From: a virus
Lineage: Duplodnaviria > Caudoviricetes
Strand: one strand, 5' to 3'
Length of the DNA stretch: 27,117 nucleotides
Virus record (IMG/VR): IMGVR_UViG_3300034106_001095
Location: 1-27,117 of that record
The notes under the pieces are model-generated. The model made no database searches. It had not been told where the DNA came from and was given only the letters and a program-made list of their open reading frames with translations. Both the position numbers and the translations under genes were made by a program. Below are positions 1 through 27,117 of the stretch, one piece after another; the first letter of the stretch is position 1; every line of letters starts with the position of its first letter.

Positions 1-1
1 G

Positions 2-298
2 AGCGGTAAGGCCGTGAATGCAGGATTCGGAAAGAACGGAGCAGCCACTTACGACATCCTGTTGTATAAAGGTGGCCCGAACTGTCATCACTTCTGGATG
101 CGTAAGACGTACCTCTCAAGAGCGAAGGGAGTGACACCCGACCCCAAGAACAAACGCTCCGAGGTGAGCGTCAACGACCTCCGCAAGTTGGGAGTGAAGT
201 TACCAGTCAATGATTCGTTAGTCGCCAAACCGCCTATCTCGCAGGACTATCGGGGCTACACTCCCGAATACGCAAAAAAGATAGGTATCCCCAAATAA
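2..298 (+). CDS. 5'-truncated CDS, probably the C-terminal extension of a portal/minor head protein
   Basis: Frame is open from position 2. The YKGGPNCHHFW motif resembles the Cys/His C-terminal motif of portal-fused/MuF-like head proteins in Bacteroidota phages. Lies directly upstream of the adaptor gene. Confidence 0.5.
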   Translation, partial: SGKAVNAGFGKNGAATYDILLYKGGPNCHHFWMRKTYLSRAKGVTPDPKNKRSEVSVNDLRKLGVKLPVNDSLVAKPPISQDYRGYTPEYAKKIGIPK

Positions 299-310
299 GG
301 TTATATAACT

Positions 311-808
311 ATGTATCCCCTATTCATTTCCCCCGATGACCTCGTAAAGCGCACCGCCATCAACGGCAATGTTGACCGTGACCAGATGGTGCAGTTCATC
401 AAGATAGCCCAAGACATTCACGTTCAAGCACTTCTTGGTACTGCCTTGTACAACGCCTTAAAGAACGATGTCTTAAACGATACGTTGACAGGAAACTACG
501 AAACGCTGATGACTGACTACGTTCAAGACGTACTGGTGCATTACGCAATGGTTGAGATACTTCCGTTCCTTGCCTACAAGGTGAGCAACGGTGGTGTGTT
601 CAGAAAGCAAAGCGAGAACTCGGAAGGCATCGATAAAAGTGAATTGGAATACTTGATTCAGAAGGAGCGAGATACGGCTGAACATTACGGAAGACGCTTG
701 GTATCGTACTTGACTTTCTACGGATCCCTCACGCCCGAATACTATGAAAACCAAAACGGACAAATGTACCCTACCGATGGTCAATCGTTCCACGGCTGGT
801 ACCTATAA
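311..808 (+). CDS. Head-tail adaptor/connector protein (DUF6712-like)
   Basis: LFISPDDLVKRTAINGNVD...FIKIAQDIHVQALLGTALY N-terminus typical of this family; position after the putative portal. Confidence 0.65.
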   Translation: MYPLFISPDDLVKRTAINGNVDRDQMVQFIKIAQDIHVQALLGTALYNALKNDVLNDTLTGNYETLMTDYVQDVLVHYAMVEILPFLAYKVSNGGVFRKQSENSEGIDKSELEYLIQKERDTAEHYGRRLVSYLTFYGSLTPEYYENQNGQMYPTDGQSFHGWYL

Positions 809-869
809 AGTGAAGCCAGAGAACGAAGTGAAGTTGATAAATTTCTTAAAAGAGCAAAATGGCAAATAG
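777..869 (+). CDS. Small hypothetical protein, 30 aa (MVNRSTAGTYKVKPENEVKLINFLKEQNGK)
   Basis: Read manually. Fills the 809-858 gap and overlaps both neighbours; below the ORF-track cutoff. Confidence 0.4.
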   Translation: MVNRSTAGTYKVKPENEVKLINFLKEQNGK

Positions 870-1071
870 CATCGGGTGGGGTAATATCTACTGCTCCTCT
901 AATTGGGGAGACGAGGATTACAATACGAGGGCAATAGGTGACGTACCTACTTGCTTTGGTAACGCATATATTTATGCGGATGCGTATGTTGCTCGTGTTG
1001 CCGCCGATAGCGGAACCACCGAAGGGTACGAGTGTTTGGTAAATGCAATTGACGCCTTAAATTTTAACTGA
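859..1071 (+). CDS. Small virion-associated protein (70 aa) with RVxADxGxxEGxxCL motif
   Basis: ORF coupled to the fibre gene by a TGATG overlap; motif is shared with the 18872-20161 protein. Confidence 0.7.
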   Translation: MANSIGWGNIYCSSNWGDEDYNTRAIGDVPTCFGNAYIYADAYVARVAADSGTTEGYECLVNAIDALNFN

Positions 1072-2867
1072 TGAGTTCATTTTACGACGATGCAAGTTTG
1101 GTGGTTATACCAAGCGGCTATAAGACAAGCAAGGTATATGCTGAAAAACCGACAGACGGCAGCGGTGATTTAGCGTTCACCCGCACAGGGGATACGGCAA
1201 CCCGTGTAAATTCTGCGGGGCTGATTGAGAAGGTGCGGACTAATATAAATACATATAGCGAGCAGTTAGATAATGCAGCTTGGACTAAACAATCCACAAC
1301 GGTAACCGCAAACGCTACCACAGCACCTAACAACACATTAACTGCTGATAAGTTAATTGCAACAGCCACCACGGCGTTTCACGGTATATTTAATGTCAAC
1401 GCAACTTTAAGTAGTCTTCACACATTTAGTTTTTATGCTAAAAAAGCAGAGTATAATTTTGTTACTGCTCTTGACCAATTTAGCGGAACATTTCTTGCCT
1501 CTTTTAATTTAGATACTGGAGTAGTATCAAGTGGAAGCGGAGCGAGTATTCAATCAGTAGGCAATGGTTGGTATCGTTGTGCGATTGCGTTTGATGGTGC
1601 AGCAAGTGCTGTTGTTGCTACTTTAGCCCCAAGCCCTTCAAGTGCTTCAGTTAACTATTTAGGCGATGGAACAAGCGGTATATTCGTTTGGGGAGTACAG
1701 CTTGAAACTGGCGACATCGCCACCGAGCCAATTTTGACTACTACGGCAGCGGTATCGGTAGGGCCCGTTGCTAACGTACCCCGTTTGGATTATCTCGGCT
1801 CAACCTGTGGAAAATTGTTGCTTGAGCCGCAGCGGACTAATTTGATGACGTTCTCGGAGCAAATAGATAATGCGGCTTGGCTTAAAACAAATGCGACCAT
1901 TAGTGCGAATGCTGCAACCTCGCCAGACGGCTACCAAAATGCTGATAAGTTAATTGATAACGCAACGCTGGCGGGGCATTTTATACAGCAAACAATTAGC
2001 ATTACTGGAGTTCATACTTTTAGTGTATTTGCAAAAGCCTCTGAATCTTCAGTAATTACGTTGCAAATCCAGCAAGTATCGGTTACATCAAACTTTGCTT
2101 TAATTTATTACGACCTTATTTCGGGTCAAGTTGAATCGGGGGAATTTAGCACTTCGCTTTCTGCTGGAACAATACAAGAAATGAGCAATGGCTGGTATAG
2201 GTGTACAATAACTTATACGCCAATAACTGCGGGAAACCACAACGTAAGGGTTTTCGTTGCCAAAAACATAGGCGGAAACAAAGTTGACTACGCTGGTAAT
2301 GGAACCGATGGGGTATTTTTATACGGCACCCAACTTGAAGCAGGAGCCTACGCCACCTCGTACATCCCCACACTTGGAGCATCCGCAACACGTGGGGCAG
2401 ACGCTTGCAGTAAGACGGGGATAAGCTCACTAATTGGGCAGACGGAGGGGACTTTGTTTGTGGATTTTACAATAAACGCATTAGCCAACTTTGGTACTCC
2501 AATAAGTGTAAACGATGGAAGCACTAGTAACTACATTTGGCTTACTATTTTCTCAAACGGAAATCTTCGTGCTGAACTAAATAATGGAACTGTACAAGCG
2601 GCTATTACTTATGGCGGTGCAGTCGTTGGCGGCCGCTACAAAATGGCGTTTGGTTACAAAACAAACGACTTTGCGCTGTATGTAAATGGCACGCAAGTCG
2701 GAACGGACAATAGTGGTACTACTTTTAGCGGTACAACTTTGAGCCGAGTGGATACAGACATCACAAATGCGTCCGTATATTCTACCGCTTCCGAGTCAAT
2801 AAACCAAGCCCTCCTATTCAAGACCCGCCTAACAAACGCCGAAATGGCTTCGTTGACCAGCTTGTAA
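1071..2867 (+). CDS. Fibre/spike protein with two tandem carbohydrate-binding-like beta modules and a C-terminal LamG/ConA-like domain
   Basis: Ser/Thr/Ala/Gly-rich. Two internal repeats (RTNxxxxSEQxDNAAW...NGWYRC...GxQLExG). LamG-like C-terminus (EGTLFV...FALYVNG...RLTNAE). Confidence 0.75.
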   Translation: MSSFYDDASLVVIPSGYKTSKVYAEKPTDGSGDLAFTRTGDTATRVNSAGLIEKVRTNINTYSEQLDNAAWTKQSTTVTANATTAPNNTLTADKLIATATTAFHGIFNVNATLSSLHTFSFYAKKAEYNFVTALDQFSGTFLASFNLDTGVVSSGSGASIQSVGNGWYRCAIAFDGAASAVVATLAPSPSSASVNYLGDGTSGIFVWGVQLETGDIATEPILTTTAAVSVGPVANVPRLDYLGSTCGKLLLEPQRTNLMTFSEQIDNAAWLKTNATISANAATSPDGYQNADKLIDNATLAGHFIQQTISITGVHTFSVFAKASESSVITLQIQQVSVTSNFALIYYDLISGQVESGEFSTSLSAGTIQEMSNGWYRCTITYTPITAGNHNVRVFVAKNIGGNKVDYAGNGTDGVFLYGTQLEAGAYATSYIPTLGASATRGADACSKTGISSLIGQTEGTLFVDFTINALANFGTPISVNDGSTSNYIWLTIFSNGNLRAELNNGTVQAAITYGGAVVGGRYKMAFGYKTNDFALYVNGTQVGTDNSGTTFSGTTLSRVDTDITNASVYSTASESINQALLFKTRLTNAEMASLTSL

Positions 2868-2868
2868 T

Positions 2869-3561
2869 ATGGCCGTAGTTTATATACATATGAAGCCCAA
2901 TACTCGGGATATCTTCTACGTTGGGATAGGTAACGACATTAAGCGTGCCTATCGAAACGAGGGGAGAAACGACCATTGGACTAAAGTGTATAACAAGTAC
3001 GGCAAGGTGGTTGACATCATTGCGCAAGACATAAGCCTTGATGCGGCAAAGGAGATGGAAAAACATCTTATTGCCTCACTAAATGATTCGCTCTGTAATA
3101 AAACTCTTGGCGGTGAAGGATTTTTTGGCGGTACGCATTCAGAAGAAACAAAACAAAAGCTTCGAAAGGCTAATACTGGTAAAAAACTTTCTGATGAAAC
3201 AAAGCAAAAGATTAGCGAGAAGTCCAAAGGGCACCCTAACTATTTAAAGTTTCATACCGAAGAAGCAAAGATGAAAATCTCTGCTGCATTTAAAGGAAAG
3301 AAGCGAAGCGAATACTTTTGCCAACGAGCTAAAGAAGCAAAGCAAGGATATCGCCCGCACCCATCTTCTTGGGAGAATGCTGCTAAACTTAAAAAAGAGA
3401 ATGCTTCTCTAATCAAGGAGCTTACTACTGGATTTGTTGGCAAGATTTGGGAGATTCAAGAACGATTCGACATTCAAAAACAAGCAGTATACTCAAACTA
3501 TAAACACGACAAGCCTATCACCAAGTTCAAATGGGCTGGTCTTAATTTTGTAAAACTATGA
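2869..3561 (+). mobile_element. Free-standing GIY-YIG-type homing endonuclease with NUMOD3 repeats
   Basis: VVYIH...FYVGIG...R...E...N catalytic pattern; HSEETKQKL / LSDETKQKIS / HTEEAKMKIS NUMOD3-like repeats; AT-richer than most of the window. Confidence 0.85.
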
Positions 3562-3938
3562 TATTCCGTAAATACGCATTTGCTGACTGGGCAACATCCA
3601 AAGCAGCAATCCAAGTAGAAGTAACAACACCCGAAGGAACGGAACTCGTCTGGAACCAAGACCTCGTTTCTTGCGTAGTGGAAATTGGCCACCTATGTAC
3701 GCAATGGGGAACCGATGCCGAGGGTATGCAAGTATGCGAAGCAACCGACCCACTCTACGCCGTTGACATCGTATGGCAGGATACGGCTCTTGCTGCGTAC
3801 GAATCAGCGTTGGTATGGCCTAACCCCTGCGGTGTAAACTCTTTTGGGTACACGTTAGATACCGAGTACGCCCAAGCGTTTTGCGTAGCGAATCCCGAAG
3901 CAGCATACTGTCAACCTCCAGCACCATTCGAGATATGA
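3558..3938 (+). CDS. Hypothetical protein, likely fibre-associated
   Basis: 126-aa ORF with ATGA overlaps at both ends; lies between the fibre gene and the lysis cassette. Confidence 0.6.
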   Translation: MIFRKYAFADWATSKAAIQVEVTTPEGTELVWNQDLVSCVVEIGHLCTQWGTDAEGMQVCEATDPLYAVDIVWQDTALAAYESALVWPNPCGVNSFGYTLDTEYAQAFCVANPEAAYCQPPAPFEI

Positions 3939-4096
3939 AAGCAGATAGCTCAAGTGCAGTAGCAACGTCTTGGAGTTTAGCCGTTGGAGGATTAACGATT
4001 GCCGAGGTGCATCAGATAGCGGGGTTGTTTGTAATGGCCACCTCTTTCGTGTACACGTTGTGGCGTTGGAACCGAGACATCAAGAATGATCGATAG
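3935..4096 (+). CDS. Small membrane protein (holin/antiholin candidate), 53 aa
   Basis: ATG at 3935 overlaps the upstream stop; hydrophobic segment IAGLFVMATSFVYTLW with a basic C-terminus; upstream of the endolysin. Confidence 0.55.
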   Translation: MKADSSSAVATSWSLAVGGLTIAEVHQIAGLFVMATSFVYTLWRWNRDIKNDR

Positions 4097-4259
4097 AATT
4101 TTCCGCAACCCAAAGACCACGACCATCGGACTTATTCTGATGGCTCTTGGAATGATATTGGTGTGGTTCGAGAAAGCAACACTCGCAGAATATAGTGCCT
4201 TCTTGATGGGCGGCTTCGCTTTGATGATGAGCAAGGACGGCGAGAAGAAGGTTAAGTAA
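4086..4259 (+). CDS. Putative holin, 57 aa, two transmembrane segments
   Basis: Manually read MIDRIFRNPKTTTIGLILMALGMILVWFEKATLAEYSAFLMGGFALMMSKDGEKKVK: two hydrophobic stretches and a charged tail, next to the endolysin. Confidence 0.65.
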   Translation: MIDRIFRNPKTTTIGLILMALGMILVWFEKATLAEYSAFLMGGFALMMSKDGEKKVK

Positions 4260-4324
4260 GGGCAATAAAGCGCACTATAAGACGCATAAACCCATCACGA
4301 GGCGCATTTTATGACCCATTATAT

Positions 4325-4744
4325 ATGACAAAGAACTTCACCCTCAAGGAACTGTGCGTCACCAAAACGGGGATACACAACGAACCGAATGCCGAGCAGA
4401 AGGAAGCGTTGCGTTTACTGGCGGTAAACATTTTGCAACCTGCTCGTGATGCTCTTGGGCCTATTAAAGTGACGTCTGGGTTCCGCAATGCAAAGGTCAA
4501 TGCAGCCATCAGCGGCAGCCGTTCCAGCCAGCATATGAAAGGTGAAGCGGCTGACCTGCAATGCGATGACAACGCTGCTCTGTTCAAGTTCATTAAGACG
4601 CTGGAGTTCGACCAATTGATTTGGGAGTTCGGAGATAAGGAGCAGCCCGACTGGGTTCACGTTTCTTTCTCCAAGAGAAATCGCAAGGAAGTCCTCCGTG
4701 CGAAGCGAGTTGGAGGCCAAACCAAATACACCCCGTTCAAATGA
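4325..4744 (+). CDS. Endolysin, peptidase M15 family (Zn-dependent)
   Basis: SGFR...SQHMKGEAAD...WVHVS zinc-ligand motifs of Peptidase_M15_3. Confidence 0.9.
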   Translation: MTKNFTLKELCVTKTGIHNEPNAEQKEALRLLAVNILQPARDALGPIKVTSGFRNAKVNAAISGSRSSQHMKGEAADLQCDDNAALFKFIKTLEFDQLIWEFGDKEQPDWVHVSFSKRNRKEVLRAKRVGGQTKYTPFK

Positions 4745-5124
4745 GATGGCTCCTCCTCCTTTTGCTGGCCTCTTGCTCTGCGGAGTGGCACTTGCAACAG
4801 GCAACAAGAAAGGGAGCAAGAGTCACCCAAGAGAAGTGGGACACGGTAATCGTAACCAAAGAGCGACGCTTGTTTGACACGCTTGTCCTCAAGGACATCG
4901 ACTCTGTTGTTGTCCAAAAGGACAACGTCCGAGTGAGTTTGATTCGCAAGTTTGACACGATCCGAGTGAAAGCGATTTGCCTGCCAGACACAATCCGAGT
5001 TACCAAGTGGGTCAAGACCACCATCAAACCGAATGAAAGACCTGTTCGGACTTGGGTATTCATTTCGATATGCTGCTTCCTGCTTGCAATGCTATTCGCA
5101 ATAGAAGGCGCAAGAAGGCGATAG
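4741..5124 (+). CDS. Lipoprotein with C-terminal TM helix, unimolecular spanin candidate
   Basis: Signal peptide with lipobox LASC (Cys12), beta-rich middle, C-terminal TM WVFISICCFLLAMLFAI; directly follows the endolysin. Confidence 0.65.
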   Translation: MRWLLLLLLASCSAEWHLQQATRKGARVTQEKWDTVIVTKERRLFDTLVLKDIDSVVVQKDNVRVSLIRKFDTIRVKAICLPDTIRVTKWVKTTIKPNERPVRTWVFISICCFLLAMLFAIEGARRR

Positions 5125-5211
5125 AGGGTATTTAGAAGCGATTTGCGGGACTTTCTTTCTCTCGGTGGGTGTTTTCCTTACTTGAGTATTAAAGTGCCTT
5201 AAAACGGCTCT

Positions 5212-5365
5212 AATTTTCTTTTATTAATTTTCTTTAAGTTAAGTTTATAGAAGTAATAGTTACTTACTTAAGTAGTTATATATAACTAACTAACTTACTT
5301 ATATACTACTTACTTTGGTAAAATAAACCAAAATTCGGACTACGCAACTTTTTTCTTATTTTTTT
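5212..5365. repeat. AT-rich intergenic region with 16-bp perfect palindrome and AAGT/ACTT short repeats; candidate replication origin
   Basis: TAGTTATATATAACTA at 5273-5288; TAAGT/TAGT units mostly to the left and AACT/ACTT units mostly to the right; part of the largest non-coding gap in the window. Confidence 0.5.
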
Positions 5366-5383
5366 TTGAGAGAGGTTTGCCGA

Positions 5384-5572
5384 ATGAAAAAAGACAAGCG
5401 CAGACGTGACTACTACCAACAAGTCGAAGAAGGCAAAGCCAAGAACGATTACACCAACGCATTCCTCAACCACTTCGGATTCTGCGACTACCCAAAGTCA
5501 GCAAGCGTCAGCGCAGACGAAAGAAAGTATCGAAAGACAGGAGGAATCAAGATGGCGGGCGATAATGTCTAA
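5384..5572 (+). CDS. Hypothetical protein
   Basis: ATG at 5384, 62 aa, basic N-terminus. Confidence 0.55.
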   Translation: MKKDKRRRDYYQQVEEGKAKNDYTNAFLNHFGFCDYPKSASVSADERKYRKTGGIKMAGDNV

Positions 5573-5577
5573 CGGCA

Positions 5578-5970
5578 ATGAAGGAACCCACTACGACCTC
5601 CACGGCAACTTCACAGAGTCATTCGTATGAATTGACCCTCGGAAAGGTTCCGTCCTTGAACAAATACTACTCGGGAGCGCATTGGGCTATCCGTAAAAAA
5701 GAGGGAGACCTTATCCGCAACCACCTTTTGATGCAGCTTGCACAGTTGCCGAAGGTGGTTCTCTCGTCTTACGAGATCCACCTCACCCACAACTACCGAT
5801 ACGACAACGACAACTGCATCACGGCAATCAAATTCGGGGCAGATGCTTTCCGTTATTGGGGAGGTTGTGTTGATGATACCTCCAAGTACTTCACCAAATT
5901 GACAATTCAAAAGGACTCTGAACTCCCTGTAAATACTGGGCTTTTGAAAATAATTGGAAAAAAAGTGTAG
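5578..5970 (+). CDS. RusA-like Holliday junction resolvase
   Basis: PSLNKYY...HW, DNDNC..KF..DA and DD motifs typical of RusA-family endonucleases. Confidence 0.7.
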   Translation: MKEPTTTSTATSQSHSYELTLGKVPSLNKYYSGAHWAIRKKEGDLIRNHLLMQLAQLPKVVLSSYEIHLTHNYRYDNDNCITAIKFGADAFRYWGGCVDDTSKYFTKLTIQKDSELPVNTGLLKIIGKKV

Positions 5971-5975
5971 ATATA

Positions 5976-6007
5976 TTTTTTTATTCCAACTTTCTTTTGT
6001 TACTTTG
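5976..6007 (+). promoter_or_regulatory. Bacteroidota sigma70-like promoter (-7 element TTACTTTG)
   Basis: One mismatch to TAnnTTTG; -33 is degenerate; surrounding sequence resembles 10068-10122. Confidence 0.5.
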
Positions 6008-6018
6008 CCTCATCATTA

Positions 6019-6028
6019 AAAACCAATC
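6019..6028 (+). promoter_or_regulatory. Leader motif AAAACCAATC copy 1
   Basis: 3 nt before ATG 6032. Confidence 0.8.
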
Positions 6029-6031
6029 TAA

Positions 6032-6247
6032 ATGAAAGCACACGTTCGAAAGCTGGTTGCGTTGAGCAAGATGTTCCCCAACCACTACGCCCTCATCTCT
6101 GACCGCACAAGGGTCACCGTCCAGATGGACTACGATCAAGATACGTTTGACCAACTCATCGACAACCCCAAGTGGACTGCCGACCTGTCAGACATTGACT
6201 TCACCCGTTTCACCCGTGGCAACTGCCAAGTAATCCTTGCAATGTGA
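6032..6247 (+). CDS. Hypothetical early protein
   Basis: 71-aa ORF after the promoter and leader motif. Confidence 0.75.
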   Translation: MKAHVRKLVALSKMFPNHYALISDRTRVTVQMDYDQDTFDQLIDNPKWTADLSDIDFTRFTRGNCQVILAM

Positions 6248-6405
6248 TGGAATACGGAACCCGCACCAACTGGTCGCAAGAGGCGGCACAACAAATGGTT
6301 GAGTACCTACAACACCGAGTTGAAGCAATGGCCGCAAAGATGGAGTTCTTGGAAGCCGAGAACGAGGTACTCAAGCAAACTCTCCTTCACGAATTAAGGC
6401 ACTAA
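6247..6405 (+). CDS. Hypothetical coiled-coil protein, 52 aa
   Basis: Manually read MEYGTRTNWSQEAAQQMVEYLQHRVEAMAAKMEFLEAENEVLKQTLLHELRH; TGATG coupling to the upstream gene. Confidence 0.75.
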   Translation: MEYGTRTNWSQEAAQQMVEYLQHRVEAMAAKMEFLEAENEVLKQTLLHELRH

Positions 6406-6429
6406 CACCCGCCTCCGAGAGGTGTTAAA

Positions 6430-6439
6430 AAAACCAATC
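6430..6439 (+). promoter_or_regulatory. Leader motif AAAACCAATC copy 2, preceded by hairpin TAACACC...GGTGTTA (6403-6427)
   Basis: 6 nt before ATG 6446. Confidence 0.8.
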
Positions 6440-6445
6440 TAAAAA

Positions 6446-6895
6446 ATGAAGATTGTATCTATCTCCCCCAACGGAACGTGGAACTCAAACGACGGCAACA
6501 CGTTCTACAAATTCCAGATTCAGTTCGACAACGGACAAAGCGGAACCCTGTTCTCAAAGAGCCAAGATGCACCGCATCAAGTAGGCGAGGACATCAACTG
6601 CACCATCAACGAACGAGGCACCATCAAGGTCGAGCGTTCTGGTGGTGGTAACTGGAACCGAGGCGGTGCAGCACCTCGTGCTAACGATGCCGAGCGCACC
6701 GCATCTATCGTCCGTCAAGTTGCACTAAAGGCAGCGGTAGAACTGTCAGCAGCTCACGCAGCAGCAGGCAAGTCAATTCCTACGGATAACATCCTTGATC
6801 TCGCAGAGCGGTTCAACGCTTGGCTGGAGAAAAAAGAAGTAAAGCACGAAGCGCATATGGCTATACGCCAAGCGGTAGAGGAGTCGCCTTTCTGA
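6446..6895 (+). CDS. Putative single-stranded DNA-binding protein
   Basis: OB-fold-like aromatic beta N-terminus, Gly-rich linker, acidic C-terminal tail ending EESPF; upstream of the helicase. Confidence 0.6.
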   Translation: MKIVSISPNGTWNSNDGNTFYKFQIQFDNGQSGTLFSKSQDAPHQVGEDINCTINERGTIKVERSGGGNWNRGGAAPRANDAERTASIVRQVALKAAVELSAAHAAAGKSIPTDNILDLAERFNAWLEKKEVKHEAHMAIRQAVEESPF

Positions 6896-6939
6896 TTGGT
6901 TTTGGTGGTGACTCTGGGGGGGTAGTGATGCACCCCCCA
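6894..6939 (+). ncRNA. Antisense-to-leader element GATTGGTTTTG plus G7/C6 hairpin
   Basis: Exact reverse complement of AAAACCAATC at 6894-6903; TGGGGGG (6915-6921) pairs with CCCCCCA (6933-6939). Confidence 0.5.
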
Positions 6940-6943
6940 ACTT

Positions 6944-7007
6944 GGTCGGGTGTTGCAGTACAACTGTTGCCTCATTTGCAATGCTGGTTCGAGTCCAGCC
7001 CCGACCG
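6944..7007 (+). tRNA. Minimal 64-nt tRNA-like element with CAT at the anticodon position (non-canonical)
   Basis: Acceptor GGTCGGG/CCCGACC; T-arm GCTGG-TTCGAGT-CCAGC; D-like arm GTTG-CAGTA-CAAC; anticodon arm GTTGC-CTCATTT-GCAAT; no variable loop; no encoded CCA. Confidence 0.7.
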
Positions 7008-7010
7008 CAA

Positions 7011-7045
7011 AAATTCCCGCATCTGGAATTTATTTTGTTTATTTG
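7011..7045 (+). terminator. Weak hairpin with T-rich tail, overlapping a possible promoter -7 element (TTTATTTG)
   Basis: AAATTCC/GGAATTT stem followed by ATTTTGTTTATTT. Confidence 0.3.
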
Positions 7046-7048
7046 CAC

Positions 7049-7058
7049 AAAACCAATC
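7049..7058 (+). promoter_or_regulatory. Leader motif AAAACCAATC copy 3
   Basis: 2 nt before helicase ATG 7061. Confidence 0.8.
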
Positions 7059-7060
7059 TT

Positions 7061-7963
7061 ATGCATCCAGACATCCTGTCCATCACGGACACAAGCCCCT
7101 TTCTCGAACGGGCGCAAAAAGGTTCTTACTTCGATATGGGGAGAATCGGTAACGAGAAGATTGACGAGTTCCTGCGATTTAAGGAGGGGGAGTTCATCGT
7201 CTGCACGGGTCACGCCAACGTGGGCAAGACGCACACGATGTTCTATCTGATGCTGATGCAGTCCATCACCCACGGGAAGAAGTGGCTCTGCTATGCGGCG
7301 GAGAACGAGGTTCACTCCATCCAACGAAAGCTGATTGAGTTCCTGCACGCAAAGCCAATCAACTTGATTCCAGAGGCGAAGATGCACTCCGACCTGTGCT
7401 TCATTGATGAATACTTTAAGTTCATAAACCCGAACAAGATTCTCTCGGCATTCGAGCTGCTACAAATCTTCAACGAGGTATTGAACGAATGGCAGTACAC
7501 GGGTGCCTTCATTGACCCGTACAACTCCCTGCGTACCGACCAGAGCGTATTGGGCAAAACCTCGATGCACGAGTACCACTATGAGGTAGCAAGTGCCTTT
7601 CGGGTGTTCTCACACAAGGAGAAGGTCACCTTGATACTTTCCACCCACCCAGTCACGGAAGCAATGCGGAAGGTTCACCACGATAAGCACGAGTACGCCC
7701 GCCTCCCGATGCCTGTAAACATCGCCGACATTGAACACGGGGGCAAGTGGGGAAACCGCTCTGACTGTGTAGTCGTAATTCACCGCTATTCGGGCCACCC
7801 TACCGACTGGAAGCATACCCACATCCACGTCCGCAAGGTCAAGGAGACGGAGACAGGAGGACGCATCACCCCTTATGACAACCCGATCGTGCTGACCTCG
7901 ATGATGGGTAACGTAGGATTTACGATTGACGGACAAAATTTATTGAACTGTGTTGCCGTTTGA
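7061..7963 (+). CDS. DnaB-like (SF4) replicative helicase, no primase domain
   Basis: Walker A GHANVGKT, Walker B region FIDPYNSL, GGKWGNRSD and KVK motifs. Start placed at ATG 7061 because the longer ORF overlaps the tRNA-like element. Confidence 0.85.
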   Translation: MHPDILSITDTSPFLERAQKGSYFDMGRIGNEKIDEFLRFKEGEFIVCTGHANVGKTHTMFYLMLMQSITHGKKWLCYAAENEVHSIQRKLIEFLHAKPINLIPEAKMHSDLCFIDEYFKFINPNKILSAFELLQIFNEVLNEWQYTGAFIDPYNSLRTDQSVLGKTSMHEYHYEVASAFRVFSHKEKVTLILSTHPVTEAMRKVHHDKHEYARLPMPVNIADIEHGGKWGNRSDCVVVIHRYSGHPTDWKHTHIHVRKVKETETGGRITPYDNPIVLTSMMGNVGFTIDGQNLLNCVAV

Positions 7964-8207
7964 GTTCTTCCTCCAGCAGAAGGTCATCGATCTTGGCACA
8001 ACTGCCCAATGGATTTTGGAGCAGCACGGTTACGATGGGGCAAAGCACTTCAACAATGTCTTTGACGCCTCCCGAACCATCGAACAGTACCGACAATTTC
8101 ACAACGAAATATCAATGAAATTCTACCAGATGTCAGTTGAGAAGCAGGCACTCGAACAGAAGGTCTTGCAACTTGAACTTGAACTCCAAAAAAAATATGA
8201 ACTATAA
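7950..8207 (+). CDS. Hypothetical protein with C-terminal coiled coil
   Basis: 85-aa ORF overlapping both neighbours. Confidence 0.6.
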   Translation: MLPFEFFLQQKVIDLGTTAQWILEQHGYDGAKHFNNVFDASRTIEQYRQFHNEISMKFYQMSVEKQALEQKVLQLELELQKKYEL

Positions 8208-8592
8208 AGATTTTTGCGTACTGGTCGACCATAAGGACGACGGCAGACGGACGCTTGTGAATGTCAAGGTGCGAGCAGCATTCGCACATTCATTCCGAAA
8301 GCGGTATAAATTGGTAGAGCTTGCAGAGCAAATGGGAAAGACCCACGCTACGGTGATTCATTATATGAACCTTGAGTTCAGAAAGGATGCCGAATACTGG
8401 AGATGCTACCAGATAGCGCAGTCAATAATCAATTCAGAGGAAGTAGTAGACACCCTTGACATTGATACTTTGGTCAAGGAACGTACCCAGATGCAGCAGC
8501 GTTTGGCGATGAAAACTACGGAAGTGGCTATGTTACAGGAGGAAGTGGTACATTTACGTCTAAAATTAGAGCGATTAAAGCAAATGATTTAA
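8197..8592 (+). CDS. DnaA domain IV/TrpR-like HTH protein with coiled-coil tail
   Basis: LVELAEQMGKTHATVIHY matches the DnaA C-terminal signature (L..IG..fg.dHtTV.H). Confidence 0.7.
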   Translation: MNYKDFCVLVDHKDDGRRTLVNVKVRAAFAHSFRKRYKLVELAEQMGKTHATVIHYMNLEFRKDAEYWRCYQIAQSIINSEEVVDTLDIDTLVKERTQMQQRLAMKTTEVAMLQEEVVHLRLKLERLKQMI

Positions 8593-8624
8593 TATCGCAA
8601 TTCTACGCAAAGAAGCGTAAGGTC

Positions 8625-9140
8625 TTGGTGAATTTCACGAAGGGTTACGTTGGCGTCGAAGTAGCCGAGGACGTGGTGCAGGAGGTGTTCATTCGCCTCT
8701 TGCAACTTGCCGAGGAAGGGAGAGTTCACTTCATCCAGAACGGAGAGGTGAACTTTTTTTTTGTGTACCGCTCCTGCATCAACCTGTGCATTAAACTTCA
8801 AAAGCAAAAGGAGAATTTGCACAAGCTGAACTTTGGGGATATGTACGAGTTGGATGAATGGCTCCGACAACCAGAGAATGAATACAACTACGAGGAGGAC
8901 GTGGCCTACGAGCAGCTGCTGAACTCCGTCAAGGATCAAGTCGAGGTCATCCGATGGTACGACCGTATGATACTGGAAATAAACCAAGAGATGAGCATCA
9001 GCGAAATGAACCGCTCCATCGGCATCTCTCGTGACTCAATTCGCAACACATTAAAACAAGCAAAGAATGAAATCAGAACAAACATCCAAGCCGACTACGA
9101 AGCGTGGAAGAAAGCCAAAAGGGGCGGGAGACGTGATTGA
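8625..9140 (+). CDS. ECF-like sigma70-family RNA polymerase sigma factor (start uncertain)
   Basis: Region 2 AEDVVQEVFIRL; region 4 HTH MSISEMNRSIGISRDSIRNTL. Confidence 0.8.
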   Translation: MVNFTKGYVGVEVAEDVVQEVFIRLLQLAEEGRVHFIQNGEVNFFFVYRSCINLCIKLQKQKENLHKLNFGDMYELDEWLRQPENEYNYEEDVAYEQLLNSVKDQVEVIRWYDRMILEINQEMSISEMNRSIGISRDSIRNTLKQAKNEIRTNIQADYEAWKKAKRGGRRD

Positions 9141-9468
9141 AAGCATCACGGAAGCGACAGGAATCAAAGCAGCCGTTGAATGGTTCTCCGAGGTTACTGG
9201 AGTTGACTGCGGTTGCGATGCCCGCAAAGAGAAGCTGAACAAGTTGTTCCCTATCAAACAACCGCATTGCCTTGAGCAGGCGGAGTACACGTTCTTGGGA
9301 ACCGTCTTGGGTAAGCACAAGTTGACCGCCATTGAGCGTGAGGAGATTGCTCGCATTCACGCACGGACTTTCCAGCACAAGATGGTTGTGCCTTGCACCT
9401 GCTCCCCTAAATTATGGGCTGGGTGGATTCGTGACCTCCAGAACTTATACGACACCTATGGTGAGTGA
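9067..9468 (+). CDS. Conserved phage hypothetical protein with CGC/CTC motifs
   Basis: GAGDVIESITEATGIK...DCGCDARKEKLN...CTC; possible metal binding. Confidence 0.7.
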   Translation: MKSEQTSKPTTKRGRKPKGAGDVIESITEATGIKAAVEWFSEVTGVDCGCDARKEKLNKLFPIKQPHCLEQAEYTFLGTVLGKHKLTAIEREEIARIHARTFQHKMVVPCTCSPKLWAGWIRDLQNLYDTYGE

Positions 9469-9961
9469 TGCTCGCTGGGCGCAGTCCAGAGAGGTCGGAA
9501 AGCAGGGTGAGGAGAGTTTTGTCTTGGCTTGCGAAGCACTTGGGTACCGCTGCCGAAAGAGCAGCAGGCAAGAAGACATTGAATTGCACATTGACTATTG
9601 GGTAACCCGACCGCAAGGGGAGACCTCTGTTGACGTCAAAGGACAGAAGAAGAACGAGGAGGTCTGGGTTGAGTTAAAGAACGTCAGAGGCCACGCAGGG
9701 TGGCTCTACGGCCACGCTGGGTACATTGCCTTTGAGATGGCTTCGCTTGGTGGGTTTGTTGTGGTGTCAAGGTCGCAGCTGGCAGAGCTGATTGAGATAA
9801 CAGTTGAGGAAGTGTTCGTCCGCAGGGACGATGCCTACCTCAAATTGTACCAACGAGATGACCGCCTTGATGTAATTACACGCATTGAATTAAGTGACCT
9901 TGAACTTTTACCAACTTTCAAAATCATAAACTATGCCCATTCCAGTTCCCAAGCCCGCTGA
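9458..9961 (+). CDS. PD-(D/E)XK nuclease-like protein
   Basis: G..GEE.F, ID..V...VDVK catalytic pattern; ATG at 9458. Confidence 0.65.
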   Translation: MVSDARWAQSREVGKQGEESFVLACEALGYRCRKSSRQEDIELHIDYWVTRPQGETSVDVKGQKKNEEVWVELKNVRGHAGWLYGHAGYIAFEMASLGGFVVVSRSQLAELIEITVEEVFVRRDDAYLKLYQRDDRLDVITRIELSDLELLPTFKIINYAHSSSQAR

Positions 9962-10076
9962 AACGCAGGAAAAATTCATCCAAAGATGCGTCTCAAATGA
10001 CGTAATGAACACGGAGTTTCCCGATGAAAAGCAAAGGATTTCAGTTTGTTACGCCCAATGGCGAAAAAAAATGTAA
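9933..10076 (+). CDS. Small conserved phage protein, 47 aa (MPIPVPKPAETQEKFIQRC...EFPDEKQRISVC)
   Basis: Read manually; fills the gap before the promoter. Confidence 0.7.
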   Translation: MPIPVPKPAETQEKFIQRCVSNDVMNTEFPDEKQRISVCYAQWRKKM

Positions 10077-10082
10077 ATAATT

Positions 10083-10114
10083 TTTGGTGGTCTGGTTTTT
10101 TGTTTGTTACTTCG
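10083..10114 (+). promoter_or_regulatory. Bacteroidota sigma70-like promoter
   Basis: TTTG (10083-10086), 20-nt spacer, TTACTTCG (10107-10114); spacing fits the -33/-7 consensus. Confidence 0.6.
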
Positions 10115-10129
10115 CTTCATCAAACAAGT

Positions 10130-10139
10130 AAAACCAATC
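10130..10139 (+). promoter_or_regulatory. Leader motif AAAACCAATC copy 4
   Basis: 3 nt before ATG 10143. Confidence 0.8.
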
Positions 10140-10142
10140 ACA

Positions 10143-10469
10143 ATGAAAACCCTACAAGATTATCTCAACGAAGAAGGCGGAGCGAATTATCTTTTCAACT
10201 GCGCTATGTATAATTTATTCTCATCTTATAGCGACCGTGAATATGCTTCTATTTGTGGTTCGTTCTATGATGGCGTGGTTACTTGGGCAGACCACAACAT
10301 TGATGACGTGGAGGAGGTTTGTAATACAAAGTATAAGGGCTGGGTTCTTCACCTTTCGGAAGGTTATGTCGGCAAAGCTTACATCCCTAACTGGGTATTG
10401 AACCTTAACGTAAGCAACTATAAGCACGCCAAGTGCTTGTTCAACAAGTACATCAGAAAGGTTAACTAA
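10143..10469 (+). CDS. Hypothetical accessory early protein
   Basis: ATG after the leader motif; 108 aa; AT-richer than neighbours. Confidence 0.75.
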   Translation: MKTLQDYLNEEGGANYLFNCAMYNLFSSYSDREYASICGSFYDGVVTWADHNIDDVEEVCNTKYKGWVLHLSEGYVGKAYIPNWVLNLNVSNYKHAKCLFNKYIRKVN

Positions 10470-10506
10470 ATCAAAACGGGGAGCAGCATCCGAACAACTG
10501 CATCTT

Positions 10507-10516
10507 AAAACCAATC
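10507..10516 (+). promoter_or_regulatory. Leader motif AAAACCAATC copy 5
   Basis: 3 nt before ATG 10520; preceded by a short GCAG...CTGC stem. Confidence 0.8.
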
Positions 10517-10519
10517 AAG

Positions 10520-10660
10520 ATGAACAAACTCCAAAACATCATCATCGACATCACCGTCCCTTTGGCGTGGATGCTCATCCTGTCGGCTGCCTTCTTTGCA
10601 GTTGTACTCCTTCCTCAAATCATATTCGTTCAGCTATGCGACTGTCAGCCGACTTTCTAA
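10520..10660 (+). CDS. Small membrane protein, 46 aa
   Basis: Manually read MNKLQNIIIDITVPLAWMLILSAAFFAVVLLPQIIFVQLCDCQPTF. Confidence 0.7.
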   Translation: MNKLQNIIIDITVPLAWMLILSAAFFAVVLLPQIIFVQLCDCQPTF

Positions 10661-10911
10661 TGGACTATGCCGAGCGAATCGGTATCGCCCCAGAGGATGC
10701 AGGCCCTCGCACTTGGAATGAAATCTTCGCCGACTGGGCAGGGTTCAAATCCGTAGACGATATGATACGATATGAGCTGCACGTTGATATTGACAACTGC
10801 GATGCTCCAGACGGCAAGTTCCACGATGTGGACTTCGTTCACTACCCTTACGAACCAAACCTCCCGTTTGATGTGAACGAGATGTACAAGGCAATAGAGA
10901 AGGATTTATGA
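10636..10911 (+). CDS. Acidic hypothetical protein
   Basis: ORF with ATG at 10636 (alternative 10660); Asp/Glu-rich. Confidence 0.65.
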   Translation: MRLSADFLMDYAERIGIAPEDAGPRTWNEIFADWAGFKSVDDMIRYELHVDIDNCDAPDGKFHDVDFVHYPYEPNLPFDVNEMYKAIEKDL

Positions 10912-11117
10912 TGCCCCGTATATTCAAAGAGCTTGTGACCCGTGAATGCACGGACTGCAAGGAGGTAGTGGCAGGCAATTACTTCACGCATTGCAAGCGC
11001 ACCAACAAGAACGAGGTGGTGTACTATCAGCGTTCAGATTGCAAATTCTGTCGAGCAAAGAAGGAACGTGACCGCAGGGCAGCATCCAAAAAAAAGTCAA
11101 ACGTACAGACCATATGA
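10908..11117 (+). CDS. Zinc-ribbon protein
   Basis: CTDC...CKFC motif with a basic tail. Confidence 0.7.
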   Translation: MMPRIFKELVTRECTDCKEVVAGNYFTHCKRTNKNEVVYYQRSDCKFCRAKKERDRRAASKKKSNVQTI

Positions 11118-11770
11118 GAGCGGACATAATACACGGAAACTGTCTGGAGGAACTGGCAAAGATTGACCTCAATTTAATCAATCCAGTATTCGTGAGCGAC
11201 CCTCCGTTCAATGTTGGGTATAAGTACGCAACATATAAAGACAGAATGAAGGAGGCGCAATACTATCAGATGCTCGCTTCAGTTTTTTCAGCTCATCCTC
11301 ACGTCTTGATTCACTACCCAGAGCAACTGCACAGGTACTCGATTGAAATTGGAACAATGCCCTCAAGGGTGGTGAGTTGGGTATATAATTCTAACACGGC
11401 AAAACAACACAGAGACATCGCCTTCTATAATGTGTCTCCAGATTTCAAGCAGTACGGGCAGGAGTACAAAAACCCAAAAGACAAGCGAATAGCAAAGCGA
11501 GTCGAGGAAGGAAAGAAAGCCCGCCTCTATGATTGGTGGCAAATCAATCAAGTCAAGAATGTAAACAAAGACAAGACAGACCACCCCTGCCAAATGCCAC
11601 TTGAAGTGATGCGGAGGATTGTCGGAGTTCTTCCCGCTGGAGTTACTGTCATAGACCCATTCCTCGGAAGCGGAACAACTGCTCTCGCTTGTAAGCAACT
11701 GGGAGTCCCATTCATCGGAATTGAGATGGATGAGAAGTATGTCGAGATTGCAAAAAAAAGAATACAATGA
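11114..11770 (+). CDS. Orphan DNA methyltransferase (N6-adenine/N4-cytosine, beta class)
   Basis: Motif IV SDPPF precedes HPCQMP and motif I DPFLGSGTT. Confidence 0.9.
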   Translation: MRADIIHGNCLEELAKIDLNLINPVFVSDPPFNVGYKYATYKDRMKEAQYYQMLASVFSAHPHVLIHYPEQLHRYSIEIGTMPSRVVSWVYNSNTAKQHRDIAFYNVSPDFKQYGQEYKNPKDKRIAKRVEEGKKARLYDWWQINQVKNVNKDKTDHPCQMPLEVMRRIVGVLPAGVTVIDPFLGSGTTALACKQLGVPFIGIEMDEKYVEIAKKRIQ

Positions 11771-12546
11771 AAACAATCAAACTTCTTGACGGCTCCATCT
11801 GGGACACCGTCACCCTCAAAGAGAAGATGCTGGACGATTCGTTCTACTACGGAGACCTCGGCCGCACGGCTCTATCAAGCAGCGCAGCAAAGCTCCTGCT
11901 TCAATCCCCAAAGACGTACCACTATGTGACGAAGTACGGACAGGAGGATTCCGATGCCTTCTCCGTTGGGCGTCTGGTTCACTTGATGGTATTGCAACCC
12001 GATCTCGTAAAAGAGTACGAGGTCATCGATGTGCAATCCAAGAACACCAAGACGTGGCAAGAGGCAAAAAAAACAGGAGCCAAAATCATCACGGCAAAGG
12101 AGTTCAGCGAAGCCGAAAGAATCGCCAACGCACTTCTCCGCAATGAGCAGGTGATGGACTACGTTAACGACTGCGAATACGAAGTTCCCCAAGTGGGAAC
12201 TATTGGAGGCCTGCCCTTCCGTGCGAAGGCGGACATCTACACGAGCGGGTTTATAGCAGATTTGAAGACCACAACAGACCTTCGTGCCTTCCCCTTTTCA
12301 GCACGAAAATATTCTTATGATATGCAAGCGTTTATCTACACCCGACTCTTTGGAGTGCCGATTGACAAGTTCATCTTCATCGCCATCGACAAGGCGTCCC
12401 TTGATATTGGAATCTACACGGTCTCTCCAGAGTTCGTTGCGGAGGGTGAGCGCAAGGTTCACGAGGCGATTGAACTGTACAAAGAGTTCTTCCTCGGAAA
12501 TGACAACCCAGAGCTTGACTCCTACACCATCATCGGTCAACTTTAA
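11767..12546 (+). CDS. RecE/exonuclease VIII-like PD-(D/E)XK exonuclease (DUF3799-like)
   Basis: LSSS..K.LL.SP, G..VH...L, KAD...DLKTT, Y..QA..Y motifs. Confidence 0.85.
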   Translation: MKTIKLLDGSIWDTVTLKEKMLDDSFYYGDLGRTALSSSAAKLLLQSPKTYHYVTKYGQEDSDAFSVGRLVHLMVLQPDLVKEYEVIDVQSKNTKTWQEAKKTGAKIITAKEFSEAERIANALLRNEQVMDYVNDCEYEVPQVGTIGGLPFRAKADIYTSGFIADLKTTTDLRAFPFSARKYSYDMQAFIYTRLFGVPIDKFIFIAIDKASLDIGIYTVSPEFVAEGERKVHEAIELYKEFFLGNDNPELDSYTIIGQL

Positions 12547-12556
12547 TCCTTACAAA

Positions 12557-12772
12557 ATGAAAATAGACCACATCGCACACTTCTGGGCAGGTATGGCAAT
12601 CCTTGCCGTTACGGGTAGCTGGCCGCTTCTTATTGCAGCAGCATTCGGGCGTGAATTAAAAGGCATCCTGCTGGACAAACGAACGGACTACGATGATAGC
12701 GTCTGGGACGTGGTATACACTTTGGCTGGTGGCCTTGCTGCAATGTTAGCTCAATTCTTGTTTGCCTTATGA
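12557..12772 (+). CDS. Small membrane protein (VanZ-like signature)
   Basis: D...HF.AG...E...D....GG pattern with hydrophobic helices. Confidence 0.6.
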   Translation: MKIDHIAHFWAGMAILAVTGSWPLLIAAAFGRELKGILLDKRTDYDDSVWDVVYTLAGGLAAMLAQFLFAL

Positions 12773-12987
12773 AAGCGATTCTTGAGTTCAATTTGCCCGA
12801 TGACGAGCAAGAGTTCAGCGATGCGACCAACGGAGGGATGTACAAACACGTCCTCTGGAAACTTGACCAAGACCTTCGTGGAAAGATGAAGCACGGGATG
12901 CTGAACGAGTGCGAATACAGTTGCTACGATCAAGTGCGTGAGGACATCCGTAACCTGTTGCAGGTTCACAATTTGAATATAGAATGA
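12769..12987 (+). CDS. Conserved phage hypothetical protein (MKAILEFNLPDD family)
   Basis: 72-aa ORF with ATGA overlaps. Confidence 0.75.
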   Translation: MKAILEFNLPDDEQEFSDATNGGMYKHVLWKLDQDLRGKMKHGMLNECEYSCYDQVREDIRNLLQVHNLNIE

Positions 12988-13142
12988 AGACACACATCCA
13001 AGAACTGATGGCTCTTTATCATCTGCTTGACGAAATCGGTCAAATCATAGATTCCGAGAATAGCGGCCTATCCGCAGAGCAGCGATTGAGCGAGATTGAA
13101 AGAACGATAAAAAAACTATTTCAAAACACCAAAGAGAAATGA
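12984..13142 (+). CDS. Hypothetical protein, 52 aa
   Basis: Manually read MKTHIQELMALY...; ATGA overlaps at both ends. Confidence 0.7.
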   Translation: MKTHIQELMALYHLLDEIGQIIDSENSGLSAEQRLSEIERTIKKLFQNTKEK

Positions 13143-13366
13143 GCGAAGTCCGCCCCGATCACTACAAGCAAAATAACAAAGAGGTGTGGGAAATGATGCT
13201 TGACATCTGGGGGCCTGCTGCCTTCATTGCCTACTGTGAAATCAACGCCTTCAAATATCGAATGCGAGCAGGACGCAAACCCAATAACCCAATCGAGCAG
13301 GACATTCTCAAGGCACAATGGTACGAGGGGAAAGCCAGCGAAATAGCAAGAATCGAAAATGAGTAA
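13139..13366 (+). CDS. DUF3310/SaV-like protein (T7 gp1.7 nucleotide kinase-related)
   Basis: PDHY...N..KY..RAG.K....DI.KA.WY signature. Confidence 0.85.
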   Translation: MSEVRPDHYKQNNKEVWEMMLDIWGPAAFIAYCEINAFKYRMRAGRKPNNPIEQDILKAQWYEGKASEIARIENE

Positions 13367-13607
13367 TGCGATTTGGATGCTTGACCTTGAGGTATCGTAC
13401 ACCAAGAGCAAAAAGAAGCACACAAAAAAGGTCTGGGCTTCCTCCAGATGGGAGGAGTTTCGCTCGGTAGTCAAGGACGAGGAGTGCATCGAGCAAATCA
13501 AATCCCGCTACGACTTACAGACGGCAACTGACTTCCGCATCACAAAAGTCCTCGGAGCGGTTTATTTAGGTGAGCGTTATGGTAAAACACAAGAAGGTAT
13601 ACTTTGA
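13359..13607 (+). CDS. Hypothetical protein
   Basis: 82-aa ORF overlapping its neighbours. Confidence 0.65.
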   Translation: MSNAIWMLDLEVSYTKSKKKHTKKVWASSRWEEFRSVVKDEECIEQIKSRYDLQTATDFRITKVLGAVYLGERYGKTQEGIL

Positions 13608-13842
13608 TGCCACAGGGCTATCGCCCGTCGAATTCGTGGAATGCGAAGTGTGTGGAGGCCGTGCGGTTGACATCCACCACATCCAACCGAGAGGAATGGG
13701 AGGGAGCAAGAGCCGTGACGTAATAGAAAATCTGATGGCGGTATGCCGACCTTGCCACCACGAAGCCGACTTTGGCACTAAACTATCAAAAGAGTACCTA
13801 TATGAAATCCACTTACAGTACCTATCACGGATTCTCCCTTGA
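13579..13842 (+). CDS. HNH endonuclease
   Basis: CEVC...DIHHI...NL..VCRPCH; located upstream of the terminase genes. Confidence 0.85.
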   Translation: MVKHKKVYFDATGLSPVEFVECEVCGGRAVDIHHIQPRGMGGSKSRDVIENLMAVCRPCHHEADFGTKLSKEYLYEIHLQYLSRILP

Positions 13843-14017
13843 CACCGTCATCGGTTCCTACTACATTATGCGTATCAACGTATCGATGGCGGGCATTATG
13901 CTTCACCATTACGAGGTGTACAGACGAAAGGGAAAGGACTTCTTTTTGGAGTACCAGAGCGAGGAGATGAACGATGACGCCTTCAACGATTGCGTGAACT
14001 ACATCCGCCTCAAATGA
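13802..14017 (+). CDS. Hypothetical protein
   Basis: ORF ending in an ATGA overlap with the next gene; start uncertain. Confidence 0.55.
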   Translation: MKSTYSTYHGFSLDTVIGSYYIMRINVSMAGIMLHHYEVYRRKGKDFFLEYQSEEMNDDAFNDCVNYIRLK

Positions 14018-14535
14018 TACACATCCTCACGCCCTGCTCTCGTCCGTGGAACCTTGTGATGATAGCCCCAAGCATTCCACCCAAATGCAGCTGGAAGGTG
14101 GCCTTTGATAAATCAACAGGCGTACAATCAAGAGGCAAATGGTATACGTCTCAATTCACTGGCAGCTGGGGTCATCCTGTACGGAACGAAATGCTCTCCC
14201 GCCTAAAGGCCAAGCCAGACGATTACATCCTCTTTCTCGACGATGACAACCTCATCCACCCCAACTGGTACGAACACATCCAAGGAAGCACCGCAGATAT
14301 GGTCACGTGGGGGCAGGAGAACAAGGACGGCTCCCTCCGACTGCGAGCAACAGACCAGCCACAGATAGGCAATATCGATATGGCTTCCTTTATGGTGAAG
14401 TATAAAATCGCCAAGCAACTGAAATTCACCGACGTATACGAGGCAGATGGTATCTTTGCAATGCAGGCAGCCCAAAAAGCGAGCGACATTCAAGTAATAA
14501 ACGAAAGCATTTCATACTACAACTACCTAAAATGA
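14014..14535 (+). CDS. Glycosyltransferase, GT-A fold (GT2-like)
   Basis: N-terminal IHILTP...R..NL, RN, FLDDDN (DxD), EADG motifs. Confidence 0.8.
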   Translation: MIHILTPCSRPWNLVMIAPSIPPKCSWKVAFDKSTGVQSRGKWYTSQFTGSWGHPVRNEMLSRLKAKPDDYILFLDDDNLIHPNWYEHIQGSTADMVTWGQENKDGSLRLRATDQPQIGNIDMASFMVKYKIAKQLKFTDVYEADGIFAMQAAQKASDIQVINESISYYNYLK

Positions 14536-14762
14536 AAGCAACTTTGACCTATAAGGTGGAGACCCACGAACAGGAGGCCATCTTCAAACGAGCAGTACGT
14601 TCCGAGGACGCTTGGAACTCCCTCTGGGAGACCGAACTATTCTTGCATACAATGGTGCAGGAAGCCAAGCACGAATACGAGCTGATTCTTTGGAAACAAG
14701 CGCAGTCCGTATTCCGCAACATCCTACAAACGAACTCAATATCTCTGGAGAATGAGTACTAA
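14532..14762 (+). CDS. Hypothetical protein, probable paralogue of 12769-12987
   Basis: MKA.L....EQE...LW...RN.LQ pattern is shared. Confidence 0.65.
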   Translation: MKATLTYKVETHEQEAIFKRAVRSEDAWNSLWETELFLHTMVQEAKHEYELILWKQAQSVFRNILQTNSISLENEY

Positions 14763-15099
14763 AACGGACATTACAAAAAGGGCAATGATTGAAGCCCTCG
14801 AAAAGTCGCTTGGTATTGTGTCTACCGCAGCACGAGTGGTAGGCATCAGCCGCAATACGCACTACGAATGGTACCGTGAAGACCCCAAGTACAAGCAAGA
14901 GGTAGACGCTATCGCAGATATGGCGATTGACTTTGCGGAGTCCTCCCTTCACAACCAGATAAAGGACGGCAACCCTACCTCCACCATCTTCTACTTAAAG
15001 ACAAAGGGCAAGAGCCGTGGCTATGTAGAACGGCAGGAGATAGAACACCACGCAGACAAATCCTTCAAGGTCACCATTGTCGGAGATACGAACGAATAA
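14752..15099 (+). CDS. terS: Terminase small subunit (HTH)
   Basis: HTH STAARVVGISRNTHYEW, IFYLKTKGK.RGY; directly precedes TerL. Confidence 0.75.
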   Translation: MSTKTDITKRAMIEALEKSLGIVSTAARVVGISRNTHYEWYREDPKYKQEVDAIADMAIDFAESSLHNQIKDGNPTSTIFYLKTKGKSRGYVERQEIEHHADKSFKVTIVGDTNE

Positions 15100-16234
15100 G
15101 GTCTTTGCCCACCTACTGCGGAGCGACAAGCGCATCACAGTAGAGCAGGGTGGAACTCGGAGCGGGAAGACGTATAACATCCTACTCTGGGTTATTTTTC
15201 ATTATTGTGCTACCAACAGGGACAAGGTGGTCACGGTATGCAGAAAGACGTTCCCGTCTCTACGTGCATCGGTGATGCGTGACTTCATCGACATACTGCG
15301 AGCGCACGACCTGTATCGGGAAGAAGACCACAATATGTCCAACCACGAATACCAGCTCAATGGTAACCTGGTGGAGTTCATATCTCTTGACCAACCGCAA
15401 AAGATACGGGGACGCAAACGGAACCTCCTATACATTAACGAGGCGAACGAACTGTTCTTTGAGGACTGGCAGCAGCTCATCTTCCGTACGGACGGCAAAA
15501 TCATTCTGGACTACAACCCCTCCGACTCGTTCCACTGGATATACGACAAGGTACTGACCCGTGACGATTGTGACTTCTACCAAACGACCTACAAAGACAA
15601 CCCGTTTCTGGATGCCGTCATCATTGACGAAATTGAACGCCTCCAGTTTACGGACGAGGACTACTGGCGGGTTTATGGTCTGGGGGAACGTGGCAGCAAC
15701 CGAGCAGCAGTATTCTCCTTCTCAGCAAGCGACATCCCAAAAGAAGCAAAACTACTGGCATATGGAATGGACTTCGGTTACACAAACGACCCAACCTCCC
15801 TCGTGGGTGTCTACGAGTACGGGGATGCTCTTTATATGGACGAACTCATCTACCGCACGGGGATGACGAACAGGGACATCCACAACGTCCTGACCGACCT
15901 CGGCATCAGCAGATATGCGGAAATCTTTGCCGATAGCGCAGAACCGAAATCTATTGACGAGCTGCACCGCTTTGGGTGGAACGTGAAGCCCACCGCCAAA
16001 GGCCCAGATTCCGTAATGGCGGGGATTGATATGATGAAACGCTTTCGCTTACTGGCTACCCCACGAAGCACGAACCTAATCAAGGAACTCCAGAACTACA
16101 AGTGGGCGGAGGACAAGAACGGGAACCTGCTCAATAAACCGATGGACGCTTTCAACCACGCCTGCGATGCTGCGAGATATGCGGTATTTAATAAGAAGGC
16201 AAACCCTAACTTTGGACGATACACTTTGAGATGA
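15077..16234 (+). CDS. terL: Terminase large subunit, PBSX family
   Basis: Walker A QGGTRSGKT, Walker B YINEA, nuclease motifs GMDFG and NHACDAARY. Confidence 0.95.
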   Translation: MSEIRTNKVFAHLLRSDKRITVEQGGTRSGKTYNILLWVIFHYCATNRDKVVTVCRKTFPSLRASVMRDFIDILRAHDLYREEDHNMSNHEYQLNGNLVEFISLDQPQKIRGRKRNLLYINEANELFFEDWQQLIFRTDGKIILDYNPSDSFHWIYDKVLTRDDCDFYQTTYKDNPFLDAVIIDEIERLQFTDEDYWRVYGLGERGSNRAAVFSFSASDIPKEAKLLAYGMDFGYTNDPTSLVGVYEYGDALYMDELIYRTGMTNRDIHNVLTDLGISRYAEIFADSAEPKSIDELHRFGWNVKPTAKGPDSVMAGIDMMKRFRLLATPRSTNLIKELQNYKWAEDKNGNLLNKPMDAFNHACDAARYAVFNKKANPNFGRYTLR

Positions 16235-17151
16235 TATTAGTTGTAGGTCAACCAAACGGAGTTTACTACCACCGACTCCAAGTTCCTTACGAGGATTTGT
16301 TAATGCGTGGTTTTGCAGTGAAGTTCGGCACGATTGCCGACCTCGACCAGTTGAAGGGGCATATCACGCACCTCGTGGTGAATCGGGGTCTGGCAACAAA
16401 AGACCACAACAAGTTCAAAGCCCTGCTGCGGAGTTACGACATCAAGTTCATCGTTGACTTGGATGACTGGTGGAACCTGCCCACCGACCACGTGAACAAG
16501 TCACTTGCAAAGGGAACGCAGATTCTCAACTCGCTTAAAATAGCGGACGAGATTCACACCACGAACGAGTACCTCGCCGAGAAGATTCAAAAGATAAATC
16601 CATACGTTCCAATCTACATCCTGCCGAATGCGATCGACCCACGGCGGGAGCAATGGACAACAGAGAAGACCACGGAGGAGTTGACCATCGGGTACCTCGG
16701 TGCCTTGCATCACGACTACGACCTCAAGTGGAATGAGATTGACCTGTCAGCTCACAACTCGTATTCAATCGAATACTACCAACAGGCGATTGGTACACGG
16801 CAGGCATTCGAGAAAAAGAACTACGAGAATTACGGGGAACTGTACAGGCAGGTGGACGTGTCCATCGCACCACTCGCACCAACCGAATTTAACCGATGCA
16901 AGTCCAACCTCAAAGCGTTGGAGGCAGGATTCACCAAGACCTGTATCATCGCACAAAAGATGCACCCGTATACGCCTCTGTTGAACGATAGCAACTCAAT
17001 CCTTTGCCGTACTCCGAGTGACTGGAGGGAAGCCCTTGCGTCCATAACAAAAGAGAAAGCGCAGGAGCTGGCCGAGAACCTGTATCACGACGTGCAATTT
17101 TTTGACATTGAGAATATCAATAACACCCGACAGGAATGCTTCGTAAAGTAA
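16231..17151 (+). CDS. Glycosyltransferase, GT-B fold (GT4-like)
   Basis: GVYYHRL..P, DLDDWW, IGYLG...H..D, DVSIAPL...FN.CKSNLKALE motifs. Confidence 0.8.
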   Translation: MILVVGQPNGVYYHRLQVPYEDLLMRGFAVKFGTIADLDQLKGHITHLVVNRGLATKDHNKFKALLRSYDIKFIVDLDDWWNLPTDHVNKSLAKGTQILNSLKIADEIHTTNEYLAEKIQKINPYVPIYILPNAIDPRREQWTTEKTTEELTIGYLGALHHDYDLKWNEIDLSAHNSYSIEYYQQAIGTRQAFEKKNYENYGELYRQVDVSIAPLAPTEFNRCKSNLKALEAGFTKTCIIAQKMHPYTPLLNDSNSILCRTPSDWREALASITKEKAQELAENLYHDVQFFDIENINNTRQECFVK

Positions 17152-17878
17152 TCGTACCCACCGAACTCGCTGACATCACGCTAAAGGATTACCAGCGTTT
17201 TATGGGGGCAAACCCCACGGATGACACCTTTAACCAACTGGCTCTGTCTATCTTCTGCGGAATCGATGCGGAGGAGTACCCGCTATTCCCAAAGGCGCAA
17301 CTGGAGGAGATTGAAACGCTTGTGCAGTTCACCTTGAACGAGAAGCCAGATCTCAAGCGCATCATCAAAATAGGTGACGTTGAGTACGGCTTTCACCCCA
17401 ACTTGGAGGACATCACCACGGGCGAGTTTATTGATGCACAGGAATACCTCAAGGACTCCATCAAGAACGCCACCAAATGGCTTGGTGTGCTGTACCGACC
17501 AATCACACAGAAGGCCGCAGGACGCTACGAGATCGAGGCGTACAACCCAGCGAAACACGACGGAGCAGCATTCGAGAATGTAACGATGGACATCGTGGAG
17601 GGGTGTCGACTTTTTTTTACTCGTTTGCAACTATCATTACAGATAGGTACCCTACTGTCTTCGAGTCCGAACCCAGCGACCAAAGAGCTGCGGACATCAA
17701 ATCCCAGTTCTCTAAAAAATGGGGATGGTTTGCAGTCATCCATCAACTTGCTGGCGGAAATGTACTCAATAGTGAGGCCGTCACGAATCTCCCGCTGAAC
17801 CAATGCCTTACTTGGCTTGCTTACGAAGTTGACAAGGCACGAGTCGACCAAGCCCTGATGCGACAGCAAAGCAGGTAG
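17136..17878 (+). CDS. Tail-assembly-chaperone-like gene with programmed -1 frameshift (0-frame product ends 17798; fusion ends 17878)
   Basis: T8 run at 17611-17618 gives an in-frame T TTT TTT heptamer; the -1 frame continues FYSFATIITDRYP...KKWGW... Confidence 0.7.
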
Positions 17879-17892
17879 GGGGTTTTATAGTT

Positions 17893-18360
17893 ATGAAATA
17901 CGGATACTATCAACTCTGCGAGGCGTTGCAATCGGCAGCGACCTCGGCTGATTATATTACGACTACGACTTGGGGAAACATCTTTGACGTTGATATGCGT
18001 AAGATGACCCTCTTTCCCCTGTGTCATATCTTGGTGGGGAACGCCACCGTCAACGAACGGACAGTCACCTACGAGGTTGACCTTCTGGTGATGGACGTAG
18101 TGGACTACTCTAAGCAAGACCCGAACGTAGACCCGTACTCATTTCAAGGGGTAGCGATTAAGCAGGACATCTACCACCGTGCGCTCTTTTCAGCGCAGCA
18201 AATGATTGCATCCCTCCGCAGAGGTGCTTTGTATTCCGATGGCTTTGAGTTGGTGAACGACCCCGTATGCGAGCCGATTGATGAGGACTACGAGAACACC
18301 CTTTGCGGGTGGAAGTTCACCCTCCAAATTATGACCCCGAACCCGACAATCATCTGCTGA
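17893..18360 (+). CDS. Putative tail terminator/completion protein
   Basis: 155 aa; FPLCHI and terminal GW beta-strand pattern; structural context. Confidence 0.5.
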   Translation: MKYGYYQLCEALQSAATSADYITTTTWGNIFDVDMRKMTLFPLCHILVGNATVNERTVTYEVDLLVMDVVDYSKQDPNVDPYSFQGVAIKQDIYHRALFSAQQMIASLRRGALYSDGFELVNDPVCEPIDEDYENTLCGWKFTLQIMTPNPTIIC

Positions 18361-18872
18361 TGGCGTCTGGAAAGCCCGACTTAAAGAAAGCCGAGAACAC
18401 CAAGTTTGCCCTTGACAAATTTGGGAAGTACCTCGTGCAGCAATCACGGGCGAACCTAACCAAGCAGAAAAAGAACGTCACCAAGAACCTGTACAACTCC
18501 CTTGCCTACGAAACGAAGGTGAACCCCCGCTCCATTGAGTTCGACTTCTTGATGGCTGAATACGGGGAGTGGGTAGATAAGGGAAGGAAGAAGGGCAAGA
18601 TGCCTCCGTTCGGGGCAATCTATGCGTGGGTAGCACGGCGCAAGATTCAATTCAAGGACACCAAGACAAAGAAGTTCCTGTCCTACTCCCAGACCGCCAG
18701 TATGGTGATGCTGAAAATTAAGAACAAAGGAATCGACCCAACCTACTTCTATTCACGCCCCTTTCAACTGGGGTACGAGAAACTGCCAGATGAGATACGC
18801 CAAGCATACGAGCTGGACGTGATGCAGTTCCTTGAATTTACAATAAACGAATTGAACAAAAAATATAAGTAA
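18360..18872 (+). CDS. Putative neck/tail completion protein (HK97 gp10-like)
   Basis: Basic protein; L..SL, YG.WVD.GR...PP, GI.PT.F..PF pattern. Confidence 0.55.
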   Translation: MASGKPDLKKAENTKFALDKFGKYLVQQSRANLTKQKKNVTKNLYNSLAYETKVNPRSIEFDFLMAEYGEWVDKGRKKGKMPPFGAIYAWVARRKIQFKDTKTKKFLSYSQTASMVMLKIKNKGIDPTYFYSRPFQLGYEKLPDEIRQAYELDVMQFLEFTINELNKKYK

Positions 18873-20161
18873 TGGCCATCACTATAGTACAACAACCACC
18901 CGCCTACGCCTTCGGCAGTTCACCTATGGTGTACGGACTGGACTCTACGGCATACGCATCTACGGGCTTTGCCTACATTGCAGACGTATTCGTGTGGACG
19001 GGTTCCATTGCATCCGTTCCTGCGAGTTACACGTACCGCTTCAAGCTGCGCCCCGATCCCGTTTCCGCTCGTTATGGGTACTTGGATATTCGGAACGTGG
19101 TTGACCAGTACCTATCTGCTACCACGATAGCCCACGATGACGGCACGGCACAGAACAACGTGGCCTCTGTCGTGAACGTGCAGGTGAAGTTTCGTGAGTA
19201 CACCAATAGCGGTGGACTTTCTGGCGTGCTGGCTACATCGAGCAGCATTCGTGCATACGATGGATGGAGTGAGGTGAGTGATGGACTGAATGTGAATCTT
19301 GAAACGCAAACGGGAGGCATACTGACCTCGATGCCGCAGTCCCCTTCTTGGGTTCCTATCTGGGAGGAGCAGCAGATGACGCTTGGAGTGATGCTCGGCT
19401 CTACTCCGCCGCCAGACCGCATACAAGTAAACTACTCGGACGGCACCTACGGGACGCTATTGTTCTCTACCTTGTCCGTGACGGGAGGCAACAACTCGCA
19501 GAACTGGATGTGGTTTATTCCTATTGGAATCACCAACCTAAACGCTTCTGCTATTGACCGAAAACCAGAGGACGTTGCGAACCTGCAATGGTATACGATT
19601 GACTTCCAACAGGGCTACGCTGCGGCATACGAGACCCGTGTACTTGCTGATGGCGGCGTATGCGAGGGGCTTGCCTGCTTACAAGCAGCACTCATTGAAC
19701 TGGCAGGAATCCAAAGCACCTACAAGTTTGAGGTTCAATGCGAGCCACGCTACACCCCGCTTACTATTGCCTTCCAAAATAGGTACGGGGCGTGGGATTA
19801 TTTGCTCGTGCAAAAGAAGTCCGTGGAGAGCATCAATATCGAGCGAGATACCTATACCGCAAATGTTATTACTCGTTCAGCAGGAACCGCCTCAATACCC
19901 TCCTACGCAGCGTCAAAGCAATACTTCAACACGCAAGGCCAAGAGCAACTGATTGTGAACACGGGATTCATTTCGGAAGGGATGAATGAGATGGTGAAAG
20001 ATATGATGCTTTCCTCCACCTTGCAGTTGGTGGAGCAGCAGCAGGGCGTAATTTTGAAGGATACGCAGGTCACCTACAAGACCTCCGTGAATGACAACCT
20101 CGTGCAGTACACCTTCACTTTGGAATACGCAAACCCTGTGAAAAACAAACTATGGCTCTAA
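18872..20161 (+). CDS. Virion tail structural protein
   Basis: 429 aa, beta-rich; F.NRYGAWDY motif; within the tail cluster. Confidence 0.65.
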   Translation: MAITIVQQPPAYAFGSSPMVYGLDSTAYASTGFAYIADVFVWTGSIASVPASYTYRFKLRPDPVSARYGYLDIRNVVDQYLSATTIAHDDGTAQNNVASVVNVQVKFREYTNSGGLSGVLATSSSIRAYDGWSEVSDGLNVNLETQTGGILTSMPQSPSWVPIWEEQQMTLGVMLGSTPPPDRIQVNYSDGTYGTLLFSTLSVTGGNNSQNWMWFIPIGITNLNASAIDRKPEDVANLQWYTIDFQQGYAAAYETRVLADGGVCEGLACLQAALIELAGIQSTYKFEVQCEPRYTPLTIAFQNRYGAWDYLLVQKKSVESINIERDTYTANVITRSAGTASIPSYAASKQYFNTQGQEQLIVNTGFISEGMNEMVKDMMLSSTLQLVEQQQGVILKDTQVTYKTSVNDNLVQYTFTLEYANPVKNKLWL

Positions 20162-22740
20162 AGATTCAAACCACCACGGGGTATCTTGATACCTACGGGG
20201 ACGAGTCAATCTCGCTGGACTACAACGTGGCGGACTTGCGTGACCCTGCGGTCATCTTCTCTCCGATCACGCAGAACTTCAACCTGCCAGCAACAGACGC
20301 CAACAATGCTTTCTTCAAGCACTACTACGACGTTAACATACAGGGAGGGTACAACGCCTACTCCAAGCAGCAAATCACCCTGTTCTCGGACGGGGTTGCT
20401 CTTTTAGATGGGTACATCCAACTGCTGAACGTCACCATCCAAGATGGGATGATTAAGGGGTACGAGGTATTGGTTGCTGGAGAGGTGGGCGGCATTGCCC
20501 GCACGTTAGGAGAAAGTGAGTTGAGCGAGTTGCCTCTTGATGCTTTGAATCACACCTTCAACTGGGACAATATCTACGACTCGTGGGTGACGCCTATCGG
20601 AGACGCCATAACGTACGGAATGGTGGACGCAAAGGGATTCGCCACCGATTCGGTGTTCGCTCCGCAGAACCCATTAAAACCGCTTGCTGAAACCAACTTC
20701 TACCCGCATATCAAAGTCAAGTATCTCATTGAGCAGATATTTGAATCGGCTGGGTACACAATCAACGCAACGGGCTTCTGGGAATCAGAGTACCTCACGG
20801 ATTTGTATATGCTCCTTTGGACGAATGATGCTATCGTTCCCAACGAGGAGGCATTCAATTCTCGCCTGTTCCAAGTAGAGAATGATGCCGCCACAACTAT
20901 AAATAATGGCAATGCCGCCGCCCCAACGCCACTTACTTTCCCGACAGAGATATACGACAACGGAGGGAACTTTGCATCCGACACCTACACGGCAAACGCA
21001 AGAGGCGCATATCAATTCAATTTTGAAGGAACTCTTGACGGAAACTACAACCTACGAATCCAACCCCGTATCAATGGGGTAGTTGGGCCGAGTTACTGGG
21101 TAACTGCAAACACGGACTTCTCGGTGGACTTCACCTTGAACTTGGAAGCAAATGATGAAGTTCGGTTGTACGCTGCTCACAACGGCGCATTGGGGGTTAC
21201 CAATTACAGGGATATAAATAGATACACTTGGACGTGTAACTCTGCCCCTTCTTCCCCCGTTGGATTGACGGTATCAATGACGGACTTGATGCCCAAGATG
21301 AAGCAGCGGGACTTCATTGCAGGGGTGGCAAAGCTGTTCAACCTTGTCATCGTTCCCGATCGGGATACGCCAAACACGCTCAACGTGTACGACTATCAAA
21401 CTTGGATTGCAACGGGAGCAGTAAAGGACTGGACGTACAAGGTCGACATTTCGCAACCAATCACCATCCAACCGACCACCGACCTACAAGGTCGCTCAAT
21501 TAACTTCACCTTCCAAGAGGGCGGGGCAATCATCGAGCAGGCGTTCAAGAACTCCTTTGGCTACTCCCACGGAACGCTGCAAATTGCAGACACCGCAAAC
21601 GAGTTCGCACAGGGCGAGTTCAGCGTAGAGGTTCCCTTTGTGTCTTCCCTGTACAACCGACTGAACAACACCGCCAATCTGGAGATATTGCAGCTCTTTG
21701 ACCTTGAAGGAAAGGCCATCGATAGCCAACCCCGATTGATGTGGTACCACGGGCGGCGTGAGTGCGTTCGGTATTCGGTGATTGACCAGTCCACTACGAC
21801 CTTTCTGCAACTGTACGAATACCCAAAATTCGGGGTATACACGGAGGGATATACCAAAGACATCACCCTCACCTTTGGGCAGGCGGTCTTGGACAACCGC
21901 ATCCCGCCTCCGTACAATTTGTTCACGGAGTTCTGGGCTACCTATCTAACCGAAATCTACGCATCGGATGCGGTGATGCTTACGGCGCAAGTGGTGCTTG
22001 AACCATCGGAGGTATACAACCTCGACTTGAACACCCAAATCTACCTCGACCAAGAATACTGGCGAATCAACAAGCTGACAGGATACGACCCCGAGAAGCG
22101 CACAGGAACGATTGAACTATTCCGTGCCTCGTTTGCGAACGGCATCATCTGTACCGACCTACCTACAATAATGAACTATGACGGGAGTGTCGGAGGGTTA
22201 ACTACACAGAGCTGCTGCGAATACTACGGCTACCGATGGAACTCTACAAATAGCACTTGTTACTGGCGCACCTCTAAATTGCTATCGTTAAAGGATGACC
22301 TTCAAGCGATGCGCCACACGGCAACAGTTTCCCTTGAGCCAGAGCAACCGACCAGCACACAACCAAACCAAGTGTTCTTATTCGATGCTGAACTTACGGA
22401 GGAAGGCGTAAGCGAGGCGGCAGCATACGCCCTGCTCGACTACTCACGCAGCCCGTTTGACCTTGTTGAAGGTCAGCGCAAGATGTTCCTGCTATCGGCA
22501 GTAATCGAAGAATCAGGAGGTGTAACTCACACGGACTCGCATTATTATGTAGTGGAGCGTGCGTCAGTTGGTGATATTATTACCGAGATCCGACCAACAA
22601 CTCACGACCACGATTTTGGAATAGCTCTGCTTGCGGTTTTTGATGTTACTGATCGAGTGGTGGGAGTACATTGCCTATCCTTAAAAAATGCAAATGGCCC
22701 AAGCGTATGGAAAATCCGAATGGAAGTACAACAGATATGA
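20152..22740 (+). CDS. Large tail/baseplate hub-like protein with internal C1q/TNF-like segment
   Basis: 862 aa; FS....LPAT..NN.FF N-terminus; YDNGGNF...YTANARGAYQF insert. Confidence 0.65.
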   Translation: MALKIQTTTGYLDTYGDESISLDYNVADLRDPAVIFSPITQNFNLPATDANNAFFKHYYDVNIQGGYNAYSKQQITLFSDGVALLDGYIQLLNVTIQDGMIKGYEVLVAGEVGGIARTLGESELSELPLDALNHTFNWDNIYDSWVTPIGDAITYGMVDAKGFATDSVFAPQNPLKPLAETNFYPHIKVKYLIEQIFESAGYTINATGFWESEYLTDLYMLLWTNDAIVPNEEAFNSRLFQVENDAATTINNGNAAAPTPLTFPTEIYDNGGNFASDTYTANARGAYQFNFEGTLDGNYNLRIQPRINGVVGPSYWVTANTDFSVDFTLNLEANDEVRLYAAHNGALGVTNYRDINRYTWTCNSAPSSPVGLTVSMTDLMPKMKQRDFIAGVAKLFNLVIVPDRDTPNTLNVYDYQTWIATGAVKDWTYKVDISQPITIQPTTDLQGRSINFTFQEGGAIIEQAFKNSFGYSHGTLQIADTANEFAQGEFSVEVPFVSSLYNRLNNTANLEILQLFDLEGKAIDSQPRLMWYHGRRECVRYSVIDQSTTTFLQLYEYPKFGVYTEGYTKDITLTFGQAVLDNRIPPPYNLFTEFWATYLTEIYASDAVMLTAQVVLEPSEVYNLDLNTQIYLDQEYWRINKLTGYDPEKRTGTIELFRASFANGIICTDLPTIMNYDGSVGGLTTQSCCEYYGYRWNSTNSTCYWRTSKLLSLKDDLQAMRHTATVSLEPEQPTSTQPNQVFLFDAELTEEGVSEAAAYALLDYSRSPFDLVEGQRKMFLLSAVIEESGGVTHTDSHYYVVERASVGDIITEIRPTTHDHDFGIALLAVFDVTDRVVGVHCLSLKNANGPSVWKIRMEVQQI

Positions 22741-22898
22741 TTGACCTCGGTTTTATAGTTAACGCCCTCAAGCAACCCAACCTCGGCCTGTCCGAGGAGG
22801 TGGAAATCGCAAAAGGAAAGTATCACATCATCAGCAGCATCGCCCAAGCAGGGGTACAAATCAAGAGACAATGGCAACGGAGAAGGTTATCAAATTAA
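22737..22898 (+). CDS. Small hypothetical protein, 53 aa
   Basis: ATGA overlap; EIAKGKY motif. Confidence 0.6.
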   Translation: MIDLGFIVNALKQPNLGLSEEVEIAKGKYHIISSIAQAGVQIKRQWQRRRLSN

Positions 22899-24601
22899 AG
22901 GTTGAAAATGGTGAAGCCATCCTTGCCGTTGACGAACTCAACAAGGCGTTAAAGGAGACGAACACCCAAGCGGACAACCTTGACAATACCATCGACGCAG
23001 GAACCGAAGCCCTTGACAAGTTCACAAAGGGTGGGGTAAGTGCGATGAAGGGTCTCATCAGCGGTGCCAAGACCGCTATTGGTGCGATGACTACCCTCAA
23101 GGGTGCGTTAATATCGACAGGTATTGGTGCGCTGGTAGTTGCCGTTGGTACCCTTGCTGCCTACTTCACGCAGACCAGCCGAGGCGCAGACCAGTTTGCC
23201 GTGATTCTTGGAACGGTAGAGGCGGCTATCAAGGTGGTAATTGACCGTGCTGTAATGCTCGGAGAATCAATCACCCTTATATTCTCTGGCAAATTTAGTG
23301 AAGCAGCAGACAAAGCCAAAAATGCTTTCAAGGGAATCGGTGACGAAATCGCCAGAGAAGCAAAGCAAGGTGGTGAACTTGCGAAGGCATTGGATGCGGT
23401 AGAAGACCGTGAGCGTGCCTTGATTGTCTTGCGTGCCAAAGCGAATAAGGAAATCGCCAAAGCACGGATGATTGCTGATGACGTCAACAAATCCACAAAC
23501 GAGCGAATCAACGCAGTACAGCGTGCGTTCAAGTTGGAGAGTGATGTAGCAGCAGCCGAACAAAAGAACGCCCGTGCGTACCTCAAATACTTGGACGATC
23601 GCATCAAGATGGGCGAGTCCACGGACGAGGACTTGAAAGCCCGTTCAGAAGCCCAAGCGAAGGTCTTGGAACTGGAGACGGAATCACTCCGCAGGCAGAA
23701 GCGATTGCAGGGTGAAATTATTTCCTTGCGTAACGAGGAGCGTACCAAGACAGAGGAGTACGACAAGAAGCGAGCGGAAGCCGCACAGAAGGAATTGGGA
23801 TACCAGCGGTTCTTGGTAGACGGAGAAAAGGAACTGATTGAACTGGCCAACAAGCGACAAGCGTCACGAGTAAAAGCCCTTGAGGAGTTCCAAGCGGCAC
23901 TTGACCGCCTACGGGGTGTGGGTCAGACCGAACGCCAAAGGGAAATTAAGCAAGTCGAGGCAGACGCAAAGGCGGCTCTTGACGCATTGATAGCGTCTGG
24001 GAATGCCAGTATCTACGAGGCAGAAAGAATTGAGGCAGAGAAGCGCAAAGCCGAGCGCAAGGTCAACGAGAAGTACGATTCGTTAGACCGCCAACGGCAG
24101 ATGGAGAACAACGCCAAGAAGCTGGAGTTAGCAGGGCAGGCGTTTGGTGCTTTGGCACAGTTGGCGGAATCGTTCTCCAAAGGGGACGAGAAGAACGCAC
24201 GGAGAGCATTCGGAATCACCAAAGCCCTGCGTATTGGTGAGGCGGTAGCAAACACCGCAGCAGCCATTATGACGCAACTGGCAGTACCACAGGACGCATT
24301 GACTGGTGCTAACTTCGTGAAGGCGGGAATCGTTGCCGTAACAGGCGCAGCGCAAATCGCAACCATTGCCCGCTCTAAATTTGAGCCAAGTGGTGCAGCA
24401 GCAGAAACTCCGAGAATGGGGGCCGCACCTCCAGCGGGCGGCGGAGGGTTTACCCCGAACATCTCATTCACGGGAATCGGACAGAATCCGCTCTCTGGTA
24501 TCTTTGACCGCCCGATGCAGGCGTATGTAGTCAATCAACAAATGAATAACAATAATATGCTGGAGCGCAGAATCCGTACCAGCGCAAATTTCGGAGGATG
24601 A
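22871..24601 (+). CDS. Tape measure-like protein
   Basis: Ala-rich helical protein, hydrophobic STGIGALVVAVG segment, long coiled coil, terminal AYVV motif. Confidence 0.75.
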   Translation: MATEKVIKLKVENGEAILAVDELNKALKETNTQADNLDNTIDAGTEALDKFTKGGVSAMKGLISGAKTAIGAMTTLKGALISTGIGALVVAVGTLAAYFTQTSRGADQFAVILGTVEAAIKVVIDRAVMLGESITLIFSGKFSEAADKAKNAFKGIGDEIAREAKQGGELAKALDAVEDRERALIVLRAKANKEIAKARMIADDVNKSTNERINAVQRAFKLESDVAAAEQKNARAYLKYLDDRIKMGESTDEDLKARSEAQAKVLELETESLRRQKRLQGEIISLRNEERTKTEEYDKKRAEAAQKELGYQRFLVDGEKELIELANKRQASRVKALEEFQAALDRLRGVGQTERQREIKQVEADAKAALDALIASGNASIYEAERIEAEKRKAERKVNEKYDSLDRQRQMENNAKKLELAGQAFGALAQLAESFSKGDEKNARRAFGITKALRIGEAVANTAAAIMTQLAVPQDALTGANFVKAGIVAVTGAAQIATIARSKFEPSGAAAETPRMGAAPPAGGGGFTPNISFTGIGQNPLSGIFDRPMQAYVVNQQMNNNNMLERRIRTSANFGG

Positions 24602-25554
24602 AGTATTACGAATTGGTGCTTGAAAATGAGCAGTTTATGGGGGTGAATGCTATCTCGGTAGTGGAGAACCCCGCAATCGAGGAGGAGTTTGTAGCCCTCT
24701 CCGCACAACAGGTGTCCTTCGCTATCCAAAACGAGGAGAAGCGTATCATCATCGGGCCAGTCCTAATCCCGAACAAGCCCATCTACCGCAGGGACGACAA
24801 GACAGGCGAGGAGTATTACGTCTTCTTTACGGACAAAACCATCCGCCAAAGTGCGGAGTTGTTCCTCAAAAAGGGTCTCCAAGCGTCTACCACCACGGAG
24901 CATTCGCAACAGGTGAACGGGGTCACGACCATCGAGCAATGGATTATTGAGGACGAGGTACACGACAAGTCACGCAAGTACGGAATGAACTACCCAATCG
25001 GTACTTGGATGCAGACCCGCAAGGTCGACAACGACCAAGTGTGGGAGGACGTAAAATCTGGCAAGTACAAGGGCTATTCCATCGAGGGATGGTTCGCACA
25101 CAAGCCATCGTTGGAAGTGGCGATGAGTTCAATGCAGGAGATTGAGGAGCAAGAGGCAGAACACCTCGTTGAACTGTACGTTCTGGGAGCCGTCAAGGGA
25201 ATCCTAAAAAAAGACAAGCGAGTAAAGGCAGGCCAACGGGTAGTTATGGAATCATATTCTGACTACCCCGAGGCCGTGCGCAATAACGCAAAGCGAGGCA
25301 TTGAGTTGAACGAGAAAGGCGGTAACAAGTGCGCCACGCCAGTTGGCAAGATACGAGCGCAGCAACTCGCAGACGGAAAGCCCGTATCGTTTGACACCGT
25401 GAAGCGGATGTTCTCCTACCTATCAAGAGCCGAGGAGTATTACGACGAAACCGACTCTACCGCTTGCGGCACTATCTCCTACCTCCTTTGGGGTGGACTG
25501 GCTGCGAAGCGTTGGGCAGAATCTAAAATAAAGGAAAATGAAAAACAATCCTAA
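24598..25554 (+). CDS. XkdF-like prohead protease with extra C-terminal domain
   Basis: AISVVENPAIE, GPVLIP, EH, GTW, GYSIEG motifs; second domain SYSDYP...LLWGG. Confidence 0.75.
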   Translation: MKYYELVLENEQFMGVNAISVVENPAIEEEFVALSAQQVSFAIQNEEKRIIIGPVLIPNKPIYRRDDKTGEEYYVFFTDKTIRQSAELFLKKGLQASTTTEHSQQVNGVTTIEQWIIEDEVHDKSRKYGMNYPIGTWMQTRKVDNDQVWEDVKSGKYKGYSIEGWFAHKPSLEVAMSSMQEIEEQEAEHLVELYVLGAVKGILKKDKRVKAGQRVVMESYSDYPEAVRNNAKRGIELNEKGGNKCATPVGKIRAQQLADGKPVSFDTVKRMFSYLSRAEEYYDETDSTACGTISYLLWGGLAAKRWAESKIKENEKQS

Positions 25555-25690
25555 ACCACCCGTACCCCCCAACTCACGGCGTGGATGCCTCTGCAAAGAC
25601 GGCACCTACTCCCGAAAATGCTGCGACCCGAATGATATGTGGGCGCAAGGAATCGGATTTATCGGAGGCAAAAATACCCAAAACCCCTAA
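25538..25690 (+). CDS. Small Cys-rich protein, 50 aa (RGCLCKDGTYSRKCCD...QGIG)
   Basis: Read manually; lies between the protease and scaffold genes. Confidence 0.7.
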   Translation: MKNNPKPPVPPNSRRGCLCKDGTYSRKCCDPNDMWAQGIGFIGGKNTQNP

Positions 25691-25707
25691 TCTCTAATTA
25701 TTATACT

Positions 25708-26259
25708 ATGAACTTGAACGACATTTTCAAGAAAATTGAGTTCGCTCTGCAACCCGAAGCGGTTGCCCTTGCGAGCGCAAAGTTGGCTGATGGTACTATG
25801 GTGGAAGCCGAGGTACTTGAGGCAGGTCAAAACATCTTCCTTATCGGAAGCGAAGGCGAGAAGGTGGCTGTACCCGTTGGTGAATACCAAATGGAGGACG
25901 GTCGCATCTTGGTCGTGACGGAAGAAGGCGTGATTGCCGAAATCAAAGAGAAGGCAGAGGAAGCAGAGCAGGAAGTGACCATCGAGGTCGAGGCCGCTGC
26001 TGAACCTACCCTCCCAGAGATGATGGCGATGATTCAATCCCTCAAAGAGGAGGTTGAAATGATGAAGGCAGAAATGGGCAACAAAGAAGAACTGTCCGTG
26101 GAAGTCGAGAAAGAGGAGGAAGTGAAAGAGGTGGTAATGGCCGCAGAGAAGCCCATCGTGGCTGCCCCTGTCGAGGTTAAACCCGAACTGAAATTCCAAA
26201 TCGGTGCGAAGCGTACTGCGACAACCGCAGACCGAGTATTCAACAAATTATTTAACTAA
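25708..26259 (+). CDS. Capsid scaffolding protein
   Basis: Highly acidic; LADGT and PVGEY..EDG motifs; coiled coil; directly precedes the capsid gene. Confidence 0.7.
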   Translation: MNLNDIFKKIEFALQPEAVALASAKLADGTMVEAEVLEAGQNIFLIGSEGEKVAVPVGEYQMEDGRILVVTEEGVIAEIKEKAEEAEQEVTIEVEAAAEPTLPEMMAMIQSLKEEVEMMKAEMGNKEELSVEVEKEEEVKEVVMAAEKPIVAAPVEVKPELKFQIGAKRTATTADRVFNKLFN

Positions 26260-26275
26260 CCCCCCCACATAGATA

Positions 26276-27117
26276 ATGGCAACGACCACTTCTATCACGA
26301 CCACTTACGCTGGTCAGTTTGCAGGCCAGTACATCTCTGCTGCCCTGTTGAGCGGTGACACCATCGCAAAAGGCGGCTTGACTGTCAAGCCAAACATCAA
26401 ATTCAAAGAAGTAATCAAGCGTGTAGAGCTGGATGGTATCGTAAAAGACCAGACCTGCGACTTCACCGACACTTCCACTTTGACCTTGACCGAGCGCATC
26501 TTGCAGCCCGAGTTCTTGCAGGTTAACTTGGAGTTGTGCAAGAGCGACTTCGAGAGCGATTGGGAAGCCATCCAAATGGGCTACTCCGCTTTTGACGTTC
26601 TGCCCAAGAACTTCGTTGACTACTTCATCGCCTACAACTCTGCTAAAGTAGCCGAGTGGATCGAGCAGAAAATCTGGACTGGTGCTACTGCCAACGCAGG
26701 TGAGTTCAACGGCTTCCAAGCGTTGCTTGCTGCTGACTCTACTGTCATTGACGTAACTGCTGCAACTGCTGGCGTATCTTCTTCCAACGTCATCGCTGAA
26801 TTGGGCAAGGTTGTAGACGCTATCCCTACCGCATTGTTCGGTAAGGAAGACCTGCACATCTACATCCCGACCAACGTGATGAAGGCATACGTCCGTGCAT
26901 TGGGCGGATTCGGTGCTTCTGGCTTGGGTGCTGCGGGTGTGGACTCAAAAGGTTCTACGTGGTTCAACAACCAAGAGCTGATGTTCGAAGGTATCAAGTT
27001 GTTCCACGCTCCTGGTCTTGGTTCAAACAAAATGGTTGCAGGTCAGAAGTCAAACTTGTACTTCGGCTGCGGGCTTTTGAGCGATACCAACGAAGTCAAG
27101 GTGCTGGATATGAGCGA
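26276..27117 (+). CDS. Major capsid protein (3'-truncated)
   Basis: ORF MATTTSITTTYAGQFAGQYISAALLSG... absent from the ORF track because it has no stop in the window; strongly biased codons; follows protease and scaffold. Confidence 0.8.
   Translation, partial: MATTTSITTTYAGQFAGQYISAALLSGDTIAKGGLTVKPNIKFKEVIKRVELDGIVKDQTCDFTDTSTLTLTERILQPEFLQVNLELCKSDFESDWEAIQMGYSAFDVLPKNFVDYFIAYNSAKVAEWIEQKIWTGATANAGEFNGFQALLAADSTVIDVTAATAGVSSSNVIAELGKVVDAIPTALFGKEDLHIYIPTNVMKAYVRALGGFGASGLGAAGVDSKGSTWFNNQELMFEGIKLFHAPGLGSNKMVAGQKSNLYFGCGLLSDTNEVKVLDMS

Follow-up and report, generated by a model that had tools for sequence, protein, structure and literature searches.

Few base-pairing RNAs of phages are known to us. 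Small RNAs derived from 3′-untranslated regions (UTRs) carry a seed adjoining the stop codon followed by a terminator-like hairpin, and GcvB depends on Hfq. According to PMC3879156, the U/G-rich seed of GcvB covers a C/A-rich translation-enhancing sequence 5′ of start codons. For C4 of the phages P1 and P7, the accessible part of PMC5320573 describes RNA loops that pair with short sites at phage ribosome-binding regions, and a specificity that shifts with few base changes in RNA and target. Cluster K mycobacteriophages contain Start-Associated Sequences (SAS), a repeated asymmetric motif found 3–7 bp before the starts of genes for non-structural proteins. Four genomes also have one reversed copy, and PMC3203893 leaves the motif unexplained. 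In T4, RegA and gp32 shut many early and middle messages at their start regions, including feedback on the SSB gene (PMC3014915, in part).

In this study, we analyzed a window of 27,117 nt, i.e. the whole stretch of phage DNA presented above, together with loci of related, likewise uncultured phages. Complementarity between early leaders and the end of an SSB-like gene, concerted change of both in three lineages, a covarying stem, restriction to early genes and spacing to start codons can be read directly from the sequences. We consider it moderately probable that the U/G-rich loop of a predicted hairpin at the SSB end pairs with a 9–13-nt motif in the leaders of early operons and likely blocks ribosome loading, thereby acting as an antisense self-repressor.

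The leader motif and its reverse copy in the window

An exact scan of the window found AAAACCAATC on the plus strand at 6019, 6430, 7049, 10130 and 10507, the same five copies that an earlier note had placed 2–6 nt 5′ of ATG codons, and once on the minus strand (6894–6903), where that note had seen a single reverse complement over the SSB stop. The motif is the commonest 10-mer of the window with both strands counted, and it has six matches there; 100 dinucleotide shuffles gave 0.12 on average and never as many as six. Gaps to the ATG are 3, 6, 2, 3 and 3 nt for sites 1 to 5, and with one mismatch allowed just two extra sites appear in the window (7351 and 25541), each within a reading frame. 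The reverse copy starts at the G of the TGA stop of the SSB-like gene (6893–6895). Among 40 gene ends tested, this end pairs with five leaders over at least 9 nt and the runner-up with two. Extensions of the pairing to 11 nt, claimed for 7048, 10130 and 10507, are all real, C7048 probably sitting upstream of the predicted start site of the helicase transcript. The reverse copy was rejected as leader of a minus-strand gene because no ATG follows it on that strand, and a 4+1 repeat, AGCAGCATTC, was set aside because its copies lie within reading frames.

All features described here are on the plus strand. The SSB operon opens with a 71-aa hypothetical gene (6032..6247; no PHROG family), preceded by site 1 (6019..6028; exact match, 3 nt 5′ of ATG 6032) and by a candidate host sigma-A −7 box, TTACTTTG (6000..6007; imperfect TAnnTTTG, predicted start site 6012); the box position of −12 to −5 follows the accessible part of PMC9723704. 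A 52-aa gene (6247..6405) overlaps the preceding stop and lacks the motif; in classes B and C, defined below, the orthologue of this gene opens the operon and bears the motif. A predicted hairpin (6403..6427) directly 5′ of site 2 may be a processing or stabilising element. Site 2, the self-target (6430..6439), lies 6 nt 5′ of the ATG of the SSB-like gene (6446..6895; 149 aa; phrog_993, of unknown function). Site 3 (7049..7058) lies 2 nt 5′ of the ATG of a DnaB-like helicase gene (7061..7963; phrog_18375, E 1e-31) and behind the candidate −7 box of a helicase promoter, TTTATTTG (7038..7045; predicted start site ~7050), where many relatives carry TATATTTG. The second early operon opens with a 108-aa accessory gene (10143..10469; no PHROG family), with a candidate −7 box, TTACTTCG (10107..10114; predicted start site 10119), and site 4 (10130..10139) 3 nt 5′ of ATG 10143. 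Site 5 (10507..10516) lies 3 nt 5′ of ATG 10520 of a 46-aa gene (MNKLQ...; 10520..10660), whose orthologues switch leader motif with class.

A possible SSB role of the 149-aa protein is suggested by its model (pLDDT 78), which has a five-strand N domain, a helical C part and a tail ending in EESPF, the terminal P-F being invariant in 61 sequences. Matches of the model to OB domains (RecO, PriB, SSB) reached Z 4.3–5.4, below the trust level of the tool. The protein has no Pfam family, matched only unnamed viral clusters in the ESM Atlas, gave significant matches in the viral fold library only to uncharacterised or unnamed entries, and has no homologue in the cultured phage collection searched.

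The reverse copy lies within a predicted display hairpin (6880..6915), whose 5′ arm (6880–6888) consists of the last codons and whose 18-nt loop (6889–6906) holds the anti-leader seed GATTGGTTTT (6894..6903; exact match), overlapping the TGA stop; the 3′ arm spans 6907–6915. A G/C hairpin (6916..6938) comes next; at this position, the majority of relatives carry a terminator-like hairpin and a T run, but the copy in the window has no T run and was not called as terminator. Together, the two hairpins gave a z of −3.6 for the predicted fold. Predicted energies of the five duplexes range from −12.8 to −16.8 kcal/mol, and little energy is needed for opening (1.4 kcal/mol for the seed, 0.2–2.8 for the targets). 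The weakest target is surpassed by two starts that are not targets (−13.6 and −13.0). A seed predicted to be accessible and matching several translation-start regions, and covariation of seed and targets, are features shared with trans-acting base-pairing sRNAs.

Further downstream, a degenerate tRNA-like cloverleaf (6944..7006) is a possible 3′-end processing signal. It scored 22.5 bits (E 0.5) with the Rfam tRNA clan, against 47, and ARAGORN called no tRNA there. Among class A loci, 13 of 148 have the fold, as do 9 of 52 in class C, and the CAT anticodon loop is replaced in close kin (L005, L006); on both grounds, a guide based on initiator tRNA was rejected. Neither the display hairpin nor the tRNA-like fold had been mentioned in the earlier note.

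Motif classes, display stem and site placement in related phages

The related phages form three motif classes, A (AAAACCAATC), B (AAACACACAC) and C (AACACCTAAAA), with 148, 21 and 52 loci, respectively, in a redundant set. In each class, the stop region complements its own early leaders, and orthologous leaders switch along. The covariation of leader motif and post-SSB complement that had been proposed as a check is thus present in A, B and C, and a motif change lacking compensation did not occur there. Start-associated complements of at least 9 nt were counted per locus in the five longest loci of each class: the A element had 4.8–5.8 on A leaders, 0–0.7 on B and 1.0–1.2 on C, the B element 2.2 on B and 0 on C, and the C element 2.8 on C and 0 on B. 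Class B is statistically weak taken alone, as 5–62 of 200 shuffles of its low-complexity element equal it in the five loci and only 2–3 sites were found. Among the rows listed, orthologues of the MNKLQ gene carry the A motif in 12 of 15 (n=16) and the C motif in 12 of 17 (n=20); for the B motif, all 10 of 10 do. The helicase tree requires at least two class switches; an unmatched A-type leader is present in 3 of 52 class C loci.

Across the related phages, the complement sits in a 15–22-nt loop of a predicted hairpin whose 5′ arm is formed by the last codons. The enclosing stem was better than shuffles of its 3′ arm in 66 of 70 unique segments; controls gave 9/40 (helicase stops), 3/60 (other ORF stops) and 1/40 (class E), and a score of 11/26 in class D was discounted as a terminator likely falling within the test window. 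A set of 20 segments chosen from class A has two stem positions at which all four Watson-Crick pair types occur, and 98.8% of the stem cells are paired compared to 32–45% when slid. From these sequences, the stem carries compensatory changes. GACTGG in class C was dropped as a relic seed since it is the 3′ arm of the stem.

The module of classes A to C is dispensable in the wider family, because class D (45 loci) has no element and class E (76 loci) no stem and at most self-pairing (at least 8 bp in 14 of 43 contexts). A 9-nt match in L221 was dropped as leader covariation because it lies within the SSB reading frame. Class A has 48 further reverse copies in 1.42 Mb, which were rejected as elements because most of them encode Asp-Trp-Phe in a single gene (the six commonest contexts, 37 of the 48). 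In the helicase group farthest from the others (L292–L323), gene order differs and only A/T-rich leader words were obtained. As candidate cultured models, FpV9 and the first 35 kb of Panino likewise gave A/T-rich matches only. P0043 yielded no loci. The host is likely a member of the Bacteroidota; three genome matches were discarded for host assignment as bins of unrelated taxa, probably misbinned.

Sites are concentrated in early regions, with 362 in 686 kb versus 7 in 337 kb of late regions for class A, 31 versus 0 for B and 76 versus 0 for C. Of 196 class A contexts with a perfect core, 189 have a gap of 2–7 nt between core and start, and 95 of these contexts lack a promoter-like box within 25 nt. 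Coupled and leaderless genes have no site. This applies to the SSB gene of classes B and C, which starts within the gene before it, and to the class C helicase, which is leaderless. The promoter box lies 3–5 nt from the core in 33 contexts, all of the helicase. There, pairing on the upstream side shortens to 0.45 nt (2.4 nt elsewhere) and on the downstream side lengthens to 3.6 nt (1.3 nt elsewhere), so that ~11 bp are kept, a register shift known from this one gene family. Two loci with TTT instead of TTC as last SSB codon lack the downstream pairing extension. Core substitutions show a modest wobble bias (13 G-U-compatible versus 11 mismatching gene-start groups).

Proposed mechanism and rival explanations

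We infer from the sequences that duplexes probably form in cells: the loop RNA would pair with early leaders, that of its own SSB operon included, and initiation would be blocked. Geometry and gene distribution argue for repression as direction of the effect, since the duplex would cover the A-rich, unstructured zone needed by Bacteroidia ribosomes. According to the accessible part of PMC13000457, initiation in F. johnsoniae depends on upstream adenines and low structure, and PMC7366714 describes how the Bacteroides sRNA GibS represses by pairing with start regions although homologues of Hfq and ProQ are lacking. The active species would probably be a stable 3′ fragment of ~60–85 nt, consisting of the display hairpin plus the terminator or, in this window, plus the tRNA-like processing signal, and would accumulate during turnover of SSB mRNA. 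On intact mRNA, terminating ribosomes would melt the hairpin, and therefore the loop would be most available at low SSB translation. With accumulation of the fragment, SSB would come under negative feedback, and early expression would gradually give way to late expression.

The earlier note had offered either a timed shut-off or a phage-specific initiation guide. Its pairing between SSB 3′ end and early leaders is supported by class covariation and the covarying loop hairpin, and the initiation guide is disfavoured because late genes are nearly without motif, the duplex would end 0–7 nt from the AUG, and module-free relatives have similar A/C-rich leaders. An unlikely possibility is a termination-coupled hand-off, with the loop docking a leader AUG opposite the SSB stop and the terminating ribosome melting the duplex and restarting there, by trans activation or recycling on its own mRNA. 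It would suit the stop codon, which stays within loop and paired stretch in A, B and C although TGA changes to TAG, as well as the absence of sites from coupled and leaderless genes, which require no fresh ribosome loading. It would also suit a host likely unable to use Shine-Dalgarno pairing; GGAG or GAGG, which would match the CCUCC anti-SD core, is in none of the three class motifs. However, late genes, presumably the most translated, are nearly site-free, and class D has A/C-rich leaders and no module. Moreover, a stop-adjacent seed is expected anyway within a 15–30-nt UTR, and where class E loci have acquired a gene behind SSB, the U/G-rich stretch is in some cases found by the terminator and not by the SSB stop. 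Trans coupling by loop docking, with a recurring design of many leaders and one loop that includes the cluster K SAS motifs, is similarly improbable.

We give an equally low probability to pairing in cis only, by which the loop would meet leaders of its own transcript (operon 5′ end, SSB, read-through helicase) and the other sites would be by-products of a copied promoter-leader cassette. Sites 1–3 of the window could be on one transcript, class E shows self-complement alone, and the promoter regions at 6000 and 10107 are alike beyond the motif. Against this, the second early operon lies ~3.5 kb downstream behind a promoter-like box of its own, yet the motif in its leader changes together with the element in all three classes, and class A loci have 4–8 sites with unrelated flanks and helicases 59–100% identical. 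Cis pairing with the helicase leader was rejected as purpose, as a terminator-like hairpin lies between and the class C helicase has no leader. An effect on mRNA stability, with pairing that shields 5′ ends or recruits a nuclease and only secondarily affects initiation, appears rather improbable. Many sites are at most ~20 nt from a predicted 5′ end, and in class A the site of the helicase begins at the predicted +1, but spacing is set by the start codon and not by the promoter box, which is 3–25 nt from the core or absent.

Still less is to be said for an asymmetric, stoperator-like DNA operator or a protein-bound RNA site, for which the reverse copy would be another DNA site and all sites would shift with the protein. 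Changed protein specificity would also give concerted motif change, asymmetric repeated operators are described for mycobacteriophages in the available part of PMC9283540, and T4 RegA represses ~30 messages at start regions (PMC3014915, in part). This would leave unexplained the place of the reverse copy in the loop of a compensatory stem, the ATG-tracking spacing, and conservation that ends at the predicted +1 while its 3′ extension follows a synonymous codon of the SSB gene, and an RNA-binding protein would not read a reverse complement. RNA-RNA pairing is preferred over a DNA operator because sites are early-only, start-codon-spaced and missing from coupled and leaderless genes. Chance, or the usual A/C-rich Bacteroidota leaders facing a U/G-rich UTR, is highly improbable: leaders are A/C-rich in every class, and L194 of class D, which has no element, has a leader like those of class E, but no shuffle reached the count, cross-class pairings of the same composition drop to 0–1.2 sites, and the stem covaries.

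Comparison with known systems

In the literature searched, no phage RNA was found that governs its own early-operon set from the end of a coding gene. What is new here, as judged from the sequences, is a complement displayed in a hairpin loop with compensatory stem changes. The SSB-end module shares with C4 a loop complementary to sites in phage ribosome-binding regions, and the RNase P processing of C4 may parallel the tRNA-like fold (PMC5320573). C4 differs in that it is an RNA in its own right, ~77 nt long, with three stems and two loops and a role in immunity and lysogeny, whereas the SSB-end module has a single loop made from the last codons and stop of a protein gene and targets 2–8 early leaders. 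The Rfam C4 model gave no match up to E 5 in 5900–11200, where the predicted fold is the display hairpin plus a second hairpin. Class B comes closest to GcvB, with UGUGUGUGUUU compared to ACACACA. Unlike GcvB, a separate host sRNA of enteric bacteria, the SSB-end seed is loop-displayed within a phage mRNA end, is a perfect complement and co-evolves with phage targets.

The order of stop-adjacent seed and, in most relatives, terminator-like hairpin resembles 3′UTR-derived sRNAs; here, the 5′ stem arm of the putative RNA lies in coding sequence. Different from the usual setting of such sRNAs, the available parts of the sources point to no obvious Hfq or ProQ in the likely host lineage. T4 RegA and gp32 act as proteins, and the accessible part of the source describes no shared exact motif or complementary RNA for them. 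Three matched seed-target sets occur naturally, and the module bears on translation control where ribosomes disregard Shine-Dalgarno and Hfq is missing.

For SAS, a long hairpin is predicted in the cluster K1 phages Anaya, Angelica and CrimD, with the reverse copy as its 10-nt loop; such a copy was not found in the examined parts of TM4 and Pixie. SAS differs in that it contains a Shine-Dalgarno core and its reverse copy is not at a stop codon, and the sequences are unrelated, as is the 13-bp SAS consensus GGGATAGGAGCCC to the leader motif. The K1 mycobacteriophage parallel brings the question of the SAS pairing partner into a cultured laboratory system.

Leader motif and complement in the window

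The window, a phage contig of 27 kb, has lysis and tail genes in its left part and the terminase gene and structural genes in its right part, with the early region at about 5.6 to 14.7 kb. The motif AAAACCAATC is present in five copies on the plus strand, with gaps of 3, 6, 2, 3, and 3 nt to the following ATG, and its single reversed copy at 6894–6903 begins within the TGA of a 149-aa gene (6446–6895). The earlier note's claim of five identical motifs before ATGs and one reverse complement at this stop proved exact; 0.12 matches are expected in shuffled sequence, and six were reached in 0 of 100 shuffles. Among 40 gene ends tested, only that of this gene matched the five leaders. We infer an SSB-like function from its position, an invariant P-F end of the protein, and a five-strand domain resembling OB folds, and the name stays provisional because the structural scores were low (Z 4.3–5.4).

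TAnnTTTG-like boxes and the best cultured matches, i.e. Flavobacterium for the terminase (39.6%) and Maribacter and Cellulophaga phages for the helicase (28–33%), point to a host within the Bacteroidota. Three phage helicase contigs (L409–L411) were found inside genome bins labelled Aquiluna, Ruminiclostridium, and Planktophila and are probably misbinned. Further features of the window are a sigma-factor-like gene (8585–9140; phrog_1740), a homing-endonuclease gene between tail genes (2869–3561; phrog_314), and TTATAT within a few bases of the ATG of two late genes (301–313; 4319–4327), a hint that a phage sigma factor drives late messages that are almost leaderless. Between the lysis and early regions, a low-complexity stretch of ACTT/AACT contains a perfect 16-bp palindrome, TAGTTATATATAACTA (5273–5288); the sequence around it was found again in relatives, and an origin or a protein site is possible.

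Motif classes and concerted switching in relatives

Searches with the SSB-like protein and with five helicases as queries, each limited to at most the best 80 matches, gathered 411 loci, many of them near-copies or from the same contig. Class assignment covered 408 loci and the window; an SSB match was found in 363, of which 342 end in PF. According to the sequence 3′ of the stop, this redundant set contained 148 loci of class A, 21 of B, 52 of C, 76 of E, and 45 of D. The stop region and leader are TTC TGA TTGGTTT and AAAACCAATC in class A, which includes the window, TTT TAG TGTGTGTGTTTT and AAACACACAC in class B, and TTT TAG GTGTTTC and AACACCTAAAA in class C. Leader words were found de novo, without using the element at the stop; in class A, B, and C representatives they were mostly reverse-complementary to the stop region, and in class E and D representatives they had no stop-region complementarity, A/T-only words excepted.

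That leader motif and post-SSB complement co-vary, which the earlier note had proposed to test in related phages, was borne out by a diagonal cross-class matrix, with 4.8–5.8 sites per locus for A on A, 2.2 for B on B, and 2.8 for C on C vs 0–1.4 off the diagonal. Out of 200 shuffled elements, 0–3 equalled the site count in class A, 0–13 in C, and 5–62 in B, so that class B, with few sites and a repetitive seed, is not significant by itself. Three class C loci have an unmatched leader.

Leaders of orthologous genes switch with the class. For the gene at 10520 (46 aa), the leader carries the motif of its own class in 12 of 15 contexts listed for A (n = 16), in 10 of 10 for B, and in 12 of 17 listed for C (n = 20); of the other five in class C, three have an A-type leader and two a wrongly chosen start. 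No motif precedes the gene at 6247 (52 aa) in the window, where this gene overlaps the upstream one; as operon opener it carries the class motif in all 20 class B cases (at least 7 nt) and in 39 of 43 class C cases listed (n = 48). In classes A and B the motif also precedes the helicase gene, which is leaderless in class C (all 40 contexts listed; n = 51). In a helicase tree of 34 sequences, A, B, and C form one group (100/100) in which B and C are sisters (99/94), a topology that requires at least two switches in concert.

Two side observations concern other loci. Five (L205, L206, L207, L213, L230) have an extra gene with its own short hairpin after SSB, and a U/G-rich stretch remains beside the terminator before the helicase gene. 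In class E loci (e.g. L250, L252, L282), AAAGAGAG-like words precede many starts and may serve in the hosts as another type of Shine-Dalgarno sequence.

Predicted display hairpin and its probable pairing with early leaders

Complementary arms around the element were first noticed by eye and tested afterwards. In the window, arms at 6880–6888 and 6907–6915 (plus strand) are predicted to form a display hairpin whose 18-nt loop contains last codon, stop, and seed. With the seed kept unpaired, the enclosing stem exceeded 3′-arm shuffles in 52/52 (A), 3/3 (B), and 11/15 (C) unique segments. A fixed-length stem test gave 38/40, 3/3, and 10/14, respectively, vs 1/40 for class E, 9/40 for helicase stops, and 3/60 for other ORF stops. 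Class E has no stem and shows self-complementarity at most, with ≥8 bp in 14 of 43 contexts (cross-class 0–2%); the full module is therefore confined to one clade. In 20 class A segments, picked from 70 unique ones for similar loop length, two variable stem pairs showed four Watson-Crick pair types each and 98.8% of stem cells paired vs 71% in column shuffles and 32–45% when slid, counts inflated by relatedness of the segments. Even so, the stems of five lineages are unrelated in sequence, which is hard to account for if the stem is not maintained.

In most relatives, a hairpin with T run follows next; in the window lineage, its place is taken by a G/C hairpin plus a degenerate tRNA-like fold (6944–7006). 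A related fold was found in nine class C loci, L118, L120 (about 9807–9928), L121, L122, L126, L133, L136, L141, and L388. The acceptor stems of these folds are nearly identical (GTCGGG/CCCGAC), and their anticodon arms differ or are expanded; two distinct lineages thus carry them as insertions 3′ of the module. They may be 3′-end processing signals; RNase P cleavage could create an RNA 3′ end there.

In 189 of 196 perfect-core contexts, class A sites are spaced 2–7 nt from the start codon; their distance to a promoter-like box, by contrast, is 3–25 nt, or there is no such box (95 of 196). Since the TAnnTTTG box is described at −12 to −5 (PMC9723704), most class A helicase messages would start (+1) at the first A of ACCAATC. 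The 33 helicase contexts concerned do not keep the upstream A run, and pairing reaches further 3′ instead (0.45 nt upstream and 3.6 nt downstream vs 2.4 and 1.3 nt elsewhere; ~11 bp retained), a register shift of one gene family, so that p-values overstate it. The 3′ extension is missing from the two loci in which the last codon reads TTT. Single core changes by gene-start group were G-U-compatible in 13 and mismatching in 11 cases, at a baseline of 6 of 21 possible changes, which slightly favours RNA pairing. By duplex energy, two non-target starts in the window outscore the weakest target. The SSB 3′ loop likely pairs with early leaders, and all RNA readings taken together are highly probable.

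Direction of effect and known systems

The earlier note had proposed that pairing controls early genes, either as a shut-off or as an initiation guide; shut-off-type repression is now favoured and a required guide disfavoured. A guide should favour late genes, but class A sites number 362 in 686 kb of early and only 7 in 337 kb of late DNA, and early vs late counts are 31 vs 0 in class B and 76 vs 0 in class C (all redundant loci). It should also be indispensable, yet class D (45 loci; 4–21-nt UTRs) lacks the element and has similar A/C-rich leaders. The leader duplex would span about −16 to −3, where adenines and little structure are reported to be needed in F. johnsoniae (PMC13000457). For Bacteroides, repression of messages by GibS pairing at their start regions is described, with no Hfq or ProQ homologue evident (PMC7366714). 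Because of the early sites, the expected duplex over the initiation zone, the GibS precedent, and these departures from a guide, our best guess, with a modest lean, is that loop-leader pairing represses. A hand-off at termination and cis-only pairing are both unlikely, and stability control is more doubtful still. A protein operator is lower again in probability; spacing, +1, extension, and core changes combined fit RNA pairing, not a DNA operator. Chance is very improbable, and the motif/complement feature is real and selected.

C4 of P1/P7 likewise has loops pairing at ribosome-binding regions (PMC5320573), and GcvB likewise covers C/A-rich enhancers (PMC3879156), as far as these are described there. 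The module belongs to neither: 5900–11200 of the window gave no Rfam match above threshold. In the open-access literature searched, as listings and beginnings of abstracts, this arrangement was undescribed, which is not proof of absence. TM4 and Pixie had no reversed SAS hairpin in the right-hand genome parts examined. The closest parallel in architecture is the SAS of cluster K mycobacteriophages (PMC3203893): in Anaya (L412:29874), Angelica (L415:1638), and CrimD (L416:1839), the lone reversed SAS copy is the 10-nt loop CCUCCUAUCC, which tops a predicted long hairpin and resembles an anti-Shine-Dalgarno sequence.
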